Positions 1-64,000 of a stretch of 64,000 nucleotides of DNA are shown piece after piece. Under the pieces are notes generated by a model. It ran no database searches. It was not told the origin of the DNA and worked only from the letters and a program-made list of their open reading frames with translations. The position numbers were made by a program, and so were the translations under genes. This DNA is from a virus (lineage: Duplodnaviria; Heunggongvirae; Uroviricota; Caudoviricetes). The stretch is taken from the IMG/VR virus record IMGVR_UViG_3300029736_000004. The stretch is one strand, 5' to 3'. Within the stretch, counting starts at the first letter, position 1; each line of letters begins with the position of its first letter.

Positions 1-44
1 CCACTTCGTACTAATCGCTTCAATCCAAAGAACTTCACTTTTCC

Positions 45-278
45 TTAGCGTGTGTTATCGCAGAAATGCCCACGGAACCCCTGGAGGCTTAACTGCCGGT
101 AGTGCCGTAGCCGTTCCATGAAATAGGCGCGCAGGTTTTCCGGTTGCTCACGGGCCACCTGCTCTGCAATCACAGGTATATTCAGTCGTTCTTTGTAAGC
201 AACGCCGCTGGCGGCAAGGTCTACGTTCACCTTGTCTCGCTCTTCCTGGCTTTTAGCTGCTATATTTCGATCTGACAC
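45..278 (-). CDS. hypothetical protein (77 aa)
   Basis: ORF with GTG start preceded by GGGAGG RBS; same orientation as neighbouring minus-strand genes; no recognisable motif. Confidence 0.4.
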
Positions 279-310
279 AAGAAACCTCCCGGAGTTAGTG
301 GATCAGGCAC

Positions 311-661
311 ATGCACAATAACGTTCTCAATGTTAGCCGTTCAATTCAGACAATCAGAGACTGCACCAGTGTGGTGGCATCAATCCCATTGCGAAACAGC
401 ATAGACGAACTGCAAATTCGTGTATTGAATCTGAATCAGGCTAATAAGCAATTGCGCTTTATTTTGACGCTGAAAAGTGAAACAGAGGGGATAAAGCACA
501 GCGTAAAAGTATTTTCTGAGGCCATTCTGCTTAATGGGAAGCTCCGGCATCTGGTAAGGCCAGAACGTCAATATCCTGACGTCCTGGCGCGTGAAAAAGA
601 CCTTCTTTCCGAAGTTCAGAATAGGGTGATCGATTTCGTTAAATGCCACCCACTACAATGA
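311..661 (+). CDS. hypothetical protein (116 aa), strand assignment uncertain
   Basis: Protein-like balanced composition but weak RBS; overlaps antisense ORF 380..649 which fits the minus-strand operon better positionally. Confidence 0.25.
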   Translation: MHNNVLNVSRSIQTIRDCTSVVASIPLRNSIDELQIRVLNLNQANKQLRFILTLKSETEGIKHSVKVFSEAILLNGKLRHLVRPERQYPDVLAREKDLLSEVQNRVIDFVKCHPLQ

Positions 662-717
662 TTTGTAGTAACCAGGGGTACTGCGGGTAGCCAAAACTAC
701 AAGCTCACCAGTCATCA

Positions 718-1533
718 TTAATACCGGCATTCATAGCATGAGTATCTCCACTGTTCATGGTCAAAGCACCAGAATGCTTCCCTGGGCAGATTGTGTTTGT
801 TCATTAGCGCCAATACTTGCGTAGGCGTATTCGCGGGAATTTCTGGTAGTAAAGCCTTCGCCATTTCATGAACCAACATGGCATCAATGACGCCTAGCGT
901 ATGGCCTGCCTTAATCTTTAATGCAGTTTCAAGATAGCTCCTTTCCAGAGTTGTGCTTACTCTTGGCTTCGGCACCTCTTGTGGATGAGTATCCAGACGG
1001 TTGCCAGATTCATAGGCTACCCGCAGCCAGTGCATGAATGTTTCAGTAGACACACAACCGCAGTCCAGGTCGATTTTTTCGCGTTGTTGCCCCAGCCATT
1101 GCTCAAAATTTAACTTATTGGATGCTTCAAGAGCCTCTTCGTATTGTTTGCGCGAAATTATTTCCGTGTATTCCTCGCGATAAAGGTTACTTATCGGAAG
1201 CCTGACCTCAAGGCAAAAATTGCGCCCACACGGGCTTTTCGCTGGATCAGAGCCAAAAGCAAAGAAACCATATGATGGTTCACAGCAGTCCTCTCTAACC
1301 ATGCGACAATCGAGCATATCATCAGGCCACCCTCCACGCTTTGGCAGCTCCTGCACCAACAAGTCAATCAGCTTTATACTCTCACCGTCTTTGCAGGTTG
1401 CTAACGCTATTTGGGCAAGCTCCAATACCTCATCTGCCGTGTATCCAGCGCCGTGTCCATACATTTCGATGCGTGCAATAATCTCTGATATGCGGAATTT
1501 AGTGATTTTAGTCATAGTTTTATTTCCTTGCAT
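718..1533 (-). CDS. hypothetical protein (271 aa)
   Basis: Long ORF, AAAGG RBS upstream of ATG; no recognisable catalytic motif. Confidence 0.5.
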   Translation of the reverse strand: MQGNKTMTKITKFRISEIIARIEMYGHGAGYTADEVLELAQIALATCKDGESIKLIDLLVQELPKRGGWPDDMLDCRMVREDCCEPSYGFFAFGSDPAKSPCGRNFCLEVRLPISNLYREEYTEIISRKQYEEALEASNKLNFEQWLGQQREKIDLDCGCVSTETFMHWLRVAYESGNRLDTHPQEVPKPRVSTTLERSYLETALKIKAGHTLGVIDAMLVHEMAKALLPEIPANTPTQVLALMNKHNLPREAFWCFDHEQWRYSCYECRY

Positions 1534-1721
1534 GGTTCGCCTTTACGGCATACAGCTACACGGTCATTTCTTACATTAACCACTGTCACCGTTCCGTCAT
1601 CACATTGAATAACGATGAAAGGGTGTTCATTCTCTTTTGTGCAATGTTGCTGTTCTCCAGCCATTGCAGCCGGAGGAGCAAATAGCGCCAGAACAAATGC
1701 CAACCTTAAAAAATGCTTCAT
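1512..1721 (-). CDS. small secreted protein (signal peptide, Cys-containing)
   Basis: N-terminal hydrophobic signal MKHFLRLAFVLALFAPPAAMA followed by Cys-containing mature region. Confidence 0.45.
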   Translation of the reverse strand: MKHFLRLAFVLALFAPPAAMAGEQQHCTKENEHPFIVIQCDDGTVTVVNVRNDRVAVCRKGEPCKEIKL

Positions 1722-1728
1722 TTGGCCT

Positions 1729-1780
1729 TATCCGTTATCAAAATTGGAATATCCGTTATCACGAGCGTGATATCCGTTAT
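1729..1780. repeat. three direct repeats of (A)TATCCGTTAT at about 21-bp spacing
   Basis: Copies at 1729-1738, 1749-1759, 1770-1780, immediately upstream of the 1512..1721 gene start. Confidence 0.6.
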
Positions 1781-1962
1781 GAAGGGGGTAATAAAATTAC
1801 TTAGTAATACCCTCCTCCAGACTGAACGCCAGCGATAACCCAGGCTGCAAGAAGCGTAAATCCACTCCCAGCTTCACATTCAAGCGTTCCCCATTCAACA
1901 CCACCAGCCAACAAAACAAATAACAAACAAAAAAGTAATCCAAAATTTCTTTCTGTTTTTCA

Positions 1963-2262
1963 TTATGGTTGACTCCAGTTATCTTCAATAACAATGCTCA
2001 ATCTTTGTAGCCATTCTGCTAACTTCAGCATTGCTTCTCTTTCGCTTAAACCACGAGGGAAATCATCAAGCGATATTGTTGGCTTGAAATTCCCGAAATT
2101 ATCCATTTCAACGGTCAGATTTTGCTCCAGCACGGTATTCCTTACGCGGCTATTGTGCCGGAGCAAATATACTGAGCGCGATTTATTGGTTTTGTGGTCT
2201 AGCTTATATTCGGTAAGTATCATATGGCTTCTGCCATGATTATTACCGCGCCACATAATCAC
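1963..2262 (-). CDS. hypothetical protein (99 aa)
   Basis: ORF only; fits minus-strand gene series. Confidence 0.3.
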   Translation of the reverse strand: MIMWRGNNHGRSHMILTEYKLDHKTNKSRSVYLLRHNSRVRNTVLEQNLTVEMDNFGNFKPTISLDDFPRGLSEREAMLKLAEWLQRLSIVIEDNWSQP

Positions 2263-2268
2263 TCCGTG

Positions 2269-2670
2269 TTAATAAGAAAAGTAGACCGTTGCGACTCTGT
2301 TATATTGATCGAACGAAATAGCATTTACTTCATAGCTGGTGGGTATCTTTTCGCCAAGAATGTAACCAGGCCATGATTTCCACGGAATTTCTGCTCGTTC
2401 GTCATGCCACACTGCGCAACCAAGAGAACCGACCGTCTCTCCATACCGTTTTCCGCAAGTAACAAAGCCTATATTTGGCTTATCTTGCGTGACTGCTACA
2501 GTGGTAGTATTTGCGGATGCATTGATTGCAGTGCGTTGCTCCTGCTCGCTTGCGGCTGAGGCGCTAATTGCTGCCGTTGTTGCGGCGGTTGCAACAATAA
2601 CCGATGCATGTGATAAATGGCAGGCAGATAACATTGCCAGAAAAATAATAGTTCTCCGAAATTTAGCCAT
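2269..2670 (-). CDS. putative lipoprotein
   Basis: Start chosen at MAKFRR with AAAGGG RBS; signal peptide with LSAC lipobox-like motif. Confidence 0.45.
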   Translation of the reverse strand: MAKFRRTIIFLAMLSACHLSHASVIVATAATTAAISASAASEQEQRTAINASANTTTVAVTQDKPNIGFVTCGKRYGETVGSLGCAVWHDERAEIPWKSWPGYILGEKIPTSYEVNAISFDQYNRVATVYFSY

Positions 2671-2846
2671 TGATTTACCCTTTATTGCGAACATATTTAG
2701 CTGTGTGTTGCCGATGCGCGGAGATTCTCTTATATCAATTCCACGCGCTCTGCTAACGAGCAATCCAAATAATCATCCGGATGCTTGTCGGTGTTATTAA
2801 TGATGCGAATCCTCAAATCTTTTCACCTTTGAGGATAAGTTGCAGG

Positions 2847-3893
2847 TTAGCCACGGTTAACTCCTTGCTGTGTGGCGTCGAGTAATAAATCCCACAACCG
2901 CTGAGAGCAATTTCCGCATGTACAGCGTTGACCCACAACGTTTATCGCGTTGCTGATTTCCGGCGTTACCTGTTTAGGAACCATAACCCAACCATCCGGA
3001 GTTACCGGAAGCGAGAACGGCAGCACATCTCTGTGAACAAGTTTTTGCTGTGACAGGTTATCCAGAACTTTCTGTACTGCTGCATCACCGAATACACCAA
3101 GCGCATCTGCCATAACTCCTACAACCTGATAAGCCTCAGCGCATACCGTGGATAAACCATCCGGAATTACCGGAGAGTTGCCTGCCAGTCTACGCAAAAC
3201 AGTCTTAACCGCCTCAATACGGTCATCATCGCAACTTTCCAGCGTATCTATGCGATCGAGCATGATGATGGCGTTATCAATATCAGGATTGCCGGTCCAC
3301 TCATTACCGCGATTGGATTCGGCAGCCTGGTTGCCGCGTACTGGTTGATTCTCGGCTTTACCCTGTCTGTCGTCGCTGCATGAATGCCCTTCCAGCCAGA
3401 CCAGTGCTTGTCGCATGAAATACGCAATATGCTTGCCGTGGTAATCGTCTTCATCGATGTGAAAAGCGATACTGCGGATATATTCAATTGCGTTTTCAAT
3501 GGCCTCCGGCGTTATCGGTGCTGACATATTTTTATTTTGGAGTGCCAAGACGCGGCTGGCATCCTCTACGCCTTTAACTGCATCTGCGCAGTAGTTATAG
3601 CGATTGCATTCCACTAACTTCTGCTTGAGATTTTCAATTGCTTGTGCGACATCAGCCTGCAATTCCGGAACTGGCGGAGTGGCATATAACGGCACCCACT
3701 TTGGTGCTTTATCCCCGACCGAACGCTGATACCAGTCACCCGGTTTGTATTCATAAAAATCACCAACTGGCTCTGCTTCCAGAGATGCCAGCGCAATTTC
3801 ATAAGCACGGCGCTCAATATTGTCTCGCACGTCCAGACTGCCTATGCGCTCTTTGATTTCTTTAATCAGTTCTTTGTCGGTTAAAGTGGTCAT
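2847..3893 (-). CDS. hypothetical phage protein (348 aa)
   Basis: Long ORF, C-terminal CTCGNC motif; no confident family assignment. Confidence 0.5.
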   Translation of the reverse strand: MTTLTDKELIKEIKERIGSLDVRDNIERRAYEIALASLEAEPVGDFYEYKPGDWYQRSVGDKAPKWVPLYATPPVPELQADVAQAIENLKQKLVECNRYNYCADAVKGVEDASRVLALQNKNMSAPITPEAIENAIEYIRSIAFHIDEDDYHGKHIAYFMRQALVWLEGHSCSDDRQGKAENQPVRGNQAAESNRGNEWTGNPDIDNAIIMLDRIDTLESCDDDRIEAVKTVLRRLAGNSPVIPDGLSTVCAEAYQVVGVMADALGVFGDAAVQKVLDNLSQQKLVHRDVLPFSLPVTPDGWVMVPKQVTPEISNAINVVGQRCTCGNCSQRLWDLLLDATQQGVNRG

Positions 3894-3903
3894 AAATTAT
3901 GCC

Positions 3904-4437
3904 TCAGTTGTATCCGATTGGATTAACCGCAACAATAACGCCATCCGCGAACAAATCTTTAATGAGGTGTTCGCTCGGCTCGCCTTTTTCGTACTCTTCA
4001 ATAAGGTAAGTGTCTCCATCCTCATTGATATAAACTGGAAGAATGGAACCGTTGATGAAGTAGGTTCCGTTGTTATCGAGGATTTTTGCCTCGGCGATTT
4101 GTTTTTTGGTAAAACGATCTTCTTTTTTCAAAGTTGCCATATCTGTTTCCTTATGTGGGTTAATTTTATTGTGTAGCTTCCTGAATGGGGTCCACACTAT
4201 ATCGATATACAGTTCAACTAACGGTTCAAATACTTTCCCCATTAGAACAGTCACTAATATTGAGGCTATTGGTATCAGCAACACGAAAAACAGAATGATA
4301 AACAGCAATTCTAGTGCTCTACTCTTTCGCGGATATTCTTTTCTGAATAAAGTGGGCATTTCCTCCCCATTAAATGCCTCAATGATTTCTCCAGTGTTTT
4401 GCGCTGCACCTGAATTATCTTTAAATCCTTCTTTCAT
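3904..4437 (-). CDS. membrane protein (177 aa), AT-rich gene
   Basis: Central transmembrane segment LELLFIILFFVLLIPIASILVTVL; locally low GC. Confidence 0.5.
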   Translation of the reverse strand: MKEGFKDNSGAAQNTGEIIEAFNGEEMPTLFRKEYPRKSRALELLFIILFFVLLIPIASILVTVLMGKVFEPLVELYIDIVWTPFRKLHNKINPHKETDMATLKKEDRFTKKQIAEAKILDNNGTYFINGSILPVYINEDGDTYLIEEYEKGEPSEHLIKDLFADGVIVAVNPIGYN

Positions 4438-5132
4438 CGTTTGCTATCTTCCTCACACCCAAGATATGAAAGAGATGTAATTGCTTTTGCACGGAAACCA
4501 CCAACCTTGCTAAGTGCGCTTTTAAGTGCGTCAAGGTCAGATTGTGATTTGATCATGAAAGTTAACCGCGCAATTCCAGACATAGAGTCAGAACCATTCA
4601 CTGCGTTGTAGTGATATATGTATCGGGTGACTGATTGAGTCACGCCCTCCTGCTGGTGGTTTATATTGGCGTCCTGTCTTGTGTTGGCCTGCTCCAACTC
4701 TTCGATACGTTCAGCCATCGCAGCACACTCTTCAAAGTTGCTTAATGCTTTTCGCTCCGATTCAGCGCATTGTTTTTCCAGTTCTGCTATGCGCTTACCT
4801 CCATCCGCGATTACTCCCTCGTAATGCTCGCGCTGCTCGTTGAGTTTTGATTTTGCCGACTCCAGTTGTTTTGTTAGTTCCACAATACGGCAAACATCGT
4901 TGATACGCGTTTCCTCTAATGCGTTGATCTCATCCAGTAGTGCCAAAGCAACCTTGGGATTAAAGGCAGCAATAAATTCAGCGTTGTTTTTCAGAACGTG
5001 TTGCGCAATGGCCTGACTACTTAGTCGGACCTCATAACCACGTGCGCCACGGTGTGGTTTATATGAGTCCCAGTCTCCCCACGTTGCTTTCACTGCCGCC
5101 TCACGCAGTGCCTGGTAATTAATTTCGCTCAC
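4434..5132 (-). CDS. Ead/Ea22-like family protein
   Basis: N-terminus [13 protein letters not shown] typical of lambdoid Ead/Ea22-like proteins; coiled-coil middle; start overlaps upstream stop. Confidence 0.6.
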   Translation of the reverse strand: MSEINYQALREAAVKATWGDWDSYKPHRGARGYEVRLSSQAIAQHVLKNNAEFIAAFNPKVALALLDEINALEETRINDVCRIVELTKQLESAKSKLNEQREHYEGVIADGGKRIAELEKQCAESERKALSNFEECAAMAERIEELEQANTRQDANINHQQEGVTQSVTRYIYHYNAVNGSDSMSGIARLTFMIKSQSDLDALKSALSKVGGFRAKAITSLSYLGCEEDSKR

Positions 5133-5577
5133 TGGTTGCCTCCTTATTAATCAGTTTATACAGGTGCACCACAGTCACAGAGAGTGCATCCATCGCTCGT
5201 TTATCCAGGCGCGGGGCCAGAGCAACCAGTTCATTTATTGCAATCTGAATACGCTGCTCCGCCGCCAGCGTCGCGCGATTGCTCTCCAGTTCTGCAATTC
5301 GGCACATGGCATCAATATTTGCGTCTTCCAGGCGCTTAATTTCGCCCAGTAGCGCCAGCGCAACTTTTGGTGGGATAGCCGCGATATAACGGGCATTGGC
5401 ACCAGCGTTTCTCAGCCCATCAATACCAGGCCAGTCAATAAAGTATCCGCAATGCCTACCCTCAGACGTGCGCGCAGGATAAATGCCGTTATGACCCGGC
5501 AAAATATATGCTACCCATTCATCTTGCGTTGCCTGTTCCGCCGCCTCGCGCAGTTCTTGATAGTTAATTTTGATCAC
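5119..5577 (-). CDS. Ead/Ea22-like family protein
   Basis: N-terminus (V)IKINYQELREAAEQA; GTG start overlapping upstream stop in conserved junction GGAGGCAACCAGTGA. Confidence 0.6.
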   Translation of the reverse strand: MIKINYQELREAAEQATQDEWVAYILPGHNGIYPARTSEGRHCGYFIDWPGIDGLRNAGANARYIAAIPPKVALALLGEIKRLEDANIDAMCRIAELESNRATLAAEQRIQIAINELVALAPRLDKRAMDALSVTVVHLYKLINKEATSERN

Positions 5578-5830
5578 TGGTTGCCTCCGCTTCCCACGTT
5601 TTCAGACTTTCACCACAGAACGGGCAAAATGAAATTCGAATCGGCGATTTAGAAAACTCGCCTGACCGCAGCATGATCAGGTCTTGTGAATGAATTAATG
5701 CATGGTTATAGATTTTGTATTTCAGCAGACCTTTTCGCGTCGTGTATTCAGCGTCATGTTCCAGGGATTGCGTCAACGCCGCGCACGGTTCTATCTTGTT
5801 GCCATTAATTTGGCATTTTGACTCACTCAC
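5564..5830 (-). CDS. small Cys-containing protein (about 88 aa)
   Basis: GTG start at 5830 in the conserved junction (GGAGG then GTGA overlap); FCPFCG motif. Confidence 0.4.
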   Translation of the reverse strand: MSESKCQINGNKIEPCAALTQSLEHDAEYTTRKGLLKYKIYNHALIHSQDLIMLRSGEFSKSPIRISFCPFCGESLKTWEAEATSDQN

Positions 5831-6066
5831 TGGTTGCCTCCTTTGCGGAGTTGCGCTGCGATGCACGAAAAAAAAGACTCCCGAGTATGACAGTTAAGAG
5901 CTGGTGCGAACGCCGCGTTAAGAACGGCGGCATCACAGCCGTCATCAATATAGAGCGCAATTTTTTTCTCCAGGCGCGCTTTGGCTTCCTGCAACTGCAT
6001 ACCCCGGCACGCACGCGGGATATAATCAGCAATTTGAGCGATAGCTTTTTCGTTCTGTTTAAACAT
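5827..6066 (-). CDS. small protein with Ea22-type C-terminal tail (LRKGGNQ)
   Basis: Ends with the same [10 protein letters not shown] tail as the larger Ea22-like proteins at 9629 and 11143. Confidence 0.45.
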   Translation of the reverse strand: MFKQNEKAIAQIADYIPRACRGMQLQEAKARLEKKIALYIDDGCDAAVLNAAFAPALNCHTRESFFSCIAAQLRKGGNQ

Positions 6067-6262
6067 GCTTCACCTCGATAGGCTTGATGGTGTCTAACAG
6101 CAGTCGGCGGCGCGTATTTTCTGCAAAATGGCGGCGTCCAGTTTCTTTGTGGTAAAACTCGTTTTTGCCAACGACCCACATCCGCTCTGTTTGGTGCAGT
6201 TTTTTTACCTGCGGGCCATCTTTGGTGATCACGGTACCGGTATGGGTTTTTACGATTGTCAT
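6059..6262 (-). CDS. hypothetical protein (67 aa)
   Basis: ORF in operon context. Confidence 0.4.
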   Translation of the reverse strand: MTIVKTHTGTVITKDGPQVKKLHQTERMWVVGKNEFYHKETGRRHFAENTRRRLLLDTIKPIEVKHV

Positions 6263-6311
6263 GCCACTACCTATTCGAACAGATGAACGAGATTTGATGC
6301 ATACTCACGGT

Positions 6312-7040
6312 TTATTCCTGAATGCGCTTAAACTCGATTACCCACACCCAGGGATTAGCGTTCCAGCTTTCTTCACCATAGATGGATTCCCACAGGCGCT
6401 GGAACGCAACCTTGGCCATTGCGAAATCCCCCTTGGGAGTAAGGAATGTTCCCGGGTGATCAGGGAGCAAACTTCCAGCAGGCGGAACGCCCTCATCCCT
6501 TGCATCGCATTCGCTGATATCGTTCAACCGCTCAACGCGCACGTTGGTAATTTCCAACAGGATGCGTGATGCCCATCGCGGCATGTGAATTGATGGACGC
6601 CACCCACCATCAAACTTTTCATTCACAGTGTGAGGTTTCCAGTCGGCATCATCGGGTATCGACCATAAACCGTAATCACCAGGCTTTTGCTCACAACTGG
6701 CCCGATAAATCCTTGCTGCGTTCTTCTCATCGCCACGACAAAGGTTGTCGTTCCAGTCCACACTGCAACCATCTTCATTGCCTAATATCGCCCATGTTTC
6801 ACGAACCCAAATTCGATCGCCGACGATACCAAAGGGGCAATTGAAAACACTGCTTACACCATCAGCCCCGTACCACTGAAAACCTGCACCAATTTCCCTA
6901 ACCATCACTGGTGCTTCTGGACCAACTTCCGCAGGCTGATTTTTCATTATCCGCCGCGTCTGCGTTTTCCTTCCTTCGAGGATGGCTCGGACCATCTCAT
7001 CGTTAAAAATCATCCCGCGTTCTTTCATTTTTTGATCCAC
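6312..7040 (-). CDS. conserved prophage protein (242 aa)
   Basis: N-terminal MIFNDEMVRAILEGRKTQTRR motif resembling prophage proteins of unknown function. Confidence 0.5.
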   Translation of the reverse strand: MDQKMKERGMIFNDEMVRAILEGRKTQTRRIMKNQPAEVGPEAPVMVREIGAGFQWYGADGVSSVFNCPFGIVGDRIWVRETWAILGNEDGCSVDWNDNLCRGDEKNAARIYRASCEQKPGDYGLWSIPDDADWKPHTVNEKFDGGWRPSIHMPRWASRILLEITNVRVERLNDISECDARDEGVPPAGSLLPDHPGTFLTPKGDFAMAKVAFQRLWESIYGEESWNANPWVWVIEFKRIQE

Positions 7041-7044
7041 ACCA

Positions 7045-8040
7045 TCAGTTATTGAACGTGATCACTCCGCGCTCGATGGCGAAGTCGAAAAGCTGGTTGG
7101 CGGCTACGTAAAGGCGTATGCCATGTGCTTTTTCCCATGCCCGGACATCGTTTTCTGCGCTTCTGGCGCATTCATCGCAAAGAGGAACGGCCCAGCGATC
7201 GTGTTCGTTTAACGAGCGGGCGCGGTACATGAACGGGTGATTAACTTTGCCTCCGCATCCGATGCACGGACGAGAAATCACAAACCGGAGATAAGCCGGG
7301 CTTTTACCGAGAACCGCTTTTGGTCGGCGCATATACAGCAGGCCGGAATCCTCATCTACAGACAGGTTGACGATCTGCTCTGCGGTTATGTCCACCAGCT
7401 CACGGGTGCTGTGCTCCCAGGTGATATCCGATTCTTTCAGTGTGCCGGTAGGGATTTCCTGTTTTGGCTGACAAAATGCAATGCGACCGGCTTCATCTGG
7501 CAGCTCGTCTTTCAGATTCCGGCGAATGGCCCAAAAAGTGAGTTCAACCATGCTCAGATCGCGTTCTGGCGGTAGTTTTAACTCGCTCGCAGCCCAGTTC
7601 ATAACCCAGTTGGCACGATTCAGGGATAACTGGTCATCCAGCTTGCCGTACCCCTTCATCATGTATTCCGCATCATGCTTCCAGCACAGGCGAACGGCAG
7701 AGCCGTTATAGAAATGAGTGGTTAGCTGGTGGCTGCAATCGCGCTTATCGTGCGCCTGGCAATCGTGGATATTGGAACTTACCCAATGAACAAGCGAATC
7801 TTCACCGCCTAATGCGTTAAATACGCGCTCGCTTTGAAAAAATGCTTTCAGAGACTGGTTGGCAACCAGCGAATAGTTCAGATCCACTACGCCATCTGGC
7901 GTGTTTTCAGCCTGTTCGCGCGGAAGTGGAGAGATAATGAAACGGCGACCTGCGCCAATGTAGTTGCTGGTGGGCTTGTCTACCGGAAAGACAGCCACAC
8001 CAGCTCCGTTTACGAAATGAGGTGTGATTATTGCACTCAT
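7045..8040 (-). CDS. prophage protein with C-terminal Cys-rich HNH-like motif (YdfU/DUF968-like)
   Basis: C-terminal CIGCGG ... HPFMYRARSLNEHDRWAVPLCDEC pattern. Confidence 0.45.
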   Translation of the reverse strand: MSAIITPHFVNGAGVAVFPVDKPTSNYIGAGRRFIISPLPREQAENTPDGVVDLNYSLVANQSLKAFFQSERVFNALGGEDSLVHWVSSNIHDCQAHDKRDCSHQLTTHFYNGSAVRLCWKHDAEYMMKGYGKLDDQLSLNRANWVMNWAASELKLPPERDLSMVELTFWAIRRNLKDELPDEAGRIAFCQPKQEIPTGTLKESDITWEHSTRELVDITAEQIVNLSVDEDSGLLYMRRPKAVLGKSPAYLRFVISRPCIGCGGKVNHPFMYRARSLNEHDRWAVPLCDECARSAENDVRAWEKAHGIRLYVAANQLFDFAIERGVITFNN

Positions 8041-8082
8041 AATGTATACCGACTCTGTTTTGTTCCGAGCGGTAAAATAATA

Positions 8083-8113
8083 TGTTAGAAAATTAAAATC
8101 AACATTCTAACAC
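8083..8113. promoter_or_regulatory. operator-like inverted motif (site A)
   Basis: TGTTAGAAAATT-9 bp-ATTCTAACAC in the intergenic region upstream of the 7045..8040 gene. Confidence 0.5.
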
Positions 8114-8144
8114 GGTTTTGAGTGCATAAACGATGTGTTCAGGA

Positions 8145-8831
8145 TTACGGCTGGCCTCCCTTCACCTGCTTTAGCGTCAGATTTCCGCAAAAAACCGCGC
8201 CAGTGTCTATGTAGTGCTGGTTCCAGAAAGATTTCGGGCTGTTTACTGGCGTATGCCCGAAAATAAAGCTATCTGCACCAGTGATCATTCCACCAACACC
8301 ATCAACCGCGTCATAAAATCGCTCACGCCGCCAGGTAACATTGAGATCGCTAACAGGTTTACCAAACTGGTATTCGTTATCAGGATAGTCGGCATGGGCT
8401 ATAACGATAGTTTCATGCCCGGTGTTCAACTCAATGATATAGGGTAAACGTCTTACCAGCTCCACCAGCGCCCTGGCTAATATTTCCCGATCAGCGTCCA
8501 GCATGAAGAACCATTGGCCGCCATTCATTAGCCAGTTATTCACGTTGCCTGCGGGGCTTAACGCATCGATCATTAATCGCTCGTGGTTTCCCATAACCGA
8601 CCGAAACCAGGGCATCTGCAATAGCTCCAGGCATTCAACATTTTCGGTGCCGCGATCGATAAGGTCGCCAACCGATATCAGTAAATCCTGTGTCGGGTCA
8701 AAGTCCACACGATGAAGTTCAGACATCAATCTGGTGTAGCAACCATGCAGATCACCAACAACCCATATGTTTCTGTAGCCTGAACCATCAATACTGCTAT
8801 ATAAATTCACTTCATGCAGCGCCTGGGTCAT
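8145..8831 (-). CDS. Ser/Thr protein phosphatase (lambda phosphatase family)
   Basis: GDLHGC, GDLIDRG, GNHE metallophosphatase motifs and overall similarity to lambda orf221 phosphatase; start at MTQALHE overlapping upstream stop. Confidence 0.85.
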
Positions 8832-9139
8832 GCGGCAACCTTCTCCCGCAGCCAGATACAAACCGGGCCATCTTCAGTGTCATGAATAGAGCCAACAAAC
8901 CATCCTTCGCCCTCTGGTCGCTCTGGTTCCCAGGCGGCAATATCGGGACCATCTGCGTCCAGATTAAAATGATCTTCATCCATACTGCGAATAGTCCACT
9001 GAAGATTATTTTCCTTCATCCAGGCGTCAAATTCCTCAGTGGATATATATTCACGACCTGCGCAAAACTTTTCATACTCCGGATGTGTCCAGCAGCCATA
9101 TTCATCACGTTCTACCGGCATTTCTTTAATGATGCTCAC
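8828..9139 (-). CDS. hypothetical protein (103 aa)
   Basis: ORF, translationally coupled in the operon. Confidence 0.45.
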
Positions 9140-9360
9140 TCTTCATCCTCCAAGTCGGCAACGGCCTCCATCACATCAGAACCGCGAATAACCTCAAAAG
9201 CACGGCAGGCCATTTCAAACACCTGTTGTTCTTGCGGATGCGGTGACTCCCAATACTTAAAACCAGGTCGATGCTCGTAACCCAACATGGAATAAAAATC
9301 GCCAGCAAGCTCAATCGCGGCATCAACAAGTTCGCGATTTGTCATCGTCTGTTCTGTCAT
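9136..9360 (-). CDS. small acidic hypothetical protein (74 aa)
   Basis: ORF, coupled. Confidence 0.45.
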   Translation of the reverse strand: MTEQTMTNRELVDAAIELAGDFYSMLGYEHRPGFKYWESPHPQEQQVFEMACRAFEVIRGSDVMEAVADLEDEE

Positions 9361-9632
9361 TTTGTTTTCTCCTGTCTGAACATCACTATCATCAGGTCGC
9401 CTTTTGTCGCTATCCTGGCTGTTGTACCTGGTTCAATGCGGCTAAGCTCAAATGCGTCATAGAACGCTTCTAATGCCTTCTGGCGTAGTTCCTGTTTGCG
9501 CCGTTTTTTCCACTGTTTCAGGAAAATGGAACCCAGCCATCGCCATGTACGGGACATGATGTAAAGCCAACCGAGAAGTGCCAGACCGGTATTTAGGAGC
9601 GTATCGATCTTTATTGTCGTGTCGATATTCAC
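9357..9632 (-). CDS. small membrane protein (91 aa)
   Basis: Hydrophobic segment LLNTGLALLGWLYIM; start overlaps upstream stop. Confidence 0.45.
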   Translation of the reverse strand: MNIDTTIKIDTLLNTGLALLGWLYIMSRTWRWLGSIFLKQWKKRRKQELRQKALEAFYDAFELSRIEPGTTARIATKGDLMIVMFRQEKTK

Positions 9633-10339
9633 TGGCTGCCTCCTTTGCGAAGCTGTTCAGCAATACTTACGCATATCTCTGCGCCTCTAATCAGCCCCGG
9701 AACGTTCTTGTTTGGCCCAACTTCACCATCGACAAAATCAATCATCGCGTTACGAGCCATATCCACGCCCTGCGCACGTACTTCAGCCAGGAAAGCATCG
9801 GTGGCTGGGGTGTCAACACGGATACTGTCGCGCAAGATGAAAAATGCATTGAGCATTCCAGTCTCTGGCACTTCATCCTGATGCTTCTCATACGCATCAA
9901 GAGCCTTCATCATCTCAGCTCCGAATGGTTGAGGGTGCACAGACTTCAGCTCCGCATTCTCCGCCGCCAGCACCGCGCGTTCGCTCTCCAGTTCTGTAAT
10001 GCGCCGTCTTGCAGCATCCAGTTCAATCGACAATTTTTCCAACTGCTCTTTATGCTTCTTGTATTCCTGATATGCGTGCCAAGACTGACCTTTGCGCACA
10101 CTATCCGTGATATCAGTAATCTGTTCTGGTGTTAGCGTGGTCAGTGGCTGTGCTGGGAAAATCAGCACTTTCCCGGCATCCCAATCAAACCCCACCTGAA
10201 TTGACTGAACCTCAACTGATGGTGTTGAACCGATGCGACCAGGCGAATGAACAACGATCGTTACATCCATATCGCGACGATGGCTGTGGTTGTTGGACAA
10301 AATACGATTCACCAACTCCGAGAATTTGGAAAATTTCAT
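9629..10339 (-). CDS. Ea22-like protein (coiled-coil, C-terminal [10 protein letters not shown] tail)
   Basis: Start taken at MKFSKF (ATGA overlap with upstream stop); shared C-terminal module with 11143..11817. Confidence 0.5.
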
Positions 10340-10692
10340 GCTGATTCCCTTTGCTCTTCCTGGATAATGTTGTTGCAATCTTTCACGCACTCGTTGCAGA
10401 TGAAAACGTTGTCCCCGGCAATTAACTTTTTAACGGTGTGCTGGGATTTGTTGCAGAAGCTGCAATAAAGCGTTGGACTGGCTGATACGGATGGTGCGCC
10501 AGATGTCAGCCGCGCGATGTCGTTCTTGCGACGCAATATCACACGGCTGCACTCGACCAGCATCTCCGGGGATATATCCTCCTCCGTGGCGAGCGCCTCC
10601 AGACGTTCGAGCAAGCGAAATACTTTTTCCTGGGTGATTGCAGAATGCGATGTGGTCATCTCACTCTCCTTTGAGGCGAATGCCTGTTGCAA
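10336..10692 (-). CDS. protein with ClpX-type C4 zinc-finger domain
   Basis: C-terminal [38 protein letters not shown] closely resembles the ClpX N-terminal zinc-binding domain. Confidence 0.55.
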
Positions 10693-11146
10693 TGCTGTTT
10701 ATGATGCTGTCAGTGCATGGGGTAGAAAGCTGGGCATCTCCAGCAATTTTCATGACCTCAACATCTGCATATCGAATACCGAGGTGTATCAGACCGGCTA
10801 TGCCTGACTTAAGCCGAGCATTTTCCATAAATAGAACCTTTGCCCGCTGTTTTTCTGCTTCAAGCTCAACGCGCAGCTTCCCTACCGTTAGCGCAATATC
10901 CTCGTTCTCCTGGTCGCGGCGTTTGATGTATTGCTGGTTTCTTTCCCGTTCATCCAGTAGTGCCAGCACGGTTTCTGGTCCGGCCAGAAATTTGAAGGCG
11001 TTGAGCGCATCAATATCCACACCGTAATCTTTAAGTTCCTGTTCACTTAACAAATCATCATCAGCTGGCAACATTAACAGGCGTTCCATTGCTGGAATTG
11101 CACGTTCCGCCGCCTCACGCAGTGCCTGGTAATTAATTTCGCTCAC
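10661..11146 (-). CDS. Ead/Ea22-like family protein
   Basis: N-terminus [16 protein letters not shown]; conserved junction. Confidence 0.6.
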
Positions 11147-11817
11147 TGGTTGCCTCCTTTGCGAAGCTGGGCAGCGAACCTATCAGCTGCATCCGCGCAA
11201 GCAGAAGCAACGGAATCAAAAAATGGATCATCTCCTGTATCGCGCATCGTCAAAGCGAATGCCTCCACCCCTTGTGCCTGTATTTCTACAAGGGATGCCT
11301 TAGATGTAGTGCTTTTCGCCTCGCCTAATTCGTTATGAGCGATGTTCGCTATACATGCGATGTCTATATCTGGATGATTAATTGGGCAATGGCTAAGAAT
11401 TGCCTCAAGTGCTGCTTTTTTGCTTTGGCATTCCGCCACCAGCGCCCCGCAATTGCTTTCCAGCTCTGCAATACACTTTTTAGCGGCCTCCAGCTCAACA
11501 CGCAGATTCTCAAGCGTTAGAGCCTTCTCCACGTTCTCGTCCAGCAGTTCAATCACATCAGGATCGCTACCATCAACTACTGATATGCGCGAATTTTTGT
11601 AATGCTCGTCAGCATAAGTTCGTCCAGTTTTGAAGCATCCGTCATCCTCCATGCCGGAACAGGCATAAACAACATGTGATCCAGATATGCGCTGCATTGA
11701 CATTTCCTCGCCACAAACAGGGCATTTAGGCGCTGGTTTCGGTGAATAACGTTCACGTAACGGATAGTAAAGCTCGATCTCCGCCAGTTGCTCTGGCGTT
11801 AAACCTTCAGACTTCAT
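11143..11817 (-). CDS. Ea22-like protein with N-terminal Cys cluster
   Basis: CPVCGEE...ACSG...C N-terminal motif, coiled-coil, C-terminal [10 protein letters not shown] tail. Confidence 0.5.
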   Translation of the reverse strand: MKSEGLTPEQLAEIELYYPLRERYSPKPAPKCPVCGEEMSMQRISGSHVVYACSGMEDDGCFKTGRTYADEHYKNSRISVVDGSDPDVIELLDENVEKALTLENLRVELEAAKKCIAELESNCGALVAECQSKKAALEAILSHCPINHPDIDIACIANIAHNELGEAKSTTSKASLVEIQAQGVEAFALTMRDTGDDPFFDSVASACADAADRFAAQLRKGGNQ

Positions 11818-12124
11818 GTACTCTCCTTTCGAAATAAACGTACTGATTAATCATTCCCAGGGGCATTTCGAGTTTTTCTGCGATCTCACGGCGGGGAACA
11901 CCACACTGATGAAGCTGCCGCGCCAGTTCTATATCGCTCTGCCGGTATTTGGCTGACTGGTGAAAGTCTCCTTTCAGAATCATGCTGATCCGCAGTTGCC
12001 GCGCTTTAGTCCTGACAGCACCACCGGTACGCCCGATCAGTCTCCCAATACCCTCGACTGTCATAGTCCCGGCGCACTGGCGGAGCATCATGATTTCTGC
12101 CCTTCCCCATCCCCGCCAGCTCAC
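11807..12124 (-). CDS. putative HTH DNA-binding protein
   Basis: C-terminal CGVPRREIAEKLEMPLGMINQYV helix-turn-helix-like segment. Confidence 0.35.
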   Translation of the reverse strand: MSWRGWGRAEIMMLRQCAGTMTVEGIGRLIGRTGGAVRTKARQLRISMILKGDFHQSAKYRQSDIELARQLHQCGVPRREIAEKLEMPLGMINQYVYFERRVHEV

Positions 12125-12732
12125 GCAGAACTCCTTCTAACCAAAAGAACGCCATCTTCAGAAACAATGTTGCAGGACTTCAGGTAATTCATTGCTACTT
12201 TCGGTAATGGATTCTTTGGATCGGCGTTTGCCAGGGATTTCGATAACCTCATGATAAATTTGATCATTACCTTCTGACGGAGCTTGTGCTCATGAGATGC
12301 AGACAGGTAATAGGAAATGGTATGGGCTAAACGCTCACGAAGCTGTTCTGTGCCGTGATATACAGCAGCGATATCACGCAGTGCATTGACCAGTTCCCGG
12401 TAAATATGCGGAGCAACCTGGCATTCAATGTTGGTTGGTGACTCATAAATTACATTCAGCCCCAGCTTTTGAGCCAGCTCGTGCTCTGCACGAGCGCCAA
12501 CTGATTCCTCCCACCCCTTGAGCAAATAGACCGCATTAGCCGAACGCACCATTGCAAGGCAAATATCCATGTATTCGCTCTCGCAGAGGCCAGCAGGTAA
12601 CAGCGCCGGATTCAGAACAATATGCCCTACCTCCATCAGCTCTTTTGCTTTCGAAAAAAACGCTGTGCGGTTGTAGTCGGGATAACCAGTCATCGGCCCT
12701 GCGATGTAAATTTTCATAATGCGTTTTGACAT
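12121..12732 (-). CDS. DUF4406 / nucleoside 2-deoxyribosyltransferase-like protein with C-terminal extension
   Basis: MKIYIAGPMTG...LLKGWEESVGA pattern; start uncertain (ORF extends to 12759). Confidence 0.5.
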   Translation of the reverse strand: MSKRIMKIYIAGPMTGYPDYNRTAFFSKAKELMEVGHIVLNPALLPAGLCESEYMDICLAMVRSANAVYLLKGWEESVGARAEHELAQKLGLNVIYESPTNIECQVAPHIYRELVNALRDIAAVYHGTEQLRERLAHTISYYLSASHEHKLRQKVMIKFIMRLSKSLANADPKNPLPKVAMNYLKSCNIVSEDGVLLVRRSSA

Positions 12733-12927
12733 CAAAGTTTCCCCAGGAACGTTACGCAAAAGTTGATGAGAGCAAAGAGTTCAATGCCCAGCTCAAACAA
12801 CGCCAGGACAGTGAAAAACAGGGCATATAGCAACCCAATTTCTGTACCGGATTGCTGGTGGATTGCACTTATTGCGACAAGCATCATGACCTCCTGATAT
12901 AGCGTCTGAAAAAAGTATCTTCATTTT

Positions 12928-12959
12928 GTGTTAGAAAATCAATTTTGATTTTCTAACAC
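12928..12959. promoter_or_regulatory. operator-like near-perfect palindrome (site B) in a divergent promoter region
   Basis: GTGTTAGAAAATCAA-TT-TTGATTTTCTAACAC between the minus-strand operon and the ref-like gene. Confidence 0.55.
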
Positions 12960-12961
12960 GT

Positions 12962-13579
12962 TTGATCAACCATAGCGGCGATGTAGACAAACCGGGTATT
13001 TCTATGAAGCAAAGCTATTGGGAGAAACAGACACAAAAAGCCCTGCAAAAACTGGCTGATCCGAAATGGCGGGAGGAACAAAGGGCAAAGCGTCTTCAGC
13101 AAGCTCAACGCCTGCAGCAGCGTGCGCGAGAAAAAGCCGCATCGCCTGAATATCGGCAAAAGAAAATTGAAAAAGCGAAGCAATATGAACAGCGAAGAAA
13201 AGAGAAGGCCGCTTCTGCTCCTGTCAAAAAAACTCGCGCGTCACGCGGCCTGAAAGGCAGAACACTCACAGCAGATGAGCGCCGGATACAAACTGCCATC
13301 GGTGCTCTCCCCTGCATTGCCTGCCATATGCACGGACAGCATAGCCCTGTGGTATCCCTGCACCACATCTTCGGAAGAACAGCAGAGAACGCGCATAAAT
13401 ACGTCCTCCCTTTGTGTAAATGGCACCATCAACACGCAGCGCCAGCAGAGATCCGCGAGCAATACCCCTGGTTGGTTCCTGTTCATGCTGATGGAAAAAT
13501 AGGCGGCAAAGCAGATTTCAGGCGGCACAATGCTGATGAAATGACGTTGTATCAGATGGTGACTGAATTAATAAATTAA
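12962..13579 (+). CDS. ref: Ref-like HNH endonuclease (recombination enhancement function family)
   Basis: Basic Lys/Arg-rich N-terminal half plus C-terminal His/Cys HNH-like core (CIACHMHG, SLHHIFGR, LPLCKWHH); TTG or internal ATG start. Confidence 0.5.
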   Translation: MINHSGDVDKPGISMKQSYWEKQTQKALQKLADPKWREEQRAKRLQQAQRLQQRAREKAASPEYRQKKIEKAKQYEQRRKEKAASAPVKKTRASRGLKGRTLTADERRIQTAIGALPCIACHMHGQHSPVVSLHHIFGRTAENAHKYVLPLCKWHHQHAAPAEIREQYPWLVPVHADGKIGGKADFRRHNADEMTLYQMVTELIN

Positions 13580-13590
13580 TTTTCTAACAT
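13578..13590. promoter_or_regulatory. operator-like half-site (site C)
   Basis: ATTTTCTAACA overlapping the ref stop, upstream of the immI-like region. Confidence 0.35.
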
Positions 13591-13909
13591 TTTAAGTTGA
13601 ATTGTGAGATCCGCCGTTGTACATTCACAACCGATTGGTACACCGGTCAACTTTTTGAGACAAACCGTTTGGTTTTTCGTATGATTGCCGCCGCCATACC
13701 AATGGCGGTGCAATATAGGTGGCTGAAAAGCCCCCGTTGACTCACGGTGTTCCAACCTTTATTGCGCCGCCACCAGACCGTGGAACAGTCGATGGCGGCT
13801 CCGAAAGCAAGGAGTCACTACACTATGAACAGCTACTGTCTTTTCCCATCACTCGTTATCCGCCACTCACGCGATAATCTGCATTCTTTACTCGCGCTGG
13901 GGGTGTCAA

Positions 13910-14079
13910 AATGACCGTTCGCTATCTCAACTTTCAAATCCAGAACATCACTGGCGGTTGCTATGACTGGTTTGTCACTCTCGGAAAAGAAGTGATCACC
14001 GGAAAGCTGGATGAAGTGAAAGCTAAAGCAATGGCCTACGCCTGCAAGCAAGCCCAAAAGAAGAAAAGAAAAGCATAAT
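13910..14079 (+). CDS. small ORF (56 aa, Lys-rich C-terminus)
   Basis: ATG with GGGGG RBS; below the ORF-track cutoff; followed by an intrinsic terminator. Confidence 0.25.
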
Positions 14080-14184
14080 AAAACACACAGTTGCGCCCTG
14101 GCATTATCGTGGGGTATATTTCTACGGCACCTTAGAAAAACGGGTGCCGGGATTGGAACCCCGGATAATGTCAAAGGCGACACA

Positions 14185-14206
14185 GACGCCGAAAGCGTCT
14201 TTTTTT
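14185..14206 (+). terminator. intrinsic terminator-like hairpin
   Basis: GACGC-CGAAA-GCGTC followed by TTTTTTT. Confidence 0.45.
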
Positions 14207-14224
14207 GTGTCATGCCATCGCGCA

Positions 14225-14330
14225 GCCATACGTAGCGTTTAGCTCAGAGATCAATGGTAGTGCTGGCTGGGCTGCCGAAAGGCAGGCCGGTTCCCTTTGA
14301 CGCCGGTAGTTCCAACCCAGTCAGTGCTAC
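14225..14330 (+). ncRNA. c4-like antisense RNA (immI-type), approximate bounds
   Basis: Contains GGTTCC, CCTTTGAC and GTTCCAA complementary to TTGGAACC and GTCAAAGG found upstream (14151-14177) and over the icd RBS (14341-14383); local hairpins. Confidence 0.4.
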
Positions 14331-14391
14331 CGCCATTGAGATTGGAACCTCACGCGGTAGCTCCTTAACTTAGTCAAAGGAGGCTGCCAAT

Positions 14392-14607
14392 ATGGCTACT
14401 ATCCCCACCCCAACTCATTCTGAATTTATCTGGCGTTTCTATTCCTGCCAAAAACACCTCTATATCTGCGTCATGGCTGCTACCGAAGCAGAAGCGCGCT
14501 CATACCTTCCCGAAGAACCCTGCATTTTTGCTGCTCGCTTCACTCTTGATGCGATGGAGATCCTCAATTACTGGAATCTGCCGATGAACTGCGTGGAGGT
14601 GCACTGA
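14392..14607 (+). CDS. icd: Icd-like host cell division inhibitor
   Basis: 71 aa with EFIWRF motif typical of P1 Icd-like proteins; AGGAGG RBS; stop overlaps ant start. Confidence 0.6.
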   Translation: MATIPTPTHSEFIWRFYSCQKHLYICVMAATEAEARSYLPEEPCIFAARFTLDAMEILNYWNLPMNCVEVH

Positions 14608-15548
14608 TGAATCTGTCCATCTCTCAAAAAGCGACAATGACCAGTATTGAAATCGCGGAACTGGTAGGTAAGCGTCATGATAATGTGAAGCGTACCATTG
14701 AAGTATTAACTAAAGGTGGTGTCATTCAATTTCCTCAAATTGAGGAAATTGAAAATAAACAATCAGTTGGCCCTCGTCGATTTTCCAAGGCTTACATCTT
14801 TGAAGGCGAACAAGGCAAGCGTGACAGTATCATTGTCGTTGCGCAGCTCTCTCCGGAATTCACCGCCCGGCTGGTGGACCGCTGGCGCGAACTGGAGAAT
14901 GCCAGGGGACCGTTAAAATCAAAAGCCGAAATCCTGGCTGAAATGGCGCAAATGCATCTTGAGCATGAACGCCGGATCAACGCTGTTAATGCCCAGGTAG
15001 CCGAAGTATCGGCACAAGTGTCCAAAGTCGCTGAAACCGTCGAGCAGATCAAGAAAGGCAACATACCAGAAGGTTACATTGGCTATCGCCAGTTAGCGGC
15101 GAAATGCGGCCTGACTGAAGCCAAATGCCGCAACCTGGTCAACGCTTACCGGATCCCCACAGATACGCATGAGTTTTTGACTCCCGACGGTTTGCTTGCG
15201 CGACGCTCAATTGTGGCCCTGGCCCCCTTCCGGAAAGCCTTTAAGCAGGTGATGTCGGAGGCAGAACCACGTAACAAACGCTGGTATCATCCCAGGATGG
15301 GGCTATTTCAGGCCATTCACCATCCTGTGCCTGAAAGTCCAAAGGCAAACCTGTCGTTGCATACCGCCAGAGAGAAGATTAAAACAGGGTATGCAACCGT
15401 ATGCCGTCGAGCATCCTGGCCTGAAAGTGTCTGGGTATGGCCCGAAAGAGGCTCACGGAAAAACTGGCGCACCATTCGCGACGGCAAGATCTGTGCGATT
15501 GATTTACAGCCAGAAGATGTAGCAGCGACCGACTGGATTGTTAGTTAA
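14607..15548 (+). CDS. ant: antirepressor (Rha/Ant family)
   Basis: N-terminal SIEIAELVGKRHDNVKR Rha-type motif; translationally coupled to icd (TGATG overlap). Confidence 0.65.
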   Translation: MNLSISQKATMTSIEIAELVGKRHDNVKRTIEVLTKGGVIQFPQIEEIENKQSVGPRRFSKAYIFEGEQGKRDSIIVVAQLSPEFTARLVDRWRELENARGPLKSKAEILAEMAQMHLEHERRINAVNAQVAEVSAQVSKVAETVEQIKKGNIPEGYIGYRQLAAKCGLTEAKCRNLVNAYRIPTDTHEFLTPDGLLARRSIVALAPFRKAFKQVMSEAEPRNKRWYHPRMGLFQAIHHPVPESPKANLSLHTAREKIKTGYATVCRRASWPESVWVWPERGSRKNWRTIRDGKICAIDLQPEDVAATDWIVS

Positions 15549-15555
15549 TAGATTT

Positions 15556-15580
15556 GCCCCGGTCATGCCGGGGCTTTAAC
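15556..15580 (+). terminator. terminator-like hairpin after ant
   Basis: GCCCCGG-TCATG-CCGGGGC followed by TTTAA. Confidence 0.35.
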
Positions 15581-15586
15581 TACTAA

Positions 15587-15925
15587 GTGACCGGACACAG
15601 CAAAATGTATGCCACGAAAAAAATTGATTTCACTTATTCTTCCGCCACAATTGAGCGGCGCTTCACCCTCATTAGAGAGTTGGAACTGTCAAAAGTCTGG
15701 TATCAAATTCTACTGGATGAAGAGTTCTCACTGATGATAATGGCTGAAAAAGAAGCAATGCCGAATGACCGGCATAAAGTCATTGCCAGCCTTGACCTGG
15801 TGACAAACAGATACTGGGAGACAGAGGAACTGCGTGAAGCGGGAGTAATTCGTGACCTGATGGAGAGTTCCGTTCCCCGCCGCTATCGTGCGGGAAACGA
15901 AATCTCCGTGATTAAAGGGGCTTAA
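15587..15925 (+). CDS. hypothetical protein (112 aa)
   Basis: ORF only. Confidence 0.35.
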   Translation: MTGHSKMYATKKIDFTYSSATIERRFTLIRELELSKVWYQILLDEEFSLMIMAEKEAMPNDRHKVIASLDLVTNRYWETEELREAGVIRDLMESSVPRRYRAGNEISVIKGA

Positions 15926-16314
15926 AGCTCACCAGCACGCTGTTTTTCAAGCGTAGATTTAACATTGGGCGCTTTCCCTTTAAAAGAATGGAAAGTGCCA
16001 CATTTTTCTGTTTTAACCTCGCGCAGAGCTTCGCCATCGGCATTCTGCCATTGATGAGATAACGTCATATCACCACGAGAAGGAACATCCAGCGAGTACA
16101 ACGTGTAAGTTCCCCCCATCTCGGCATACTCCTGGAACACATAGCTCATTACGTCAGATTCAGTTTTCCGGTGCGCGTTATCGACCTTATTCCCATTCAG
16201 AAATATGGCGTTCGGATAGATTTTTATATCAAACCTACCGCACTTCACTTGTAAATTCCCGGCATGAGCGATCAAAGGGAAAGCTGCCAATAAAGCAATA
16301 GCTAATCTTTTCAA
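15922..16314 (-). CDS. secreted protein (signal peptide, two Cys)
   Basis: MKRLAIALLAAFPLIAHA signal peptide. Confidence 0.5.
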   Translation of the reverse strand: MKRLAIALLAAFPLIAHAGNLQVKCGRFDIKIYPNAIFLNGNKVDNAHRKTESDVMSYVFQEYAEMGGTYTLYSLDVPSRGDMTLSHQWQNADGEALREVKTEKCGTFHSFKGKAPNVKSTLEKQRAGEL

Positions 16315-16334
16315 TTCTGCCTCCGCTGCGTAAC

Positions 16335-16955
16335 TTATTGCCCGTATTGTTTACACCATTGCTCTGCCATTTGTGGGGCTAAAGGCCCAGCCACTGCGCT
16401 GTATTCTGCTGTTTTGCTTTGCACGCATGAGGCAGATGGTTTTTTATTGCGCTGTTCCTTGAGTTGTTTTTCATAGGCAACGATGGCATCGAAACCAGCT
16501 ACATCTTCCTCCCTCATGAACCCTTTCTTGATCAGAAACTGCTGACCTTCCGGCACCAATGCTAGAGCATACAACGGCTGCAACAGCTCCCCCAATCCTT
16601 CCCGGCTATAAACTTGAAACTGCATCCAGCTTTTACTTAACGCTGTCATAGTGTCTTTGGTGGAATAGCCAGCCTTGCGTATAGCCTTGTCTAATCGATC
16701 TGCTGAATACGCAAACAAACAGAAATCGCCCTTTCCTGTAAACCCCGGTTCAACCGGTTGCAACGTGATATTTTCTTTTTCGCAAAAGTCTATAAATTCA
16801 TCAGGTCTATCGGTTTTATAGTCCCGCAATACCTTCAGTCCAGCCTCATACTTTGCAGGTAACGCGCCTGCATAGGCAGCATTAAGAGAAACTCCCCCCA
16901 ATATAACCGCGAGCACTGCTCCCAAAACCCTTAACTTCACAAAACCATCCTTCAT
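16335..16955 (-). CDS. secreted protein (signal peptide)
   Basis: Start taken at MKDGFVKLRVLGAVLAVILGGVSLNAAYA; the ORF extends upstream to 17096. Confidence 0.45.
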   Translation of the reverse strand: MKDGFVKLRVLGAVLAVILGGVSLNAAYAGALPAKYEAGLKVLRDYKTDRPDEFIDFCEKENITLQPVEPGFTGKGDFCLFAYSADRLDKAIRKAGYSTKDTMTALSKSWMQFQVYSREGLGELLQPLYALALVPEGQQFLIKKGFMREEDVAGFDAIVAYEKQLKEQRNKKPSASCVQSKTAEYSAVAGPLAPQMAEQWCKQYGQ

Positions 16956-17170
16956 GTAAAAAAACTGAAGTTTTATGTTACAAAAGCAAACATGTACGCC
17001 AAAATGACCTAGGCCAAATTCAGCGCGAATAAAAAATTCAAAAAAATTGTTGACACTATTCTGGAAATCACAATCTGGACAAAATCCATTACGCAAACGG
17101 CTCCCGTTGAAGGTTCTTTTGACGACTAACTTTCAGCCGATGCGCGGTAGGGAGTCATAACGCCAAAGCA

Positions 17171-17194
17171 GGCCGCCATGTGCGGCCTTTTTTT
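17171..17194 (+). terminator. intrinsic terminator in the leader of the 17221 gene
   Basis: GGCCGC-CATGT-GCGGCC followed by TTTTTTT, 27 nt upstream of the start codon. Confidence 0.5.
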
Positions 17195-17220
17195 GTGCCT
17201 GCTATCGTGGAGTAAAAGCC

Positions 17221-17874
17221 ATGCAAAAGATCGCAATATTCAGCCTTTCTACTAACAAGCCGCTGATGGCTACAGCAGTCCTGAAAGACGGCGCGCTTGT
17301 AATTGACAAAGTAAAGCCCCTCCCTGCATCTGCAATTGAGCAAAAACGAAAAATTCCACCAGCAATTGCCGAGCTGCGTAAAAGTGAATTTAAGGTGCTG
17401 GTTGACGAAATCACGCCAACCATTTCAGCCGGTACAGGGGCCAGTCAGGTAACATTAAAAACACGGCACGCCGACGGCAGAGCGGCGATCATTGTCGGCA
17501 TGGAGAGATACCGAGAGCTGAAACTACAAAGACTGCTATCCCTGCCTGACAAGAACAAAGGGGCATTCGAGATCCCCGACTCTATCGTCGATACCGAATA
17601 CAACGGCAACGGTGAAGAGGTTTATCGAGTTAACTGGCAAGATATCCGACCAGAGCACATCCTGATGATTCTGTGCTGCTATGCAACGGTATACCACAAT
17701 GTTGCCAGCGCGGATTACCTGAAACAAATGACAGGAGCGGTAGAGAAAGAAAACAAAGCAGGGATAATGGCCTCGTTCCTGTCAATTATCAGCGATCAAA
17801 AAGCTAAAGCAGGAAATACCCAACCAAAATCGCTGGCCGGGCAAGTAATTGATGAAGATACGGTGATACTTTAA
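17221..17874 (+). CDS. hypothetical protein (217 aa)
   Basis: ORF with GGAG RBS; no recognisable motif. Confidence 0.5.
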   Translation: MQKIAIFSLSTNKPLMATAVLKDGALVIDKVKPLPASAIEQKRKIPPAIAELRKSEFKVLVDEITPTISAGTGASQVTLKTRHADGRAAIIVGMERYRELKLQRLLSLPDKNKGAFEIPDSIVDTEYNGNGEEVYRVNWQDIRPEHILMILCCYATVYHNVASADYLKQMTGAVEKENKAGIMASFLSIISDQKAKAGNTQPKSLAGQVIDEDTVIL

Positions 17875-18210
17875 TCAACTCAGTAGCTTTGTTAACTCCC
17901 TTAATACAAGGTAGAAGAGTAACAAAAACACTGACGTGGATACCTGCTGAGTTAAAGAAGCACTAATGAATTTATTCAATAAATCAATCAGCTTATTAAA
18001 AATATTCATCTTTTCGAATCCATTCGATCGGTAAATAACACCCAGCTCACTATCGAGCTGGTCCATGCCTTAAGATTAATGAAAGTCACTTGTTGACAGT
18101 CAATAAATTCCAGGGCGGCGAAAAAACTCTGTCTATACGGATAGTGCTTGCATTTTGCTCTTTCTGCGTGTAGCGTATATACACAGGTTACACGCACGAA
18201 TGGAATTATT

Positions 18211-18492
18211 TTGATTAAGTCATTTCGCCATAAAGGGCTTGAACGCTTTTTCAAGACAGGTTCAACCGCAGGCATTCAGGCCAAACATGCGGTTAAGCTA
18301 CGCATTCAATTGACTGCGCTTAATACAGCTAAACGCCCGGACGATATGTCTGCGCCTGGATGGGAATTGCACCCTCTAAAGGGGGCGGACCTTAAAGGTC
18401 ACTGGGCAATATCGGTAAACGGTAACTGGCGACTTACCTTCCGATTTGAAGGAGAAGACGCAATTCTAGTTGACTATCAGGATTATCATTGA
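18211..18492 (+). CDS. higB: HigB-type toxin (RelE/ParE superfamily, plasmid maintenance killer)
   Basis: (M)[13 protein letters not shown] ... HPLKG ... WRLTFRF ... YQDYH matches the HigB killer-protein family; TTG/ATT start inferred. Confidence 0.8.
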
Positions 18493-18500
18493 GGAACACT

Positions 18501-18782
18501 ATGAGTCGTATGCATAATCCCGCGCATCCAGGCGCGGTTCTTCGTGAATATTTGGGAGACATGTCAGTCACAGACGCCGCTGCTGCATTAGGCATTACTC
18601 GCACGGCGCTTTCCCGAATTCTGAACGAAAAAGCAGGTATTTCTGCTGATATGGCACTTCGTCTGGAGTCCGCTCTTGGAACCAGTGCCGAAATGTGGAC
18701 CGGTATGCAATCCCAGTATGAGCTTTGGGTTGCTTCGCAAACCACTCGCCCAAACATCCGTCCATTATTTTTCCACGCATAA
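18501..18782 (+). CDS. higA: HigA-type antitoxin (HTH, XRE family)
   Basis: [10 protein letters not shown]...[20 protein letters not shown]; GAGG RBS; immediately downstream of higB. Confidence 0.8.
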
Positions 18783-18874
18783 TTTCACAGCGTCACCAAG
18801 CCAGGTGGCGCTGCTTTCTCGCATTTCACACCCTGCATACAGTTCCCCCCAGGTTATGACTGTGAGGAACTGTT

Positions 18875-19204
18875 ATGAGTTACAGCAGGCTCGACGATCG
18901 ATGCATTGAAGACGATGTGCTGCGCGCACTATTCCATCAGGAGATGATCAAGCGGGTATCGGAGTATCACTCCGATAATTTCCAGTACACGATAAAAATT
19001 GATGAGGTTTATCGCTCAGACCTGGCGGCCTATCGCGCCTATGGCAACGCTGATTTGCGCTGGGTATTTCGCGTGCTGGTGGGCCATGAGTCAGAAATGG
19101 AAGAAATGCCGGTCGGGACAACGTTAACTCTTCCTGACGCAGCATGGCTAAGAAACAAGATTCGCGATTACGCTGGCTCGGCACCGGAGATAGAAAATGC
19201 CTGA
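18875..19204 (+). CDS. hypothetical protein (109 aa)
   Basis: ORF; overlaps start of next gene. Confidence 0.45.
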   Translation: MSYSRLDDRCIEDDVLRALFHQEMIKRVSEYHSDNFQYTIKIDEVYRSDLAAYRAYGNADLRWVFRVLVGHESEMEEMPVGTTLTLPDAAWLRNKIRDYAGSAPEIENA

Positions 19205-20402
19205 CTTCCTGAAAAATCAGGACGGGCGATATATCACTGACGGCCTGTCCTCTAAGGATTTCACACGCGTATTTGAACTCATCAGGAAAGAGCAAAACCG
19301 CAAACGCCGCCAGGCGCACAGGACACTCACGCCGGGCAGGCTTAGGAATAAATCAGCCGAAGACATTCTTAAGCTGGGGAAAAAGAAAGGCGGCACGTTC
19401 TTTACGCGTGACGATCTGAAAGGCTTCGAAAAGCTGCGAAGCAAAGCTCGCGAAAAATACGACAGCAAGACGGCTGGCATTACATACGCACAACTGGTAG
19501 CGTCCAGCCAGGCTATCGATATTAAGCGAGCAAATAACGCCGTAGACGACGGTTCTGGTATCAAAAGAGCTACGCCCGTATCTCTTCGTCACAATGTGAT
19601 TAATATCCGCGTGGAAGCGTCCGATATATCCGTTCACCAGCACCACATTGTCCGGGTACGTTTTGAAGAATGGGATCAGATGGTCGATGACATCGCAGAA
19701 GACGATAAATCAGCCCTGAAAGTCACAAAATCACTGTGTGCCGGGCGAGTGTCTTTCGATTGTGACTGCGGTCGCCATCAATACTGGTATCGCTACATCG
19801 CCACTGCGGGTAACTTTGCCCTGGCCCCGCCAAAAGAATACGCCTATCCAAAAGTTCGCAACCCTAAGCTGCAAGGCGTCGCCTGTAAACATGTGATCCA
19901 CTCAATGACACGACTACAGTCTGCCAGTTGGCAGATGAGTATTGCTCGCGCCCTGCAAAAAGCTGCAACGCAAGTTGCCTTTGGTGACGATCGCCGCCGC
20001 ACGACAAAACACTTCACAAAAGAAGACGAGAAGGCGTTCAATCGAAACCGTAGCAGCAAAACGAATGTTGAGGCAGCTAAACGTGAATGGAAGCTCTATC
20101 AGAAACGCCAGGCCGCTTTAAGCTCAAAACTGGCAAAGGACAACGGTAAGATCGACAAGCTGCGCGACCAACTGACCAGGGCCAGAAAGTTATCCGACGC
20201 ACAGAAAAAACGGGCAGCGGCAAAAGAAGCTGCTTTGCAACGGGAGAAGCAGAAAAACAAGGAACTTCAGCAACGCCTTGCTGATCAGTTCGCACTGAAG
20301 AAGCAGGCGTTCATTGATGCGCTTGTTATGGCAGGAACACCACCAGCACAAGCCGAAAAGATGTTCATGGCGTATGTGAAGAACAACGTAAAAAATGTAT
20401 AA
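19197..20402 (+). CDS. hypothetical protein with CxC...CxH zinc-finger-like motif and Lys/Ala-rich coiled-coil tail
   Basis: SFDCDCGRHQ...GVACKHV motif; C-terminal 120 aa highly charged and helical. Confidence 0.45.
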   Translation: MPDFLKNQDGRYITDGLSSKDFTRVFELIRKEQNRKRRQAHRTLTPGRLRNKSAEDILKLGKKKGGTFFTRDDLKGFEKLRSKAREKYDSKTAGITYAQLVASSQAIDIKRANNAVDDGSGIKRATPVSLRHNVINIRVEASDISVHQHHIVRVRFEEWDQMVDDIAEDDKSALKVTKSLCAGRVSFDCDCGRHQYWYRYIATAGNFALAPPKEYAYPKVRNPKLQGVACKHVIHSMTRLQSASWQMSIARALQKAATQVAFGDDRRRTTKHFTKEDEKAFNRNRSSKTNVEAAKREWKLYQKRQAALSSKLAKDNGKIDKLRDQLTRARKLSDAQKKRAAAKEAALQREKQKNKELQQRLADQFALKKQAFIDALVMAGTPPAQAEKMFMAYVKNNVKNV

Positions 20403-20603
20403 GTGTTTGCAAGGACATGAATAGTACACTATTATGATGGTGAAGGAATGGTACATGTTGAACCAAACCTTCGAGGATGCAGCAGACTGAAGAAATTCAG
20501 ACATCCCGCAACCAGCTATCATAACAGGTCAAACCAGTTGTGATACTTGGTCAAGGCAAAGTCCGGTAATGGCGTTCTGAATACCAGAAAATAATTTCTG
20601 GCG

Positions 20604-20634
20604 AAGCCCACCTTAAGGTGGGCTTTGTTATTTT
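20604..20634. terminator. terminator-like hairpin
   Basis: AAGCCCACC-TTAA-GGTGGGCTT followed by T-rich tract. Confidence 0.4.
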
Positions 20635-21167
20635 GGTGGCTTAGGAAGCGGTTTGTTCCTTAACAGATTGTATGCGATTGCGAAAAACTTCACTGACCTG
20701 CCATTTGGTTTTTCTGATACCGGGTAGGCGCTAGTGATGTGTAACCGCAACTTTTTCTTTTCCCTGAAAGCCTTAAACGCAACAAAATAATACTCCTTGT
20801 TACCCTCCCCAATATTTACCTCAATAACGGCATAGCTTCCGTATCCGGCATGGATCACCTTACCTTCCGACAATGACAGAATTGCCTCTTTTAAGTGAAG
20901 TTTGGCAAGATTATAGCGACGCTCACAAAATGGACGAGACTCTTTAGGGGCGTGGTACATTAACGCCAGTTTCTCTTCCTCAGTCTGGTGTGCATAGTCT
21001 TTTGTGAAGCAGTGAAAAGAGTACGTAACCCAAAAGCGATACTCTATCGGTTGCTTTCCTTCTTGTTGCTGAACAAACACAGCCTGATGAGCATCAAGAA
21101 ATGACAAATCACGAATAACACCATCAGGGTGTTCAAATGCTCGCCACTTTTCAACTTCCTGACTCAC
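20628..21167 (-). CDS. hypothetical protein (179 aa)
   Basis: Isolated minus-strand ORF between plus-strand operons. Confidence 0.45.
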   Translation of the reverse strand: MSQEVEKWRAFEHPDGVIRDLSFLDAHQAVFVQQQEGKQPIEYRFWVTYSFHCFTKDYAHQTEEEKLALMYHAPKESRPFCERRYNLAKLHLKEAILSLSEGKVIHAGYGSYAVIEVNIGEGNKEYYFVAFKAFREKKKLRLHITSAYPVSEKPNGRSVKFFAIAYNLLRNKPLPKPPK

Positions 21168-21318
21168 TGTCTCTCCTTAAATTTCAACCGAGCAATGATA
21201 CCGCACCTCTGATAGTTTTCGCCTCCCCAATCTACATAAATCTCCTGTCAGCAAACAAATCACAATCTCCCGAAAATCTTCCTTTCGATACCTGATAAAT
21301 CGACCTTTGAGGACGCTT

Positions 21319-22113
21319 ATGGGCCGTTTTGATGAATGGCTTGCTGATGATGCAAGCCTGATGAGAAAGGGAACAGAACATGACAGCACGCAGAGAGAAG
21401 AGACAACGACGGTTGAAGCGAATGAAGGAAGCACAACGGAAAATGGGAAGGTCAGTACAGGGCCATTCAGTATTCTGGAAGAACGCGCTGCCACCGAAGC
21501 AGATAGCCGCCATGATAATTGGTCTGATAATGCTGGTGACTCTGTTACGGAAGTGATTGAACCTGACATCGCTCCCCTACCGGCATCGCTCGCTAACAGA
21601 GAACCAAACCAGCAGCTTAAAACCCGATATAACGGACACAAAGCGTTCAACGACCAGATCCGCGCCGATTGGATGCTCATTATTGAATCAAGCCCTGACG
21701 CATTCGAGGCGCTTTTATATCGCCCGGCTGATGGCACCTATGGCGTCGTAAACGATGAAACAGGTGAAGAGTCATTCACGCAACTGGACAACAACCAGCG
21801 TGAGCTTACCTATCTGGAACCGGAAATCGTATACGTCCTGGACAACCCGGACGGAAGGGATTCGTTTCATGCCATTGATGCCGATGGAGAACAGGATGGT
21901 CTTGCTGATGAAGTGCTAATCCTGCGTATTGCTGCAAACAACGTACCTGTTGGTTCAATCCTGGAATGGAACGAAGAAATGGCGAATGGCCTCGCCCGCC
22001 GCTGGTGGTACGTGCACCGAATCTTCAGCTACGGAACACAACACGTCGGCTCCCTTTATTACTGCATCCCGGCCAGGAACTTTGATACCACTCAAAACGG
22101 AGTGATCGAATGA
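21319..22113 (+). CDS. acidic hypothetical protein
   Basis: ATG with GAGGA RBS; first of four coupled genes ending in a gpV-like spike. Confidence 0.45.
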   Translation: MGRFDEWLADDASLMRKGTEHDSTQREETTTVEANEGSTTENGKVSTGPFSILEERAATEADSRHDNWSDNAGDSVTEVIEPDIAPLPASLANREPNQQLKTRYNGHKAFNDQIRADWMLIIESSPDAFEALLYRPADGTYGVVNDETGEESFTQLDNNQRELTYLEPEIVYVLDNPDGRDSFHAIDADGEQDGLADEVLILRIAANNVPVGSILEWNEEMANGLARRWWYVHRIFSYGTQHVGSLYYCIPARNFDTTQNGVIE

Positions 22114-22877
22114 CATCCAACAAAACTCTCCTGTCCCGCATTGGCGAGTGGCAGACAACGCGTACTGGAAAATTCCAGACAACTGGTCTGGAAAGAGTGG
22201 ATAACGCTTTTGCTACGCTAATCAGCGACATTTTTTCTGACGTAACGCTGGTGGAACCAGCAAAAGAAGAAAGGCGCTTTGCATCATTCCTGAGTCGCCC
22301 ACCAGCGGAGCGTGTTTATGTTGCCCGTTTTGATAACGCGGTCGAGTTCCTTAAATCGGTTCGCCGTGCTAATGCCGGGCAAGGGAGAAAGCCAGAGAAT
22401 CCGAACATTAATCGCGATGCGCTCCCTCTGATTAATATCTCGCGCTCAATGGATATCAGCTATATCAACAATGACCAGCAGATAGACCGCAAAAGCTGTG
22501 ATCACTTCTGCGAACCTGGCAGCGGTATGCCTTTAGTAGCCCTGGAATACACCCAGGCAAATCTGACGTATGACGTTACGTTAATGGCGACGGATAAGGC
22601 GACCATGAGTCTGATGTGTAATTCGCTAGGAGCACGTCTTCGCTTGATGGCAGGAACGCAGTTTGAAGCAACAACCCCGCTGGTACGAGTACCCGTCCCG
22701 CTAATTTGCGCGATTCAGGATGCTAAAGACATCAGTTTTACTGATGTTTCAGCCCCAATTGGGGAAGAGCGTATTTATGCTGCACAAACGGCAATTAGTG
22801 TTATAGCAGACGTGATCACCGCCTGGGAGCTGGACGCGAAACGAATTATTACTGAAACCTCTCTGAGAATGGGGTAA
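22110..22877 (+). CDS. hypothetical protein (baseplate-associated by context)
   Basis: Coupled ORF. Confidence 0.4.
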   Translation: MTSNKTLLSRIGEWQTTRTGKFQTTGLERVDNAFATLISDIFSDVTLVEPAKEERRFASFLSRPPAERVYVARFDNAVEFLKSVRRANAGQGRKPENPNINRDALPLINISRSMDISYINNDQQIDRKSCDHFCEPGSGMPLVALEYTQANLTYDVTLMATDKATMSLMCNSLGARLRLMAGTQFEATTPLVRVPVPLICAIQDAKDISFTDVSAPIGEERIYAAQTAISVIADVITAWELDAKRIITETSLRMG

Positions 22878-22880
22878 GCC

Positions 22881-23861
22881 ATGTCCCAGGAGCTACAGCA
22901 ATACTTTCTACAGTCCGTTACCATCAACGGAAACAAAGTACCCAGGGAGTGGATATTCACTGCCGTATATGTGGAAAAGGCAAACCTGCGTGCACCATTG
23001 CTGAAACTGGAAATTCACGACATTACCGGCACCATAATTGATGACTGGAAAACAAAATACGGCGCAGCACTGGTTGCAGAGATGGGAGATCCACAAGGCA
23101 ATTCAGGCACGTTTAAAACAACTTTTTTCGTAACATCTGCGGTGCTGGCTGGTGATGTCATCACGGTCATTGCAGTCAGTGAAGACGTTCGGATATTTAA
23201 GATCCCCGCTATACGGGCTAACCTGCATACAAATAAAACGCCTGATACCATTTTCAAGACGTATACCGGTACACTGAAAATCGCCTCCAGCGCATTGAAA
23301 CGAAGCTGTACGTACCATCTTTCCGCCGGGGAAAAACCCTCCAAAATGCTATCTGAAATGGCCCGCGACAAAGGCGCTTTATGCTGGGCCTGCCGTGGTC
23401 AGTTTAACTTTTATACATTAGCTGACCTTATGAAAGCCAAACCATCATTCACCTATGAAGGGAACAACCCCAGGGCGGAATACACGATTTCAAAAATGAG
23501 GCTTATACAGCAAGAGTATGCCGTTACGGCAAATACTCAGTATCGATTTACCGGCTATTCAATGACTGAAGGCTATGTCGAATATGGCGATAGCTCACTT
23601 CCAATACGCTATATATCCGATCCGGATATGGAAACTCTGCGCAATATGCAATTGTCGCTCGTACCCAAAATGGATATTGAGGTCGCGGGTAATCCCGACA
23701 TCACGCCGGGAATGGTTATTGAGATCCTCGTGTATCGTTACGACCAGGAAAATAAGCTGGACGAATCGTTGCCTCGTAAGCTGTTGGTGAAAAACGTAGC
23801 CCATTTTGAGGACCGGATCGGATATACAACACGAATGATATTAGGAGTACCCAACCAGTGA
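22881..23861 (+). CDS. hypothetical protein (baseplate-associated by context)
   Basis: Coupled ORF upstream of the spike gene. Confidence 0.4.
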   Translation: MSQELQQYFLQSVTINGNKVPREWIFTAVYVEKANLRAPLLKLEIHDITGTIIDDWKTKYGAALVAEMGDPQGNSGTFKTTFFVTSAVLAGDVITVIAVSEDVRIFKIPAIRANLHTNKTPDTIFKTYTGTLKIASSALKRSCTYHLSAGEKPSKMLSEMARDKGALCWACRGQFNFYTLADLMKAKPSFTYEGNNPRAEYTISKMRLIQQEYAVTANTQYRFTGYSMTEGYVEYGDSSLPIRYISDPDMETLRNMQLSLVPKMDIEVAGNPDITPGMVIEILVYRYDQENKLDESLPRKLLVKNVAHFEDRIGYTTRMILGVPNQ

Positions 23862-24535
23862 AACGCAGAGCGCAAATCGTAGGGACCAAACACCCTGCCG
23901 GACTTATGCGAGCGCAGGTCCGCATACTGCCTGACTGGAACGGTGTACCGGATGAAGACCTCCCATGGGCAGAGTATCAAATGCCTATCGGTAACGCCTT
24001 TACACCTACAGTCAGCGGCGATTTAGTCTGGGTAGAATTTCCTTATCTGGATGCTAAAGGCAGGATAGACACGCGCCGACCTTTAATCGTTGGTGCGGCG
24101 CAGGATGCCCCAGGAGGCGTACCAAATGTGCCTCCGGAAGCCTCCGGACAAGGAAGTGGATGGTCGCCAGAAGAAGTTGATGGTGCTCCTGCCCGCCCCC
24201 AGTTTTCGGCGACTGAAGATTTTGTTATTCACCGAAACAATATCCTTGAGGTCAGAACGGCTGGCGGTGGCTATGAAATAGCAAACACCGCCGCAGGATC
24301 AAGGATAGGGATGAACGAATCCGGCCAGATTTACATAATCGGCCCGGCGAATATAGTGCTTAATGCTGGAGGTGAGGTTAACGTCAAATCAAGCAGCAAA
24401 ACCAATGTATCCTCTGATGGAGACGTTAATGTAAAAGGCAGCAATGTAACCGTCGCCGCTGATGGTGATATAGCCCTGAAAGCTGGTGGCGCGCTAAAAG
24501 CAACAGCGAGCAATTTCTCCTTTGTGAAGGGATAG
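23858..24535 (+). CDS. baseplate central spike protein (gpV-like)
   Basis: N-terminal OB-fold-like region (GDLVWVEFPYLD) and C-terminal beta-helix repeats (VNVKSS..DGDVNVKGSNVTVAADGDIALKAGG). Confidence 0.5.
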   Translation: MKRRAQIVGTKHPAGLMRAQVRILPDWNGVPDEDLPWAEYQMPIGNAFTPTVSGDLVWVEFPYLDAKGRIDTRRPLIVGAAQDAPGGVPNVPPEASGQGSGWSPEEVDGAPARPQFSATEDFVIHRNNILEVRTAGGGYEIANTAAGSRIGMNESGQIYIIGPANIVLNAGGEVNVKSSSKTNVSSDGDVNVKGSNVTVAADGDIALKAGGALKATASNFSFVKG

Positions 24536-24543
24536 CAAAATGC

Positions 24544-24587
24544 AAAACTGTGTTAGATAATTGAGTTTTATTTTCTAACACAGTTTT
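24544..24587. promoter_or_regulatory. operator-like palindrome (site D)
   Basis: 13-bp perfect inverted arms AAAACTGTGTTAG / CTAACACAGTTTT separated by 18 bp, directly upstream of rdgC. Confidence 0.55.
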
Positions 24588-24594
24588 GCGAAAC

Positions 24595-25500
24595 ATGAGA
24601 TTAGTCGCCTTTAAAAACATATACGTCTATCGCCTTGCCCGCGAAATTAAACTGGACTCAACCACCGTTAGTGATGCCTTAAGCCAATTCACATTCACTC
24701 CATGCGCATCACAAGAAATGGCAAAAGTCGGATGGGTGCCGGTTCTGGCTGACAACCTGATCCATGAATACCACGGTTTTCTACTTCTCCAGCAACAGCG
24801 AGAAATTAAGCTCCTGCCCTCTCATGTCATTAAGGAGGAAGTGCAGAAAAAAGTGGAAAAGCTCGAAAATGAGCAATCTCGTAAGCTGAAGAAGTCGGAA
24901 AAAAACACCCTGAAGGATGAAGTTCTCCACTCTTTGTTGCCTCGCGCATTCACTCGCAAATCATTGTCGCGAATCCTTATTGATCGCGACAACTATCTGG
25001 TCTTCGTAGAAGCTTCCAGCGCCAGAAAAGCAGAAGAAATGCTGGCGCTCTTACGTAAATCACTTGGCAGCCTGCCAGTGATTCCATTCACGCCGATAGA
25101 ACCGCTCGAAATGACTATGACCGAATGGTTCAAGTCAACATTTCCTCAAGGCTTTAAAGCAGGCGAAGAAGCCATATTGAAATCGCTGTTCGATGACGGC
25201 GGCGCAGTTCGTTGCAAGAAAGTAGACCTACAGTCAGAGGAAATAATGACTCATATTGAAGCCGGAAAAGTTGCAACAACAGTTGCAATCAACTGGCAGG
25301 ACCGCGCGACCTTCAGGTTAAACGATGATATGAGCATCAAAGCACTGACGTTTTGCGATGATCTCTATGACCAGAACGATGACATCGACCGTGAAGATGT
25401 TGCCCAGCGATTTGATGCTGACTTCATTCTGTTCACAAGCGAATTATCCGCGATGTTTAGCTCGCTGGTGGAGGCCATTGGCGGTGAAGCAGAGCATTAA
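24595..25500 (+). CDS. rdgC: recombination-associated protein RdgC
   Basis: FKN..VYRL N-terminus, MAKVGWVP, and EVLHSLLPRAFTRKS...LALLRKSLGSLPV match RdgC throughout. Confidence 0.8.
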   Translation: MRLVAFKNIYVYRLAREIKLDSTTVSDALSQFTFTPCASQEMAKVGWVPVLADNLIHEYHGFLLLQQQREIKLLPSHVIKEEVQKKVEKLENEQSRKLKKSEKNTLKDEVLHSLLPRAFTRKSLSRILIDRDNYLVFVEASSARKAEEMLALLRKSLGSLPVIPFTPIEPLEMTMTEWFKSTFPQGFKAGEEAILKSLFDDGGAVRCKKVDLQSEEIMTHIEAGKVATTVAINWQDRATFRLNDDMSIKALTFCDDLYDQNDDIDREDVAQRFDADFILFTSELSAMFSSLVEAIGGEAEH

Positions 25501-26164
25501 TAACCGACCGCTGGCGGTGAGTCTTTGTGATTATACAGGGAATATGGTTTCCCCCTGGCTGGAACACGGCATTGATGCAGTCATTGTCGATCCGCAACAC
25601 CAGGAGTCCGGCAGCCAATTGATGGAGTCAGGTGCTGTACTCACACGTATCAGCGCAATTATTGACAGTGATGAGGTCTACAATTTCCTTCGGAAAAATT
25701 TGCACAGAGTTGTATTTTTAGCCGGTTTCCCTCCATGTACTGACCTGGCTGTATCTGGCGCACGCTGGTTCGCAGATAAAGCGAAAAAAGATCCGGTTTT
25801 CCAGTTCAAAGCAATGCAGGTTGTCTGGCAGTGTTACGACATTGCAAAGATGATTGGTTGCCCGTACATGATTGAAAACCCGGTCAGCCAAATATCGACA
25901 TTCTGGCGTAAACCTGATCACATATTCCATCCTTATCACTTCACTGCATATTGCAAGGAAGACAATTACACCAAAAAAACATGCCTGTGGAGCGGACAAG
26001 GATTCATCATGCCAACTCCGCGAATCGACGAGTCGTTAGGTGATCCAGACAACCGAATACACAAGGCACCGCCAGGACCTGAAAGAGCGAATTTTCGTAG
26101 CGCAACACCTTACGGTTTTGCAAGAGCTGTATTTGAAGCAAATAAGGAGGGAATCCGTGGCTGA
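25484..26164 (+). CDS. putative DNA methyltransferase (C5-cytosine-like PC and ENV-like motifs)
   Basis: GFPPCTDLAVSG and MIENPV motifs; GTG start with GGAGG RBS inside the rdgC 3-prime end; overlaps dam start. Confidence 0.45.
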   Translation: MKQSINNRPLAVSLCDYTGNMVSPWLEHGIDAVIVDPQHQESGSQLMESGAVLTRISAIIDSDEVYNFLRKNLHRVVFLAGFPPCTDLAVSGARWFADKAKKDPVFQFKAMQVVWQCYDIAKMIGCPYMIENPVSQISTFWRKPDHIFHPYHFTAYCKEDNYTKKTCLWSGQGFIMPTPRIDESLGDPDNRIHKAPPGPERANFRSATPYGFARAVFEANKEGIRG

Positions 26165-27074
26165 TATTGGTGCTAAATTTATTTCTTATAGCGACAATCA
26201 TCGTCCTGCGGCGGAAGCCACTATCAACCATATGCGACGTATTCGCTCGGAGGACGAATTTGATCGCCCCGTCTTTAAGTGGGTCGGCGGCAAATTTTCT
26301 GCACTGCCCATTATCTTCGAACACCTGCCCCACGGAAAACGGTTGATAGAACCTTTCGTTGGAGGTGGCGCTGTTTTCACTAATGCCGGATTTAAAAGCA
26401 ACCTGCTGAACGATATCAATAATGACCTGATTAACTTCTATCAGACATTGCAGCGTGAAGGGCATTCTCTTATCACACTGGCATATCGTTTTTTTCAGGA
26501 TTACAACTCTGCTGATGCATTTTTGAATGTTCGCAATGCATTCAACAATGGTGCTTATGATTCTCTTCACCATGCGGCGGCGTTCCTGTATCTCAATCGT
26601 CATTGTTTTAATGGCGTCACTCGCTATAACCGTAAAGGAGAGTTCAACGTCGGATATGGAAAGCAGAAATCTCCCTACTTCCCTCTCGCGGAAATGGAGG
26701 CGTTCCTGGATGACGATATTTCAAAGTATTCGGAGTTTGTGTCCGGCGATTTTGCTGGTGTAATTGAGGCTGCCGGGAATGATGATGTGATTTTCTGCGA
26801 TCCCCCCTATGAACCATTGCCTGACACTACCGGATTTACAAATTACTCAGGGCATAGCTTTAGGTTTGAAGATCAACAACGGCTGGTGTCACTGCTGGTG
26901 GATGCCCACAGACGCGGAGCGAAAATTGTGATAACAAACAGTGGTGCGCCTAACATTCGCGAACTTTACGTTGGCAATGGCTTCAAGGTGTATCCTATGC
27001 CATCCCGTCGCTCTGTATCCTGTAAAGCATCAACGCGAATGATAGCTAACGACATTATAGCCACGCTTAATTAA
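26157..27074 (+). CDS. dam: DNA adenine methyltransferase (Dam family)
   Basis: FKWVGGK and DPPY motifs; GTG start with AAGGAGG RBS. Confidence 0.8.
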   Translation: MADIGAKFISYSDNHRPAAEATINHMRRIRSEDEFDRPVFKWVGGKFSALPIIFEHLPHGKRLIEPFVGGGAVFTNAGFKSNLLNDINNDLINFYQTLQREGHSLITLAYRFFQDYNSADAFLNVRNAFNNGAYDSLHHAAAFLYLNRHCFNGVTRYNRKGEFNVGYGKQKSPYFPLAEMEAFLDDDISKYSEFVSGDFAGVIEAAGNDDVIFCDPPYEPLPDTTGFTNYSGHSFRFEDQQRLVSLLVDAHRRGAKIVITNSGAPNIRELYVGNGFKVYPMPSRRSVSCKASTRMIANDIIATLN

Positions 27075-27077
27075 GAA

Positions 27078-27098
27078 AAGCCCCATATGGGGCTTTTA
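27078..27098 (+). terminator. intrinsic terminator after the methyltransferase operon
   Basis: AGCCCCA-TA-TGGGGCT followed by TTTTAT. Confidence 0.5.
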
Positions 27099-27099
27099 T

Positions 27100-27205
27100 A
27101 ACATCAAACAAGCACCGTTACGGTACACTAATAACACCATTCTGGTACTAAAAAGGAACCAAAGCAGCCTCAAAATAACACATGGAACCAAAACGGTGTT
27201 ATTCC
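27100..27205. repeat. repeat cluster flanking the ParA/ParG operon (downstream side)
   Basis: AACACCATTCTGGTACTAAAAAGGAACCAAA and AGCCTCAAA..TGGAACCAAAACGGTGTT units shared with 28140-28375. Confidence 0.45.
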
Positions 27206-27209
27206 GGCG

Positions 27210-27497
27210 TCATTTTGTATCCTCAGACTCTGCAAGCATGAGGATAGCATGGCGGATCATATTCAATTTGCTGCGATTATGCTTTTTGCTTAACGCATCA
27301 AGTACCTGGTACTCGTATTCATTGAAGCCAACACGAATGGATTTAAAATCACGTGGGGCGTCCTTATCGAGCACTTTGTTGTCTTCTGGTTGCTCACCCG
27401 GCACCAAATCAGCTTTGCTGGCAAAAGCCTCAATTCGGCGTTCAAGATCGAGGTCTTTTACTTCGGGGGCTTTTACCGATTTACGAGGCTTAATCAC
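27210..27497 (-). CDS. ParG-like ribbon-helix-helix partition protein
   Basis: Small protein directly downstream of the ParA gene; C-terminal beta-strand/helix pattern IRVGFNEYEYQVLDALSKKHNRSKLNMIRHAIL. Confidence 0.5.
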   Translation of the reverse strand: MIKPRKSVKAPEVKDLDLERRIEAFASKADLVPGEQPEDNKVLDKDAPRDFKSIRVGFNEYEYQVLDALSKKHNRSKLNMIRHAILMLAESEDTK

Positions 27498-28131
27498 TTA
27501 ATAACTCCTTAACCAACATCTGGATTTCACCTTTAGCTTTCCCGTTGTCCATCTCAACAACGCCCTTCCCTTCAGCCATACAATCGCGGTAAACCTTGCG
27601 ATCGCGAATGATGGTTTTCAGCAACTTCAGTTGCGGATATTCAGCAAGGTACTCTTTGGCCTCATTGGCTTCATTCACAACCGGATTGGATGGGGCCATT
27701 GTTAAGACTGCGCACGCCTTAATGCTAGGATTAGGCATCAGATCCAAAGCCTCTTCAAAGACTTCAACAAAATGCGCCAGCGTGTCTAAATCTGGCTGAG
27801 ATGGCCTGAATGGAACAAGCAAAACATCCGCCGCAGTAATACCGGTGCGCATCTCTTTGCTATCACGACCAGCGGTATCAACAACCACAAATTCATAACG
27901 CTTGTCCAGATCAAGAAGTGTTTCACGAATATTCCCAAACTTCTGGACGCAATGAATTACTGGAGAAACCTCTGCCGCATTACGGTCCGATGCCCAACGG
28001 GCAGATGTTCCTTGCTTATCTGCATCAAGTAGAACTACGTCCTTATTTGCGCGGGCAAGCTCCGCACAAATGTTTACGCTGGTGGTTGATTTGCCACAGC
28101 CACCTTTTTGGCTGGCTACCAATATAATCAT
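27490..28131 (-). CDS. parA: ParA-family partition ATPase (small type Ib, ParF-like)
   Basis: Deviant Walker A KGGCGKST near N-terminus; 213 aa. Confidence 0.85.
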   Translation of the reverse strand: MIILVASQKGGCGKSTTSVNICAELARANKDVVLLDADKQGTSARWASDRNAAEVSPVIHCVQKFGNIRETLLDLDKRYEFVVVDTAGRDSKEMRTGITAADVLLVPFRPSQPDLDTLAHFVEVFEEALDLMPNPSIKACAVLTMAPSNPVVNEANEAKEYLAEYPQLKLLKTIIRDRKVYRDCMAEGKGVVEMDNGKAKGEIQMLVKELLSD

Positions 28132-28139
28132 ATCCGTTC

Positions 28140-28375
28140 CTCGGTGTTATTTTGGTATCAAAATGGTTCCAAACAGAAGCCTTATTGATGCGGTTTTGGC
28201 TCTATAGTGGAGTCACTATGCTTTGCAAAAGTATAACACTAAACACTCTAAATTTGCCCTCTGTTGCATCCTGTTTAACACGAAATCAGCCTCAAAGTGG
28301 AACCAGACACAAAACAGCACCATAACAACACCGTTTTGGTACTAAAAGAACACCAAATTAGAACCATAACAGTAT
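28140..28375. repeat. repeat cluster upstream of the ParA gene (candidate centromere/operator)
   Basis: GGTGTTATTTTGGTATCAAAATGGTTCCAAA and CACCGTTTTGGTACTAAAAGAACACCAAA related units. Confidence 0.45.
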
Positions 28376-28400
28376 AAAAAAGGCTGCAAATTGCAGCCTT
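28375..28400 (-). terminator. intrinsic terminator after parR (minus strand)
   Basis: Perfect palindrome AGGCTGCAA-A-TTGCAGCCT followed on the minus strand by TTTTTAT. Confidence 0.5.
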
Positions 28401-28416
28401 TGAAGATGTAGATTTG

Positions 28417-28782
28417 TTAATCAGGGAGTGAGTTTGCCAAATTCTGTGCAGAGCGGCTTTTCGAAACGCCAGGTTTTTTAACATCCGCTGAGGCAGAGGG
28501 GTTTCCTTCAGGGTTTTCCCGAACTTCAGGCGAAATTTCAAGAAATGAAACCAGCATTTTTCTGATCACTTCAGGGCTATTATCACCGGATAAAAGCGAT
28601 GCCAACATGGGAGGTAATCTGCTATCAACCTCGCCAAGAGCGATACCTGCAAGCATCGCTGTGCGCGCCATATCATTGCGATCTCTTAATGGATGGCCCT
28701 CAAGTTTTGCATCAGCATATTGCTCACTGGCGTTAAGACCAGGACGAAGATAAAACAATACTTTTCGACGTTCCTGAGACAT
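28417..28782 (-). CDS. parR: ParR (StbB-like) centromere-binding protein
   Basis: Resembles R1 ParR (RKVLFYLRPGLNASEQYADAKL...RTAMLAGIAL); directly downstream of parM. Confidence 0.7.
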   Translation of the reverse strand: MSQERRKVLFYLRPGLNASEQYADAKLEGHPLRDRNDMARTAMLAGIALGEVDSRLPPMLASLLSGDNSPEVIRKMLVSFLEISPEVRENPEGNPSASADVKKPGVSKSRSAQNLANSLPD

Positions 28783-28792
28783 GGCAACCTCA

Positions 28793-29752
28793 TCAACCGA
28801 TAGATTTTAGACCATAGACAAGAGCAAGTTGTGGATCATCAGCAACGAAAAACCTATCGTCACGAATGTTTACCTGCTCACGGATAGCATCAGCAACAAG
28901 CGGCGCGCCGCCACCAATGACCATAACATGCGTGTATCCTTTGAAATCACTGATCACATCCAGTACGCGTGTACGGAGTCGTTCTATGCTTGACGAAATG
29001 GCTTTCTTAACATCATCAATAGCAGACGGATCGTTAATATTGTCGGTCAAATAATCCTCATCATCACGATTAATGATTAATTGATCGACATTATAATTAG
29101 AGGTTTCGGTATTCGCTTTTGCAAGTGCCTGTCTGACCTCTTTAGTTACCAGCGAAACGCCGAGATTAGAATCGCCAAATACGCGAGAAACGGCGGTCAT
29201 TTGCCCGGCGACCATCGACACATCCAGAGTAGTCCCACCAAGATCAACAATAAGCACAGAATGCGCTGGCACAAGGCTGTCGCACAGACCGATCCCTGCG
29301 GGTATTGACTCCGGGCGCACAGTCACTTTTTTGATAGTAAAAACCTGACCTTTGTTAAGGGTGACTGGTCGCATCAGGCTGGCCTTTTTCCGCTCAATAT
29401 TTTTCATGTTGTATTGTGCGTCGTCGTCATAAAACTCTGCCAGTGGCAACGTGACAACTATTTCCACTTCTTGAGGCTCAATGCCACTTGTAAGCAGGGC
29501 ATGATGAACAGCAAGCACATTAAGCGGGCTGTATTGCCATTCAACGTTATTCGTCGGCAGCACATCCGGCGAGATCAAGTCATATGAATATTTTTCGTCA
29601 TCAATGATGTAGTTAAACGGCTTTCCTGCGCCAAATGTGGCGGACCATCCACGTTTAAAACTGTTCGGACAGATATGGGTTCGAGTTTCCCCGTCTTGTT
29701 CCCACAGCATTTTGATATTGGTAGAACCATCGTCGATAAAAATGCGCATCAT
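28793..29752 (-). CDS. parM: ParM (StbA) actin-like segregation ATPase
   Basis: MMRIFIDDGSTNIK...NSFKRGW...AVHHALLTSG matches R1 ParM; start at ATG with GGAG RBS. Confidence 0.85.
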   Translation of the reverse strand: MMRIFIDDGSTNIKMLWEQDGETRTHICPNSFKRGWSATFGAGKPFNYIIDDEKYSYDLISPDVLPTNNVEWQYSPLNVLAVHHALLTSGIEPQEVEIVVTLPLAEFYDDDAQYNMKNIERKKASLMRPVTLNKGQVFTIKKVTVRPESIPAGIGLCDSLVPAHSVLIVDLGGTTLDVSMVAGQMTAVSRVFGDSNLGVSLVTKEVRQALAKANTETSNYNVDQLIINRDDEDYLTDNINDPSAIDDVKKAISSSIERLRTRVLDVISDFKGYTHVMVIGGGAPLVADAIREQVNIRDDRFFVADDPQLALVYGLKSIG

Positions 29753-29766
29753 ATTGCTCCACTTCT

Positions 29767-29940
29767 GAGACACATTTGAGAAAGAATTGAATTTTATATG
29801 AGAAAACAAAATAAGACCAGAAGTTAGATAGCGTAAAAAGCATCAAACTAGAGACGTAAAAGAGACACAAAAGAGACTTAGATGATACATGATGTACCCA
29901 CGATACCCATTTGAGACAAATCAGAGACAAATATGAGAAG
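29767..29940. repeat. parC-like centromere: clusters of 11-bp-phased (A/T)GAGA(C/A) repeats
   Basis: AGAGAC at 29851, 29862, 29873 and TGAGAC/AGAGAC/TGAGAA at 29913, 29924, 29935; more copies at 29767-29805. Confidence 0.6.
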
Positions 29941-30001
29941 TAAGAAATCTGAAGAGTGAAAATCACAAAGTGGAGAAGATTTAAGAAAAAGGAGGTGTTA
30001 G

Positions 30002-30286
30002 ATGAGTGCAATAGCGACCAGTGACACAGTTTGTTCTGGTCATGGAGGATTCCCTCCGCGACCTGTAGCAGAAACAGTTTCCTGGTTTACCGTAAATGGA
30101 AAGCCAGTGGTTGTAGATGGGGGAGCGTTCCCCAGCCATACAGACGGAAATAGCGCGCACCCCGGATCAGCCGTATCGACGCGCTCATGGTTTGCAATAG
30201 GCGGAAAAGGAGTTGTTTGTGTGGGAGATCCCCTTTCTTGTGGCTCAGTCATCGCCAATGGTGAGGCAATTTTTCAGGTGTCATAA
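30002..30286 (+). CDS. PAAR-motif spike-tip protein
   Basis: NGKPVVVDGG and IGGKGVVCVGDPLSCGSVIANG PAAR-like repeats; AGGAGG RBS. Confidence 0.55.
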   Translation: MSAIATSDTVCSGHGGFPPRPVAETVSWFTVNGKPVVVDGGAFPSHTDGNSAHPGSAVSTRSWFAIGGKGVVCVGDPLSCGSVIANGEAIFQVS

Positions 30287-31080
30287 TGCTTGATTCAATC
30301 GCTGAAGTTAATGCATTCAAAATTCTAAATGCATCAGGCACAACTACGCCTGCATCTATCACGCTAAGTAAAACAGCGTCATCCAATGCCAGTTCTCTGG
30401 AAGAGAATATCCAGGCTCTTATCCTGAAGGATAAAGCATACCCGGCGTCGGTGGTTTCATGGGTCAATCAGCTTTCTGTCTTTTCAGAACAACTGAAAAC
30501 TGTCAGTGCAGAAGCAACCAATTTAGCCGACTCGCTGTCTCCGTATACTTCGCCAACTGAATTACTTCAGATGAAAATTGGCTGGGAATGTTACGTCAAA
30601 GGTAATGAGTTATCTCCTGCGCCAGAATTTGCTCTCGTAACAGTTATGGGAGATACCCTGCATCCGCAATCGCTTATTGACGCGTTGGCTGCATTTGAAC
30701 TGGTGCCAATCACTTCAGCCATGGCCGCTATAAATGCAAAAGTTCAGGCGTCAAGCGGGGAGGCTTCAGGCAACGGAAGTTCCACCGGAACAACACAGCA
30801 ACCAGCACTAACAGAAGAAGAGATCAAAGCACTAAAAGACGCTGTGGAAGCAGCAACAGAACAAATAAATGCAATAAACAACACGAGCAGTAGTCTCTCA
30901 ACACTTGCACAGCAAGTTAAGGACTCTACCGGAAAAGCCAAACAGGGACTGGAAAATGCTGTAGCTATTACGTTAACCGGTTCTCTACTGGGCGATGAAG
31001 TAATGAGTCCGGCAATCAGTTTGATCATGCCACAAGGTGTAATCGATGCGCTCCAAAGCAACACTAAAAAGGAATCATAA
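30286..31080 (+). CDS. hypothetical protein (264 aa), coupled to the PAAR gene
   Basis: Start overlaps the PAAR stop; Ser/Thr/Ala-rich. Confidence 0.45.
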   Translation: MLDSIAEVNAFKILNASGTTTPASITLSKTASSNASSLEENIQALILKDKAYPASVVSWVNQLSVFSEQLKTVSAEATNLADSLSPYTSPTELLQMKIGWECYVKGNELSPAPEFALVTVMGDTLHPQSLIDALAAFELVPITSAMAAINAKVQASSGEASGNGSSTGTTQQPALTEEEIKALKDAVEAATEQINAINNTSSSLSTLAQQVKDSTGKAKQGLENAVAITLTGSLLGDEVMSPAISLIMPQGVIDALQSNTKKES

Positions 31081-31150
31081 CCACACCATTTAAGCCCATA
31101 AATGGTTACAAATTGGTACACATATCACACCAACAAAAAATCTGAAGAGG

Positions 31151-31609
31151 ATGGTTTTGAAAAAGATAATTTTGATAGTAGTTGCGCTTTTAGCCATTTA
31201 TGGAATTTACCGTACTACGGCGGCAGTTATCGATCACATCAGGTATATCCGTTCCCTGGAAGACTCAAAATCACAACTTGAAAGCGAGAACAACACGCTT
31301 TCTACCGCATTGCAGTTAAGTGAAAAATCGCGATCTGCCATGATGGCTGAAAACGAAAGAATTAAAACACTGGAGAAGGAGTACCAGCGCAAAACAGCAG
31401 AACTGAATACCAGCCTGATCAAACAACGGGAGGAAAGCCAGAATGAAATCAATCGTCTTGAAACTGCGTTACGTAATGCCGGGGTTAATGATGTGCGTGT
31501 GCCTGATGACGTTATCAGGATGCAGCGGGAACGGGCAAAAGAAATCAATCAGCGTGCCAATGCAAATTACCGTAGAAGCCACCAGCAAACCGCAGGGAAA
31601 TCTGATTGA
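31151..31609 (+). CDS. Rz-like i-spanin
   Basis: N-terminal transmembrane helix then coiled-coil; contains the overlapping Rz1-like ORF. Confidence 0.55.
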   Translation: MVLKKIILIVVALLAIYGIYRTTAAVIDHIRYIRSLEDSKSQLESENNTLSTALQLSEKSRSAMMAENERIKTLEKEYQRKTAELNTSLIKQREESQNEINRLETALRNAGVNDVRVPDDVIRMQRERAKEINQRANANYRRSHQQTAGKSD

Positions 31610-31775
31610 TTATACCCCTTGCATAGTGCCAGAGGACACACCTGTGCTGTTAAACAAGTATCCGGCATACACTGAACAGTTATTCAGCACTATCGATGAA
31701 TGCAACCAACGAAATGCACTGAATAACCAAAGGAACAGGGAAATTTGGGAAGGGAAGGGGGATCACGGCTCCTGA
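31476..31775 (+). CDS. Rz1-like o-spanin lipoprotein (overlapping Rz in +1 frame)
   Basis: LSGC lipobox after a short signal peptide; Pro-rich mature part; start uncertain (31443 or 31476). Confidence 0.45.
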   Translation: MPGLMMCVCLMTLSGCSGNGQKKSISVPMQITVEATSKPQGNLIDYTPCIVPEDTPVLLNKYPAYTEQLFSTIDECNQRNALNNQRNREIWEGKGDHGS

Positions 31776-32245
31776 AGCCAGATATCCTGGCTGTCAGCTT
31801 CTTCAAAACCGTGACAGACGTTAAAGTCACTCAAGCGATACTGGCGCTGACGGCCTCTATTTCGCTCATGCCAATGCATATATCCACCGGCAAATGCCAG
31901 CGGACAATCGCTATAGTCGATGTAGCCAATACCATTACCCAAACGCGCTTCGCGCGCCCCGGCTTTCCAGGACAGTAGAAAAGAGTCACGATCTGCCAGC
32001 ATGACTACAAAATCATCTGGATCGCCTATGCAGTGAAGAATGCCTGCCTTGCATAACTGTTTGAGTGCCTTAGACTGGCTCAGGATGTCTTCACCGTAAT
32101 ACTGAAAACAATCATCAACAATAGCGGGATAGCCAGCGGGTGGATTCAGGCTGGTTGGTATAGCTGACGCGATAGCCAGCATTAAACGATATTGTGTTTT
32201 CGATGGGTTCGCGTGACTCATGTTTCCTCTACTCACTGTCTCCAT
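31763..32245 (-). CDS. hypothetical protein (160 aa)
   Basis: Coupled downstream of the RHH-like gene. Confidence 0.4.
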   Translation of the reverse strand: METVSRGNMSHANPSKTQYRLMLAIASAIPTSLNPPAGYPAIVDDCFQYYGEDILSQSKALKQLCKAGILHCIGDPDDFVVMLADRDSFLLSWKAGAREARLGNGIGYIDYSDCPLAFAGGYMHWHERNRGRQRQYRLSDFNVCHGFEEADSQDIWLQEP

Positions 32246-32625
32246 GCATTTTTCAGCTCCGGAATATCAGCCATTTCCACTAACTTCCGAAGCCCCGCGC
32301 TGACCTTCCCATTACCAACCGCAGCAAGCCAATCCCTTACTGACTTCGGCATATAAAGAGTGGTCGTTACAGGATCTTCCACTCTTACAGGCGTGCCAAT
32401 TTGAGGCCACTTAACAGATGCCAAAACGTCAGAAGGCGGGGTAAGCGCGGGAACATTAAGAATAGCCTTTCCTGAATGGAGAATCACGATTCGTTCAGCC
32501 AGGGAAAGAATGTCTCTTTCAGTAAGGATTGATGACAGTTGAGCTTCTACAAGGCATCTGCTGCTTGTATTCAGAGAATGGCTTTTAGCACCATTTTTGT
32601 ATGAAACGAAGATCTTGTACGCCAT
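32233..32625 (-). CDS. protein with C-terminal ribbon-helix-helix-like segment (candidate regulator)
   Basis: C-terminal TTLYMPKSVRDWLAAVGNGKVSAGLRKLVE resembles Arc/CopG RHH; adjacent to operator site E. Confidence 0.35.
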   Translation of the reverse strand: MAYKIFVSYKNGAKSHSLNTSSRCLVEAQLSSILTERDILSLAERIVILHSGKAILNVPALTPPSDVLASVKWPQIGTPVRVEDPVTTTLYMPKSVRDWLAAVGNGKVSAGLRKLVEMADIPELKNAWRQ

Positions 32626-32642
32626 TTGTTCTAATGTTTTAT

Positions 32643-32704
32643 GTTAGAAAATTAAGATTAAAACATACTAACACAAGATTGTTAACGAAAATTATTTTTC
32701 TAAT
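32643..32704. promoter_or_regulatory. operator-like motifs (site E) in a divergent promoter region
   Basis: TGTTAGAAAATT-11 bp-ATACTAACAC plus TTTTCTAATG at 32695. Confidence 0.5.
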
Positions 32705-32784
32705 GCTATTGACTAAATAACAAAGTGAGTATTGTCACCTCGTCAAAAGAATCTTCACGCCGCGCCCGAATTTAGGGTTTAACC

Positions 32785-34482
32785 GTGAACAAGAACATTG
32801 AGCCAGCTCGTAAGCGCGAGCGCGAGATTATGAATCGGGCGGCAAGCGTCATGGCTATGACCGTCGATCCAACCACTGATGCTGCCGGTAACATGATTGC
32901 CGACAACGAAGTGATGATGGCTAACCTGGAAAAAGCTATCCAGAAAGAGCCTATGTTTGAAGGCGTTGAACCAGAAGCAGCTCGCCAGATCATTGGTAGC
33001 TGGGCCATGTCTATTCATGAATACAAACGCCAGTATGGGCATTATCCGGCAAGCGATGTATTAGCCAACGCCCATGTAGCACTTGAGCGCCTGATGATGG
33101 AGTCCGCTAAAGAGACTCATGAAGGCGCTGGCAAAGCCATGTTTGAATCAGTAGCCAAGGACATGCGCACCTCCGATGGTGTAATGAAGGTTGCACAATA
33201 TGCCGCACTGATCCTGCCTGCTTCTCTCGGCGCAGCCACCAGCGACGCATGTACGTTTATCCCTTGTGATCGTGATGAAACCAATATTTACGAGCTGACC
33301 AACGTTGCTGGTACAAAATTCGGTACATTCGAGCAGGGCGATGAACTGAACATGCAGTCTGCTGGAGTGTATTCGCAGATGAAACGCCTGTACATCCTGA
33401 CCGAAAAAGGAGATGGCAGCAAAACCACCTTCCAGTTTGATATCCAGAACTTCGAAGGCCAGGCCTGCCCACTGCGCCAGGGCTACAACAAACTGCTGAT
33501 TAACCGCAAACCGTCCAAAGTAGATGATGGTGACGGCAACCTGTATTTCAACGACAAAGACGTCAACGGCAACTCTTTCTCTGTGACGGCAAAGGTTCGA
33601 TACGATACCGGCGTTATCGATATCACCTTTAATGAAGCACCAGCAGAAGGCACAGAAATCGCTGTTCAGGTTGAAATCAACATTGAACGCAATCCGAACC
33701 TGATACCTGTCATTAACCAGTCCATGCGCAATTACGCCCTGCGCCCGTCGGAGTACGTGATCGCATCCGAACATACGGTTATGGCTGCATCTGACCTGAG
33801 CCGTGAACACGGACTCGAACTGGCAGCATTGCAATTCTCTGCAATGCGCAACTGGATTTCCCACGAAATCGATATGATGCGCCTGCGCACTCTGGTATTC
33901 CACACCGTTTACGGTCGTGAATTTGATGTGGCACTGCCAGAAGCGCAGAACTACGAGTCGTGGGTTGGTTTAATTCGCCATGTTGTGAACGCGCTGTCAC
34001 AGGAGATGGCTGACCGCACCCTGACTACCGGTATCCGTGGTGGCTTTGCTGGTGGCGATGCTGCTAACTTCCTGCGTTCCTTACCGCCGCAGCACTTCCA
34101 GTTGGCACCGGGCTATGTACAGTCGCCGTACATTCAATACATCGGCACCCTGTTTGGTTCCATTCGTATCTACGAAGTGCCGAAGCCTATCTGCAAACAA
34201 TTCCAGAAATATGGCTACGACTTCGGCCTGGACGACATCTATTTCTATGGTCGTGGCGAAGGCATTGGTAAAGCAGGCCTGGTCGCAGGTGATGCTGTGC
34301 CTGCTATTCCGTATGTCCACGAAACAAATCCAGCCCTGGTGAACCGCACCACTTTCTGGGGCAAAGCAATCAACGATGTGCATCCGCGCAACGGTGAGAA
34401 CTATTTCACTCGCCTTCGCCTGACACGTTCGAAAGAAGGTGCGATTGACATGTTGAGCGGGCAAATCAACGAAAAAAAGTAG
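32785..34482 (+). CDS. putative major head protein (by position upstream of the sheath)
   Basis: 565-aa ORF, GTG start; heads a block followed by Ig-like, sheath and tube genes; assignment positional only. Confidence 0.35.
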   Translation: MNKNIEPARKREREIMNRAASVMAMTVDPTTDAAGNMIADNEVMMANLEKAIQKEPMFEGVEPEAARQIIGSWAMSIHEYKRQYGHYPASDVLANAHVALERLMMESAKETHEGAGKAMFESVAKDMRTSDGVMKVAQYAALILPASLGAATSDACTFIPCDRDETNIYELTNVAGTKFGTFEQGDELNMQSAGVYSQMKRLYILTEKGDGSKTTFQFDIQNFEGQACPLRQGYNKLLINRKPSKVDDGDGNLYFNDKDVNGNSFSVTAKVRYDTGVIDITFNEAPAEGTEIAVQVEINIERNPNLIPVINQSMRNYALRPSEYVIASEHTVMAASDLSREHGLELAALQFSAMRNWISHEIDMMRLRTLVFHTVYGREFDVALPEAQNYESWVGLIRHVVNALSQEMADRTLTTGIRGGFAGGDAANFLRSLPPQHFQLAPGYVQSPYIQYIGTLFGSIRIYEVPKPICKQFQKYGYDFGLDDIYFYGRGEGIGKAGLVAGDAVPAIPYVHETNPALVNRTTFWGKAINDVHPRNGENYFTRLRLTRSKEGAIDMLSGQINEKK

Positions 34483-34611
34483 CAGTGGCGAACGTGTCAG
34501 TTTCACCAACGGCAATTGAAGTAAACGAAGGTGAAACTATCGCCGCGAGCACTTCAAAGACACGAAAAACACCCAAAAAGAAGTAAAACCAGCCCCTGAA
34601 TAGGGGGCTAT

Positions 34612-34902
34612 ATGGAGGAAAAAATGGCTGATATCAAAGTAACTATTACCCCACCAAATGCGACAGATAAAACTTTCACTGTCGAATCCGATCATCCGGA
34701 AATTGTGAGAGTTGATGGAACCACATGCACCGCAGTATCTGCTGGTACTGCGGTACTAACCATCAAAACTACAGATGGAAATAAAACCGCAACGTGCACT
34801 GTAACGGTTAATGAAGCCGTAGTAAGTGTCGACTCTGTCAGCGTTGATCCGTCAACCAAAGAAGTGACGGTAGGTGACAGCTTCACGGTCGGCGAAGCCT
34901 GA
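34612..34902 (+). CDS. Ig-like (Big_2-type) domain protein
   Basis: Thr/Val-rich beta-sandwich-like sequence; strong RBS. Confidence 0.45.
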   Translation: MEEKMADIKVTITPPNATDKTFTVESDHPEIVRVDGTTCTAVSAGTAVLTIKTTDGNKTATCTVTVNEAVVSVDSVSVDPSTKEVTVGDSFTVGEA

Positions 34903-34967
34903 TAAAAGCCTCCCCATGCAAATGGGGAGGCTTCTCTCATCCGCTCGATAAAGAGGAAAAGAGCAGC

Positions 34968-36623
34968 ATGAATAAAATTGGTTTTTCTGTTGGTCAGGCT
35001 GCGGGCGTTGCGGTAGCGGACGTTAATGCCGATGCTACTCTGACTAACACATCTGGCGGTGCTTCCGTCTTTGCCGGGCTGGTCATTTCCCGCAGAGGGG
35101 CGCCAGGTAAGGTTTTGCAGGTTACAGCAGCCAACTATCAGAGCGTGTTAGGTTCACCTCTTCACCCGCGCACCGGGGCCGCATTTGAACCATATCGCCA
35201 CGTTGAACGCGCAGTAAAAGGCGGCAGCGGTTATGTGGTTCGCGTATGCGCAAAAGACATGAAAGTACCGGGCATTGCCGTTTCTGTTCAGGCCAAGTCG
35301 AAAAGCACTAAGTCTGCAAAAACTCTGCAAATTGCTCCGACCGAAGCAACGGTAAACATCGGCGATACACTGACCGTTCGTGCCGTTTCTGGTGCCACTT
35401 CTACGGTAACTTTCGCTGCAAGCGAAACACCTGAAATTTCCGGCAGTGAACTGGCTATTTTCTACATAAAGGACGGTGATGCTTCGACAAACCGCACGTT
35501 ATCACTGACCCGTGAGGACGAAGAAAATGACCTGTTCACTCTGGAACTGAAAGAGACACAGACCGATGGTTCTGTAGAAACTCTGGAAAGCTACCAGGTT
35601 TCTTTCGATCCGGATGCAACGAACGATATGGGCCAGCCAGCATGGATTCCTGCGTTGTTAGAAAGTCAGTCCACCAGGCTTGGAGCTGTACTGGCTGATG
35701 GTGCCGAAGACTCCGCTCACTTGCTGACTTTCGAAGATGTAGCGTTTGAAGGCGGTACAGATGGCGATCTGTCCTCAATTGACGCTGATGATTATCTGAA
35801 AGCGTTAGAGGTTCTCGAAGCGTCAGAAGTTAATTATACCGCGCTGCTTTCTCTGGGCTGCTACGACGCATCCGTGCTGGCAAAAATCAATTCGCTGGCA
35901 GAAGACGTTCGCGTGGATATGTTCTACGACCTGAAATGTGCTCAGACTGGTGAAAACGCTATCGCAGAAGCTAAATCACATGGTTTCGGCAAATCCCACC
36001 AGGCTGCACGTTATCACTTCCCGTACTCATGCCGTGACACTTTCAGCGGTATGAATGTGGTTTACGGAATCAGTTGCGACGCATTTGTGGCAAAAGCGAA
36101 AGGCGTTGCGCTTGTGTCTGATGTAGGCGGCTGGCATTACGCCCCGGCTGGTCTGTCTCGCGCAATCATTGATCGCCAGAACATCACCAGACTCTCCGGG
36201 ATTGGCACAATCGATCGTGAAGCGTATGTAACCGCTCGTATTAACCCTGTAAGCGTTGCAGCGGATGGTTCTGTCTACATCGACGACTCCCTGACGACAT
36301 ACAGCAAAAATAACCATCTGCGATTCCAGCACGTTTCATCACTGATGAATGCAATTGCCCGCAATTTCTATGAAGTTGCTCAGGCAATCAAGCATGAACC
36401 TGATGGCGTAACGCAGGAAAGTCTGACTAACGCACTGACAGATCTTCTGGACCGTTTTTATGCGGCTGGTGCGCTGGTTACACCACGCGATGAATCTCAA
36501 GGTTCAGACCCTTATGTGGTCAAGGTAACTCAAAAAGACATCGACTTGTGGGAAGTGGAATGGTCCGTGTGCCCAACAGGCACTGCTCGTCGAATCCTCG
36601 GCAAACCAATCCTGATGCGTTGA
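34968..36623 (+). CDS. tail sheath protein
   Basis: C-terminal region (INPVSVAADGSVYIDDSLTTYS ... VVKVTQKD ... VEWSVCPTGTARRI) parallels the T4 gp18 C-terminal domain. Confidence 0.6.
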   Translation: MNKIGFSVGQAAGVAVADVNADATLTNTSGGASVFAGLVISRRGAPGKVLQVTAANYQSVLGSPLHPRTGAAFEPYRHVERAVKGGSGYVVRVCAKDMKVPGIAVSVQAKSKSTKSAKTLQIAPTEATVNIGDTLTVRAVSGATSTVTFAASETPEISGSELAIFYIKDGDASTNRTLSLTREDEENDLFTLELKETQTDGSVETLESYQVSFDPDATNDMGQPAWIPALLESQSTRLGAVLADGAEDSAHLLTFEDVAFEGGTDGDLSSIDADDYLKALEVLEASEVNYTALLSLGCYDASVLAKINSLAEDVRVDMFYDLKCAQTGENAIAEAKSHGFGKSHQAARYHFPYSCRDTFSGMNVVYGISCDAFVAKAKGVALVSDVGGWHYAPAGLSRAIIDRQNITRLSGIGTIDREAYVTARINPVSVAADGSVYIDDSLTTYSKNNHLRFQHVSSLMNAIARNFYEVAQAIKHEPDGVTQESLTNALTDLLDRFYAAGALVTPRDESQGSDPYVVKVTQKDIDLWEVEWSVCPTGTARRILGKPILMR

Positions 36624-36666
36624 TTTATCTTCCCCGCTGAAACGCGGGGATGAATGAGGTTTCCTA

Positions 36667-37413
36667 ATGAAAAACTATTCTGTTGTTGATCCATTCATGC
36701 GCGCGCTATTTGCAGGCAAAACAGCCGATAACGCAGATACAGCCATACTGGAAAGCGCCAAAGATTCTGGTTGTTTTGAAAGTGGCGATAACGCCATCCT
36801 GGAAAGTGCCAAGAATGGAACCGATGGCGCGGATATCGAAGCCGCAATGATGGAAGCGGTGGAATCCCGTGCACAAAGTGACATCCGCAGTCTGGCAGCT
36901 TCAATGCTGGCGAGCTGGGTAGAAGATGGCGACCCTGAAGCGGATTCATTTGATGCGCTGGCAATCACAATGGCTGGCCTGGCCGACATTGACGAAGACA
37001 CAGAACTGACCGACGAACAGGTTGACGCATATAACGACGCACTCGCGGCGTTGGCTAACGCGGCTGTGGCCCTGGGCGCTGATCAGGACGACGTCACCGA
37101 GATGATCGATGACGAAGATGACGCGGCAGCAGAACGCGTATTTGACGCACTGTCAGAAAGCGATAGCGAAATGATGGAAGAAGCCATTGCAATTTACACC
37201 GTTGCTGGTGGCAATACAGCAATGCTCGAAGCTGTAAGCAAAAAAGTCGTCCGTGATGGCAAGGTTACTATCATCCGCAAACGCCCGCGCCCGCGTCGCA
37301 TGACGTCCTTACAAAAGCAGGCGCTGAAAAAAGCGCGCCTTAAGGCGCATACGTCGATAGCTAACACTCGCCGCCGGAAGTCTATCCGCATTCGCAAAAA
37401 ACGCGGCCTGTAA
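36667..37413 (+). CDS. acidic protein with basic C-terminus (virion-associated by context)
   Basis: Asp/Glu-rich body with Arg/Lys-rich tail. Confidence 0.4.
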   Translation: MKNYSVVDPFMRALFAGKTADNADTAILESAKDSGCFESGDNAILESAKNGTDGADIEAAMMEAVESRAQSDIRSLAASMLASWVEDGDPEADSFDALAITMAGLADIDEDTELTDEQVDAYNDALAALANAAVALGADQDDVTEMIDDEDDAAAERVFDALSESDSEMMEEAIAIYTVAGGNTAMLEAVSKKVVRDGKVTIIRKRPRPRRMTSLQKQALKKARLKAHTSIANTRRRKSIRIRKKRGL

Positions 37414-37431
37414 TTATGTAAGCCACCTGTA

Positions 37432-38049
37432 ATGGTGGCCTGTTTGGGAGAAATAGCAGTGATTTGCGGCGCGATCATGGCAGACGGCATAAGCCCGCTA
37501 ATGAAAGCCTACATCAAGTCAAGTGAGGATATGGTAGTCGGATATATCGGCGAAGGTTCCTCTGCCGAACTATCGTCTCTGTGGCAGTCGCCATTTGAAG
37601 ATAAAGCGATGGGCAGCATGTTAGGCGCTATTAGCGAGGCTGCATCATCTCTTGCAGGCATCGTGCAGACATCATCAGGGTACACGAGTAAAAGCCGGTT
37701 CAACTCCACCCTCGTGTGGGAAGGGCAACAACCGCCGGAATTTACCCTTGTCCTGGATTTTTTAGCTACATCCAGCGCAAAAATTGAGGTGAATGACGCC
37801 ATCACGACGTTGCTGAAAATGGCATCGCCAGAACTAAACGACATTACGCCTTTTGGTCGAGTCCCGGAGGCCGTAACGATAAATATCGGCAGGAACGTGA
37901 TGTTAACGAACGTTGTGATCAAAAGCGTCAGCTATCAGCTTGACGCCCCGCGCACATCGGAAGGCTATTTCACCCACAACACGGTCACTCTGCAATGCAG
38001 TGGCAACACATCTATTAACCGCAGCAATATCTCATCTGTTTTTGTTTAG
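37432..38049 (+). CDS. tail component (hypothetical)
   Basis: ORF between sheath and tube genes. Confidence 0.4.
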   Translation: MVACLGEIAVICGAIMADGISPLMKAYIKSSEDMVVGYIGEGSSAELSSLWQSPFEDKAMGSMLGAISEAASSLAGIVQTSSGYTSKSRFNSTLVWEGQQPPEFTLVLDFLATSSAKIEVNDAITTLLKMASPELNDITPFGRVPEAVTINIGRNVMLTNVVIKSVSYQLDAPRTSEGYFTHNTVTLQCSGNTSINRSNISSVFV

Positions 38050-38057
38050 GAGTAATT

Positions 38058-38549
38058 ATGGCCGGTTTTTCAAACACAAAAGCCGATCTCGCCTTCCTGA
38101 AAGCCAGATTCAACAAGAACCTGGCAGCAGGCGAAAAATTAATTGGCACTGAATACTGGATGACCATTAAGGGATACGAAAATCTGTCAGTGCTGATCCG
38201 CACTGCGCAGTTACCGGAAATGACGCGTGAAGACGTAGAAGATTACGCACCAGGCGGTATGAAGTTCAACCAACACGGTCCGCTGCGTAACTCAGGTGAA
38301 TTTCAGGTTACCTGTGCGGAGACGATTGAAGGTGTTGTACTCGCTGCCGTCAAAGAGATGGTTTATCAGAAGAAATATCTGGATATCTCTTTCCAGGCTG
38401 CCGCTGAATCTAACAGCGGTGACAGCAAAGGTCTGTCACGTACTTACTCACACTGCAAAGTGTATTCCGATGCCGTTGATTTCTCATCAGAAGATGTAAC
38501 GGCGGTTGTCAGACCGACCCTGCGTATTGTGTACAACTGGGTTGAGTAA
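38058..38549 (+). CDS. tail tube protein (putative)
   Basis: 163 aa, position after sheath, strong RBS. Confidence 0.45.
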   Translation: MAGFSNTKADLAFLKARFNKNLAAGEKLIGTEYWMTIKGYENLSVLIRTAQLPEMTREDVEDYAPGGMKFNQHGPLRNSGEFQVTCAETIEGVVLAAVKEMVYQKKYLDISFQAAAESNSGDSKGLSRTYSHCKVYSDAVDFSSEDVTAVVRPTLRIVYNWVE

Positions 38550-38600
38550 TACCGATCCCGCTCAAAAGAGCGGGGTTATCCCCCTCCGTCCGGAGCATCT

Positions 38601-39152
38601 ATGACACCTTCTGAACTATTAGAAAGCGTTAAAGCGCGATTCAATCCTCTTCTTGTACGGGAAGAGGAGACACTGAAAGCATTCCTGATCAAAGCATTGA
38701 CTACTTACCAGGACAGAGCGGGAGTAGTGAAGGCATTAAAGCTGGAGAAAGCAGACGGTACGGCGATCCCTGTTCCGGATGATTATCTGTCTCTGGTCCA
38801 CGTCACTGACCACAACGGACTTCTGGTTTACGCCGACGAGATTGCCGGTTTTGTCGAACTTGAGCTTACCGGTTCTGAACGCTGGCCTTTCAAGATGCAA
38901 TACCTTGTAAATCTCCGCGATCGCAACCTGGATGAGTGGCAAGTTCCACCTGCGATTATCGGAATGCTTGAGGAATATCTTGAAGCACTAATCAATGTCC
39001 GCAACGTTGCCCGCCAGCGAAGGGCGTCAATTGATGGCAAGTTTGATTACTCCGATCTTCCTGATGAGGCGACGCTCTACGCGCGTGTTCAGGAGATAGA
39101 AGAAAAAATGGCAGCCAACCGGGCCATTATCCCTGGTGCCACCATTTTTTAA
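38601..39152 (+). CDS. hypothetical tail/virion protein
   Basis: ORF in structural block. Confidence 0.4.
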   Translation: MTPSELLESVKARFNPLLVREEETLKAFLIKALTTYQDRAGVVKALKLEKADGTAIPVPDDYLSLVHVTDHNGLLVYADEIAGFVELELTGSERWPFKMQYLVNLRDRNLDEWQVPPAIIGMLEEYLEALINVRNVARQRRASIDGKFDYSDLPDEATLYARVQEIEEKMAANRAIIPGATIF

Positions 39153-39165
39153 CACGGAGGGCTAC

Positions 39166-39873
39166 GTGAGTATTTTTAGTGCTACAACGCAAACGCTAGC
39201 CAGTGCGGTATCGTTTAGCGCGAAATCGTTCACCAGCAACCTTATCAGCGACATTCTGGATAGAGCGGTGTCTGGCAGTGGCGTTAGTGGGAGCTACGGC
39301 AATGACATCGCTTACGGAAAGAACGTAGTTGCTACGGCTATGCGTATCCGCTATGCCCAGGGCTGGCAGTGGACGGTAGACGTAGACGGATTAAGCGGCT
39401 TTGATATGTTCGTTAAGGACATCACTTACAGTAGCGGGAATATTGAAACAGAAAGCAAAATCATTGGTAGCGTCGAGTTCAATAAGCCAACGCACGTAAC
39501 CGCCGGACCGGTAACAATGACGGTCAGAGACACAGAAGACGGCAAAATAATGAATTGGTTCAAGGAGCGCCGCGCCCGTGTAACCAATAGCGATGGTACG
39601 CTAAACCTGCCGCCAGATTATCTCATGAATATCAGGCTATACCGCGTTACACAGGAAGGCGGGAAAGAGCTGGAAGAGGAAATGCGTGTATTTCCGACTC
39701 AGATAGGAGAGATCAGCCGCTCACGTGATCAGGTGTCCGAATTCTTGTCCTATCCGATCACGTTCCAGCGATACACATCTGCTGGTTCCGGCCTGTCCGC
39801 ATTAGTCAATGGAGCTGCTGGTTTAGCAACAAGCGCACTTAAAAGCGCCGCCAGCAACGTGATCAAGTTTTGA
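39166..39873 (+). CDS. hypothetical tail/virion protein
   Basis: GTG start with GAGG RBS; ORF in structural block. Confidence 0.4.
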   Translation: MSIFSATTQTLASAVSFSAKSFTSNLISDILDRAVSGSGVSGSYGNDIAYGKNVVATAMRIRYAQGWQWTVDVDGLSGFDMFVKDITYSSGNIETESKIIGSVEFNKPTHVTAGPVTMTVRDTEDGKIMNWFKERRARVTNSDGTLNLPPDYLMNIRLYRVTQEGGKELEEEMRVFPTQIGEISRSRDQVSEFLSYPITFQRYTSAGSGLSALVNGAAGLATSALKSAASNVIKF

Positions 39874-39914
39874 AATGCAATATTAAAGTGCGAGAAGGAG
39901 AGGAAAGGACAAAC

Positions 39915-40208
39915 TTGAGGGCAATTTTTACACCAGCTATTTACACCAGTGATGGCATTTTTTACACACCACAACAAAATCAATGAGTTACATTCAAAAA
40001 ACACTTAACAGGTGTGCTATAAAAATAGCTATAACATACGATGCTATCTGAGGGTGATTTTTACACATTACTTATTAATCAATAAATTACAAATGATGTT
40101 AGCCGTTAAAGCTCCAACCAACTCACTAATGGTGTAAGAATTGCCCTCAATCTCCCATCTTTAAGGGCAAATCCTACACCTACAGAGAGGTGTAGAAATT
40201 GCCCTTAA
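39915..40208. repeat. RepA iterons, downstream array (incA-like)
   Basis: TTGAGGGCAATTTTTACACC-type 19-20 bp units in both orientations (39915, 40049, 40131, 40161, 40189). Confidence 0.6.
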
Positions 40209-40993
40209 GACTGCTGATAGGTGAATTTTATTTTTGTAACTCTGCCACCTTCTGTAACCTCTGAGAAAACTATTTTCATTTTTGTGTTTTTTTCGATTTC
40301 AGCTACAGCTTTTGCCAGAAAGCTTCTCTTAAATTCGGCGTACCGTTGATAGCTTTTGGGAAGACCATAACGCTCCCGCATCCATTCAACGCCAAGTATA
40401 GCGAAGCCGCTCCCATCATCCTTTCTATACTGGCATAAGGACTCATAAAGCCGCATAGAATAAGGGTTTGTCAGGCGAGACACTTCAGTAAAATTCAGCC
40501 TCGTGAACCTCTTATCAAGCAGAGTAAAAAACGGCATGAGATATGGATTCAGATGAATAATGTAAGTCCCCCGGCGTGGTGAGTAAGCATCCTTAATCAT
40601 CCAGGGATAAGACTCATAACTGTCTTCTGATTCGGTTGATTCATCAGGGTTATATATCGTGACTTTCTTCTCACTAAGTCCGGAGATAGCTTTACGAATA
40701 TCCTTGCTGGCTTCAGCAGAGGGCAAATTATACATCTCTGCATATTCGTTGACCGTCAACTCACAGGCTCCTGAACCAAGAACGCCATCCTTAGAAGCAT
40801 AGCGAAGTCTTCCCACCACAATAAACAACAGTCGCTTTTGGTCGCGTGTCAGGTGATAAGCCGCCTCTGTGATCTCATTGGCCTGCGCCAAGCTACGGCT
40901 AATTGGTGTCGCTGATTCAATCAGACTGACGGCTTTTGCCGTTAATTCCGCTCTGTTCATAACCCTGTGTGATCCTTCAAATGGTGAGGGCAA
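40205..40993 (-). CDS. repA: iteron-binding plasmid replication initiator RepA (Rep_3-like)
   Basis: C-terminal NPYSMRLYESLCQY...GLPKSYQRYAEFKRSFL pattern typical of Rep_3 initiators; flanked by iterons. Confidence 0.75.
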   Translation of the reverse strand: MPSPFEGSHRVMNRAELTAKAVSLIESATPISRSLAQANEITEAAYHLTRDQKRLLFIVVGRLRYASKDGVLGSGACELTVNEYAEMYNLPSAEASKDIRKAISGLSEKKVTIYNPDESTESEDSYESYPWMIKDAYSPRRGTYIIHLNPYLMPFFTLLDKRFTRLNFTEVSRLTNPYSMRLYESLCQYRKDDGSGFAILGVEWMRERYGLPKSYQRYAEFKRSFLAKAVAEIEKNTKMKIVFSEVTEGGRVTKIKFTYQQS

Positions 40994-41340
40994 TTTTTAC
41001 ATCACTTTGAGGGCAATTACTACACCTTTTGAGGGCAAATCTTACACCTGCTGAGGGCAAATCTTACACCTCAATAGCTTAATTGAGGGCAAATCTTACA
41101 CCTTGGTCCTCTACAAGCCCCGCCACACCTGACCTCCGCGATGCCTAAAAAGGATCTAAAAAGGATTAAAAAGAGAAAAAGGTTTATAAAAATACTCTGT
41201 GGATATGTGAATTGCGTCACTTAAGGTGTAAAAATCACCCTCAATAGTTGCTGTTCGATCGACAAAGATCCTTATTCAATACTCCCACAAATCACACACT
41301 CCCTATCCTCTGAAAAACTAACTGAACCTAGCTTTCGGAG
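40984..41340. repeat. origin region: five direct iterons plus DnaA-box-like site, GATC sites and AT-rich tract
   Basis: Iterons at 40984, 41007, 41029, 41051, 41084 (22-23 bp phasing) and inverted copy at 41225; TGTGGATAT at about 41198; AT-rich AAAAAGGATCTAAAAAGGATTAAAAAG. Confidence 0.6.
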
Positions 41341-41346
41341 GAATCC

Positions 41347-42171
41347 TTGAACATTCCCAAATTCCCATTGCCTTCACAGCCTGAAATGGAAATTCAGTTT
41401 CATGCACCTACTGTGAAAGATGCCCTGAAATATTCAGACATCAATCCGGCAGAAGACGAGGCAACCACAACAGAATACCTCAATGCCATGCAAGACGGCG
41501 AAATTAACGACAGCTCAAACTGGACAGTTCAGGATCGCAGAACCGCACTTTGGTGGATCTTTGTCAATTCCAGACCAGATGCCGTAATGACTTACTCATA
41601 CGAGTGTGGTCACTGTGGAAGCGTTCATCACGCAGATATTAACCTTTCCGACCTTGCCGAAACGGTAGAAATCCTGACTGTTCCGCCGTTTATTAAAACT
41701 ATGGTCCCAATAAACGGAGTACCAACCGAGTGGACGCTTAAACCACTAACAGGGAAAGGCGCTGAATTGCTTGAGCGTATGCGCGCCACTCTGCCTGATA
41801 TGAAAACTCCAGAGTACAGTGCTAAGGTTGCTCGTCTCCGCATAGCTGAGTTGGCCTTGTGTACATCTCTGAACGACGATCCAGAAGACTTCACACAAGC
41901 TGCAAACAGACGATTCGATATCATTGAAAACATGGCACTGGAAACCGAGTTTACCCCTCTGGTAGCTCGCATTCAGCTCATGCAGAAAGACCTTCGCCAC
42001 GGCTTAAAAATGGCTATTGAACGAGGCACAAGCCGCCTGATCCTACCGCCACAACGTTGCAAAAACGCTAAGGAGGGTGCAGACGTGACTACCACGCTGT
42101 ACGCCCCATTTCTCAATAGAGAGTTTATCCCATCAATTAGATCTGAATGGATGGCTAACCATTATCAATAA
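41347..42171 (+). CDS. hypothetical protein (274 aa)
   Basis: ORF adjacent to origin; contains CGHCG motif. Confidence 0.4.
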   Translation: MNIPKFPLPSQPEMEIQFHAPTVKDALKYSDINPAEDEATTTEYLNAMQDGEINDSSNWTVQDRRTALWWIFVNSRPDAVMTYSYECGHCGSVHHADINLSDLAETVEILTVPPFIKTMVPINGVPTEWTLKPLTGKGAELLERMRATLPDMKTPEYSAKVARLRIAELALCTSLNDDPEDFTQAANRRFDIIENMALETEFTPLVARIQLMQKDLRHGLKMAIERGTSRLILPPQRCKNAKEGADVTTTLYAPFLNREFIPSIRSEWMANHYQ

Positions 42172-42222
42172 CCTGACGTTATACGGCTACCAGCCAGTTA
42201 GTGACGTTGAACAATTACCGCA

Positions 42223-45200
42223 GTGGCGGGCACTCCATATGGAAAAAGCACTGGAAGAGAAATACAAAGCCCACGCCAAAAAAACAGGGTGATCACCGCC
42301 GATGTAAGTGAGGTTATTTTGAACGATAAAAAAGACCGAATAGCGATAATCGACGCAATACAAACGGCAAACGCGAAAGAGCTAGCTGCGCTTTCAGAAA
42401 TAAAAAAAGCACTTGAGTCTTACGGACGCAATCCTGATACCAGCGACGCACCACAAGGACGCGTAAGTCGTCGCCTGGCCCGAACAGGGAAAGCAGGGGC
42501 GCAACGCAACAGTTTCACACAGGGGCCGTATAAAGACCGGCTCCCTGCCAAGAAACAGAGATTACGTATAAACAACGCTAGCGAGATAGATAATCCGCAA
42601 AAAGCAGCAGCAGATCACCGCACCGCTCATTCGGAATCAAAAACAGCACCGCTGGCTGAAGGCAAAGCCACGAAGTCATCACCTGAGCGCATTCAGTCGC
42701 TCACTTCTGACATTCAGCCTGCAAGGCAAGAACAACCAGTTAGAGAAAACCAGAGTATCGCTGGTGCACCGTTACGGGATAGCAACGGACGATTTGCCTC
42801 TCAGAAAAAAAACGAGGATCTCGCACGCCAGAATGAGCTACGCGCACAGGCAAAACTACAGGTTGGGTTCCTGCGAAAACTCGGTTCCATTATGGGGGTT
42901 GATGGTTCAGGGAAAGTCGACGATGGAGCTGTAACCGATGCTGCTGGGGTAGGTGCTGGTGGTCCACTATGGATGGCAGCACGGGGCGTATTTGATATCA
43001 GCCGCGAGATTACTGGTAAGGCTAAATCATTGAAAGAATGGATAGATAATGGCAACGACAAGGCGGCTGGCGCACCGGTGGTCGCAAAATCCCCCGCCAT
43101 TACTTACCCGGCACCTGACAATGAAAGGAAGACTCCAGATAACGCGCCCGGTTCAGCAAAGGCATTTACTGAAGCCGTTAAAGAAAAATCTGTACGTGCG
43201 ATCGAAGAACAAACGAAAGTTCTTCAACGCAACGACAGCCAGATAATTGATGAGCTGGAAACTGTATCCGAAGAGATCCGGAAACTACGAAAGTCGCAGG
43301 AGAGTGGGCTAAAACTGAGCGACCTCCTCGGCGGTGGCGGATTACGTACCAAAATATCCCCTACACGCGGTCGTAGCAGTGCACGTGGTGGCAACACGGG
43401 CCGCACTGGAGACAGTAAAGAAAACAAGGGCAAGAAGGGAAAAAACACCAGCAAACCTACTGAGACGGGCAGGAGTCAGGAAGGCAAAGAGGGGAAAAAA
43501 AATCAGCCAGGCAAAAACAACAGTGCGGGCGAGGAAAAAAATCGGACAAAAAATGCTGGTGGGAACGAGGGTAGTACCTCACCAAAATCATCGGGTGATA
43601 AATCTTCAGTTAAAACCAGAGCAGGTAAGGTCACTGAAGAAAGTGTAGCCAAAACGGTGACTGGTGGAGCGGCAGGGAAAGACGCTGGTAAAGCGGCAAC
43701 TTCCGCTGGGGAAAGCCTTACCAGGAAAGAGGCGGGTAAGGTTGCCGTTGCCACTGGTGAAAACATCGCGAAAAAAGAAGCTGGAAAAGTGGCTCTCAAA
43801 GCTGCCGGAGGTGTTGCCGCAAGGGCCGGATTCAGGGCGATTCCAGTCATCGGCCAGGTGGCTATGGTTGGTTATGATGCCGTAGACGGCTACAGCGACA
43901 CAGAAGCGCAGAGGGCGACTTATAACCTGAAGGAAGGGCAGGACGTTACAACACAGCAAAAGAGCGCCTACGCCGCTGCTAACGTCCTGGATATGGGCGG
44001 TCTGGTGACGGGAGCGGCTAACCTCATTGGCGAGGGGATGTCCGCGCTAGGCTTTGAAGGTGTCGGACAAAAACTTCAGAGTCTTGATACCAGCAATATC
44101 GCTCGCGGCATAAATAGTTCTATCGACGCGTCGAAGAACGCATTCAGCAGCCTAAAAGAATCGTTCTCATCAAGCAGCGAAGGCACTGCGCAGGTTAAGA
44201 AAGCCGTTGAAGATGGCACCAAGCAAACGGTAGCCGCAATTAATGATCTGGCCCGACAGCTACAGGGCGGGCGCAGAGGTGAGGATGGCGTGGGTGAACA
44301 CGGCTACAAATCGCCAGACGAATTTAAAGCGCCTGAAAAAAATACAATAACGGCTGATCTGAATATAGGCGGAAGCAACGCCAAGAACAGGAATTACCGG
44401 AATAACAACCTGGGGAACCTGGTTTTTGCAAATCAGGAGGGGGCGGTACTGGAAGCGCCGAACGCGAAAGGCGAACAGCGTTTTGCGCGGTTTAATACGC
44501 CCGAAGAAGGGATTCGGGCATTGGCAAACCAGGTATCGAGTTATTACAACGGTACAAGTGCTGCCGCCGGGTATCAGAAGCTGCAAACAGTATCCAGCAT
44601 CATTTCAAAATGGGCACCACCAACAGAGAACAACACCAATCAGTACATTGAAAACGTCAGCAAATATCTCGGGGTATCCCCCAACGATAAAATAGACGTT
44701 AGCAACCCTGAAGTTATGACGCACCTTGTTCGCGCCATTGCGACGAAGGAGGGGGGTAACCCGGCGGTTAACAACAATTTCATCAAAACAGCTCTTGGTT
44801 CATTCAACGCTAAAACTGGGCGTTGGGAAGGGCAATTCAATGATGAAACGCTGGAACACATTAATAAAATCCAGAAGGAAAAGGGCGGTCCTCTAATCGC
44901 TCGCAACTCCCAATATAGTGTCGGTAGCAAAGTCAAATACGCCAACGGCTCATCTTCTGCTATTCCTGCGTCAAGCGTAGCCCAGGCTGTAATGCCTAGC
45001 CCTACTGACGTGGTTCAACACGCACAGGCAGCTAAAAAACCGAAGGCAGCTCAACAGGAAAATGCCCAGGCGATCAGCCACGCGAAAGCTAGTGGCAATT
45101 CTTCCGCCGCAGCCGGATTGACGGAGCGGTTAATGAGTGCAGACGGTGTTGGGGGCGTCATCGCCGGGATAGTTGGGGGAGATCCCAATATGGGGCTAAA

Positions 45201-46086
45201 TCTCGGCCCTGTCAGTTCTCCGGAAGAGATGTCCTCGTTAGCAGCAAAAGCCAAGCAATTGGATAAGTTTCTTGTTGAAAAAATATCCAGAGCAACGGGC
45301 AAAAACTTTAGTTTCCAGAAGGCGGAACAGATCGCCGATATCACTACGGCTATACAGCAAAAGCGCAACGTTAACCGCGATACAGAAACCATTGGCCTGC
45401 TTCCGGAGAGTCCGGCAACCATCAGCGAGAAGCGTGCCACATCGACACCGGCGGGTGTGCAGATGTACGACAACGGCTACAAGGTGGTTGAAGGTGAGGA
45501 CAGGGGCTTCTTTGGCTCGCTATTTGATTCAACTGTGTCAGGGCTTAACCAGGTAGGCTCCGCCGTCCTCCCCGCCGTTGGAGATAACCTCTCGCGACTT
45601 GTGGGCGGTATTGATAGCACCGGAATGTTAAATGACTTTGTATTGCAGTCCTCTGGACAGAATACCGATGTTGCTCGCGCTATTAGTCCGTTAACAAGGA
45701 GTGTTGGCGGTTGGCTGAATGGTGGCATACAGAAAACGGCGGATACGATCAGGGACACAACTGGCGCAATCAATCAAAGCCTGTTTGCTTCGGGCGTGGC
45801 TGCTAAAGAACCGTTCCTTGCAATGCCTCCGCAGCTACCAATCGTCACGGACCTCGCACGAAGCGGAATAAGGCAGATGCTAACAACAGATACCGCAAAT
45901 AACGATCCGGCTATGTTGAAAGCACTGGAGAACGTTTATTCCGTTCTCAAAGAGATTCTTGGCGTAAGCAAAGACAACCGAAAAGGCGATCAGGACAAAG
46001 TTGTGAACACATCACAACCACAACCTCGTCAGCGTGCCAGCACGACTATCAATGACCCATCTCTTGACAAATTACTGGAGGATTAA
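42223..46086 (+). CDS. tail tape measure protein
   Basis: 1287 aa with Ala/Lys/Gly-rich repeats (EAGKVAVATGENIAKKEAGKVALKAAGG) and a globular C-terminal region; start uncertain (GTG 42223 or 42289). Confidence 0.55.
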   Translation: MAGTPYGKSTGREIQSPRQKNRVITADVSEVILNDKKDRIAIIDAIQTANAKELAALSEIKKALESYGRNPDTSDAPQGRVSRRLARTGKAGAQRNSFTQGPYKDRLPAKKQRLRINNASEIDNPQKAAADHRTAHSESKTAPLAEGKATKSSPERIQSLTSDIQPARQEQPVRENQSIAGAPLRDSNGRFASQKKNEDLARQNELRAQAKLQVGFLRKLGSIMGVDGSGKVDDGAVTDAAGVGAGGPLWMAARGVFDISREITGKAKSLKEWIDNGNDKAAGAPVVAKSPAITYPAPDNERKTPDNAPGSAKAFTEAVKEKSVRAIEEQTKVLQRNDSQIIDELETVSEEIRKLRKSQESGLKLSDLLGGGGLRTKISPTRGRSSARGGNTGRTGDSKENKGKKGKNTSKPTETGRSQEGKEGKKNQPGKNNSAGEEKNRTKNAGGNEGSTSPKSSGDKSSVKTRAGKVTEESVAKTVTGGAAGKDAGKAATSAGESLTRKEAGKVAVATGENIAKKEAGKVALKAAGGVAARAGFRAIPVIGQVAMVGYDAVDGYSDTEAQRATYNLKEGQDVTTQQKSAYAAANVLDMGGLVTGAANLIGEGMSALGFEGVGQKLQSLDTSNIARGINSSIDASKNAFSSLKESFSSSSEGTAQVKKAVEDGTKQTVAAINDLARQLQGGRRGEDGVGEHGYKSPDEFKAPEKNTITADLNIGGSNAKNRNYRNNNLGNLVFANQEGAVLEAPNAKGEQRFARFNTPEEGIRALANQVSSYYNGTSAAAGYQKLQTVSSIISKWAPPTENNTNQYIENVSKYLGVSPNDKIDVSNPEVMTHLVRAIATKEGGNPAVNNNFIKTALGSFNAKTGRWEGQFNDETLEHINKIQKEKGGPLIARNSQYSVGSKVKYANGSSSAIPASSVAQAVMPSPTDVVQHAQAAKKPKAAQQENAQAISHAKASGNSSAAAGLTERLMSADGVGGVIAGIVGGDPNMGLNLGPVSSPEEMSSLAAKAKQLDKFLVEKISRATGKNFSFQKAEQIADITTAIQQKRNVNRDTETIGLLPESPATISEKRATSTPAGVQMYDNGYKVVEGEDRGFFGSLFDSTVSGLNQVGSAVLPAVGDNLSRLVGGIDSTGMLNDFVLQSSGQNTDVARAISPLTRSVGGWLNGGIQKTADTIRDTTGAINQSLFASGVAAKEPFLAMPPQLPIVTDLARSGIRQMLTTDTANNDPAMLKALENVYSVLKEILGVSKDNRKGDQDKVVNTSQPQPRQRASTTINDPSLDKLLED

Positions 46087-46091
46087 GACCG

Positions 46092-46466
46092 ATGCTTTAT
46101 GAGATTGATGCCCGCCTTCAGACAAACGAGAGCGGGGTGGTGATCGCTGAAGGCGACACAAACGCCTGGATAGCCCGACTCGATGAATGGCTACGGACAC
46201 CAAATGGCAGCGTTTACGGATTGCCGTCATGGGGGAATCCGATGGAGGAGTTCAAACACGAACCCTTCGGTTCTGATACGTCACACATTGTTGAAGTGGC
46301 GATTGAAGCGCGAATGATGACGAAGCTACAGCAGGACTTACCAGGGCTTGGACTCCAGGCGATCCGCTGCGCGACTGTCTCTGAAGACCAGTTACTAATT
46401 AGCTTCCAGGCAAAAGGAGGCACCGTGAATGTTGTTATGCAGAAAGATAGCGGAGATACAGCGTGA
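46092..46466 (+). CDS. baseplate protein (putative)
   Basis: Small ORF between tape measure and baseplate J-like gene. Confidence 0.4.
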   Translation: MLYEIDARLQTNESGVVIAEGDTNAWIARLDEWLRTPNGSVYGLPSWGNPMEEFKHEPFGSDTSHIVEVAIEARMMTKLQQDLPGLGLQAIRCATVSEDQLLISFQAKGGTVNVVMQKDSGDTA

Positions 46467-47893
46467 GTATTACCGAATTACTGGACAAGTTTAATGCCAA
46501 GCTGAACGAAAACCCCTGGTGGGCGCGATTTGTAAACAGCCAGTTTATTCAAATGCAGTCCGTTTTGGGCGCGCAGATTGTTTATATTGCGCGTACATTT
46601 GCAAGCCGTGCACTTACAGAAGGATTCATTTCCACCGCGACGCGTAGAGCAAGTATTCTCGCGGCAGCGGAAGACCGTGGCTATGTCGGTCGTTTGGTCG
46701 ATGCGTCATACGGCACTGTTTCCATCACCAACAAAACCGACAGGGATATTACTCTACCCGGAGGGGCTGAATTACTGACAAGTGACCAGACACCAATTGC
46801 AACCAGCAGTAGTGTTGTTATCCCTGCTGGTGAAACAGTACCCGGCATAGAAGTAAAACAGCATGAAGCAGTCAGCGTAACGTTCGACGTGGTGCAAGAA
46901 ACACCATTCTTGACGCTGTTACTTTCCCGTGAGTTAACAGCAGAAGTCGCCAGCCTGGAAGTTGTCGTGATAACTAATGGTGTCGAGGAAAAATGGACAC
47001 ATAACCCCCTGTTCCGCATGTCCAGGGATAACAGTAAACATTATGTGTTGGTTTATAAGCCGACAGAACAGATCGGCGTGCGCTTCGGTGATGGATCAAT
47101 GGGGATGATGCCAGCGGCAGGGAGTCAGGTACGCATTGACATTATGGCAAGCCTCGGTGATTACACGCTGGCTGAAGGCCAGAAACTTGAACCAGCAGGG
47201 AACATCTCCGGGTATGTCGAATCACTGGAAGTAAAAACCGATTCGATCATTTCTGGCGGTGGTGGCATGGAAACTACCGAGGAAACCCGAAACAGGGCGC
47301 AGTATTATGTGGCCTACGATGAGCAGGTTGTTTGGGGCGGTGATTACCGCCAGTTCATTCAGAACGTGGTCAGTGGCACGTCATGGCTTAACGTGTGGGG
47401 GGAGGCGCTACAGGAGAAAATAACGGGCTTTGATGTGCGTAATATCAACAAAATTTTCTTTTGTGGGCATAAGCCCGGCGTAACACAGGAAGCTCTGAAA
47501 ACAGAGATATTATCAGCCCTTGAGAGTATCCCTAATGAGCTGAATAAGAAGTTCGAATACGTCGCCACCAATGAACAGCCGTTCAATATCAAATTTACCG
47601 GTATCGTAAAAAAGAGTGTGCTGGTGGATGACGCGCTAACTGCAATTAAAGCGGCACTGGAGGAGAACTTCGGTAAAGACTCCATGTCATTTAACCAGCT
47701 ATTGCAGAGTGATGACGACTCACAGCAATGTTATGCACAGGTCAAAGTAAAAGATATCTGGCGAGTAATCGAATCGCTGGATATGTTCCTGTCTTATGAC
47801 GTGGCTACGCAGAACATGAAAGAAGCAGTGTACTTTAATGATTTTGTTTATCTGGACGTGGAATCATCAACGTTCAGCATAACCTATCCGTAA
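46463..47893 (+). CDS. baseplate wedge protein (J-like)
   Basis: 476 aa, position and size consistent with gpJ/gp6-like proteins. Confidence 0.45.
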   Translation: MSITELLDKFNAKLNENPWWARFVNSQFIQMQSVLGAQIVYIARTFASRALTEGFISTATRRASILAAAEDRGYVGRLVDASYGTVSITNKTDRDITLPGGAELLTSDQTPIATSSSVVIPAGETVPGIEVKQHEAVSVTFDVVQETPFLTLLLSRELTAEVASLEVVVITNGVEEKWTHNPLFRMSRDNSKHYVLVYKPTEQIGVRFGDGSMGMMPAAGSQVRIDIMASLGDYTLAEGQKLEPAGNISGYVESLEVKTDSIISGGGGMETTEETRNRAQYYVAYDEQVVWGGDYRQFIQNVVSGTSWLNVWGEALQEKITGFDVRNINKIFFCGHKPGVTQEALKTEILSALESIPNELNKKFEYVATNEQPFNIKFTGIVKKSVLVDDALTAIKAALEENFGKDSMSFNQLLQSDDDSQQCYAQVKVKDIWRVIESLDMFLSYDVATQNMKEAVYFNDFVYLDVESSTFSITYP

Positions 47894-47902
47894 GAGGTCA
47901 CA

Positions 47903-48745
47903 ATGCAGAATAACTGGCTAAAAGAGCGTCTGACGCAATTTAAACAGGATTCTAAATTGTGGGCCGCCTTTGTTGATACGATTCAGGACGTGTGGAATGA
48001 ATCGGTTGAACCTATTCTCACGCGAATAAGCAACCGTAAATCGTTTTTCACAATGGCAAGCGAGGATATGGACACTCGCATTGCTGAATATGGTCGTTTC
48101 TTTGTTATCACAGAAACGGACAAAACACGCAGGCCAATGCTATTAGCTCAACGACTGGATGAGGTGCACTTCAAAGGAACAGTAAGGCCGATAGAGCAAA
48201 CGTTCTGGCGTGAATTTGGCACAATCCCCGTCTCATGGGAACCTTTGTATGCGCCTGTCGATACAGAAAAACATCCCTATGGTTCATTCTTCGCGACTGC
48301 AAATGAAATACCGACTGCTCAGGCACAATATGGTGAGTTTTTCCTGACATCCAGAGGGCTGGTTGTCGTCAACCAAAATAAGCTGTATCGAGCTTATGAT
48401 AGCGATGACAGAGACGTTGCTGTACAGAAGCTACTTGCTGATTTTGATACGGTTATAGCGCCGCTATTGCCATTGCATATCGTGTTTGATGGTGTTTCTT
48501 TCCAGTTGAGCGCAACATTGCCGGAAATGGCGGAGATCCTGAATTGCTTATCTGCGGAAGTGTCCTTTATTGAGGGGGTGTACACGACGCAAGAGATGGT
48601 CGATGAACTATCTATTAGCGATACGATCATTCAATTAGACGGCATCCAGTTCGCAGGAAGGCCAGACCGGACGACGGAAAGAGTGCTTCATCTCGATGAA
48701 CTCCCGCTCGACGCCTGGGCGCTGGATTATAATTTTGCACCTTAG
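47903..48745 (+). CDS. tail/baseplate protein (I-like)
   Basis: ORF following the J-like gene. Confidence 0.4.
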   Translation: MQNNWLKERLTQFKQDSKLWAAFVDTIQDVWNESVEPILTRISNRKSFFTMASEDMDTRIAEYGRFFVITETDKTRRPMLLAQRLDEVHFKGTVRPIEQTFWREFGTIPVSWEPLYAPVDTEKHPYGSFFATANEIPTAQAQYGEFFLTSRGLVVVNQNKLYRAYDSDDRDVAVQKLLADFDTVIAPLLPLHIVFDGVSFQLSATLPEMAEILNCLSAEVSFIEGVYTTQEMVDELSISDTIIQLDGIQFAGRPDRTTERVLHLDELPLDAWALDYNFAP

Positions 48746-48762
48746 CAAACCAGGCCCCACCA

Positions 48763-48790
48763 ACCTGGGTGGGGCCATTTCTCAAAACAA
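48763..48790 (+). terminator. terminator-like hairpin
   Basis: GGCCCCACC-AACCT-GGGTGGGGCC followed by ATTTCT. Confidence 0.4.
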
Positions 48791-48861
48791 AAGACCACTG
48801 GAAATCACAAACTGAACATACTGCCCTTCGATTTATTGCTTGTTAAAGGGGCTATGTTCGT

Positions 48862-49308
48862 ATGGCTGAAACTTTAAAATCCCAAAGCGATTCAAGTATT
48901 TACAAGGCGCAACTCCTTTCTTACTACTACTCTCGCCGTGCAGAGTCTGCAATCGGCAGGGGTGAGCGTTTTGTTATGACAAAGGCTTATTGGTGCAAGT
49001 CCGATCTTGTGACGGTAAATAGTGCTGGTGGCTGGACTATTTCTGATATTCCGCTCGACTTCAAGTTAAGTGATGCACAGCATTTTGCTGAATCCAATCT
49101 CATTCTTTCCAGCCTCGATGGTGTCATTACGATTAATGCCGCTTTTCCACAAGAAACGATGCCGGACGATACACCTTACGATTTCAATACGCTGGTTCTC
49201 GTAGATGCAGAGGATCAGGCTTTTGGGGTTGTTTGTACTCAACAGGACACCTTATTCAAAGGTAAGCGATACAGCTTGCTCATGACCATTGAACAGGTCG
49301 AGGGATAA
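48862..49308 (+). CDS. hypothetical protein preceding the tail fibre gene
   Basis: ORF in the position of P1 R upstream of the fibre gene. Confidence 0.4.
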   Translation: MAETLKSQSDSSIYKAQLLSYYYSRRAESAIGRGERFVMTKAYWCKSDLVTVNSAGGWTISDIPLDFKLSDAQHFAESNLILSSLDGVITINAAFPQETMPDDTPYDFNTLVLVDAEDQAFGVVCTQQDTLFKGKRYSLLMTIEQVEG

Positions 49309-49310
49309 TT

Positions 49311-52300
49311 ATGTGCGCAGATAAAGTAAAGAATATTGTCACCTTATCTTCGGACATTTCCGCTCCACTAATTGCAGACATGCAATACTTTGAGCTGTAT
49401 AGCACCGAAGCTCTAAACAGGAAGATGAAAAATATCGTTCTGCCCGGAGTGTACTGTGGGTTTGAACCGGTGCCAGGGGATGGTCTGTTTGTGCGTATTA
49501 CATCCGAGAAAACAGAGGGAAGAGGGGCGGCTTCAATTGACGTGGGTAAATGTCAGATATCCGTGCAGCAAGTCAGTGATGTTCTTGTTCCTGTAGAAGC
49601 TGGTGTAACGACAATCATCGTTCTTGAAGCTAATTACGAACATGGAGTGAAAACCAGCCAGGTAGATAGCTCATCGGATATTAGCGCAGCGAGAATTATT
49701 GCTCTCGTTGATGAGGAAATAGCATCTAACCAGATTGAGCTATGCCGCGTGATCGTGCCTGACAATGCTCAAGCCGTTACCGCAGATATGATTAGCACTG
49801 AATATCGTGCTAATCGTGCTGTTGGTGTTGAGTTTTCCAGTGCTTTGGATAGTGACGAAGAATATAAAGCCGCAACACCTCTTGCTATCAGCACGTTAAA
49901 CAAACTAAAAGCTCCGGTTGATAGCCCGGAGTTTATTGGTATACCTAAATCTCCAACTCCGGAACAAGGTACAAACAGTACACAAATCGCAAACACTGCC
50001 TTTGTTCAGGCCGCAATAACCGCCCTTATTGATGGTTCTCCTTCAGCGTTGGATACGCTGAAAAAAATTGCAGATGCAATTAACAATGATCCTCAGTTTA
50101 GCCAGACGATTAATGCTGCTTTAGCTCTTAAAGCACCGTTATTAAGCCCGGCATTTACAGGGGTGCCAACAGCGCCTACAGCGTCACAAGGTACGAACAA
50201 CACTCAGATTGCAACAACCGCTTATGTTCGTGCCGCTATTTCTGCATTGGTCGGCTCATCACCAGAAGCTCTTGATACTCTTAATGAGCTTGCTGCGGCG
50301 CTGGGCAATGACCCGAACTTTGCGGCTACAATGACAAATGCCCTGGCAGGTAAGCAGCCTCTCGACGCAACCTTAACCGCGCTCGCTGACCTGGCGACGG
50401 GGGCAAATAAATTACCGTACTTTACCGGAACAGACACTGTAGCCCAGACTGATTTAACGTCAGTCGGTCGCGATATTCTTGCTAAAACAAGCACACTGGC
50501 TGTTATCCAATACCTTGGTTTAAGAGAACTCGGAACCAGCGGAGAAAAGCTCCCCCTGTTGAGCACAGCTAATACCTGGAGTGCACGCCAGACTTTCAGC
50601 GCGGGGATCACTGGTACGCTGACCGGGAACGCCGATACTGCGACGAAATTAAAAACAGCCAGAAAGATTAACGGTGTGGCATTTGATGGGTCGGCAGATA
50701 TTACTCTGACCCCTGAAGATCTTGGCTTAACGGATATTGCTTCTCAAGCTGGTAACGCAGTTCAGCGTTCTGGCGACACAATGGGGGGGCAGCTAAAAAT
50801 TGGCACAATAAATGCCCTTCGAATATTTAACCAGGACTTTGGCCTTATCTTCAGGAGATCCGAGGAATATCTTCATCTTATCCCGACAAATGAAGGTGAG
50901 GGAGAAAATGGTGACATCGGCCCATTAAGACCTTTTGCTATAAATTTAAGAACCGGGTTGGTGTCCATCGGTAATGGGGTAACAGTTAGTGGTGGCATTA
51001 CAGGTAATTTGACGGGAAACGCAGATACTGCCACAAAGCTCAAGATGGCCCGAACGATCGGCGGGGTGGCATTTGATGGCACCGCCAATATCGACCTGCC
51101 GGGTGTGAACATTGCCGGTAACCAGAACACAACAGGTAATGCTGCAACCGCTACAAAACTTCAGACGGCACGCACAATCAACGGTGTTAAGTTTGATGGT
51201 TCTGCGAACATTTCGATACCAACAATTACGTCCAGAGGGCGTGTTACTGCGCTCACCGGTACAACGCAAGGTGCTGCTGCTGGATTGCAGATGTATGAGG
51301 CGTACAACAACGGCTATCCTTCTGCTTACGGGAATGTGCTTCATCTTAAGGGCGCAACGGCAGTTGGTGAAGGCGAGTTGTTCATAGGCTGGAGCGGTAC
51401 AAGTGGCGCTCATGCCCCGGCTTTTATTCGCTCTCGCAGGGATTCAACAGATGCTGCATGGTCTGAGTGGGCGCAGGTCTACACATCGAAGGATTCCATC
51501 CCTGGTGTAAATACAACAGGCAACCAGAACACAACCGGAAACGCAGATACTGCCACAAAGCTCAAGATGGCCCGAACGATCGGCGGGGTGGCATTTGATG
51601 GCACCGCCAATATCAACCTGCCGGGCGTTAATAAAACAGGTAATCAGAGCACAACCGGTAATGCTGCAACCGCAACAAAACTTCAGACGGCACGCACAAT
51701 CGGCGGGGTGGCATTTGATGGCAGCGCCAATATCAACCTGCCGGGTGTGAACATTGCCGGTAACCAGAACACAACAGGTAATGCTGCAACCGCTACAAAA
51801 CTGCAAACAGCCCGCACAATCAACGGTGTTAAGTTTGATGGTTCTGCAGATATCACATTAACGGCAAGTCATGTTGGTGCGTTACCAACAACAGGTGGTA
51901 CTGTTACCGGTGAAATTATATCCAGCAGCCAAAATGCTATACGCCTAACTTATAATAATAACTATGGATTCCTAATAACTAATACTGGATATAGTTTCCA
52001 GATATCAACCACTGGGCAAAATGTTAATGGTGATGTCGTTTACACTCCATTAAAGATAGATGGCGGTGATGGTCGCGTAGAATTAGGACGTGCTGATGGT
52101 CATGTAAGGGTTATGGGGAATTTATCTGCCGCTGGTCAGATTACCCCTGGTAACTATAGTAATTTCAACACGAAATATCAGGCTAAAAACACAGCATATG
52201 CCAACATTCATGGATGGCATAAGGATACATCAACTAAGGTGATGATGCAGTGGGGGATTATAGCGGCTGTTACTCCAGGAAGCGTAGTTAAATTTCCGAC

Positions 52301-52460
52301 TGCTTTTCCTGAGGCGTGTGCGGTAGTTGTGATTTCACCTAATAGCGGGAATGCTGTTAATGCAATTCTTTATACATACAACAACTCAGCCACTGGTTTT
52401 ACAGTAAAAAGTAGCTCTACTGATAAAGTATATGCACAGTATGTTGCTTATGGGTATTAA
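49311..52460 (+). CDS. tail fibre protein
   Basis: 1049 aa with fibre repeat motifs (TQIANTAFVQAAI, ALDTLKKIADA, repeated GNADTATKL...FDG...) typical of T-even/P1/P2-type fibres. Confidence 0.85.
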   Translation: MCADKVKNIVTLSSDISAPLIADMQYFELYSTEALNRKMKNIVLPGVYCGFEPVPGDGLFVRITSEKTEGRGAASIDVGKCQISVQQVSDVLVPVEAGVTTIIVLEANYEHGVKTSQVDSSSDISAARIIALVDEEIASNQIELCRVIVPDNAQAVTADMISTEYRANRAVGVEFSSALDSDEEYKAATPLAISTLNKLKAPVDSPEFIGIPKSPTPEQGTNSTQIANTAFVQAAITALIDGSPSALDTLKKIADAINNDPQFSQTINAALALKAPLLSPAFTGVPTAPTASQGTNNTQIATTAYVRAAISALVGSSPEALDTLNELAAALGNDPNFAATMTNALAGKQPLDATLTALADLATGANKLPYFTGTDTVAQTDLTSVGRDILAKTSTLAVIQYLGLRELGTSGEKLPLLSTANTWSARQTFSAGITGTLTGNADTATKLKTARKINGVAFDGSADITLTPEDLGLTDIASQAGNAVQRSGDTMGGQLKIGTINALRIFNQDFGLIFRRSEEYLHLIPTNEGEGENGDIGPLRPFAINLRTGLVSIGNGVTVSGGITGNLTGNADTATKLKMARTIGGVAFDGTANIDLPGVNIAGNQNTTGNAATATKLQTARTINGVKFDGSANISIPTITSRGRVTALTGTTQGAAAGLQMYEAYNNGYPSAYGNVLHLKGATAVGEGELFIGWSGTSGAHAPAFIRSRRDSTDAAWSEWAQVYTSKDSIPGVNTTGNQNTTGNADTATKLKMARTIGGVAFDGTANINLPGVNKTGNQSTTGNAATATKLQTARTIGGVAFDGSANINLPGVNIAGNQNTTGNAATATKLQTARTINGVKFDGSADITLTASHVGALPTTGGTVTGEIISSSQNAIRLTYNNNYGFLITNTGYSFQISTTGQNVNGDVVYTPLKIDGGDGRVELGRADGHVRVMGNLSAAGQITPGNYSNFNTKYQAKNTAYANIHGWHKDTSTKVMMQWGIIAAVTPGSVVKFPTAFPEACAVVVISPNSGNAVNAILYTYNNSATGFTVKSSSTDKVYAQYVAYGY
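51010..51850 (+). repeat. tandem near-identical DNA repeats inside the tail fibre gene
   Basis: Units encoding TARTIGGVAFDG(T/S)ANI(N/D)LPGVN...GNQNTTGNAATATKLQ recur at about 51017-51200 and 51541-51850. Confidence 0.7.
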
Positions 52461-52491
52461 AAATATAGTTAATTAGAATGAAGGCTTTTAA

Positions 52492-52914
52492 ATGGCAAAG
52501 TATTACAGCAAAGATACTGGTGGTTTCTACGACGATAGACTAAAAGAAGATTACGATAAAAACGGTTCATGGCCGTCCGATGCTGTACATATACCTGATG
52601 ACTTATATGATGAATTGTTATCAGGGTATGGCAATGGGAAAATAATAATTGCAAATGGCGATGGTTATCCAATGTTATCTGACCCACAACCTATGAGCTT
52701 AGAGGATAGAGTCAGCATTGCTGAAAACACCAAAAGTAGTCTTATGAATGATGTGAGCATAAAAATATCAACGCTTCAGGATGCTGTTGATATGGATATT
52801 GCCACTGATGAGGAAATAGAAATGTTGACAAAGTTAAAGAGGTATAGAGTTCTTCTTAATAGAGTTGACACTTCTGTTGATGCAGATATCTCATGGCCTG
52901 AGATGCCTGCATAA
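52492..52914 (+). CDS. tail fibre assembly protein (Tfa)
   Basis: C-terminal LQDAVDMDIATDEEIEMLTKLKRYRVLLNRVDTS...ISWPEMP is the classic Tfa signature. Confidence 0.8.
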   Translation: MAKYYSKDTGGFYDDRLKEDYDKNGSWPSDAVHIPDDLYDELLSGYGNGKIIIANGDGYPMLSDPQPMSLEDRVSIAENTKSSLMNDVSIKISTLQDAVDMDIATDEEIEMLTKLKRYRVLLNRVDTSVDADISWPEMPA

Positions 52915-52957
52915 ACAATCATAACAATCCAATCAGCACTGCTTTTTTGATATTTCA

Positions 52958-52982
52958 AGCCCTCTTTTGTTGAGGGCTTTAT
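52958..52982 (+). terminator. intrinsic terminator after the tail fibre operon
   Basis: AGCCCTC-TTTTGTT-GAGGGCT followed by TTATT. Confidence 0.5.
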
Positions 52983-53374
52983 TAGTGAGTGCTTTTGTGA
53001 CCTTTTTTAGTAATACAATCCTTTGGTACAAAAAAGCCGCCGTCCAGTCAATGACGGCGGGCAAAATGAACACTCAGTTAGTGGTATCTGAGAGGGGGGC
53101 ATTATATTCACTGAATGACGCTTGTGAAGACTCACATGTCATCATTTTGTCCTCAAGAATCAGCTCACATCTTGCGCATTCAAGCGTATTTCTCTTTAAA
53201 GCCGTGTTTGGACCATTTTGTTGATACGCGAATTTGGCATCCTCCACGCTCTGAGTGACGAGGTTTACGGACCACCGGGCCATCATATGCATCCATTTTG
53301 TGTGAATGGCATTTAGTCGGGAAATAACAAACTGGATAAGTTGAAGCCGCGTTAAACGTCATTTCTGGAGGGGT

Positions 53375-53701
53375 ATGTTTGCAGATTATGAAAATCTGGC
53401 TGTAGCAGTCATAACATCCCTGCTGAGTGGAACCGGCGTATTCCTTCTCGGAGTTAGAGACGGGCGCATTTCTGCGTCACTGCTCAACCTCGCGAGTGAA
53501 TTGTTTACTGCGGTAACTGCCGGGCTTGCGGGGTTTTGGGTGGCTGATAGCTATGAATGGCCGGAAGGCATCATTTACTGCGTTGTTCTGATTGCCAGTA
53601 ACAACGGAAGTGAAATTTTACAGGGCTTGAAGTCCAGAGCTAGTAACGTCTTGAATCTCTTAAGCGTAATAGCGAGTGGGGGAAAAGGTGGAGAGAAGTA
53701 A
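53375..53701 (+). CDS. holin-like membrane protein (LydA-like by size and position)
   Basis: 108 aa with 2-3 hydrophobic segments and charged C-terminus. Confidence 0.4.
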   Translation: MFADYENLAVAVITSLLSGTGVFLLGVRDGRISASLLNLASELFTAVTAGLAGFWVADSYEWPEGIIYCVVLIASNNGSEILQGLKSRASNVLNLLSVIASGGKGGEK

Positions 53702-54147
53702 TGGGTGACTTTGGAAATTATTTCATTTTTATCATGGCATTTGTTGCCGTTATTGACCGTTTCTTATTTCGTCGCAAGAGTGTTGATATTTTGAGCATTG
53801 GCGAAGCTGTAGTGAAAGAGTCTGCTATAGCGTTTCCTGTGTCGCTTCGCGTTAAACGAAGCTGGGTAAGCAATGCACAAATCGAATATTGGTTGCAGGA
53901 CTTGAAAAATCCATCTGTGGTTATTTCGGGGAAAACCAGACCAGTTGACGCGTCAAAACGCGGTGAGAGAGAAGAATATTTGCTCATCGACACGAAATAT
54001 CTTGAGCCAGCGAAGTGGGATCTAAAGGTCACATTGACTAACGGTAATTGCCGCCTGAATCCGCTTTATCGCATTTTCCCTATCAATGACTGCATAGAAC
54101 GTCAGTTTATGATTGAAAAGTGTGAAGGAGACTGGAATGTCAAATAA
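53701..54147 (+). CDS. membrane protein (antiholin LydB-like by size and position)
   Basis: 148 aa with N-terminal transmembrane helix; coupled to preceding gene. Confidence 0.35.
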   Translation: MGDFGNYFIFIMAFVAVIDRFLFRRKSVDILSIGEAVVKESAIAFPVSLRVKRSWVSNAQIEYWLQDLKNPSVVISGKTRPVDASKRGEREEYLLIDTKYLEPAKWDLKVTLTNGNCRLNPLYRIFPINDCIERQFMIEKCEGDWNVK

Positions 54148-54754
54148 GTCTAATTATGTTCTTCTTAATTATGATGAGTTAAACGAAAAGGGGCTGGCAA
54201 AACTCGTCAAAGAAATCGGTAAAGGAGGCTACAAGATAGCGAGGGTGATCCCCGCCAGTAATGGCAGGAAGAAAGACGGGATCATGACGCGCACGTTTAC
54301 CCTTATCGGAATCGATGAGCAGACGATGGACGTTCAGGTTAATGATACTGGTGATATTTCTGGTGTAAAACTGAACGGAAAAATTGTTCCTTTCAAGCCA
54401 GTTAAAACGCTGATGGCTTTAGGGCAATCACTGGCTGCTTTATTTAATAAAGGCGCATCATCATTTCAGAAATCATTGGCGCGTAAGTTAGCTCGTGCGG
54501 CGAAAGATATTGATGATGGGAATAAGAAAATAAAAGGCGTTAAGTCCAATGCGCAGAAACTAGCAGAGGCAAAGGAATCTCGCGATGCGATCCGCGAGGA
54601 TATTGAAAGGGCCAAAGAAAAATTAAATCAGGTGCAAGGTAATTCAGACCGCGCAACAAGAGAAACTGAAATCATTAGAACCGAGATGGCGCAGGAACTG
54701 GCGAAAACTCGCGTATTGAAAGAAGAAATAGCGCGCCTGGAGGAAGATGCATGA
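54137..54754 (+). CDS. hypothetical protein with coiled-coil C-terminus
   Basis: Start at MSNKSNY with GGAGA RBS. Confidence 0.4.
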   Translation: MSNKSNYVLLNYDELNEKGLAKLVKEIGKGGYKIARVIPASNGRKKDGIMTRTFTLIGIDEQTMDVQVNDTGDISGVKLNGKIVPFKPVKTLMALGQSLAALFNKGASSFQKSLARKLARAAKDIDDGNKKIKGVKSNAQKLAEAKESRDAIREDIERAKEKLNQVQGNSDRATRETEIIRTEMAQELAKTRVLKEEIARLEEDA

Positions 54755-56703
54755 TAAAGAAACCTATTCGAATAAATATCCAGTCCACTTTTGCAGATAC
54801 GCTCACTGGATATACGCCTAATCGTTGGGTGGCGGAAGATATCACCGAGGATGATTTACTTATCGAGCCTGCGACGCTGGAAGATATCGAGCTGGCCTAT
54901 ATGGGCAACGAAATTTTGGTAACTACCAATGAGGCAATGTTCGAAGCCATAACCACAACAAAATTGCGGTTAGCGCAAACAATGCGAGCATTTGTCCGGG
55001 CGCTTAATCGCGGCCTGAATGGCACTGACATTGCTGCGGGTACGGATGAGGCAGGTGAATATGAAGACGGACGTAATAGTATCGGTGGGGCAATCATTGG
55101 GCGCGTGCGCCGGGTTGCTAATATCCCTGTTGTAACAGCACAAATACCTCTAACCGATGGACAAACGACAAGCATAATTTTCCATTCTCCAACCGCAGAC
55201 GGCACAAGAATTAAAGGGGATGACGAGCTGGTTGCGTTTCAGTTTCTTCTTAACAAAAGAAACGTTACGCATGTTGTTGCGCCAATCGGTGGGCGTGATG
55301 TATCTCTGAGCCAGGTGTGTCAGGCGCTTTCTAACCTCATTGAGCGTAACAGTGCAAAATTCAAAAAAGCAAAGGAGCGCCAGGACAAAATGAAGGCTGA
55401 TATTGAGGGGTATCTCAATGAAGCCGACAAGCTGGCAGAAGAACGTTCTGTGCTGATTGAGCAGGTTGAAGACGCACAGCGGGGGCTGGCAGAGAAACGC
55501 TCAACACTCAATGATATGCAGAATAAATTAGACGCACAAAAAGCCCTTAACGCGGAATTGCAGGCTAAACGCGATAATTTATTGTCAGCTAAGAGCCAAG
55601 GAACTAAAGAGCGTGCCTTCAATGATCAACTGCGACACATAAAACATAATCTTGCTACAGAAGGCCAAACAACGCTGGATAATGGTGCTGTAGTTAAGTA
55701 TGTCACGTCAGGCAGTGATAGCTTTGTCACGATTGAGGCACCAGAAGGCAATTTCAGTATTGATGTCAGTGCTGTTAAAGGTGGGAGTTCAGCGGACGCT
55801 GCAACCAAATTACTTAAAGCCTATCGTGAACATAATGCTGATCAATACAAAGTGGATGTGTTGCCGGGCCAGCCTGAGCCAACTGATCAGCCGCAGCCTG
55901 AACAGGAGCCACAACCAGCATCACATCCTGATCCCCTGGAGGTTGGTAAATATCGCTATGCGCTCCAATCTCGCCCGGCGGGTGTTGGTGCGGTTCCTGA
56001 AGGAAATAAAGCTGTACTTGACCGTCCTGATCAGGCTGATCCGTATTACGAATATGCTCGTCACGGAATCATTACGTATGACCGCAAACTGACAGACGAA
56101 GAAGTCAGTCAGTACGAGTTGCTATATCTCCCTGGTGACGATGAATTGAAAGAGATTGCAGGCGAATTGGTTGCGTCCAGTATGTCGAACCATATTGATG
56201 GCTATGTTGATCTGTTTAGAAGCGACTTGAAAACCTTTAAGGCGCAGATAAAAATCCTCTTCCGCAAAGCATTTCCTAACGTCGCTTATCCACTTGGAGA
56301 TGGGGAGAACCTTTTTATAATGGATATCTATGACGCGCTTCAGAATCAATCAGAAGTAGTCGAAGCTGAACAGACATTAGATCAGGCACCGGAAGCAGTA
56401 CAAGAACCAGAACCTGAGTCTGAACCTGAATCCCCCCAAGAGTCTGATACAGGTTCAGATGGGCCAGTAGTTAGTGAGGCTGATCAGGAGGCGGACAGTG
56501 CGCTGGAATATCTGAAATCCGTGCCGTTGCAGTTTACGTCCCGTGATTTGACGGTGATTAGAGCGGAGTTTGATCGCATTCAGGAGGCAGCTAATGTTCT
56601 TATCAACGCAGGTCGATATGATGAGAACGAGTCACTTGTTGGTGCGGCAGCCGATCACCTGATCAACATTCTGGCAGAGATACAACAAGGGGGCGTGTGG
56701 TGA
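54751..56703 (+). CDS. large internal-protein candidate (DarA-like by position)
   Basis: 650 aa, ATGA-coupled; central coiled-coil, Pro/Glu-rich linker; positional analogy to the P1 darA operon only. Confidence 0.3.
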   Translation: MIKKPIRINIQSTFADTLTGYTPNRWVAEDITEDDLLIEPATLEDIELAYMGNEILVTTNEAMFEAITTTKLRLAQTMRAFVRALNRGLNGTDIAAGTDEAGEYEDGRNSIGGAIIGRVRRVANIPVVTAQIPLTDGQTTSIIFHSPTADGTRIKGDDELVAFQFLLNKRNVTHVVAPIGGRDVSLSQVCQALSNLIERNSAKFKKAKERQDKMKADIEGYLNEADKLAEERSVLIEQVEDAQRGLAEKRSTLNDMQNKLDAQKALNAELQAKRDNLLSAKSQGTKERAFNDQLRHIKHNLATEGQTTLDNGAVVKYVTSGSDSFVTIEAPEGNFSIDVSAVKGGSSADAATKLLKAYREHNADQYKVDVLPGQPEPTDQPQPEQEPQPASHPDPLEVGKYRYALQSRPAGVGAVPEGNKAVLDRPDQADPYYEYARHGIITYDRKLTDEEVSQYELLYLPGDDELKEIAGELVASSMSNHIDGYVDLFRSDLKTFKAQIKILFRKAFPNVAYPLGDGENLFIMDIYDALQNQSEVVEAEQTLDQAPEAVQEPEPESEPESPQESDTGSDGPVVSEADQEADSALEYLKSVPLQFTSRDLTVIRAEFDRIQEAANVLINAGRYDENESLVGAAADHLINILAEIQQGGVW

Positions 56704-57068
56704 AAATATCAGTAACGGAGCGCCTTAGCTTAGGCAAAGAACTGTCTGAGCTGATGTCAGCGCAAAAAAGCGCGACTGCGGTACAACGTGTCACTATTGG
56801 CGTGCGGATAGTTGAAGTGATGATGAAGCTGGGGCTTGGTTCATCGAATAATCCAGCACAACAGCAAGAAGAGGAAGTGCAACCGGCGGCACAAGAAACG
56901 CCTAAAATTGTTGCTGACTTCCTTAGTGGTGCATTTACTAAATCATCACAAATGGAGTTCATCGATGCTTTGAGAGGCATATCTCAATATATTGGTGAAT
57001 TTTTGACACTCGACCAGGCCAAAGAACAGACCGTAAACTGGGTTTCAGCTAACGGGTATGCAGCGTAA
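56697..57068 (+). CDS. hypothetical protein (123 aa)
   Basis: GTG start overlapping upstream stop. Confidence 0.4.
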   Translation: MVKISVTERLSLGKELSELMSAQKSATAVQRVTIGVRIVEVMMKLGLGSSNNPAQQQEEEVQPAAQETPKIVADFLSGAFTKSSQMEFIDALRGISQYIGEFLTLDQAKEQTVNWVSANGYAA

Positions 57069-57159
57069 AAGAGAGGGGCAGAATGCCCCTTTCTTCTTAA
57101 AATAGTCACCGAAATAACACACTTTTTACACTGCCTTTTTTACAGAAAGGTGGTTAATT

Positions 57160-58545
57160 GTGACTCAAAACGTAACATCAGCACTTCTGGCCGCAGCGAA
57201 CATTGAGGGGGTTATCGCTGTGGTGTCATCTCTTGAAAAGCAAGAGACGAAGTTGGGGCGTAGCAGCTATGTCGTCACCAGCAAAGGCGACGAAGTTAAA
57301 ACAGCGTTCAAGGTTATTGATGCCAAAAAGCTCATCATTTCTAACAACCTGGACGGAAGTATAAATCCGTCATTTCCGGAGGAACTCCAGCCTCGCGATC
57401 GCACCCGACTGTCAAGTAAGCTCCAGGTTAACCGTATCGCCGCCAATTTACGCCCGGCACAGCTCACTGATTCGGGTATGAGTAGTCATGGTTCCCCGAT
57501 TGTTGGTCCGGATAATGTCGTTGAGTCTGGTAATGGTCGAAGCATGGGAATCTGGCGTGCTTATGAACAAGGACAGGCTGAAGATTACCGACAATATCTT
57601 ATCGATCACGCTAAAGAGTTTGGCCTTAATCCCGAAGACGTCAGGGCAATGGTGATGCCTGTACTGGTTCGCGAGCGCCTCACTGACGTTGATCGTGCTC
57701 AATTTGCACGCGACTCAAACATCAGCGATCTGCAAGAGATGGCTGCAAGTGAGAAAGCGTATGCGGATGCGCAATTTCTCACTGAGAGCGTCATGGCGCT
57801 ATTTAATCCTTCAGATGATGGAAATCTACTGGCGCGGTCCAATGATGCGTTTATTCGTGCGTTTTTGCACGAAATAGGCGATACCGCGACGGCAGGTTTG
57901 CTTACAGCCGATGGACGTCCAACGAAACAGCTTATCGATCGCATTCAGAATGCGATTTTTGCCAAAGCCTATAAGGATGAGCGACTTGTTCGGCTTGTGG
58001 CGGAAGAACCGGATCCGGAAATGCGCAATATCCTGACCGCGCTTAATACAGCAGCCAGTGACTTTGCGCAAATGCAGTCGATTTCTGGCGATGCACATCA
58101 TGATGCTGTAACTGGTCTGGTTGATGGTATAGAGCAGGTGAACGGTCTGGATAAACAGGCTATAGCAGCACTCCAGGACGCGATTAACCTTGTTCGTGAA
58201 GCCAAAGACAACGGTCAGGCAGTGGAAGAGGTGATAGCCCAGCGCGGACTCTTCGGTGATAGCACGCCGGAAGCCGAGGCGTTGGCGCTATTCATCGTGG
58301 CAAATAATCGAAGCGCGAAGCGCATGGGGGCTGCATTCAAAAAAATGGCACAAAAAATCAACGACGAACTGATTCATAAACAGCAGGCGTTGGGCGATAT
58401 GTTCGGCGGTGGAGATGTCGATCTACGTAGTATTTTGACCGCTGTTTCTAATGAGATTGAACTGGAACATGGAGAGGGGAAAGGGCTTAACTTCACGATG
58501 TTCGAAGCCAAAACAGAACAAAGCGATTTTGGGCTGGAAACCTGA
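57160..58545 (+). CDS. hypothetical protein (461 aa), Dar-operon member candidate
   Basis: GTG start with AAGGTGG RBS; no recognisable catalytic motif. Confidence 0.4.
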   Translation: MTQNVTSALLAAANIEGVIAVVSSLEKQETKLGRSSYVVTSKGDEVKTAFKVIDAKKLIISNNLDGSINPSFPEELQPRDRTRLSSKLQVNRIAANLRPAQLTDSGMSSHGSPIVGPDNVVESGNGRSMGIWRAYEQGQAEDYRQYLIDHAKEFGLNPEDVRAMVMPVLVRERLTDVDRAQFARDSNISDLQEMAASEKAYADAQFLTESVMALFNPSDDGNLLARSNDAFIRAFLHEIGDTATAGLLTADGRPTKQLIDRIQNAIFAKAYKDERLVRLVAEEPDPEMRNILTALNTAASDFAQMQSISGDAHHDAVTGLVDGIEQVNGLDKQAIAALQDAINLVREAKDNGQAVEEVIAQRGLFGDSTPEAEALALFIVANNRSAKRMGAAFKKMAQKINDELIHKQQALGDMFGGGDVDLRSILTAVSNEIELEHGEGKGLNFTMFEAKTEQSDFGLET

Positions 58546-58657
58546 CCTGGCGACCGGACACCCCGGATAACCTCCGGGGGATTCGGTATTTCTTCTTTGA
58601 ATAGAGCGTTTTTAACAAATACCCCGTAAATCCTCGCCCAGCCAGGGCGGGGAGCAG

Positions 58658-59089
58658 TCACCGCATTGGTGTGACAGATACGGCGATATTTTTATTCAGT
58701 TGATGCAGTGCCAGCTCGACAGTTTCAACTTTCGATGAATGTTCGACGTCGAGAAGCCGATCAATCTGTGTTCCATTTTTTCCGAGTTTGCGCGCCAACT
58801 CTGCTTTGCGTGTGCCGGTTTCTATCATCGCGTTGTGGAGTGCAGCCTTCATTGCTGGTAGCACTGGCAAAGAGACAACGTACTCACCTTCTTTTGGCTC
58901 GCTACCAGTGGGAACAGGTCGGCGTTCTTCAATCTCAATCGCAACCGCTGCGACCAATCCATAACCAGCCTCAAGCAACGCTTCTTCAACTGAGTCACCC
59001 ACGGAATTAAACAATGGTAGGTCGCGGCATGATACGACATACGCGCCGGTTTTGTCGTCGCGCTCCAGTTTTACCGGATAGTTAAACAT
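58658..59089 (-). CDS. hicB: HicB-family antitoxin
   Basis: N-terminal MFNYPVKLERDDKTGAYVVSCRDLP fold plus C-terminal HTH (RKAELARKLGKNGTQIDRLL). Confidence 0.8.
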   Translation of the reverse strand: MFNYPVKLERDDKTGAYVVSCRDLPLFNSVGDSVEEALLEAGYGLVAAVAIEIEERRPVPTGSEPKEGEYVVSLPVLPAMKAALHNAMIETGTRKAELARKLGKNGTQIDRLLDVEHSSKVETVELALHQLNKNIAVSVTPMR

Positions 59090-59119
59090 AGAGAAGCTCC
59101 TAGTGAAAAAGGCTGGGGC

Positions 59120-59302
59120 TTAAAGCCCCAGGTCCTTCATTATTTTCTTGCGTAGCGGTTCAGGCATTTCCTTTGAACCGTGGTCCGGGAAAACCGACCG
59201 CTTTCCGTTCAGGTTCACTTTCTGATGACTGCCGCCACCAGGCGCTTTCCTGAACTCTGCCCCTTGCTGGATTAACCAGCGTTTGAACTCTGAATACTTC
59301 AC
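59120..59302 (-). CDS. hicA: HicA-family toxin (mRNA interferase)
   Basis: MKYSEFKRWL...GSHQK...GKRSVFPDHGSKEMPEPLRKKIMKDLGL matches HicA. Confidence 0.8.
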   Translation of the reverse strand: MKYSEFKRWLIQQGAEFRKAPGGGSHQKVNLNGKRSVFPDHGSKEMPEPLRKKIMKDLGL

Positions 59303-59534
59303 AAGTTTCCTTATGCAATTTATCCATCATGGGCGATAAGAATAGTAACACAAAAGATATAAAACACAACAAAAATGTTTATAAACATAACTTCCTTGTT
59401 TGGTGGTTGCGTTTTTGGAAAAGCATTTCCGCATATGAAAAAACATCAGCATATGGTGAAAACAACGAAAAATTACTGATGAAATCACACACTGGATAAG
59501 CTGCCACGAAATCGGAAACCTTTTGCGGTGAATC

Positions 59535-61220
59535 ATGGCAACGAAAGACAAAAACAAGGGCTTTCTGTCGGCATTGAAGAAAGCCTTCAGCGGTGGTGAT
59601 GTTACGCCTGCCGATCCGGTCGTATTTGCGAGCGGGCATAGCGTCGTTGCTCGTTCTGGCCTGTCCGCCTTGCGTCCTGGCATCCTGGGGAGCAATAGCG
59701 ATGGCATGACAAGCGCGGCGGATACTGTATCTATATCGGCAGAATTACCGAGTGACCGCCTGCAAAAATACAACATACTGGAGACGATGGCGAAAAGTCC
59801 GACTATCTCCACAGCATTAAACATTCACATTGCGCATTCTCTGGCTCCATCAAAAAAAACAGGCCTCGCATTTATTCTCTCTCCGAAAAATGGGGCGGAT
59901 AAGGAGGCTGTAAGTCGATGTGAGGAATTGACCGCTGATTTAAGCTCAATGATTAATGATGGCCTGCCATCGTGGGCCATGATCATGGCTATTTTCGGTG
60001 TGTCGTATATCCGTCCATATGCAGAGCAAGGGAAGGGGATAACTGGAATTGAGTCGAGCTATTACACGCTCCCTCATTTCGTTCAGGAGTTTTATCGCGG
60101 TAGCCAACTTGTCGGATTCAGCGGTGATTATATTCTGGATACGCATACTTTGCGCAGAGTTATAACCGAACCGTGGAATCTGGTTTCCATGAAAAACCCG
60201 TACTGGATGCCTCAGCATAAAGTAATGCCAGTAACTTACGGCACTAACGGCTATTCCTTGCTTAGTGAACAGCAGGACAAGCCGTTAATGGAGACGCAGA
60301 ACTACGGTACGTCGTTTCTTGAATACAGTTATGAACCCTACCTGAATTTATGTGCCGCGCTTGCTGCGCTGAAAGCAACGCGAAACAACGCTGCAAAAAT
60401 TGATCGCCTGATTGCACTCACAACGAACACGATAGATCCGGTAAACGCGGCGAATTATACGCGCGGGGTCAGCCAGGCACTGAAGCGTCATAGCGACCTC
60501 GTAGCGCAACGGTCGATTAATTCTAATGCTCTCCCATCTGTACTTAACCATCTGATACCCGTCATGGGGGATGGGAAGAACGGGATCACCATTGATACGC
60601 AATCTATACCCGCAGATATCAGTGGTATCGAAGACGTTATGTTTCATCTCCGACAGCTCGCGGCAAGCCTCGGTATTGACGCAACAATGCTTGGCTGGGC
60701 TGATCAGATGAGTGGTGGACTTGGAGAAGGCGGTTGGCAGCAAACAGCTATCCAGGCCGCCTTACGCGCGAACTGGATCAGACAGGCCGCCCAGCGGACT
60801 ATTTATCGGCTTCATGACATTCACCTCGCTTATAAATACGGGAAGGTTTACACCGAAAAAAACCGTCCTTATGACGTGCAATTCAACTCAATGAACACAG
60901 CTATCCAGGAAGAGGAAAACCGAGAGCTGGATGCGCGCGCCAACTTCGTAGCTGTCATCTCGCAAATAATGGACCAGATCCAGAACAACCCGAAACTGGC
61001 GGGTAGCGACGCGTTTATGCGTTATCTGTTCACCGAACAGCTTCGTATCGACGATGACACTCTCAACGTAATGATCAAAGAGTTTAAGGCGAATGAATCA
61101 GAGCAAAACAACGAGCATGGTATGTACGAATCCGCGCCGTTGTCGTCCGGTGACGATCCGGAAAACTGGACGCAAGAACAATTAATCAACTTTGCAAAAT
61201 TTGTGATGAGCAATAATTAA
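59535..61220 (+). CDS. putative portal protein (assignment weak)
   Basis: 561 aa, precedes a protease/scaffold-like gene; no Walker motif. Confidence 0.3.
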   Translation: MATKDKNKGFLSALKKAFSGGDVTPADPVVFASGHSVVARSGLSALRPGILGSNSDGMTSAADTVSISAELPSDRLQKYNILETMAKSPTISTALNIHIAHSLAPSKKTGLAFILSPKNGADKEAVSRCEELTADLSSMINDGLPSWAMIMAIFGVSYIRPYAEQGKGITGIESSYYTLPHFVQEFYRGSQLVGFSGDYILDTHTLRRVITEPWNLVSMKNPYWMPQHKVMPVTYGTNGYSLLSEQQDKPLMETQNYGTSFLEYSYEPYLNLCAALAALKATRNNAAKIDRLIALTTNTIDPVNAANYTRGVSQALKRHSDLVAQRSINSNALPSVLNHLIPVMGDGKNGITIDTQSIPADISGIEDVMFHLRQLAASLGIDATMLGWADQMSGGLGEGGWQQTAIQAALRANWIRQAAQRTIYRLHDIHLAYKYGKVYTEKNRPYDVQFNSMNTAIQEEENRELDARANFVAVISQIMDQIQNNPKLAGSDAFMRYLFTEQLRIDDDTLNVMIKEFKANESEQNNEHGMYESAPLSSGDDPENWTQEQLINFAKFVMSNN

Positions 61221-61233
61221 CCGGAGGGAAATA

Positions 61234-62232
61234 ATGCAATCACTGAATACCGTTACGGATCGCTTCTCCCTGGTAGAGAAAATCCGCAAACACACACCTC
61301 AGAACAATCGCAATTACGTTATCCAGTCGGTACGAGACACATTCAACTCGCCAGAAACAAAAGAGCGTATCGCACTGGGTGAGATGTATGGTTATTACGG
61401 TCATGGTCGCCGGGCGATGCACTATAACAAAACGAAAAGCCTGGACTTGCCGGAAGTCTCTGTTGTGATGGTAGATGGGAAGCCTGTTGTATTGGAGAAC
61501 GTGCCGTCAAACAGGACTATCGACATTTCAATTGACGACAACGGCATTGTTACCCATACACAGGAAATACTGGATACGGACACCGGACGTATTGTTCAGG
61601 GTATGATTAATTCTGGCGCAGGTGGTTGGTCATGGGCTACATCTGGTCCAGATTACTCTGTATCCCTGGTAAAGTCTTTTCACGGTTTTGATTACGTAAC
61701 TGTGCCTAACTATATCAGCCTCGACAAGAAAAGCCTGATGCTTGAATCAGCAGAAGAACGCGACGCGGCGATTCATGCGGCACTTATCGAACAAGGTTTT
61801 ACCGATAATGCTGCTACGGATCTGGTTCACCACTTTTCAGCAATGAAGAGTCAGCAAGCCATATTCGAATCAGCACAACGTGAAGTTCTGGAGTCGGAAC
61901 TGATACATCTTGAAGTGGAAAATATGCAGCTTCGCGACAAACTACGCGACCAGGCCGCGATGATGGAAAGCCAGGGGGAGAACGCGAAGAAATGCCGCCG
62001 TATTTTGCGTGATGCTATCCAGGAAATGCCTGTTTTTATCAGCGCAGAACAGCGCCGGGCGCTCTGCCGTATGCAGTCAGAGGATGATGCACGCATTGTC
62101 GCAGCGATGCTTGAATCCCTGGGGGCTAATGCCACTTATGGTCTGCCAATATCAGCCAATAAACAACAAGAAATACCGGTGAAAGAGAACAAGACGGTGA
62201 CTCCGCTGATCTTTGTGTCTAAGAGGATGTGA
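61234..62232 (+). CDS. putative head maturation/scaffold protein (assignment weak)
   Basis: 332 aa with coiled-coil C-terminus; GGAGGG RBS. Confidence 0.3.
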   Translation: MQSLNTVTDRFSLVEKIRKHTPQNNRNYVIQSVRDTFNSPETKERIALGEMYGYYGHGRRAMHYNKTKSLDLPEVSVVMVDGKPVVLENVPSNRTIDISIDDNGIVTHTQEILDTDTGRIVQGMINSGAGGWSWATSGPDYSVSLVKSFHGFDYVTVPNYISLDKKSLMLESAEERDAAIHAALIEQGFTDNAATDLVHHFSAMKSQQAIFESAQREVLESELIHLEVENMQLRDKLRDQAAMMESQGENAKKCRRILRDAIQEMPVFISAEQRRALCRMQSEDDARIVAAMLESLGANATYGLPISANKQQEIPVKENKTVTPLIFVSKRM

Positions 62233-62248
62233 GCTAAAAGATAGCTTA

Positions 62249-62262
62249 ATTTTCTAACACAG
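62249..62262. promoter_or_regulatory. operator-like half-site (site F)
   Basis: ATTTTCTAACACAG, followed by a short palindrome ACAGTGT-N8-ACACTGT. Confidence 0.4.
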
Positions 62263-62348
62263 TGTGTTTTTATACACTGTTGATCCGACGGCGCGTGATC
62301 GAGTAGGATCGCGGTCACTGCTCCGGTAGCGACTGCCAAAAAAGCAAA

Positions 62349-62370
62349 AGCCGCTGAGAAGCGGCTTTTG
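62349..62370 (+). terminator. intrinsic terminator
   Basis: AGCCGCT-GAGA-AGCGGCT followed by TTTTG. Confidence 0.5.
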
Positions 62371-62430
62371 GGTGTATAAATCTCCGGACATAGATTTATA
62401 CGGTAGATAGATTTTTCACGGTACTATCTG

Positions 62431-63390
62431 GTGAGTATTTTAAATTCAGTTTCAGTAACTTTCAACACTTCTGAGTATAAAAACAACACTGAATACCACA
62501 AAAAAATCAAAGGTCATCAGTTGAGTTTTTTTGCTCGTCATAGCGGTTTTCTTTCCCCTTCACATAGCGCCATTATTGCCGAGTTCGCCAACCTGGCAGG
62601 AGCTACCGATGAATACATGATCCGTCGCTCATATGCTGATATGTCCGAGATTACAGGACGCAGTATTTCTACTGTGCGCCGGGCATTTACCGAAGCGACG
62701 AAGTGCGGAATGCTTGTTAAGCAGCATCAGGTAGCGAATAACAATGCTCAGGTGTGTAACGTGTACCGGTTTACAACACAATTTCTCCACTTCATTCATG
62801 TAGCAATGGAGATAGGGAGTAAGCAGGGCATCAAATTTGCCAACGCCACAAAACTGGTTAAGCAGTTGATTTCAAAGGTTCGTTATTTTTTTGAAACTGG
62901 GAACCCCCTGTTCAAATTGAACAAGTCCCCCCATGTTCAAAATGAACAGCCAATAGAAAATAAGAGTCACTCTATAGCCAAAAGAAGAGAAAGATCATGC
63001 GCGGTTCAGCCAAAGGCTTCACCAGCAGATAGTTCTCAAGCGGATAATGGCTTGCTGGATAAAAAAACAGTAATCAGGGAAGAACATACCAACCACTGCC
63101 TGGCGGCAGCAAAAGCGAGAGCTGCAAAGCGTCGTTCAGACGAGGGGTACGCAAAACGGCAGGCTCTGTATCGTACCGCTGAAAAACTGGCAAAAAAATT
63201 TGCATGGTTACGTAGTGCTACCACAGTGAATAAGCCCAAACGATCCAGCGCCCTGGATTTCTCTATGGATTATTCTGCTTCCCAGGGATGTGCAACCATC
63301 AATGAAGCATTTGACCTGATGAAACAGCGTGGCTATCGGTCTGAATTTGACCGGGAAGACTGGTCAATTCCGGAGGGCTTTCGGGGATGA
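62431..63390 (+). CDS. HTH-containing protein, possibly RepL-like lytic replication initiator
   Basis: EITGRSISTVRRAFTEATKCGML HTH; preceded by 10-bp inverted repeat GTATAAATCT/AGATTTATAC (62376-62403); start uncertain. Confidence 0.3.
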   Translation: MSILNSVSVTFNTSEYKNNTEYHKKIKGHQLSFFARHSGFLSPSHSAIIAEFANLAGATDEYMIRRSYADMSEITGRSISTVRRAFTEATKCGMLVKQHQVANNNAQVCNVYRFTTQFLHFIHVAMEIGSKQGIKFANATKLVKQLISKVRYFFETGNPLFKLNKSPHVQNEQPIENKSHSIAKRRERSCAVQPKASPADSSQADNGLLDKKTVIREEHTNHCLAAAKARAAKRRSDEGYAKRQALYRTAEKLAKKFAWLRSATTVNKPKRSSALDFSMDYSASQGCATINEAFDLMKQRGYRSEFDREDWSIPEGFRG

Positions 63391-63448
63391 TGTTGCGATT
63401 GACTGTACAATAACCGTGCGGCGGGAATTTCATCGCTCGAAAATGTAT

Positions 63449-63546
63449 GTTAGAAAATTAAATTGATGTTTCTAATCAAGAATGTATGATTTATATCGTC
63501 ACTAAAAAACAGCATCTGATAAAAATTCTGTTGATCTTTCTAATGT
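63449..63546. promoter_or_regulatory. operator-like motifs (site G) upstream of the second immI-like module
   Basis: TGTTAGAAAATT-9 bp-TTTCTAATCA and TTTCTAATG at 63538. Confidence 0.5.
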
Positions 63547-63679
63547 TCAGGCTTATATTCATGCCGTCGTAGCAAATTCTGCGACCGGGTTTAGCAGCCT
63601 GAATGTTAGTGCGGACAACCGCAGATATCCGATATTGCGGTATTTTTGTGTCCGTAAAACCGCGTTACGCCCAAATTAT

Positions 63680-63745
63680 GGTGGGGCGTGATGGGGAGGC
63701 TTCGGCCTGCTGGTTTCACTAACGCCAGTCTGCTAACCCCGTCAC
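63680..63745 (+). ncRNA. second c4-like antisense RNA (approximate bounds)
   Basis: CACTAAC and CTGCTAA complementary to GTTAGTG and TTAGCAG found at 63591-63611 and over the icd RBS at 63760-63798; GGC-TTCG-GCC tetraloop hairpin. Confidence 0.4.
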
Positions 63746-63806
63746 GTCCTGCCACCTGTTTAGCAGCGGGTAGCAGGTTGTTAAACCTGTTAGTGAGGCC
63801 GTAACT

Positions 63807-64000
63807 ATGGTTAATGCCAATCCTTGCTCACGTCCAGAATTCATCTGGCGTTTTCACTCCCTGCAAAAACACTGCGATCACTTCGCAATTGCCGCAACTG
63901 AAAAAGAAGCCCGTTCTCTGATCCCGGATCAGTATGGCGTTCTCACTGGTCGTTTCTCTACTTCCCCACAACCAAACACCAATCCCTGGTATCGCAATAT
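63807..64000 (+). CDS. icd: second Icd-like protein (3-prime partial at window end)
   Basis: MVNANPCSRPEFIWRFHSLQKH... shares the EFIWRF core with the first Icd-like protein; GAGG RBS. Confidence 0.55.
   Translation, partial: MVNANPCSRPEFIWRFHSLQKHCDHFAIAATEKEARSLIPDQYGVLTGRFSTSPQPNTNPWYRN

Follow-up and report, generated by a model that had tools for sequence, protein, structure and literature searches.

The window, that is, the whole 64-kb stretch of DNA analysed, belongs to a D6/P1-like phage-plasmid: it carries P1-type immunity and maintenance genes, D6 is its top phage match in the relatives search, and its relatives are ~90-kb non-mobilizable plasmids with Ref, Icd/Ant, Phd-Doc and HumD. 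C4 antisense RNA occurs twice in the window. The genes of the array described here are all on the minus strand. A Ref nuclease gene adjoins this array and an HNH-type DUF968 gene lies within it; the Ref nuclease of P1 is RecA-dependent. Following the minus strand, the array opens with a 224-aa Ea22-family gene with the shared tail (11143–11817; PF13935, 3.1e-10, 41.2 bits; phrog_368), whose first 13–14 codons derive from another gene, gene X of the relative L002, giving it a hybrid N-terminus. Then come a 161-aa Ea22-head gene ending in LKGE (10661–11146; PF13935, 2.2e-32, 112.9 bits), a non-Ea22 cassette encoding a protein made only of a ClpX-type zinc finger (10336–10659; PF06689, 1.2e-17; ATG start at 10659 according to the RefSeq annotation of relatives) and a 253-aa gene with the Ea22 coiled coil and a C-terminal part with shared tail (9629–10390), which matches positions 16–239 of phrog_368 (1.1e-55) and in which Pfam did not detect PF13935. 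A backbone block at 7045–9632 holds DUF4752, 74-aa, 103-aa, Ppp phosphatase and DUF968 genes, with no linker at its four junctions. The remaining genes are a 79-aa gene (phrog_1344; 5827–6066), 94% identical in Stx2 phage PA2, which lies below the PF13935 threshold and has only the shared Ea22 tail; an 88-aa gene matching phrog_4030 (5564–5830), which starts at a linker GTG; a 152-aa Ea22-head gene that opens with MIKINYQELREAA (5119–5577; PF13935, 4e-18, 66.8 bits); and a 232-aa Ea22-head gene (4434–5132; PF13935, 4.6e-21, 76.3 bits).

The first-pass annotation had counted at least five genes with Ead/Ea22-type modules, and the family searches bear this out, since PF13935 exceeds its gathering threshold (27 bits) in four window genes and the full-length family phrog_368 matches five. 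The same 13-residue head opens both 4434–5132 and 10661–11146, and one form of the closing tail is found in 5827–6066 and 11143–11817, while 9629–10390 ends with its own tail form. Full-length phrog_368 members have head and tail; heads, coiled-coil boxes and tails all recur in the window, and no window gene has both a head and a tail. Pairwise identity among the Ea22-like genes, which are divergent mosaics, is only 17–38%, and about nine non-Ea22 genes, including the ClpX zinc-finger, DUF4752, Ppp phosphatase, DUF968 and ASCH-like genes, stand between the Ea22 copies. For these two reasons the locus is not a recent tandem array: the Ea22-like genes are indeed repeated, but the tandem arrangement at first proposed does not hold strictly.

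The element that recurs between these genes is a motif of 15–19 nt combining an upstream stop signal, a ribosome binding site (RBS) and the start of the next gene. When CAAAGGAGGCAACCAGTGA was searched in the window with up to 3 mismatches, exactly five matches were found, each lying at a gene junction on the minus strand, and their positions agree with the five borders at which nearly identical DNA had been noticed initially; the chance expectation from shuffles is 0.04, and 0 of 100 shuffles reached five. The copies share the invariant core GGAGGCA[A/G]CCAGTGA and are within it identical or one base different. Copy 1 (CAAAGGAGGCAACCAGTGA, 11143–11161) ends the 224-aa gene with its TGA and opens the 161-aa Ea22-head gene with its GTG; copy 2 (CAAAGGAGGCAGCCAGTGA, 9629–9647) does the same for the 253-aa gene and the DUF4752 gene, and copy 3 (CAAAGGAGGCAACCAGTGA, 5827–5845) for the 79-aa gene and the 88-aa gene (GTG at 5830). 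At copy 4 (AAGCGGAGGCAACCAGTGA, 5574–5592) and copy 5 (ATAAGGAGGCAACCAGTGA, 5129–5147), frame +1 of the motif is the one used by the upstream gene, whose stop comes 10 nt later: the 88-aa gene, ending in EAEATSDQN, at 5564, and the 152-aa gene, ending in KEATSERN, at 5119; the GTGs at 5577 and 5132 start the 152-aa and 232-aa Ea22-head genes, respectively. A possible degenerate sixth copy (CAGGAATAAACCGTGAGT, 6295–6320, minus strand) lies at the end of the ASCH-like gene, followed by the deletion scar of a PAPS-reductase cassette at 6263–6311.

The initial proposal that the repeat supplies the stop of one gene together with the RBS and overlapping start of the next thus applies to RBS and start everywhere, with a GGAGG Shine-Dalgarno (SD), a 6-nt spacer and a GTG at 5/5 junctions, but to the stop at only three: the TGA ends the upstream gene, through a GTGA overlap, at 5827, 9629 and 11143, whereas at 5129 and 5574 the genes overlap by 14 nt. 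AAGGAGG is a strong SD and the linker as a whole a near-ideal RBS. The structural features of translationally coupled overlapping genes are all present, namely an SD 5–9 nt before the start, its location within the upstream ORF and a stop/start overlap; the GTG start and 4-nt overlap are likewise used in the RefSeq annotation of relatives. From the GTGA arrangement and the strong SD we infer that each downstream gene is translated by coupling to the preceding one. A similar design is found at a non-linker junction, where AAAGGAGAGTGAgATG is both the KGE tail of the 161-aa gene and the SD for the next gene. The linker has no dyad symmetry, and the RNA or DNA fold of the junctions is no better than that of shuffles (z −0.7 to +1.6).

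How stable is this arrangement among relatives? Fixed, identical arrays were not what the comparison returned. The same array was absent from 50,697 phages, 72,556 plasmids and 5,426 complete E. coli genomes, the best record covering 87% of it at 99.0% identity, and, across 12 D6-like relatives, ends of homology to the window are seen at each of the five linker junctions. Altogether, 25 of 109 homology ends, which are not independent events, fall within 30 nt of a linker, the linkers representing 3.4% of the region. Homology ends at 11155–11159 in six relatives (copy 1), at 9642–9663 in 5 of the first 10 relatives (copy 2), at 5826–5842 in 6 of the first 10 (copy 3), at 5588 in L009 (copy 4) and, for a secondary match of L004, at 5145 (copy 5); near the possible sixth copy, it ends at 6279–6317 in seven relatives. 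The 7045–9632 block, colinear in the relatives that carry it, serves as an internal control: in 12 relatives none of the homology ends falls at its four linker-less junctions. The linker is not the sole breakpoint class, as breakpoints also occur at 11779, 10660–10684, 6279–6317, 3879–3906 and in a coiled-coil box near 9940, and the window shows at least two deletions that are independent of linkers. One exchange could be mapped inside a linker. Two relatives, L132 and L133, carry at copy 1 a chimera of two L002 junctions, with the crossover within a shared 11-nt CCAGTGAGCGA; the plasmid backbones are ~99% identical, and one whole Ea22-like cassette has been removed or added.

The linker is also widespread outside this element. 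It is present in 12 D6-like plasmids and at least 120 IMG/VR contigs, and 455 phage records match the 81-nt junction. The hkaH|hkaG junction of HK620 carries it with the A-to-G allele of copy 2, and the linker is found also in the Stx phages PA2 and phiSTEC1575; homology with the Stx2 phage PA2 stops exactly at 5826. The genes joined include unrelated ones (DUF4752, phrog_4030, ASCH-like), and the exact 15-mer with spacer CAACCA recurs between gene pairs that have no Ea22 head or tail. Among 158 unique junction contexts, of which ~15 singletons may be chance matches, the upstream ORF uses frame 0 (RKGGNQ end) in 94 and frame +1 (EATSE) in 63, and the GTG ORF runs 80 codons or more without a stop in 135; the viral (IMG/VR) loci were picked by the exact 15-mer, so that variation within the core is under-sampled. 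The main connected set (142 unique contexts) combines 23 upstream with 25 downstream module types in 83 combinations, with 36 independent cycles. Four-gamete quartets number 66 across the motif versus 1 and 0 when the adjacent halves of a flanking gene are compared with each other; in phages at large, mosaic joints coincide with gene borders, and this excess alone does not prove that the motif is causal. In pairs sharing one flank, homology ends 0–5 nt from the motif edge in 57% (3′ side) and 52% (5′ side), and junction pairs that differ on both sides have a median of 22 nt in common, including the 15-nt core. Crossover points vary in position across the motif, some motif variants follow the upstream flank and some the downstream flank, and wherever modules reassort both parental junctions have the motif. 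The use of frames 0 and +1, the reassortment and the mapped crossover favour a DNA-level recombination linker. The suggestion of the first-pass annotation that modules are shuffled in frame is upheld for the shuffling and not for in-frame protein fusions: it is whole genes that move, each exchange carrying stop, RBS and start along as a unit.

Probably, in our view, the repeat serves the accessory genes of phage early operons as a short, conserved boundary sequence or linker. In the mRNA, the SD, the GTG six bases on and the TGA of GTGA, which is the upstream stop in one frame, would couple translation of neighbouring genes. In the DNA, the core lies between many unrelated gene pairs of lambdoid, P22-like and P1/D6-like phages and provides a patch of identity, which the semi-conserved tail (AAQLRK) and the Ea22 head often lengthen. 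Recombination between copies in different phages would swap everything on one side, and recombination between direct copies within one genome would delete or add whole cassettes; in either case every product would retain a complete stop, RBS and start. The mechanism might be short-homology recombination, driven by phage annealing proteins in lambdoid phages and by host RecA in P1-like elements, perhaps aided by the Ref nuclease, whose gene is nearby. [quoted passage not shown] Judged from its sequence, the linker may be selected for recombination, or may be a translation signal that also gives homology.

A different account would be that the motif is merely a translation signal under purifying selection, with illegitimate joining taking place anywhere, selection keeping the joints at gene borders and the motif travelling passively with one flank. 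Such an account, which we regard as unlikely, accommodates a near-ideal RBS whose design is approached at a non-linker junction (AAAGGAGAGTGAgATG), the linker-independent deletions in the window, the many breakpoints at non-linker borders and a core under the published MEPS. It does not explain why the spacer CAACCA, unneeded for translation, is kept in the exact 15-mer where Ea22 head and tail are missing, although the constancy of the 15-mer in IMG/VR contexts, selected for it, is not independent evidence. Also against it, both parental junctions have the motif wherever modules reassort, its variants segregate now with one flank and now with the other, and the L132/L133 chimera requires a crossover within the shared 11 nt.

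The recombination linker could also be carried further, to a universal adaptor for cassettes that is itself under selection, an 'integron without an integrase', a view that we find quite doubtful. The adaptor would offer stops in two frames and, in the third, a start preceded by a strong RBS; it would also bring a homology patch common to lambdoid, P22-like and P1/D6-like phages. An accessory gene of any kind could then be inserted into, and expressed from, any early operon. Ref may raise short-homology exchange in plasmid-prophages. Very improbable, in our opinion, is that the repeats are remnants of the tandem duplication of one ancestral Ea22 gene in this element, with later insertions and no role in exchange between phages. 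The head and tail of full-length phrog_368 members and the recurrence of heads, coiled-coil boxes and tails in the window would fit a duplication, but paralogs that are 17–38% identical contrast with a linker core that is identical or one base off, the same linker joins unrelated genes, and it has the same role in HK620, Stx phages and more than 100 viral contigs with other neighbours. Scarcely credible is enzyme-directed cassette movement, in which a site-specific recombinase or nuclease would act on the motif as an integron-like attC, a homing site or a Ref/HNH target. The cassette-like layout, the HNH-type gene in the array and the adjoining Ref gene speak for it; against it stand the lack of dyad symmetry and of a fold beyond shuffles, the absence of an annotated integron-type integrase near the array in 12 relatives, the presence of the linker in HK620 and PA2 with quite different gene sets, and crossover points that vary across the motif.

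It has long been debated, and still is, whether phage mosaics arise via homology at short linkers or are joined illegitimately and then selected. At most mosaic joints, clear linkers have been hard to find (PMC3029335). The junction described here is an unusually clean natural test case, with an exact 15-mer used in two frames, between dozens of unrelated gene types and in three virion types. It also marks a path by which genes pass between plasmid prophages of the P1/D6 type and lambdoid prophages in chromosomes, Stx phages among them. Another consequence concerns the K/R-G-E C-terminal motif of Ea22, whose significance is unexplained (PMC7093339). Plausibly, this K/R-G-E/G motif is the SD of the next gene read as codons (AAA GGA GAG or AAA GGA GGC), a simple reading of the motif as part of the next gene's RBS.

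With the Ead/Ea22 proteins (PF13935; lambda Ea22, P22 Ead), which are built of head, coiled coil and variable C-terminal domain (PMC7093339), the window genes share this build, four of them passing the Pfam threshold. They differ from their lambdoid counterparts in residing in a P1-like plasmid prophage and in being each a different mosaic, none with both family head and tail. The array resembles integron cassettes (attC/IntI) in its promoter-less single-gene cassettes, of one orientation and reassorting between elements. However, the linker has no attC-like hairpin (fold z −0.68 to +1.55), no integron integrase is annotated in its neighbourhood, coding sequence and RBS make up the junction itself, and exchange appears homology-driven. 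Identity of the linker with an attC cassette site was rejected, as there is no hairpin fold beyond shuffles and no IntI annotated near the array in relatives. Phage mosaics have been attributed to relaxed homologous recombination by Rad52-like annealing proteins of phages (De Paepe et al. 2014, PMC3945230; Martinsohn et al. 2008, PMC2327257). The enzymology of this process has been tested and covers exchange between phages and prophages where homology is short or diverged, though the test substrates had hundreds of bases whereas the linker core has 15–19 nt. No recombinase of this type is known from D6/P1-like elements, although here a Ref gene adjoins the array.

The closest parallel is found in the lambdoid phages. 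The modular theory of Susskind and Botstein (1978) is said to have placed linkers between modules, and Clark, Inwood, Cloutier and Dhillon (2001, J Mol Biol 311:657) reportedly described, with HK620 as their subject, seven boundary sequences that delimit functional modules of the lambdoid 'metabolic domain'. The exact string of our motif was not found in a literature text search. Lambdoid boundary sequences, as later work presents them, are short and conserved, lie at module borders flanked by unrelated DNA, and are proposed foci for module-assorting homologous recombination (PMC3029335). The linker shares these properties: it is short, conserved and placed at gene borders with unrelated DNA on both sides, it recurs at equivalent borders of different phages, and recombinant joints map inside it (L132/L133, the 66 quartets, the enriched homology ends). 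Moreover, HK620 itself, the phage of Clark et al., has this linker between hkaH and hkaG. The difference is that here the linker separates single accessory genes and is present in five copies in one genome, that of a P1/D6-like phage-plasmid. The principle is thus already known from Susskind-Botstein linkers and from the boundary sequences of Clark et al., and the value of the present junction is that of a well-quantified example and an experimental handle.

The linker, a 15-19-nt motif, recurs at gene borders of the array. A search of the whole 64-kb window with the pattern CAAAGGAGGCAACCAGTGA, allowing up to three mismatches, returned exactly five matches, at 5129, 5574, 5827, 9629 and 11143, all on the minus strand, as is every gene of the array interval. 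Shuffled sequence gave a chance level of 0.04 matches, so that the repeated junction noticed in the first-pass annotation is confirmed at five gene borders. Alignment of the five copies yields an invariant core, GGAGGCA[A/G]CCAGTGA, in which a strong Shine-Dalgarno (SD) sequence (AAGGAGG) is followed by a 6-nt spacer (CAACCA) and by a GTG start and a TGA stop that overlap in GTGA. The same GTG starts and 4-nt overlaps appear in the RefSeq annotation of relatives. The junction had been thought to supply the stop of one gene together with the ribosome binding site (RBS) and start of the next; SD and GTG are indeed provided at all five, but TGA is the upstream stop at only three (5827, 9629 and 11143, with tails ending in ..QLRKGGNQ or ..GGSQ). 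The upstream genes at 5129 and 5574 cross the linker in the +1 frame (..KEATSERN and ..EAEATSDQN) and stop 10 nt further.

What is this junction for? The most likely account gives it two roles. Judging from its sequence, the linker would be where translation of each downstream cassette initiates, coupled to that of the gene upstream. It would also offer a short stretch of homology through which cassettes are reassorted by recombination, each time restoring a complete stop, RBS and start, and this second role is supported by comparative evidence.

An exact 15-mer search of IMG/VR found at least 120 loci, and the listed IMG/VR loci plus the plasmid loci made up 176 occurrences and 158 unique 495-nt contexts. 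Among the matches listed, 94 contexts have an upstream ORF that crosses the motif in frame 0 and 63 have one in frame +1; the ORF beginning at the GTG runs for 80 codons or more without a stop in 135 of the 158. Because the upstream ORF uses two frames, what is conserved is the nucleotide sequence and not a peptide. When distal flanks were clustered, skipping the 45 nt adjoining the motif, the matches listed contained 38 upstream and 40 downstream module types in 98 combinations; the main connected set comprises 142 contexts from 107 loci, with 23 x 25 types in 83 combinations and 36 independent cycles. With equal 90-nt segments as a control, four-gamete quartets among the matches listed numbered 66 across the motif, versus one between the halves of the upstream gene and none between those of the downstream gene. 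In pairs sharing one flank, again among the matches listed, homology stops 0-5 nt from the motif edge in 57% (3′ side) and 52% (5′ side), and in the remainder it penetrates the conserved head or tail (the family N- or C-terminus) by 11-40 nt; junctions that differ on both sides have a median of 22 nt in common. Fifteen isolated singleton contexts may be chance 15-mers. Bacterial contigs scanned for the 15-mer gave, among the matches listed, scattered single matches in unrelated bacteria and no enterobacterial record, and about 1,000 chance matches are expected in 596 Gb, which makes that scan uninformative and means that some IMG/VR singletons may likewise be due to chance.

The close relatives point in the same direction. 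In collections of phages, plasmids and complete E. coli genomes no record has the same array, and coverage by the best matches is 87% (99.0% identity) and 85% (99.5%); the array is thus variable rather than an identical fixed arrangement. When 12 D6-like relatives were compared with the window by blastn, homology ends fell at every linker: at 5145, 5588, 5826-5842 (6 loci), 9642-9663 (5) and 11155-11159 (6), as counted in the first 10 relatives. Over the 12 relatives there are 109 such ends, of which 25 are no more than 30 nt away from one of the five linkers (together 3.4% of the interval) and none is at the four junctions without a linker in the conserved block 7045-9632.

One exchange could be mapped. 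L002, L132 and L133, loci of D6-like plasmid relatives, share with the window a backbone that is ~99% identical. L002 has the order gene X, junction Ja (..CGTAAAGGAGTCATCCAGTGAGCGAGCTTTAC..), Ea22-like gene, junction Jb (..CGCAAAGGAGGCAACCAGTGAGCGAAATTAAT..), MSEINYQ gene, whereas L132 and L133 are without the Ea22-like gene and have a single junction, Ja at its left and Jb at its right; this chimera places the exchange inside the common CCAGTGAGCGA. The difference is one whole cassette, the homolog of 11143-11817, which recombination of linker with linker removed or added. Variant linker alleles agree with this: GGAGTCATCCAGTGA is tied to one upstream module and precedes four different downstream modules, and GGAGGCAGCCAGTGA and GGAAGCAGCAAGTGA are mostly tied to DUF4752, behind different upstream modules. 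Reassortment, homology ends and the chimeric junction together support the earlier reading of the junction as a recombination linker, with the qualification that other breakpoints exist too.

Site-specific recombination at the linker is unlikely, since no RNA or DNA fold at the junctions is better than shuffled controls, which rules out a structured RNA or attC-like hairpin, and no integron-type integrase is annotated near the array in 12 relatives. A programmed frameshift joining upstream and downstream genes is unlikely: a -1 shift would be needed to reach the GTG frame, yet there is no slippery heptamer, and among the matches listed only 1 of 158 upstream ORFs is in the frame required.

Homology ends also cluster off the linkers, at 11779, 10660-10684, 6279-6317 and 3879-3906, as well as near 9940 and 10969, within the Ea22 coiled-coil and LALLDE boxes. 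The end at 11779 is sharp in most relatives. Here, at 11779-11817, the opening 13-14 codons of the 224-aa gene derive from gene X (MKSEGLTP..) of L002 and run in frame into codon 4 (..LYYPLRE) of the Ea22-like gene; the fusion is a deletion that took out gene X and its linker, bypassing Ja. At 6263-6311 a non-coding gap marks where a PAPS-reductase (NinC-like) cassette was deleted, of which the ATGCATCAA start and the last ~20 nt are retained; a degenerate linker-like sequence, CAGGAATAAACCGTGAGT, stands before this scar, and the gene is intact at this position in three relatives (L003, L132 and L133) and in Stx phage PA2.

The Ea22 genes themselves had been described as a tandem array. Family members are present: Ead_Ea22 (Pfam) scores above threshold on the minus strand at 11143-11817, 10661-11146, 5119-5577 and 4434-5132, the full-length family phrog_368 also covers 9629-10390 (minus), and a phrog_1344 gene at 5827-6066 (minus) has the tail alone in common with the set. 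But unrelated genes are interspersed (a ClpX zinc-finger-only protein, DUF4752, two small ORFs, Ppp phosphatase, DUF968, an ASCH-like gene and a 67-aa ORF), and the six proteins of the set are only 17-38% identical to the first one, which rules out recent tandem duplication. The head MS/IxINYQxLREAA occurs in three genes and the tail in three, both together in none, and the Ea22 genes are old mosaics rather than recent tandem copies. Inside them, a coiled-coil 'ELE..LAAE' box (4765-4794, 5257-5314, 9959-10016 and 11431-11488) and a 16-nt LALLDE box (4930-4945, 5342-5357 and 10950-10965; two of the three copies identical) match the positions at which homology ends inside genes, near 9940, 5257-5288 and 10969, so that domain swaps within proteins also use short conserved boxes. 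In a further D6-like relative (L004), the Ea22 head gene has a replaced patch of 140 nt, lying between its conserved head and its LALLDE box.

Ea22 proteins carry a C-terminal K/R-G-E motif described as of unknown significance (PMC7093339). In the 161-aa Ea22 protein the end ..LKGE, encoded by AAAGGAGAGTGAgATG at 10655-10680, is the SD of the following ClpX-zinc-finger gene. In the window the DNA reads AAA GGA GGC at the linkers and AAA GGA GAG TGA g ATG at 10661; the motif is plausibly the next gene's SD read as codons. The 107-aa product of that following gene (10336-10659) is little beyond a ClpX-type C4 zinc finger (PF06689, 1.2e-17), is kept in nearly all D6-like relatives and could act as a decoy or adaptor for host ClpX substrates.

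As a whole, the window represents a P1/D6-like phage-plasmid: D6 is its best phage match (58% coverage), and ~1,000 plasmids match, mostly non-mobilizable, of ~90 kb and with Ref, Icd/Ant, Phd-Doc and HumD aboard. Rfam finds the P1-type C4 antisense RNA twice, at 14250-14337 and 63674-63759, one copy with its a1/b1 target; the element has two immI-like loci. Rfam also reports an isrK-like RNA beside the first C4 copy and an sroH match (further intervals 14127-14205, 63553-63605 and 20441-20626). No sigma-70-like promoter is predicted within the array on the coding strand of 3500-13500, which is consistent with operon expression. A 30-nt palindrome, TGTTAGAAAAT-N11-TTCTAACA, has eight strand-matches against 0.05 expected, at 8083-8112 (upstream of DUF968), 12929-12958 (between the array and the divergent ref) and 24551-24580, with weaker copies at 13560-13589 and 63448-63477. 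It is probably the operator of the D6-type C1-like repressor, so that the array would probably form two repressor-controlled early operons. The Ref-family nuclease gene (12962-13579) directly adjoins the array and is divergently transcribed. In P1, Ref is a RecA-dependent recombination enhancement function; a tie between Ref and exchange at short homologies is speculation.

The main weakness of the recombination role is length, the core being below the minimal efficient pairing segment of 23-27 bp for Red-beta and 31-34 bp for RecA (PMC3945230). Exchanges confined to the core must be infrequent; extension into head and tail is probably of help.

Cassettes are also shared between phage types. 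Stx2 phage PA2 has the 67-aa and 79-aa cassettes in common with the window at 94% identity, its homology ending at 5826, the final base before the linker's TGA, after which a different Ea22 gene follows; phiSTEC1575-Stx2k shares this pair plus the 88-aa gene. Of the 5,426 E. coli genomes, 3,171 match pieces of the array, chiefly within prophages of the chromosome, and chromosomal matches number roughly 4,600. In the P22-like phage HK620 the linker lies between hkaH and hkaG, the junction reading AAAGGAGGCAGCCAGTGA.

The idea that short conserved boundary sequences focus lambdoid recombination reportedly originates with Susskind and Botstein (1978), and is said to figure in the work of Clark et al. 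(2001) on HK620. Full-text searches of the searchable literature did not find the motif string. Later papers cite boundary sequences as foci of recombination, conveying the general idea only (PMC3029335), and a study of the D6-like population does not cover the array region (PMC6799933). The principle of boundary sequences as recombination foci is thus already known and the linker is a well-documented further example of it, to which are added here several linker copies in one P1/D6-like plasmid prophage, the use of one DNA stretch in two frames, a count of reassortment and a crossover at the nucleotide level.

Follow-up and report, generated by a model that had tools for sequence, protein, structure and literature searches.

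Why a tailed phage should carry part of the host unfoldase ClpX is the question raised by a short minus-strand gene of a P1/D6-type phage-plasmid, found in a 64,000-nt viral sequence (IMG/VR record IMGVR_UViG_3300029736_000004; hereafter, the window). An initial annotation, made from the letters alone, had likened the end of the gene product to ClpX's zinc-binding domain (ZBD), which is N-terminal there, and proposed that a free copy of this domain could act as a decoy, competing with host ClpX for adaptors or substrates. The domain is textbook, and the family has already been named by RefSeq on domain grounds; a full-text survey of the literature on ClpX zinc fingers and phage factors returned no study of the family or of any phage ZBD protein. 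Here we delimit the gene and its domains, compare the docking surface with that of ClpX, and weigh the decoy proposal against other readings of the same evidence.

The gene and its product

The gene had originally been drawn as an open reading frame spanning 10336-10692 on the minus strand. The open frame exists, and its beginning has to be moved: the TTG start at 10692 is replaced by an ATG at 10659, which gives a protein of 107 aa (Table 1). The TTG extension would add 11 codons and runs into the upstream gene. We consider ATG 10659 the likely start because it is served by a good ribosome-binding site and because RefSeq calls the same 107-aa product from the same coding sequence in 99%-identical plasmids (WP_021551796.1, "ClpX C4-type zinc finger protein"). 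The stop codon of the upstream gene, TGA at 10663-10661, lies 1 nt before this ATG, which suggests translational coupling, and the stop codon of the ZBD gene shares the tetranucleotide ATGA with the ATG of the next gene.

Table 1. Features of the ZBD gene and its surroundings, in coordinates of the window.
Feature	Position	Strand	Basis or remark
Coding sequence of the 107-aa protein	10336..10659	-	ATG 10659-10657, stop TGA 10338-10336
Shine-Dalgarno sequence AAAGGAG	10666..10672	-	6 nt before ATG; read from sequence
N-terminal orphan domain, residues 8-54	10498..10638	-	AF2 model and alignments
Ser/Ala/Pro-rich flexible linker, residues 55-62	10474..10497	-	pLDDT <50 at residues 56-59
ClpX-type ZBD (treble-clef C4), residues 63-106	10342..10473	-	Pfam, phmmer, AF2 model, Foldseek
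Predicted Zn ligand codon C66	10462-10464	-	
Predicted Zn ligand codon C69	10453-10455	-	
Predicted Zn ligand codon C88	10396-10398	-	
Predicted Zn ligand codon C91	10387-10389	-	
Downstream gene	9629-10339	-	236-aa chimera
First ~110 aa of the downstream gene	10339-10002	-	co-inherited with the ZBD gene in other elements
Ead/Ea22-like flanking gene	10661-11089	-	
Ead/Ea22-like flanking gene	11143-11817	-	
Weak terminator-like match	12476-12457	-	
Perfect 15+15 palindrome, GTGTTAGAAAATCAA-AA-TTGATTTTCTAACAC	12928..12959	.	divergent intergenic region, operon head; putative operator
Further half-site positions	8082-8096, 13576-13590, 24550-24581, 32641-32655, 62246-62260, 63447-63461		

The product matches PHROG 6797 over its full length (E 1.1e-56; residues 1-106 against profile positions 1-106 of 107), which is listed as a phage family of unknown function. 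Members have also circulated under the legacy name "carboxylate--amine ligase", which is attached to P88 gp19 (L003 3932-4264), D6 orf93 (L002 5725-6045) and many GenBank records and has since been changed by RefSeq. Pfam and NCBIfam returned no ATP-grasp or GCS2-type ligase domain in the protein, and since the ligase domain is absent, we regard this name as an annotation error.

A ClpX-type zinc-binding domain at the C-terminus

By sequence and predicted structure, the 107-aa protein carries a bona fide ClpX-type C4 zinc-binding domain. The resemblance of the C-terminal ~40 residues to ClpX, noted at the outset, holds far above chance in Pfam, in phmmer searches of PDB and in the superposition of an AF2 model. 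The Pfam family PF06689 (zf-C4_ClpX) matches residues 65-101 with 64.2 bits (cut-off 27; E 9.8e-18). Among PDB sequences, phmmer returned ClpX only, with the E. coli ZBD entries best (1ovx and 2ds5, E 1e-15 and 4e-15); across solved ClpX structures, E. coli chains scored 56-61 bits, Listeria 43 and Neisseria 37. The YCSFC...ICNEC pattern cited in the initial annotation is present and supplies C66, C69, C88 and C91, spaced as C15/C18/C37/C40 of ClpX, and the cysteine ligands of this CxxC-18-CxxC array are 100% conserved, at fixed spacing, in 36 distinct ZBDs of the family. The alignment with the ClpX N-domain that had been recommended as a check gave 28 identities over the 40 positions of E. 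coli ClpX residues 12-51 (70%); for the family as a whole, identity over the same residues has a median of 72% and a maximum of 80%, reached by P88-type alleles. The AF2 model, computed from 21 family sequences (mean pLDDT 79, pTM 0.38), folds the C-terminal part into a beta-hairpin followed by a helix, the treble-clef fold as predicted, and this part superposes on 2ds6, 2ds5 and 2ds8 at 0.6 A over 38 residues, with 71% identity and TM scores (target) of 0.82-0.92.

A complete ClpX unfoldase can be dismissed as the identity of the protein, which has 107 aa against about 420 aa and lacks the AAA+ module (Walker A/B), the pore loops and the IGF loop. The NCBIfam ClpX equivalogs scored 47.5 and 43.6 bits, against cut-offs of 359 and 371, and aligned at model positions 5-50 only. 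DNA-level comparison of the ZBD gene with clpX found no similarity, so any capture from a host gene would be old.

Conservation of the docking surface

In ClpX, Phe16 and Ile46 (numbered without Met1) form a hydrophobic side pocket that overlaps the lambda O site and also serves trigger factor, SspB and RssB (PMC7804408). Further published mapping, numbered with Met1, has implicated L12, L13 and H23, all required for binding of MqsA and the last for SspB too, together with K27, I29 and A30, which show the strongest NMR shifts (PMC8808172). The pocket residues correspond to F68 and I98 of the phage protein and are both identical, as are the counterparts of L13, H23, K27, I29 and A30 (L64, H74, K78, I80 and A81, respectively); L12, which aligns with T63, is the sole mapped binding residue that is not. 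Among the 36 distinct family ZBDs, the four cysteine ligands, F17 (phage F68), I29 (I80), G31 (G82) and I36 are invariant, and the position of L13 (L64) is always L, I or V. K27 (K78) is kept in 83% and A30 (A81) in 89%; I47, counted with Met1 (I98), is I or V in 31/36; and H23 (H74) is H or Y in 33/36 and T in the remaining 3/36. L12 (T63) is lost, being kept in 6%. By these alignments, the peptide-binding hydrophobic pocket and the beta-strand of the ClpX ZBD are largely kept, and they have been kept while the N-terminal domains of the family diverged to about 45% identity. Against the decoy proposal, some alleles alter the docking strand (KLIAG to LIITG) or residues close to it, H23 being changed to Y or T and L12 hardly ever retained.

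An obligatory orphan domain and its implications

The phage protein is not the "stand-alone copy" of the ClpX domain that had been envisaged: residues 1-62 constitute a separate conserved domain and a linker. The N-terminal domain is modelled by AF2 as a two-helix hairpin (helices 10-25 and 31-52; pLDDT 75-88), with an acidic first helix and a basic second one. It contains 15 invariant positions, mostly charged, including E11, K12, E18, R19, E21, E26, E27, E36, R43, R44 and D47, and shows dN/dS of about 0.2-0.4, and the linker that follows varies in sequence and length across the family, as seen from alignment indels. The domain is an orphan. An exhaustive phmmer search with the N-terminal 62 residues of the query produced 9 matches in 1.84 billion representatives, 2 of which are repetitive or low-complexity sequences and the others full-length, truncated or frameshifted family members; relatives sought by profile in PDB and in Pfam (E up to 10) amounted to family members and noise only, and the N-domain alignment run against one-genome-per-species contigs gave no confirmed relative. 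In the 9 phmmer matches, as in 76 viral loci described below, the N-domain occurs only fused to the ZBD. An obligatory orphan domain of this kind implies a function beyond simple competition, and it counts against the decoy proposal in its pure form, in which a strictly conserved N-domain has no role.

We considered whether helix 2 contains an XB-like ClpX-binding motif, given the likeness of RVILRRK to the LRVVK tail of SspB. The candidate was rejected: the published ZBD-binding consensus, LKxh, is unmatched, and the stretch is predicted to be helical.

The two-domain layout invites a different reading, namely that the phage ZBD heterodimerises with the ClpX ZBD or docks on the ring, making the protein a hijacking adaptor or a poison subunit whose hairpin, tethered to ClpX, would either obstruct the pore or hand over a specific protein, of the host or of a competitor, to be degraded. 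The succession of domain, linker and docking module is adaptor-like, which makes this model attractive: a second domain that is always present, attached through a flexible linker, is the classic adaptor arrangement (compare the body and tail of SspB), the ClpX ZBD is a constitutive dimer to which the phage domain is up to 80% identical, and SPO1 Gp53 offers the precedent of a phage adaptor-like protein for ClpCP (PMC6873191). Set against this, PDB and Pfam searches recognised no binding fold in the N-domain, and the helix positions near the dimer or pocket region are variable (L, V, A or D at 43; E, N or R at 46), and on balance we judge hijacking of ClpX to be unlikely. Its most specific form, in which the ZBD would join host ClpX as a xenogeneic adaptor and the hairpin would recruit a protein of the host or of a rival element for destruction or remodelling, strikes us as more unlikely still; were it true, a phage would be giving an AAA+ protease a new programme by supplying it with a duplicate of the protease's own docking domain.

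Distribution and evolution of the family

Relatives at 60-93% identity come, without exception, from mobile elements of Escherichia and Salmonella. Phage-plasmids and P2-like prophages of clinical E. coli commonly carry the family: the gene is present in 195/5426 complete E. coli genomes, at 106 plasmid and 100 chromosomal places. Its carriers include D6-like plasmids, plasmids of ~106-110 kb, phage records of 108-109 kb such as CMS-2020a and PhiR41_1, P88-like P2-type prophages, in which the gene directly follows gpA-ParM-ParR, and at least one lambdoid prophage (L013), in which it lies downstream of O/P-like replication genes. The three main carrier types have plasmid-partition functions or a plasmid lifestyle, with at least the one lambdoid prophage (L013) as an exception; in the P88-like P2 prophages (L004-L012), which are integrated, all that separates the ZBD gene from replication gene A is a plasmid segregation pair of the ParM/ParR type.

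This replication- and partition-proximal position, after gpA-ParM-ParR in the P88-like prophages or after O/P-like genes in the lambdoid one, bears on another reading, in which the ZBD would serve a small regulator as a general-purpose module, stabilised by zinc, for dimerisation and peptide binding. The target would then have nothing to do with ClpX and would be a replication, partition or transcription factor of phage or host, bound by the charged N-terminal hairpin. The 15 invariant and mostly charged positions of that hairpin are in keeping with such a role, and zf-C4_ClpX is found in non-ClpX architectures, among them proteins unrelated to ClpX function such as cyanobacterial sigma factors. 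The reading leaves unexplained the retention of the ClpX-pocket residues during divergence of the N-domains, and Foldseek, PDB and Pfam searches detected no DNA-binding or known regulator fold; we regard it as possible, if doubtful. Should the ZBD indeed serve an unrelated purpose, the gene would be an ordinary uncharacterised accessory gene.

The N-domain alignment retrieved 76 IMG/VR viral loci encoding 45 distinct proteins, and every complete member has both domains. Pairwise dN/dS values of about 0.2-0.5 in each domain indicate that both are under purifying selection. The two halves of the gene have not always travelled together: between the L004 and L009 alleles, dS is 0.03 in the N-domain and 0.41 in the ZBD, and this inequality points to recombination at the linker, reassorting N-domains and ZBDs. 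A contrast in dS between the halves is also seen in some pairs of the window gene, D6, L004 and L009 alleles.

BLAST boundaries show that the gene moves as a mosaic or recombination module of its own. When the neighbouring ORFs of the 76 viral loci were clustered, no partner gene was common to both subfamilies, one of which has Ea22-like genes on both sides and the other ParM/ParR upstream and assorted small ORFs downstream. An independent module with no shared partner gene fits a protein acting on host factors, and from this sequence context the gene seems to provide a self-contained accessory function with some target in the host. The PADLOC defence models gave no match to the protein at E up to 0.1, and for the flanking genes they gave coiled-coil noise only.

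The mosaic accessory region in which the gene resides is rich in pseudogenes and recombinant Ea22-like genes, and a few copies of the gene itself are frameshifted or truncated (P0043, P0045, P0046, L035 and L050), as would be expected if it were what remains of a captured clpX gene, in decay or without function. We consider this highly improbable. The two domains are intact in every complete member of the 76 viral loci, and the same holds for the 195 E. coli genomes; each domain has dN/dS below 1; the gene has a good ribosome-binding site and signs of coupled translation; and the lack of DNA-level similarity to clpX argues in the same direction. In two of the damaged IMG/VR copies, L035 and L050, a frameshift or deletion after ...FICDEC fuses the ZBD gene to the downstream gene, yielding products of 282-301 aa that lose the C-terminal helix of the ZBD; these fusions are probably inactive alleles or assembly errors.

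Genomic setting and a putative repressor operator

A 3.5-kb region around the gene is 99% identical to E. coli plasmids of 92-94 kb and, in patches, 93% identical to phage D6, a P1-like plasmid prophage whose orf93 is an 83%-identical allele of the ZBD gene. Within the window, the gene belongs to a long, tightly packed minus-strand operon that also comprises DUF4406, a DNA-binding protein, Ead/Ea22-like genes, DUF4752 and a metallophosphoesterase.

The operon is headed by a perfect palindrome (Table 1), which occupies a divergent intergenic region shared with a ref-like gene and overlaps a promoter-like sequence, TTGATT-17-GATACT. A scan of the interval between this palindrome and the ZBD gene found no promoter-like sites on the minus strand and two weak terminator-like matches, only one of them on the minus strand. 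The half-site, (A/G)TGTTAGAAAAT(T/C)AA, has 11 copies in the window, against 2.4 expected, and 0 shuffles reached 11; the copies are mostly intergenic, include two inverted pairs and are conserved at orthologous positions of D6. The P1 C1 operator consensus is absent from the window. On this evidence, the palindrome is a probable repressor operator, and the 15-mer set probably represents the immunity-repressor operators of D6-type phage-plasmids. We infer that the operon would be repressor-controlled and expressed on induction or infection. In other phage types, the gene is found in early or replication-proximal accessory regions.

The genes flanking the ZBD gene are themselves mosaic. Two Ead/Ea22-like genes lie beside it, and the downstream gene encodes a 236-aa chimera with no Pfam family, of which the first ~110 aa are co-inherited with the ZBD gene in two other elements, the lambdoid prophage (L013) and a plasmid of ~110 kb (L014); the rest of the chimera, a coiled coil and an Ea22-like tail making up the C-terminal half, differs between elements. 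In some elements (L028, L041; P0008, P0017), the N-terminus of the ZBD protein itself, MTTSHSA, is replaced by the Ea22-type MKSEGLTPAQLAERNAELPR, a swap indicating that recombination junctions in the 5' ends of Ea22-like genes shuffle accessory cassettes.

A proposed mimic of the ClpX docking domain

Our preferred reading, to which we assign a probability of about 0.4, is that the protein is an early-expressed mimic of the ClpX ZBD that would titrate adaptors and N-domain degrons. It is a plausible proposal whose basis is domain homology and surface conservation. Following induction or infection, the protein would accumulate and dimerise through its ZBD, like the ClpX domain. The ZBD would bind XB-type tails and N-domain degrons, including SspB, RssB-sigma-S, lambda-O-like initiators and MuA-type substrates, and also antitoxins in an unfolded state, for example MqsA. 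In this way the protein would selectively shut down the part of ClpX/ClpXP activity that depends on adaptors and on the N-domain, with no effect on pore-recognised substrates (ssrA tags), and the N-terminal hairpin might contribute avidity through further oligomerisation, or a second binding specificity. The benefit would probably lie in phage or host proteins spared from ClpXP, for instance, initiators of replication, or antitoxins without which the cell dies, by analogy with RexB of lambda, PinA of T4 and gp4.5 of T7. A tblastn search of the window for Phd/Doc addiction genes as a possible ClpXP-linked client gave nothing significant; the evidence from this search is weak, and 28 kb of the replicon lie outside the window.

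The selectivity assumed in the decoy model matches what is known of ClpX, whose N-domain is needed for recognition of MuA, FtsZ and adaptors and is dispensable for ssrA (PMC5415555); it is also needed for lambda O (PMC7804408). The mechanism has a biochemical precedent, in that free ZBD slows sigma-S turnover: supplied in trans at 5-20 uM, the isolated ClpX ZBD inhibits RssB-mediated breakdown of sigma-S by 0.6 uM ClpXP in vitro (PMC7226468). Free ZBD is a weak competitor, needed in micromolar excess, so a simple decoy would require high expression or extra avidity.

If the protein does compete for the ClpX docking site, or plug into it, it would be the first phage factor found to control ClpXP by mimicking its adaptor-binding domain. 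It would also be a natural and selective inhibitor of the proteolysis that depends on adaptors or the N-domain, acting on sigma-S, cargo of SspB, lambda O and MuA-type substrates, together with some antitoxins. Such an activity would bear on prophage induction, phage-plasmid maintenance, abortive infection by toxin-antitoxin systems and the stress responses of lysogens.

Comparison with known systems

The phage domain and the E. coli ClpX ZBD have in common the fold, the four cysteines and their spacing, 70% identity, the F16/I46 pocket, the KLIAG strand, L13 and H23. They differ at L12 and in the residues that precede the domain on its N-terminal side; moreover, the phage ZBD is the C-terminal part of a protein of only 107 aa and has an unrelated helical domain in front.

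Phages are known to benefit from inhibiting AAA+ proteases of the host. The small proteins to which such inhibition has been attributed, by proposal or by demonstration, include RexB of lambda, which protects lambda O, Phd and MazE from ClpX/ClpA, and PinA of T4 and gp4.5 of T7, which block Lon. The present protein has no kinship in sequence or fold with these three, none of which copies a protease domain, and RexB moreover resides in the membrane and is made by the prophage. SPO1 Gp53 is a phage early protein directed at the interface between a Clp unfoldase N-domain and its adaptor, in B. subtilis ClpCP (PMC6873191); Gp53, however, binds ClpC and does not imitate it, and host, fold and Clp partner are all different. 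The anti-adaptors IraP, IraM and IraD are likewise small proteins that block delivery of sigma-S at the step of RssB-ZBD docking, and the ZBD and IraD have been proposed to share a site on RssB (PMC7226468). They are, by contrast, host stress-response genes whose products bind RssB only, and the phage protein is unrelated to them by sequence or fold, with no Pfam match at E up to 1.

A further candidate, the lambda Ea8.5-type protein of the exo-xis region, which combines a helical part with a zinc finger, was set aside because PDB sequence searches and Foldseek returned the ClpX ZBD only; the likeness to Ea8.5-type proteins is architectural only.

Free-standing ClpX-type ZBDs also occur in an ORF of Caulobacter phage Cr30 (L015 2486-2725), a large phage of 156 kb, and in a 65-aa "Clp protease" of Pseudomonas phage PP9W2 (BFVD A0A9E7CCK4). 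Unlike the protein described here, these mini-ZBDs have no N-terminal hairpin, and they belong to lytic or unrelated phages; their presence in unrelated phages suggests that phages have acquired the domain repeatedly.

Follow-up and report, generated by a model that had tools for sequence, protein, structure and literature searches.

The window, i.e. the whole 64,000-nucleotide stretch analysed here, contains a repeated asymmetric 16-bp motif at seven loci, whose copies are very probably the operators of a C1 prophage repressor of the type carried by phage D6. C1 is assigned as the binder through the c1 genes of close relatives, because the protein is a homologue of P1 C1, the target genes agree with those of P1 C1, and a copy of the motif is placed at c1 as for autoregulation. 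The sites form a regulon orthologous to that of P1, with a specificity of its own and a different bivalent geometry. By analogy with P1 C1, each unit would be bound by one monomer, and binding would be repressive.

The alignment of the copies defines the unit as the asymmetric 16-mer TTAATTTTCTAACAYA with approximately 16 informative positions. The 11-mer ATTTTCTAACA is present in nine exact copies in the window and in 11 copies with at most one mismatch (1.8 expected), a count of 11 that none of 100 dinucleotide-preserving shuffles matched. A position matrix, trained on the window sites themselves and then scanned across the window, yields a bimodal distribution with ten half-sites at 18.6-27.9 bits, one at 14.9 bits and all remaining matches at 9.7 bits or below. 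Nine of the ten strong half-sites are intergenic, the exception being one that overlaps the ref stop codon; the intergenic share of the window is 8.2% (91.8% "coding") under a deliberately generous ORF model. Intergenic matches of at least 15 bits number nine, against 0.07 in dinucleotide shuffles of the same intergenic DNA. Because the matrix was trained on these same sites, a matrix-free count of 8-mers over the intergenic segments was added, in which TTTTCTAA, TTCTAACA and TTTCTAAC rank top. The word TTCTAACA occurs wholly within coding sequence in two copies (35656, 57339), approximately the chance expectation. The GC content of the intergenic DNA is 43.5%, versus 47.6% for the whole window. 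A scan of 596 Gb of genome contigs for GTTAGAAAATN7ATTTTCTAAC returned 15 matches in unrelated taxa, consistent with chance.

The repeated motif is confirmed as real. A sequence-only reading of the window had proposed a motif recurring in at least seven intergenic regions, which the ten strong units at seven loci bear out, and had suggested its density inside coding regions as a check, where the count of TTCTAACA speaks for the motif. The same reading described the motif as palindromic. Inverted pairs do exist at some loci, but the basic unit is the asymmetric 16-mer, and the palindromes consist of two such units 21 bp apart. Three of the seven loci are inverted pairs in perfect register with a core-to-core distance of 21 bp (A, B and D), one is a pair with a degenerate arm (G), and three are effectively single sites (C, E and F; Table 1). 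The inverted pairs place the TTAATTT ends centrally, and the five pairs in the related plasmid NZ_LR890273.1 have one identical register. The partner arm at E (32658-73) is out of register at 23 bp and is not kept in D6, and E is flanked by degenerate core-like TTCTAAT (32629-35) and TACTAAC (32666-72). The partner at G is degenerate, yet in register and conserved in D6. The outlying elements 32692-32707 and 63531-63546, which belong to the stretches 32643-32704 and 63449-63546 of the sequence-only reading, are weak (at most 9 bits); 63531-46 is not kept in D6.

Table 1. Motif units in the window (A to H) and at further loci of plasmid NZ_LR890273.1, with matrix scores, neighbouring features, predicted promoters and counterparts in relatives. 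Strong units score at least 18.6 bits.
Site	Position	Form, units (strand) and arms	Sequence	Score (bits)	Neighbouring features	Predicted promoter	Counterpart
A	8081..8114	bivalent; 8081-96 (-), 8099-8114 (+); arms 8083-90 / 8105-12, 8 nt	TATGTTAGAAAATTAA / TCAACATTCTAACACG	27.3 and 18.6	ppp-like gene (8145..8861 -); pdcB-like/DUF968 operon (7045..8040 -, continuing leftward)	leftward, -35 TTGATT 8102..8097, -10 TATTTT 8079..8074	D6 80707-80740; NZ_LR890273.1 53967-54000
B	12927..12960	bivalent; 12927-42 (-), 12945-60 (+); arms 12928-42 / 12945-59, 15 nt, 100% complementary		26.2 and 24.5	ref (13004..13579 +); leftward operon of small ORF ending 12888, DUF4406 12121..12759 -, HTH-like 11807..12124 -	leftward, TTGATT(12942..12937)-17-GATACT(12919..12914); rightward (Pref), TTGATT(12945-50)-17-AACCAT(12968-73), AATCAT in D6 type	
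C	13576..13591	single (+)	TTAATTTTCTAACATT	24.8; partner position -14 (no partner)	overlaps ref stop codon; downstream isrK-like 14127-14205, C4 RNA 14250-14337, icd 14392..14607, ant 14607..15548	TTGAAT(13597-602)-17-TACATT(13620-25)	
H	16974..16989	candidate weak operator (-)	TTGCTTTTGTAACATA, core TTGTAAC	14.9	upstream of simB-like gene, within simB-like/mat divergent region		TTATTTTTATAACATA in D6 (72198-213, 33 nt upstream of orf79); TTGTTTTTGTAACATA in NZ_LR890273.1
D	24549..24582	bivalent; 24549-64 (-), 24567-82 (+); within inverted repeat with arms 24542-61 / 24570-89, 20 nt, 95% complementary		23.1 and 25.4	directly upstream of rdgC(hrdC)-cytosine methylase-Dam operon (start ~24595)	-10 GATAAT (24556-61)	D6 64114-64147
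E	32640..32655	one strong unit (-)	TTAATTTTCTAACATA	27.3	orf52-like gene (32233..32625 -); major capsid gene 23 (32785..34482 +)	putative, leftward, TTAACA(32685..32680)-17-TTTAAT(32662..32657)	D6 54204-19
F	62246..62261	single (+)	TTAATTTTCTAACACA	27.9	170 bp upstream of repL (62431..63390 +)	weak matches only	D6 22465-80, TTAAATTGCTAACATA
G	63446..63479	strong left unit 63446-61 (-); degenerate in-register right unit 63464-79 (TTCTAAT)	right unit TGATGTTTCTAATCAA	27.3 and -3.1	56 bp past repL stop, upstream of immI module 2; downstream c4-a1b1 63553-63605, C4 RNA 63674-63759, icd2 from ~63808	TTGATG(63463-68)-16-TATGAT(63485-90)	
c1	NZ_LR890273.1 38275-90	unit			15 nt upstream of c1 start codon		
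lpa	NZ_LR890273.1 33815-48	in-register pair			upstream of lpa homologue		
pmgS	NZ_LR890273.1 28790	unit			upstream of pmgS		
pmgS	NZ_LR890273.1 30035-68	in-register pair			just downstream of pmgS		
pmgM	NZ_LR890273.1 27735	unit			upstream of pmgM		
cre	NZ_LR890273.1 39670	unit			just after cre		

H is the only match between the strong set and the background in the matrix scan of the window. It is conserved in both relatives (Table 1), and its standing as an eighth, weaker operator is uncertain.

The window is 98% identical to the Escherichia coli plasmid NZ_LR890273.1 and 75-95% identical to phage D6 (MF356679 / NC_050154) over most of its length, identities that assign it to a D6-like phage-plasmid of the P1 family. 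D6 is a relative of P1 that lysogenises as a plasmid. On NZ_LR890273.1, a replicon of approximately 92 kb, the window corresponds to the region from approximately 44.7 kb, past the record origin, to 17.7 kb. The c1 homologue lies outside this region, between pacB and cre in NZ_LR890273.1 (37223..38260) and at 227..1264 in D6. The matrix scan of NZ_LR890273.1 detects approximately 19 units of at least 14.5 bits, including those at c1, lpa and pmgS. D6 possesses a counterpart for each of the sites A-G, and has sites at c1, lpa and pmgS as well; the C1 alleles are only 80% identical, yet the operator consensus is the same. The operators are not annotated in the GenBank or RefSeq records of D6, and a literature search, whose scope lay outside the D6 genome paper, found neither the motif string nor D6-like operators or phage-plasmid C1 operators.

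The window type and the D6 type have strongly differing intergenic DNA around B, D, F and G, while the operator block itself is conserved at all four. The 34-bp block at B is a conserved island in six relatives with strongly diverged flanks. The left flank is diverged at D and, next to the site, at F, and at G it is diverged by approximately 50%, with the block and the following -10 hexamer conserved in D6. A conserved block with a terminator-like hairpin is found between F and repL. At E the strong unit is kept in D6, the flanking partners are not. Rfam models identify two immI-type modules in the window with a C4 antisense RNA in each and c4-a1b1 in the module behind G; icd and an antirepressor gene come after each module.

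The D6-type C1 protein is 345 amino acids long, and the allele of the window lineage is 80% identical to D6 gp1, the product of a gene (D6 gene 1) annotated as "prophage repressor, similar to P1 C1". Comparison of the D6-type C1 family with the P1 C1 family by hhalign gives a probability of 97.4% (E 1e-11, 230 columns, 18% identity), and the precomputed domain PF27008 is common to D6-type C1 and to homologues of P1 C1. The NCBIfam model NF041318 (phage_rep_C1) matches residues 9-244 of D6-type C1 with an E-value of 1.8e-5, a score far below the equivalog cut-off. D6-type C1 differs from P1 C1 in approximately 100 additional C-terminal, largely helical residues. It has no match in the local Pfam-A copy and none in a sequence search of the PDB, and it falls in a PHROG of unknown function. 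On these profile comparisons D6-type C1 is taken to be a genuine, remote homologue of P1 C1.

P1 C1 is reported to bind 22 dispersed operators, which are asymmetric and 17 bp long with the consensus ATTGCTCTAATAAATTT (PMC8546580). In the RefSeq record of P1, protein_bind features mark C1 operators at ref, the ref 3' end, c4, kilA-repL, after repL, uhr-hrdC-dmt, pmgR/S, lpa and others; the names used in P1 and P7 include Op2, Op51, Op53, Op55, Op68, Op72, Op86, Op94 and Op99. The D6-type sites resemble those of P1 and P7 in being many dispersed asymmetric intergenic sites of a plasmid prophage, in mono- and bivalent forms, and the target set in common with P1 comprises ref, the ref 3' end, c4-icd-ant, repL, the region after repL, hrdC-dmt, lpa, pmgR/S and c1. 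Oref of P1, located between the -35 and -10 of P2ref, has its counterpart in B, and Omat, which overlaps the ref 3' end, in C at the ref stop codon. Oc4 abuts the -35 of P2c4 and corresponds to C and G, each preceding a C4 module. OrepL (Op53), ahead of kilA-repL, corresponds to F, and Odmt (Op68), ahead of uhr-hrdC-dmt, to D. Orlf (Op55), 4 nt past the repL stop, corresponds to G by position. Olpa, OpmgR and the c1/coi operators of P1 have their counterparts in sites outside the window. A, which precedes the pdcB-like to pmgU-like operon, is a rough analogue of OpmgT of P1, whereas P1 has no operator at the position of E. The D6-like element differs from P1 also in its two C4/icd/ant modules, each preceded by a site.

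The D6-type consensus, by contrast, has only TCTAA(n)A in common with that of P1, and P1 scanned with the D6-type matrix gives no match above 13 bits; for these reasons the system is of different specificity and not a member of the P1/P7 immunity. The bivalent forms differ as well. In Obanab of P1 two 17-mers share 6 bp and the AAATTT ends face the centre, whereas the D6-type pairs are 21 bp apart and the relative orientation of their units is opposite to that in P1 bivalent operators, so the binding mode may differ from that of P1. The sequence-only reading had likened the sites to the dispersed C1 operators of P1, with a consensus unlike that of P1 and a repressor not obvious in the window, and had proposed a search of the whole replicon. 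The identity of the element, the motif at c1 and lpa in relatives, the homology of C1, the match to the P1 targets and the position of c1 outside the window agree with that reading in each of these respects, and the replicon-wide scan extends it.

More distant relatives carry related words at the same kinds of place. In a Salmonella plasmid with a 66% identical C1, the same motif is found upstream of c1. An Enterobacter plasmid (C1 40% identical) is enriched in the intergenic word ATTTTCTAACGAA, which is located upstream of c1, lpa and pmgS, with ...TCTAACGAA in the operator of this type. Pantoea and Citrobacter plasmids (C1 approximately 30% identical) are enriched in the intergenic word aATTCTAAGG, and the Pantoea plasmid possesses overlapping pairs in the style of P1, TCTAAGAGTTTTCTTAGA. 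TCTAA is common to all lineages examined including P1 (four lineages), and the following base is T, C or G depending on the lineage. This cross-lineage likeness, and with it the likeness between D6-type and P1 operators, is suggestive only, because the TCTAA register is not the best one in a matrix-to-matrix comparison of D6-type and P1 operators and because every gene of the backbone varies together with the lineage.

The orf52-like gene is a case in point, as it is present together with the D6-type backbone and matches C1 in both its distribution and its identity bands, so that covariation with lineage is not specific to C1. This bears on an alternative reading, according to which the sites are bound by another regulator encoded by the element, i.e. 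the orf52-like protein, the HTH/sigma-r4-like protein of 11807..12124 or a protein of the Rha/Ant type. The protein of 11807..12124 indeed matches the PHROG "transcriptional regulator, D5-like" and, weakly, sigma-70 region 4 and HTH models, and the binding of C1 is itself something that we infer. Nevertheless such a regulator is improbable. The orf52-like protein, which the sequence-only reading had put forward as an RHH-like candidate repressor (32233..32625), lacks a match to any DNA-binding family, has none in Pfam and is assigned to a PHROG of unknown function; a site is situated in the promoter of its own gene, and it therefore looks like a target. The target genes are those of P1 C1, with c1 and lpa included, the TCTAA core is held in common with the P1 C1 operator across four lineages, and the homology of C1 is established, all of which favour C1 as the binder.

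The sites plausibly overlap or abut sigma-70 promoters, as predicted from -35 and -10 matches (Table 1), a mapping that the sequence-only reading had proposed and that supports it; the promoter matches at F are weak. At A the left unit fills the spacer of the predicted leftward promoter. At B the palindrome centre supplies the -35 hexamers of both divergent predicted promoters, with one unit in each spacer, although the call for Pref is weak in the window allele. The unit at C stops 5 nt short of the -35 of the predicted promoter of immI module 1; six relatives keep both hexamers of this promoter unchanged, whereas its spacer varies. The predicted -10 at D is situated inside the left unit, and the right unit at G covers the -35 of a predicted promoter that agrees with the consensus in 9 of 12 positions. 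At E the unit falls at approximately +1 of the putative leftward promoter, both hexamers of which are conserved in D6. The likely target of E is the orf52-like gene and not the capsid gene, contrary to the earlier assignment of this site to the head gene block, as the overlapped promoter points leftward into the orf52-like gene.

The same arrangement could be read as a shared promoter element, a -35 hexamer (TTAATT/TTGATT) with its spacer, recognised by RNA polymerase or by an activator such as Lpa. The unit begins with six bases that resemble a -35 hexamer, and at B (leftward) and G this hexamer is the predicted -35. However, the ten aligned copies have no conserved -10 at a fixed distance downstream, the unit is variously positioned in the spacer, on the -35, upstream of the -35 or at +1, and its orientation relative to the downstream gene is inconstant. 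Furthermore, the late (Lpa) promoter box of P1 is different (AAGTGACT plus a -10), and the genes concerned here are early or immunity genes, all of which makes a promoter element very improbable. That the motif arises by chance or from the composition of AT-rich intergenic DNA, or that its palindromes act as RNA hairpins or terminators, can practically be dismissed despite the lower intergenic GC content and the ability of some pairs to fold as hairpins, given the excess over the intergenic shuffles, the conservation of sites as islands across relatives, the three single loci without a partner, and the location of the pairs between divergent genes or upstream of promoters, where T-runs are absent.

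With C1 as the preferred binder, the repressor, encoded next to cre/rox outside the window, would occupy the sites in the lysogen and block RNA polymerase at early and lytic promoters. Silenced in the window would be ref and the divergent accessory operon, the two C4-RNA/icd/antirepressor modules and repL, furthermore the rdgC-methylase operon, the pdcB-like operon and the orf52-like gene; outside the window, the late activator lpa, the pmgS region and c1 itself would be controlled in the same way. As in P1, the antirepressors would inactivate C1 and thereby bring about derepression.

The fold of C1 provides a further lead. An AlphaFold2 model of D6-type C1 (pLDDT 80, built from a shallow alignment of 10 sequences) was compared with the PDB by Foldseek, which returned four Tus-Ter structures at E-values of 2e-7 to 5e-6 and the next match at 0.2. 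E. coli Tus is thus the only significant PDB fold match of the model, at low TM-scores of 0.31-0.41. With a poor model of P1 C1 (pLDDT 57), four Tus chains rank first, non-significantly. Similarity between C1 and Tus is undetectable at the sequence level, and a C1-Tus link was not found in a literature search. The monomeric Tus (structure 1ECR) clamps onto a DNA site that is long and asymmetric. P1 C1 has long been known for monomeric, asymmetric recognition, and its non-palindromic sites set the C1 family apart from most phage repressors. The functions differ, fork arrest in Tus and transcriptional repression in C1. Tentatively, and with considerable doubt, the models suggest that the PF27008 C1 family may be built on the Tus fold, one monomer binding a Ter-like operator of 16-17 bp, and that the C-terminal helices of the D6 type together with the 21-bp pairs at divergent promoters may reflect a new pairwise (cooperative or dimeric) mode. 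If true, the Tus fold would account for the non-palindromic sites of C1 and for the monomeric asymmetric recognition by P1 C1. A corollary, much less likely, is that site-bound C1 could also act as a polar obstacle to replication forks.

E. coli, Salmonella and Shigella commonly harbour D6-like phage-plasmids, and 150 to 450 PLSDB records match parts of the element; some D6-like phage-plasmids carry resistance genes. The D6-type operators leave the concept established with P1 unchanged and represent its expected counterpart with a different site sequence; the parts most worth experiment are the pairs of fixed spacing and the Tus-fold lead. Promoter and operator parts of this type would be orthogonal to those of P1. 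For the phage-plasmids themselves, the operator map gives a testable picture of repressor control over two antirepressor modules, lytic replication, ref and the methylases, and the operator consensus may render immunity groups predictable from sequence.

The genes behind operator E, a 16-bp unit proposed to bind the D6-type C1 repressor, are an orf52-like and an orf53-like gene. Both are confined to the D6-type backbone and are absent from P1. Their identity bands match those of C1, with 140 plasmid records compared with 153 for C1, and from sequence they are putatively C1-controlled.

Between operator F and the start of repL, the window and D6 share a block (62290-62430, + strand) containing a terminator-like hairpin, AAAAGCCGCTGAGAAGCGGCTTTT, at about 62350-62373. 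It may represent an attenuator or a small RNA acting on repL; in P1 the corresponding place is occupied by kilA and an antisense promoter. A further block (17050-17196, + strand), in the interval between the simB-like gene and mat, is kept across the window, D6 and the E. coli plasmid LR890273. Its 3' end forms a GC-rich hairpin followed by a T run directly ahead of the mat start codon, the predicted folding energy is -41 kcal/mol (z -1.8), and no Rfam family matched it. This block could encode an sRNA or act as a leader/attenuator. RNAs matching Rfam at the gathering score are listed in the table.

Genes behind operator E, Rfam RNAs of the window and bivalent operator sites of a distant relative
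Feature	Coordinates	Strand	Remarks
orf53-like gene	31763..32245	-	PHROG 8101
orf52-like gene	32233..32625	-	PHROG 7830
isrK-like RNA	14127-14205	+	just 5' of first C4 RNA
C4 antisense RNA, first	14250-14337	+	
sroH-like RNA	20441-20626	+	
c4-a1b1 target element	63553-63605	+	second immI-type module only
C4 antisense RNA, second	63674-63759	+	
Bivalent site	L010 (Pantoea pEuc3) 21525-21555		P1-style overlap (TCTAAGAGTTTTCTTAGA)
Bivalent site	L010 (Pantoea pEuc3) 22925-22955		P1-style overlap (TCTAAGAGTTTTCTTAGA)

Chi sites (GCTGGTGG) are in strong excess and strand-biased: the whole window carries 19 on its + strand and 9 on its - strand, where about 1 per strand is expected. Three 25-kb stretches of distant relatives (L009-L011) hold 28-31 apiece.

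In distant D6-type relatives the operator word is aATTCTAAGG, which differs from that of the E. coli D6 lineage. The bivalent sites of Pantoea overlap as in P1, whereas in the E. coli D6 lineage the pairs have a 21-bp spacing.

Outside the window, at 38440-38500 of LR890273, a near-unit (GATTTCTAAC) stands directly ahead of the lox-like rox site, which lies between c1 and cre. A second, weak unit (TTTTCTAATAGG) and the strong c1-proximal operator are separated by 86 bp. This arrangement makes looping or multi-site autoregulation a possibility, by analogy with Op99 of P1.

Follow-up and report, generated by a model that had tools for sequence, protein, structure and literature searches.

Does the DNA ahead of the icd- and ant-like genes of a tailed phage encode an antisense RNA switch like that of the immI region of P1 and P7 and, if so, is its specificity new? 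The window, i.e., the whole 64,000-nt stretch of DNA that was analyzed, had been predicted from the letters of the sequence to carry such a switch, with short sense elements present in two copies, their complements between them, and recognition sequences of a new kind. The window is a D6-like plasmid prophage, and the segment 14091-15548 is very probably its immI-type anti-repressor control module, belonging to the isrK/C4 lineage. The switch is of the genuine P1/P7 c4 antisense-RNA type and its recognition sequence is one of many natural variants; the original prediction is right, but its novelty was overrated.

The reading as a P1 immI-type c4 switch is borne out by Rfam matches to C4 and isrK, by Icd and Ant coding sequences downstream, and by compensatory changes in the a/a' and b/b' pairs. 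The antisense RNA and the two genes behind it are located as follows:

14250..14337, + strand, C4 antisense RNA gene (Rfam RF01695, 77.1 bits, gathering score 45)
14256 to ~14334, + strand, predicted mature C4, ~79 nt, starting with GGU; ends placed after the annotated 77-nt P1 C4
14256-14271 with 14316-14331, + strand, C4 closing stem (fold)
14272-14285, + strand, C4 hairpin 1 (fold)
14286-14307, + strand, C4 hairpin 2 (fold)
14294..14301, + strand, b' recognition element CCTTTGAC in the loop of hairpin 2 (complementarity, fold, covariation)
14309..14315, + strand, a' recognition element GTTCCAA in a single-stranded linker (complementarity, fold, covariation)
14392..14607, + strand, icd-like gene, 71 aa (NCBIfam NF033153 phage_ICD_like, 49.4 bits, cut-off 25)
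14607..15548, + strand, ant anti-repressor gene, 313 aa, with an N-terminal Rha domain (phrog_63 'anti-repressor Ant', 1.5e-60)

The Icd product is a homologue of P1 Icd (63% identity, E = 6e-28) and matches phrog_1426 at 3.7e-41, while Ant is also recognized by Pfam Phage_pRha (37.5 bits, cut-off 29.9). The icd stop codon TGA overlaps the ant start codon ATG (TGATG), an overlap which, taken with the homologues, points to translational coupling from icd to ant. The two computational checks that had been suggested for the antisense RNA, a covariance-model search with the C4 family and RNA folding, both turned out in its favor. The RF01695 match covers the full model (positions 1-87 of 87), with E = 2.4e-13 when the whole window is searched, and the RNA has a stable fold, with a minimum free energy of -46.5 kcal/mol (z = -5.0 against shuffles) and a minimum-free-energy structure that equals the centroid structure. 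As expected of a C4 RNA, a long closing stem encloses two hairpins, b' lies in the second loop and a' in the linker, and compensatory changes occur in 18 of the 28 C4 consensus pairs in a 43-sequence alignment. P1 C4 is processed by RNase P to ~77 nt at a GGW site, and its b' occludes the ribosome-binding site (PMC5320573). The predicted 5' end of the window C4, GGU, matches the GGW RNase P site known for P1/P7, and a GCCA tail follows the stem.

The sense elements paired with b' and a' were found in two copies each, one set in the leader and the other directly ahead of icd:

14153..14159, + strand, a1 target copy TTGGAAC, exact complement of a' (a1-a' pairing in 100% of cells, 2 pairs changed on both sides, 14 relatives)
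14170..14177, + strand, b1 target copy GTCAAAGG, exact complement of b', with which it covaries
14342..14348, + strand, a2 target copy TTGGAAC, displayed in the loop AUUGGAAC (complementarity, covariation, fold)
14373..14380, + strand, b2 target copy GTCAAAGG, overlapping the icd Shine-Dalgarno sequence AAGGAGG at 14377-14383

The short elements named in the original prediction are indeed there: TTGGAACC begins at 14153 and 14342, GTCAAAGG at 14170 and 14373, CCTTTGAC at 14294, and GTTCCAA at 14309. Their layout, a1 b1 ... b' a' ... a2 b2, has the nested order of antiparallel pairing. The second sense copy lies, as had been claimed, at the icd ribosome-binding site: the copy at 14373 reads GTCAAAGGAGG, and AAGGAGG sits 8 nt before the icd ATG (14392). 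Family-wide, the end of b2 is typically 7-11 nt ahead of the start codon. The complementarity is exact over 7 nt for a'/a2 and over 8 nt for b'/b2, and CCTTTGAC is unique in the 64 kb, at 14294. Among 5000 dinucleotide-preserving shuffles, only 1 gave two distinct X..rc(X)..X triples, both 7 nt or longer, between 14127 and 14392, and 3 gave an 8-mer triple. One element must be struck from the set, namely GGTTCC (14289), which had been counted among the recognition complements. It is part of the conserved hairpin-2 stem/loop (GCCGG/UUCC) and was ruled out as a recognition element, since it is invariant in relatives where a switches from TTGGAAC to TTGAGAC.

The pairing is also supported by covariation. 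In 14 near-identical relatives, C4 varies nowhere except at 2 nt of a' and 2 nt of b'. The matching changes are present in every target copy, and the a and b variants are found in all four combinations (window, D6, RCS47, and L055 types). For a'-a2 and b'-b2 together, 100% of cells are paired and 4 pairs are changed on both sides, and the same values were obtained for a1-a' and b1-b'; in a control with the partner slid, 30-57% of cells pair and no double changes are seen. Among 106 distinct loci, cognate complements run to 7-9 nt and those of swapped loci to 4-5 nt (averages of the longest, 6.8 to 8.1 nt as compared with 4.0 to 5.1 nt), and b2 over the Shine-Dalgarno sequence is the best-conserved feature, with longest complements of 8-10 nt. 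The analysis establishes the family to which the RNA belongs, its structure, the exact complementarity, the covariation of all three copies, and which genes are there and how they are arranged.

The region upstream of C4 contains a leader RNA with its own promoter and terminator:

14091..14120, + strand, putative promoter (-35 TTGCGC at 14091-14096, 18-nt spacer, -10 TATATT at 14115-14120)
14127..14206, + strand, IsrK-type leader RNA (Rfam isrK RF01394, 62.7 bits, gathering score 50, positions 1-77 of 77)
14127-14147, + strand, leader hairpin 1 (fold)
14148-14163, + strand, leader hairpin 2, with a1 in its 8-nt loop (fold)
14184..14206, + strand, intrinsic terminator with stem AGACGC/GCGTCT, loop CGAAA and seven T (terminator scan, fold)

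A generic promoter scan upstream of the module found no promoter on the + strand because the -35 hexamer matches the consensus at only 3 of 6 positions. The promoter is thus weak by consensus, and it was identified, as a putative one, by conservation and by homology to P1c4 of P1: in 13 relatives that share no other similarity in their upstream DNA, the -35 hexamer is invariant and the -10 hexamer is kept (TATATT or TATGCT), and the c4-a1b1 model, the first 13 positions of which are the -10-to-start region of P1c4, aligns here in register. The predicted transcription start is near G14127. In the leader fold, b1 is single-stranded between hairpin 2 and the terminator. The c4-a1b1 model (Rfam RF03163) scores 22.4 bits on the leader, below its gathering score of 46.7 (E = 0.0017), and lies in register with the isrK hairpins; the leader probably works like a1b1 but belongs to the isrK lineage in sequence. 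The terminator that had been placed between the first target copy and the antisense element was recovered by the terminator scan as a stem at 14184-14200 followed by seven T, flanked by an outer stem GACAC...GTGTC. A hairpin and T-run between a1 and C4 were found in at least 80 of 97 loci, a count taken from an explicit stem search that missed some evident hairpins; 63 loci have, in addition, outer flanks complementary over 4 nt or more.

With the homologues as a guide to how C4 is processed and acts in trans, to coupling through translation and Rho, and to a decoy role of the leader, we propose the following course of events. Transcription would begin near 14127 at a constitutive-looking promoter, and many transcripts would end at 14184-14206 to give an IsrK-like RNA of ~80 nt with a1 and b1. 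Read-through transcripts would hold C4, and RNase P would, by homology to P1, cut at the 5' end of the long stem to produce a stable RNA of ~79 nt. Acting in trans, C4 would pair with a2 through its a' linker GUUCCAA and with b2 through its b' loop CCUUUGAC, and icd translation would be blocked by the latter pairing because b2 overlaps the Shine-Dalgarno sequence. Since the ant start overlaps the icd stop, ant would depend on icd translation; with icd off, the anti-repressor would not be made and lysogeny would be kept. Failure to translate icd has a further consequence in P1, namely Rho-dependent termination. The a1 and b1 copies would be competing targets, and the short leader RNA might counteract repression, by analogy with IsrK of Gifsy-1.

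The module and P1/P7 immI belong to the same Rfam family and share the order of parts (promoter, a1 b1, C4 (b' a'), a2 b2 with the ribosome-binding site, icd, ant), the overlap of icd stop and ant start, and a specificity that a few nucleotides of a' and b' determine. Their recognition sequences differ (P1, a = TTTGACAG and b = GTTAGTG; P7, a = TTTAGCAG and b = GATTGTG; window, a = TTGGAAC and b = GTCAAAGG), as does the leader, which is of the isrK type in the window and of the c4-a1b1 type in P1/P7, and the window Ant is of the Rha/KilA type and unrelated to P1 Ant1/2. D6 and D6-like plasmid prophages (e.g., pYU39_89) have the same neighborhood of ref, orf85, c4, icd, ant, and pmgF, and the window module is 93.6% identical to that of D6. 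D6-like plasmids have been described as carrying c4, icd, and anti-repressor homologues at two loci, i.e., two c4-icd regions per genome (PMC6799933). In D6, a is TTGAGAC and b is GCAAAAGG, each 2 nt off the window; both recognition elements differ, and heteroimmunity at this module is therefore predicted. Between P1 and P7, 4 nt suffice for non-cross-reactivity (PMC5320573).

The claim of a new specificity holds insofar as the recognition elements differ from those of P1, P7, and even D6, but not in its wider sense: they are one of ~60 a'/b' combinations counted among the 106 distinct loci in one scan, and the RNA itself is widespread, an identical 88-nt RNA being found in 61 complete E. coli records and in 61 plasmids of PLSDB (e.g., NZ_AP018804). 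The novelty was overrated because of these many combinations, these 61 records with identical RNA, and the c4/icd loci of D6-like plasmids already in the literature. Exact matching of the 33-nt b'/a' core against GTDB species representatives gave 0 matches, a negative of little weight because the element resides on plasmids of species already represented there. One hallmark of P1/P7 immI, the C1 operator overlapping the c4 promoter region (Op51), has no counterpart: a search of the whole window for the P1 C1 operator ATTGCTCTAATAAATTT, tolerating up to 3 mismatches, gave zero matches, and P1-like relatives of the module carry TTGCTCTAATAAATTG upstream. This does not exclude repressor control, because a D6-type C1 may recognize another sequence.

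Covariation across 37 diverse loci also revealed a structure competing with C4:

14326..14361, + strand, alternative hairpin presenting a2 (covariation across 37 diverse loci)

In it the 3' end of C4 (14326-14333, GCTACCGC) pairs with 'c2' (14354-14361, GCGGTAGC), which lies between a2 and b2, and an inner stem is formed by 14338-14340 with 14349-14351. The hairpin and the 6 bp at the base of the C4 closing stem are mutually exclusive. In the 37 loci 95.8% of cells are paired (25-55% with a slid partner) and 9 of 11 pairs are changed on both sides, values reached by 0 of 500 shuffles. This covarying hairpin shows that the P1 textbook model is incomplete. It also bears on the question of whether regulation is exerted chiefly in cis, by a structural switch within the full-length transcript like that put forward for isrK-STnc1160 ('orf45')-anrP of the Salmonella prophage Gifsy-1, rather than by a diffusing repressor RNA. 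Here a'/b' would pair intramolecularly with a1/b1 or a2/b2, the C4 3' end would toggle between the closing stem and the a2-presenting hairpin, and the short terminated leader would be an activator in trans. The isrK model matches the window leader and terminator, and the Gifsy-1 locus is a C4 module by Rfam, with isrK, c4-a1b1, and C4 adjacent; what is known as IsrK in Gifsy-1 is the a1b1 leader of this kind of module. Experiments on Gifsy-1 have given two alternative structures (A and B), activation in trans by IsrK, and compensatory mutants (PMC4825925); a cis switch accounts for these genetics no less well than does a repressor acting purely in trans. The verified compensatory pairs G28-C162 and G31-C159 demonstrate a1-a' pairing (PMC4825925) and fall in a1 (UUGGCGU) and a' (ACGCCAA), recognition sequences that differ from those of the window. 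A processed ~80-nt RNA is also seen in Gifsy-1, and its output is an anti-repressor made via translational coupling. The authors of that work compared their locus with P4 and did not describe a C4 system. The strong covariation of the C4 3' end with c2 fits toggling in cis, and c2 of the window also overlaps an arm of an anti-Shine-Dalgarno hairpin, but that hairpin is not significant against shuffles (z = -1.2). Moreover, the processed 77-nt RNA of P1/P7 represses in trans and determines heteroimmunity (PMC5320573), and the window has, like P1, a separate icd with its own ribosome-binding site under b2, whereas Gifsy-1, an integrated lambdoid prophage and not a plasmid prophage, lacks icd, its coupled upstream orf45 overlapping C4 itself. 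We consider predominant cis action possible but somewhat doubtful, and it complements the antisense repressor model more than it excludes it.

A second alternative is attenuation after the manner of the P4 CI RNA, in which C4 bound to a1/b1 would promote premature termination at 14184-14206 and would act chiefly in this way rather than by occluding the ribosome-binding site. P4 immunity (CI RNA, seqA/seqC) resembles the module in that a small RNA is processed from the leader of the operon that it controls and has complementary targets upstream and downstream, although CI works by transcription termination and not by covering a ribosome-binding site. The end of b1 is 6 nt before the terminator stem, a terminator occupies that position in the at least 80 of 97 loci counted above and also in P1/P7, and G76-G79 (the b1 end plus CG) could pair with CGCC of the terminator 5' arm. 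The same idea was raised for STnc1160 by the Gifsy-1 authors, but co-expression of STnc1160 did not reduce the effect of IsrK (PMC4825925). No covariation was found for such an antiterminator because the sequences involved are invariant, and the exceptional conservation of b2 over the Shine-Dalgarno sequence argues for translational control. No P4-like genes are present here; C4 is followed by icd and ant and not by the P4 alpha operon, and the ribosome-binding site lies under b2. We regard attenuation as the chief mechanism as unlikely.

The conservation of this region might also reflect a small protein, the 39-aa ORF at 14254-14373, equivalent to Gifsy-1 orf45. Every matching record has a RefSeq CDS here, annotated as 'ash family protein', a name presumably derived from P4 immunity mutants. 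C4 has a conserved ATG at its 5' edge, and the conserved AU before GG also suits an RNase P site. Of 75 distinct C4 sequences, 68 keep the frame open, but a reverse-strand frame is open in 64, so that openness does not discriminate. The 39-aa ORF has no NCBIfam model match; its translation does match PHROG families, but inside much longer and differently delimited 'proteins', as expected of ORFs miscalled over an RNA gene. Start-codon mutants of orf45 lower anrP expression in Gifsy-1 (PMC4825925). The variation in the region nevertheless obeys the rules of RNA pairing, in stems and in three dispersed copies, and not codon structure, and we consider conservation for coding highly improbable. 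RefSeq and PHROGs list this RNA gene under protein names ('ash family protein', 'transcriptional repressor'), an error that affects hundreds of records.

The antisense repressor model thus remains our preferred reading of the locus, and the window holds a second module at 63553-63830, which is of the canonical P1/P7 type, a hybrid of P7-a and P1-b, and passes the c4-a1b1 model at 53.9 bits. Duplex energies between the two modules are only indicative, as they ignore intramolecular structure. We propose tentatively that the module goes beyond the P1 textbook switch and is a three-state RNA device conserved throughout the C4 family, combining an IsrK decoy that titrates C4, a C4 3' end that toggles between the RNase P-competent closing stem and the a2-displaying hairpin, and a combinatorial a/b immunity code. 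If this is true, the a2-displaying hairpin would sequester the RCCA-like tail and couple repressor maturation to target exposure, and a and b would assort independently on near-identical backbones, allowing two orthogonal modules to coexist in one phage-plasmid.

Taken alone, the module amounts to the correct annotation of a known regulatory RNA in a phage-plasmid common in E. coli and Salmonella. The four natural a/b combinations on a near-identical backbone and the hybrid second locus are a ready-made experiment; both bear on the number of base pairs that set the specificity of antisense immunity and on whether a and b are combined as an AND gate. The recognition of IsrK as an a1b1 leader joins the Salmonella IsrK literature with the P1 immI literature, and the additional covarying helix formed by the C4 3' end points to refinements of the IsrK and P1 immI models that can be tested.

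A full-length C4 antisense RNA was found at 14250-14337 with the Rfam covariance model (77.1 bits, gathering score 45), the search suggested with the original prediction of a c4-like antisense RNA. The short sense elements and their complements, CCTTTGAC and GTTCCAA, were all recovered by sequence match in the predicted order, and a terminator scan bore out the terminator that had been placed between the first target copy and the antisense element. The target copies upstream and downstream of the C4 RNA are referred to as a1/b1 and a2/b2, respectively, and the recognition elements inside it as b' and a'. The features are as follows:

14091-96 and 14115-20 (+), putative promoter (-35 TTGCGC, 18-nt spacer, -10 TATATT), read from the sequence
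14153 and 14342 (+), copies of a, TTGGAACC (full direct repeat GATTGGAACC), sequence match
14170 and 14373 (+), copies of b, GTCAAAGG, sequence match
14184-14200 (+), stem of a terminator-like hairpin, then seven T, separating b1 from the antisense element, terminator scan
14294 (+), b', the complement CCTTTGAC, a single occurrence in 64 kb
14309 (+), a', GTTCCAA, sequence match
14254-14373, 39-aa 'ash' ORF overlapping C4 (RefSeq CDS; e.g. NZ_AP018804 26331-26418)
63553-63830, second c4-icd module, canonical P1/P7 type, running past the window end (Rfam)
63553-63605, c4-a1b1 of the second module (Rfam, 53.9 bits)
63674-63759, C4 of the second module (Rfam, 70 bits)

With the elements arranged as a1 b1 ... 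b' a' ... a2 b2, b' and a' can form nested antiparallel duplexes with the upstream or the downstream targets. The second b copy (14373) reads GTCAAAGGAGG, 8 nt 5' of the ATG at 14392. When 14127-14392 was shuffled 5000 times with dinucleotides preserved, one shuffle contained two distinct X..rc(X)..X triples of 7 nt or more each, and three contained an 8-mer triple. GGTTCC at 14289, originally listed as a third complement, was rejected as a recognition element, since this part of the conserved hairpin-2 frame (GCCGG/UUCC) is constant in relatives whose a-element varies. The RNA folding proposed as a check gave a stable predicted fold for C4 alone, i.e., a 16-bp closing stem around two hairpins (-46.5 kcal/mol, z = -5.0) with b' in the hairpin 2 loop and a' in a single-stranded linker. 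The same structure emerges as the consensus of 43 varied members of the family, P1, Gifsy-1 and both window C4 copies among them, with compensatory changes in 18 of 28 pairs. The mature C4 is predicted to begin with GGU at 14256 and to end near 14334.

The location upstream of icd-ant was also correctly predicted: C4 is followed by a 71-aa icd homologue (NF033153, 49.4 bits, cut-off 25; 63% identical to P1 Icd, E = 6e-28) and a 313-aa anti-repressor with a Rha domain (phrog_63 "anti-repressor Ant", 1.5e-60), the icd stop and ant start overlapping in TGATG. The layout corresponds element for element to the P1 reference annotation. The observation is confirmed, and its interpretation as a P1 immI-type switch is supported. 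In P1 and P7, RNase P cuts at a GGW site at the foot of the long stem, leaving a C4 RNA of ~77 nt; the ribosome-binding site is partly masked by b', a' provides extra specificity, and four differing nucleotides suffice to prevent P1/P7 cross-reaction (PMC5320573). By analogy, processed C4 would block icd translation at b2, and this block would prevent Ant synthesis via the overlapping stop and start codons. Biere, Citron and Schuster reportedly described in 1992 that Rho-dependent polarity also acts in P1.

The putative promoter is the positional homologue of the P1 promoter P1c4, and its -35 is invariant in relatives with unrelated upstream DNA. The P1 C1 operator was not found upstream of the module in the window or in D6. 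In P1-like carriers of the isrK/C4 module (loci L006 = RCS47, L075, L086, L119 and others), where it is the second immI locus, the operator TTGCTCTAATAAATTG is located ~60 nt upstream of the module's -35. The isrK/C4 locus of RCS47 lies between pacB and c1; its homology to the window extends only over 14126-14540, covering the leader, C4 and the 5' portion of icd, and the ant gene that comes next is a different one, which indicates that the module is mosaic.

The first target copy and terminator coincide with a full-length Rfam match to isrK RNA at 14127-14205 (62.7 bits, gathering score 50). The c4-a1b1 model aligns in register to the same two leader hairpins, below threshold (22.4 vs 46.7 bits). 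The same three RNAs are found together on the minus strand of Gifsy-1 (locus L129, NC_010392) in Rfam searches, i.e., isrK at 34240-34316, c4-a1b1 at 34277-34329 and C4 at 34131-34214, and therefore IsrK represents the a1b1 leader of a C4 module whose C4 RNA is STnc1160/'orf45'. The published Gifsy-1 compensatory pairs, G28-C162 and G31-C159 (PMC4825925), map exactly into a1 (UUGGCGU) and a' (ACGCCAA). In Gifsy-1, short IsrK activates translation of the anti-repressor AnrP in trans, AnrP relies on translational coupling, and a ~80-nt RNA (STnc1160) is processed out of read-through transcripts; its authors drew the comparison with P4, not P1 c4 (PMC4825925). C4 and isrK appear next to each other in listings for APSE phages and in GenBank LC710660, and no statement naming isrK as the a1b1 leader was found in the searchable literature. 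By analogy, the ~80-nt leader (14127-14206) probably serves as a decoy, offering C4 a competing target. The conserved AUG at the 5' boundary of C4 corresponds in Gifsy-1 to the first AUG of orf45 (A107). The mutations published for orf45 at nt 119-121 map to the closing stem of C4 and so may act through RNA structure besides translation.

The leader terminator is a family feature: at least 80 of 97 loci have a hairpin and U-run between b1 and C4, as does the P1/P7-type module. In the window (14176-14216 and 63610-63656) and in most of loci L009-L128, this hairpin is nested in an outer stem common to isrK-type and P1-type lineages (GACAC..GTGTC here, GGACA..TGTCC in P1/P7, CGAT..ATCG in others), so that the U-run sits in an internal loop in read-through RNA.

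Pairing of the recognition elements was examined in 14 module copies with a mean column identity of 96% (including D6, the RCS47 second locus, E. coli plasmids and IMG/VR contigs). Their C4 RNAs differ at one G-U/G-C stem position, two nt of b' and two nt of a', and both b' and both a' changes are matched by complementary changes in both target copies. Pairing was 100% of cells, with four pairs changed on both sides, for a'-a2 with b'-b2 and likewise for a1-a' with b1-b'; sliding the partner by 1-3 columns gave 30-57% pairing and zero double changes. All four combinations of two a alleles and two b alleles were found.

Specificity alleles among the close relatives (L055, a further C4 locus)
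Window: a = TTGGAAC, b = GTCAAAGG
D6: a = TTGAGAC, b = GCAAAAGG
RCS47 (second locus): a = TTGAGAC, b = GTCAAAGG
L055: a = TTGGAAC, b = GCAAAAGG

In the alignment of window 14120-14400 with 13 relatives, the a and b alleles vary independently of each other across two distinct upstream backbones, each carrying three of the four combinations. With the a and b copies intermingled along the module (a1 b1 b' a' a2 b2), swapping a or b alone requires either multiple short tracts of conversion or coordinated mutations arising repeatedly. A broader IMG/VR scan for the conserved hairpin-2 frame, with a' and b' left free, gave 106 distinct loci with ~60 a'/b' combinations. The element order is right in most of them, and the 3' end of b2 is typically 7-11 nt before the start codon.

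Mean length of the longest exact complement in the flanks of the 106 loci
a1: cognate flanks 6.8 nt, swapped loci 5.0 nt
b1: cognate flanks 7.2 nt, swapped loci 5.1 nt
a2: cognate flanks 6.8 nt, swapped loci 4.0 nt
b2: cognate flanks 8.1 nt, swapped loci 4.4 nt

The claim of a new specificity holds in part: the elements differ from those of P1 (a = TTTGACAG, b = GTTAGTG), P7 (a = TTTAGCAG, b = GATTGTG) and D6, but the identical 88-nt RNA is present in 61 of the 288 complete E. coli records carrying this C4 lineage and in 61 of 321 PLSDB plasmids (hosts E. coli and Salmonella). Rather than a new type of element, the window specificity is one allele in a large series that occurs naturally. The literature searched yielded no experiments on this C4 allele.

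The last 8 nt of C4 (14326-14333, GCTACCGC) are predicted to pair with GCGGTAGC (14354-14361) between a2 and b2. Together with an inner 3-bp stem, this helix would form a hairpin (14326-14361) showing a2 in the apical loop AUUGGAAC, the identical loop sequence in which the leader hairpin displays a1. In 37 diverse loci the two segments pair in 95.8% of cells (25-55% when slid), and 9 of 11 pairs have changed on both sides; none of 500 shuffles reached these values. The hairpin cannot form together with the bottom 6 bp of the closing stem of C4; the helix reaches into the unpaired C4 3' tail and is thus not a by-product of that stem. Neither the Rfam models nor the P1 annotation include this helix.

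The window is a D6-like (P1-related) plasmid prophage. A 1.7-kb region is 96% identical to ~90-kb E. coli plasmids and 88.6% identical to phage D6, with the same gene order as D6 (ref, orf85, [c4], icd, ant, pmgF). D6-like plasmids carry an ImmI-related region with c4 antisense RNA, icd and anti-repressor homologues, and a second c4-icd region (PMC6799933). The second module of the window (95.5% identity to P7, 93.8% to P1) is a natural hybrid with a = TTTAGCAG as in P7 and b = GTTAGTG as in P1, whereas that of D6 combines P1's a-element with a different, new b (CTTACG). By a crude estimate, duplex energies of the window modules are -24 to -34 kcal/mol for cognate and -13.5 to -17 kcal/mol for non-cognate pairs, and the two modules are predicted to be orthogonal. 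Elsewhere in the window, a full-length Rfam match to sroH (20441-20626, +; 113 bits, gathering score 80) directly follows a 401-aa ORF (19197-20402).

In RefSeq (PGAP), the C4 gene is annotated as an "ash family protein" CDS, with no ncRNA feature over it, in every matching E. coli/Salmonella plasmid among the matches listed. Its 39-aa translation has further hits to PHROG 'transcriptional repressor' families, which were probably built from mis-called ORFs over C4 genes; a coding reading of the interval is unsupported.

The element belongs to the well-known C4 family and amounts to a specificity allele within it; standard Rfam annotation already detects it, and the literature mentions it for D6-like plasmids. 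Specialists might wish to pursue the identity of IsrK with the a1b1 leader, the a and b alleles in their combinations, and the additional covarying helix.
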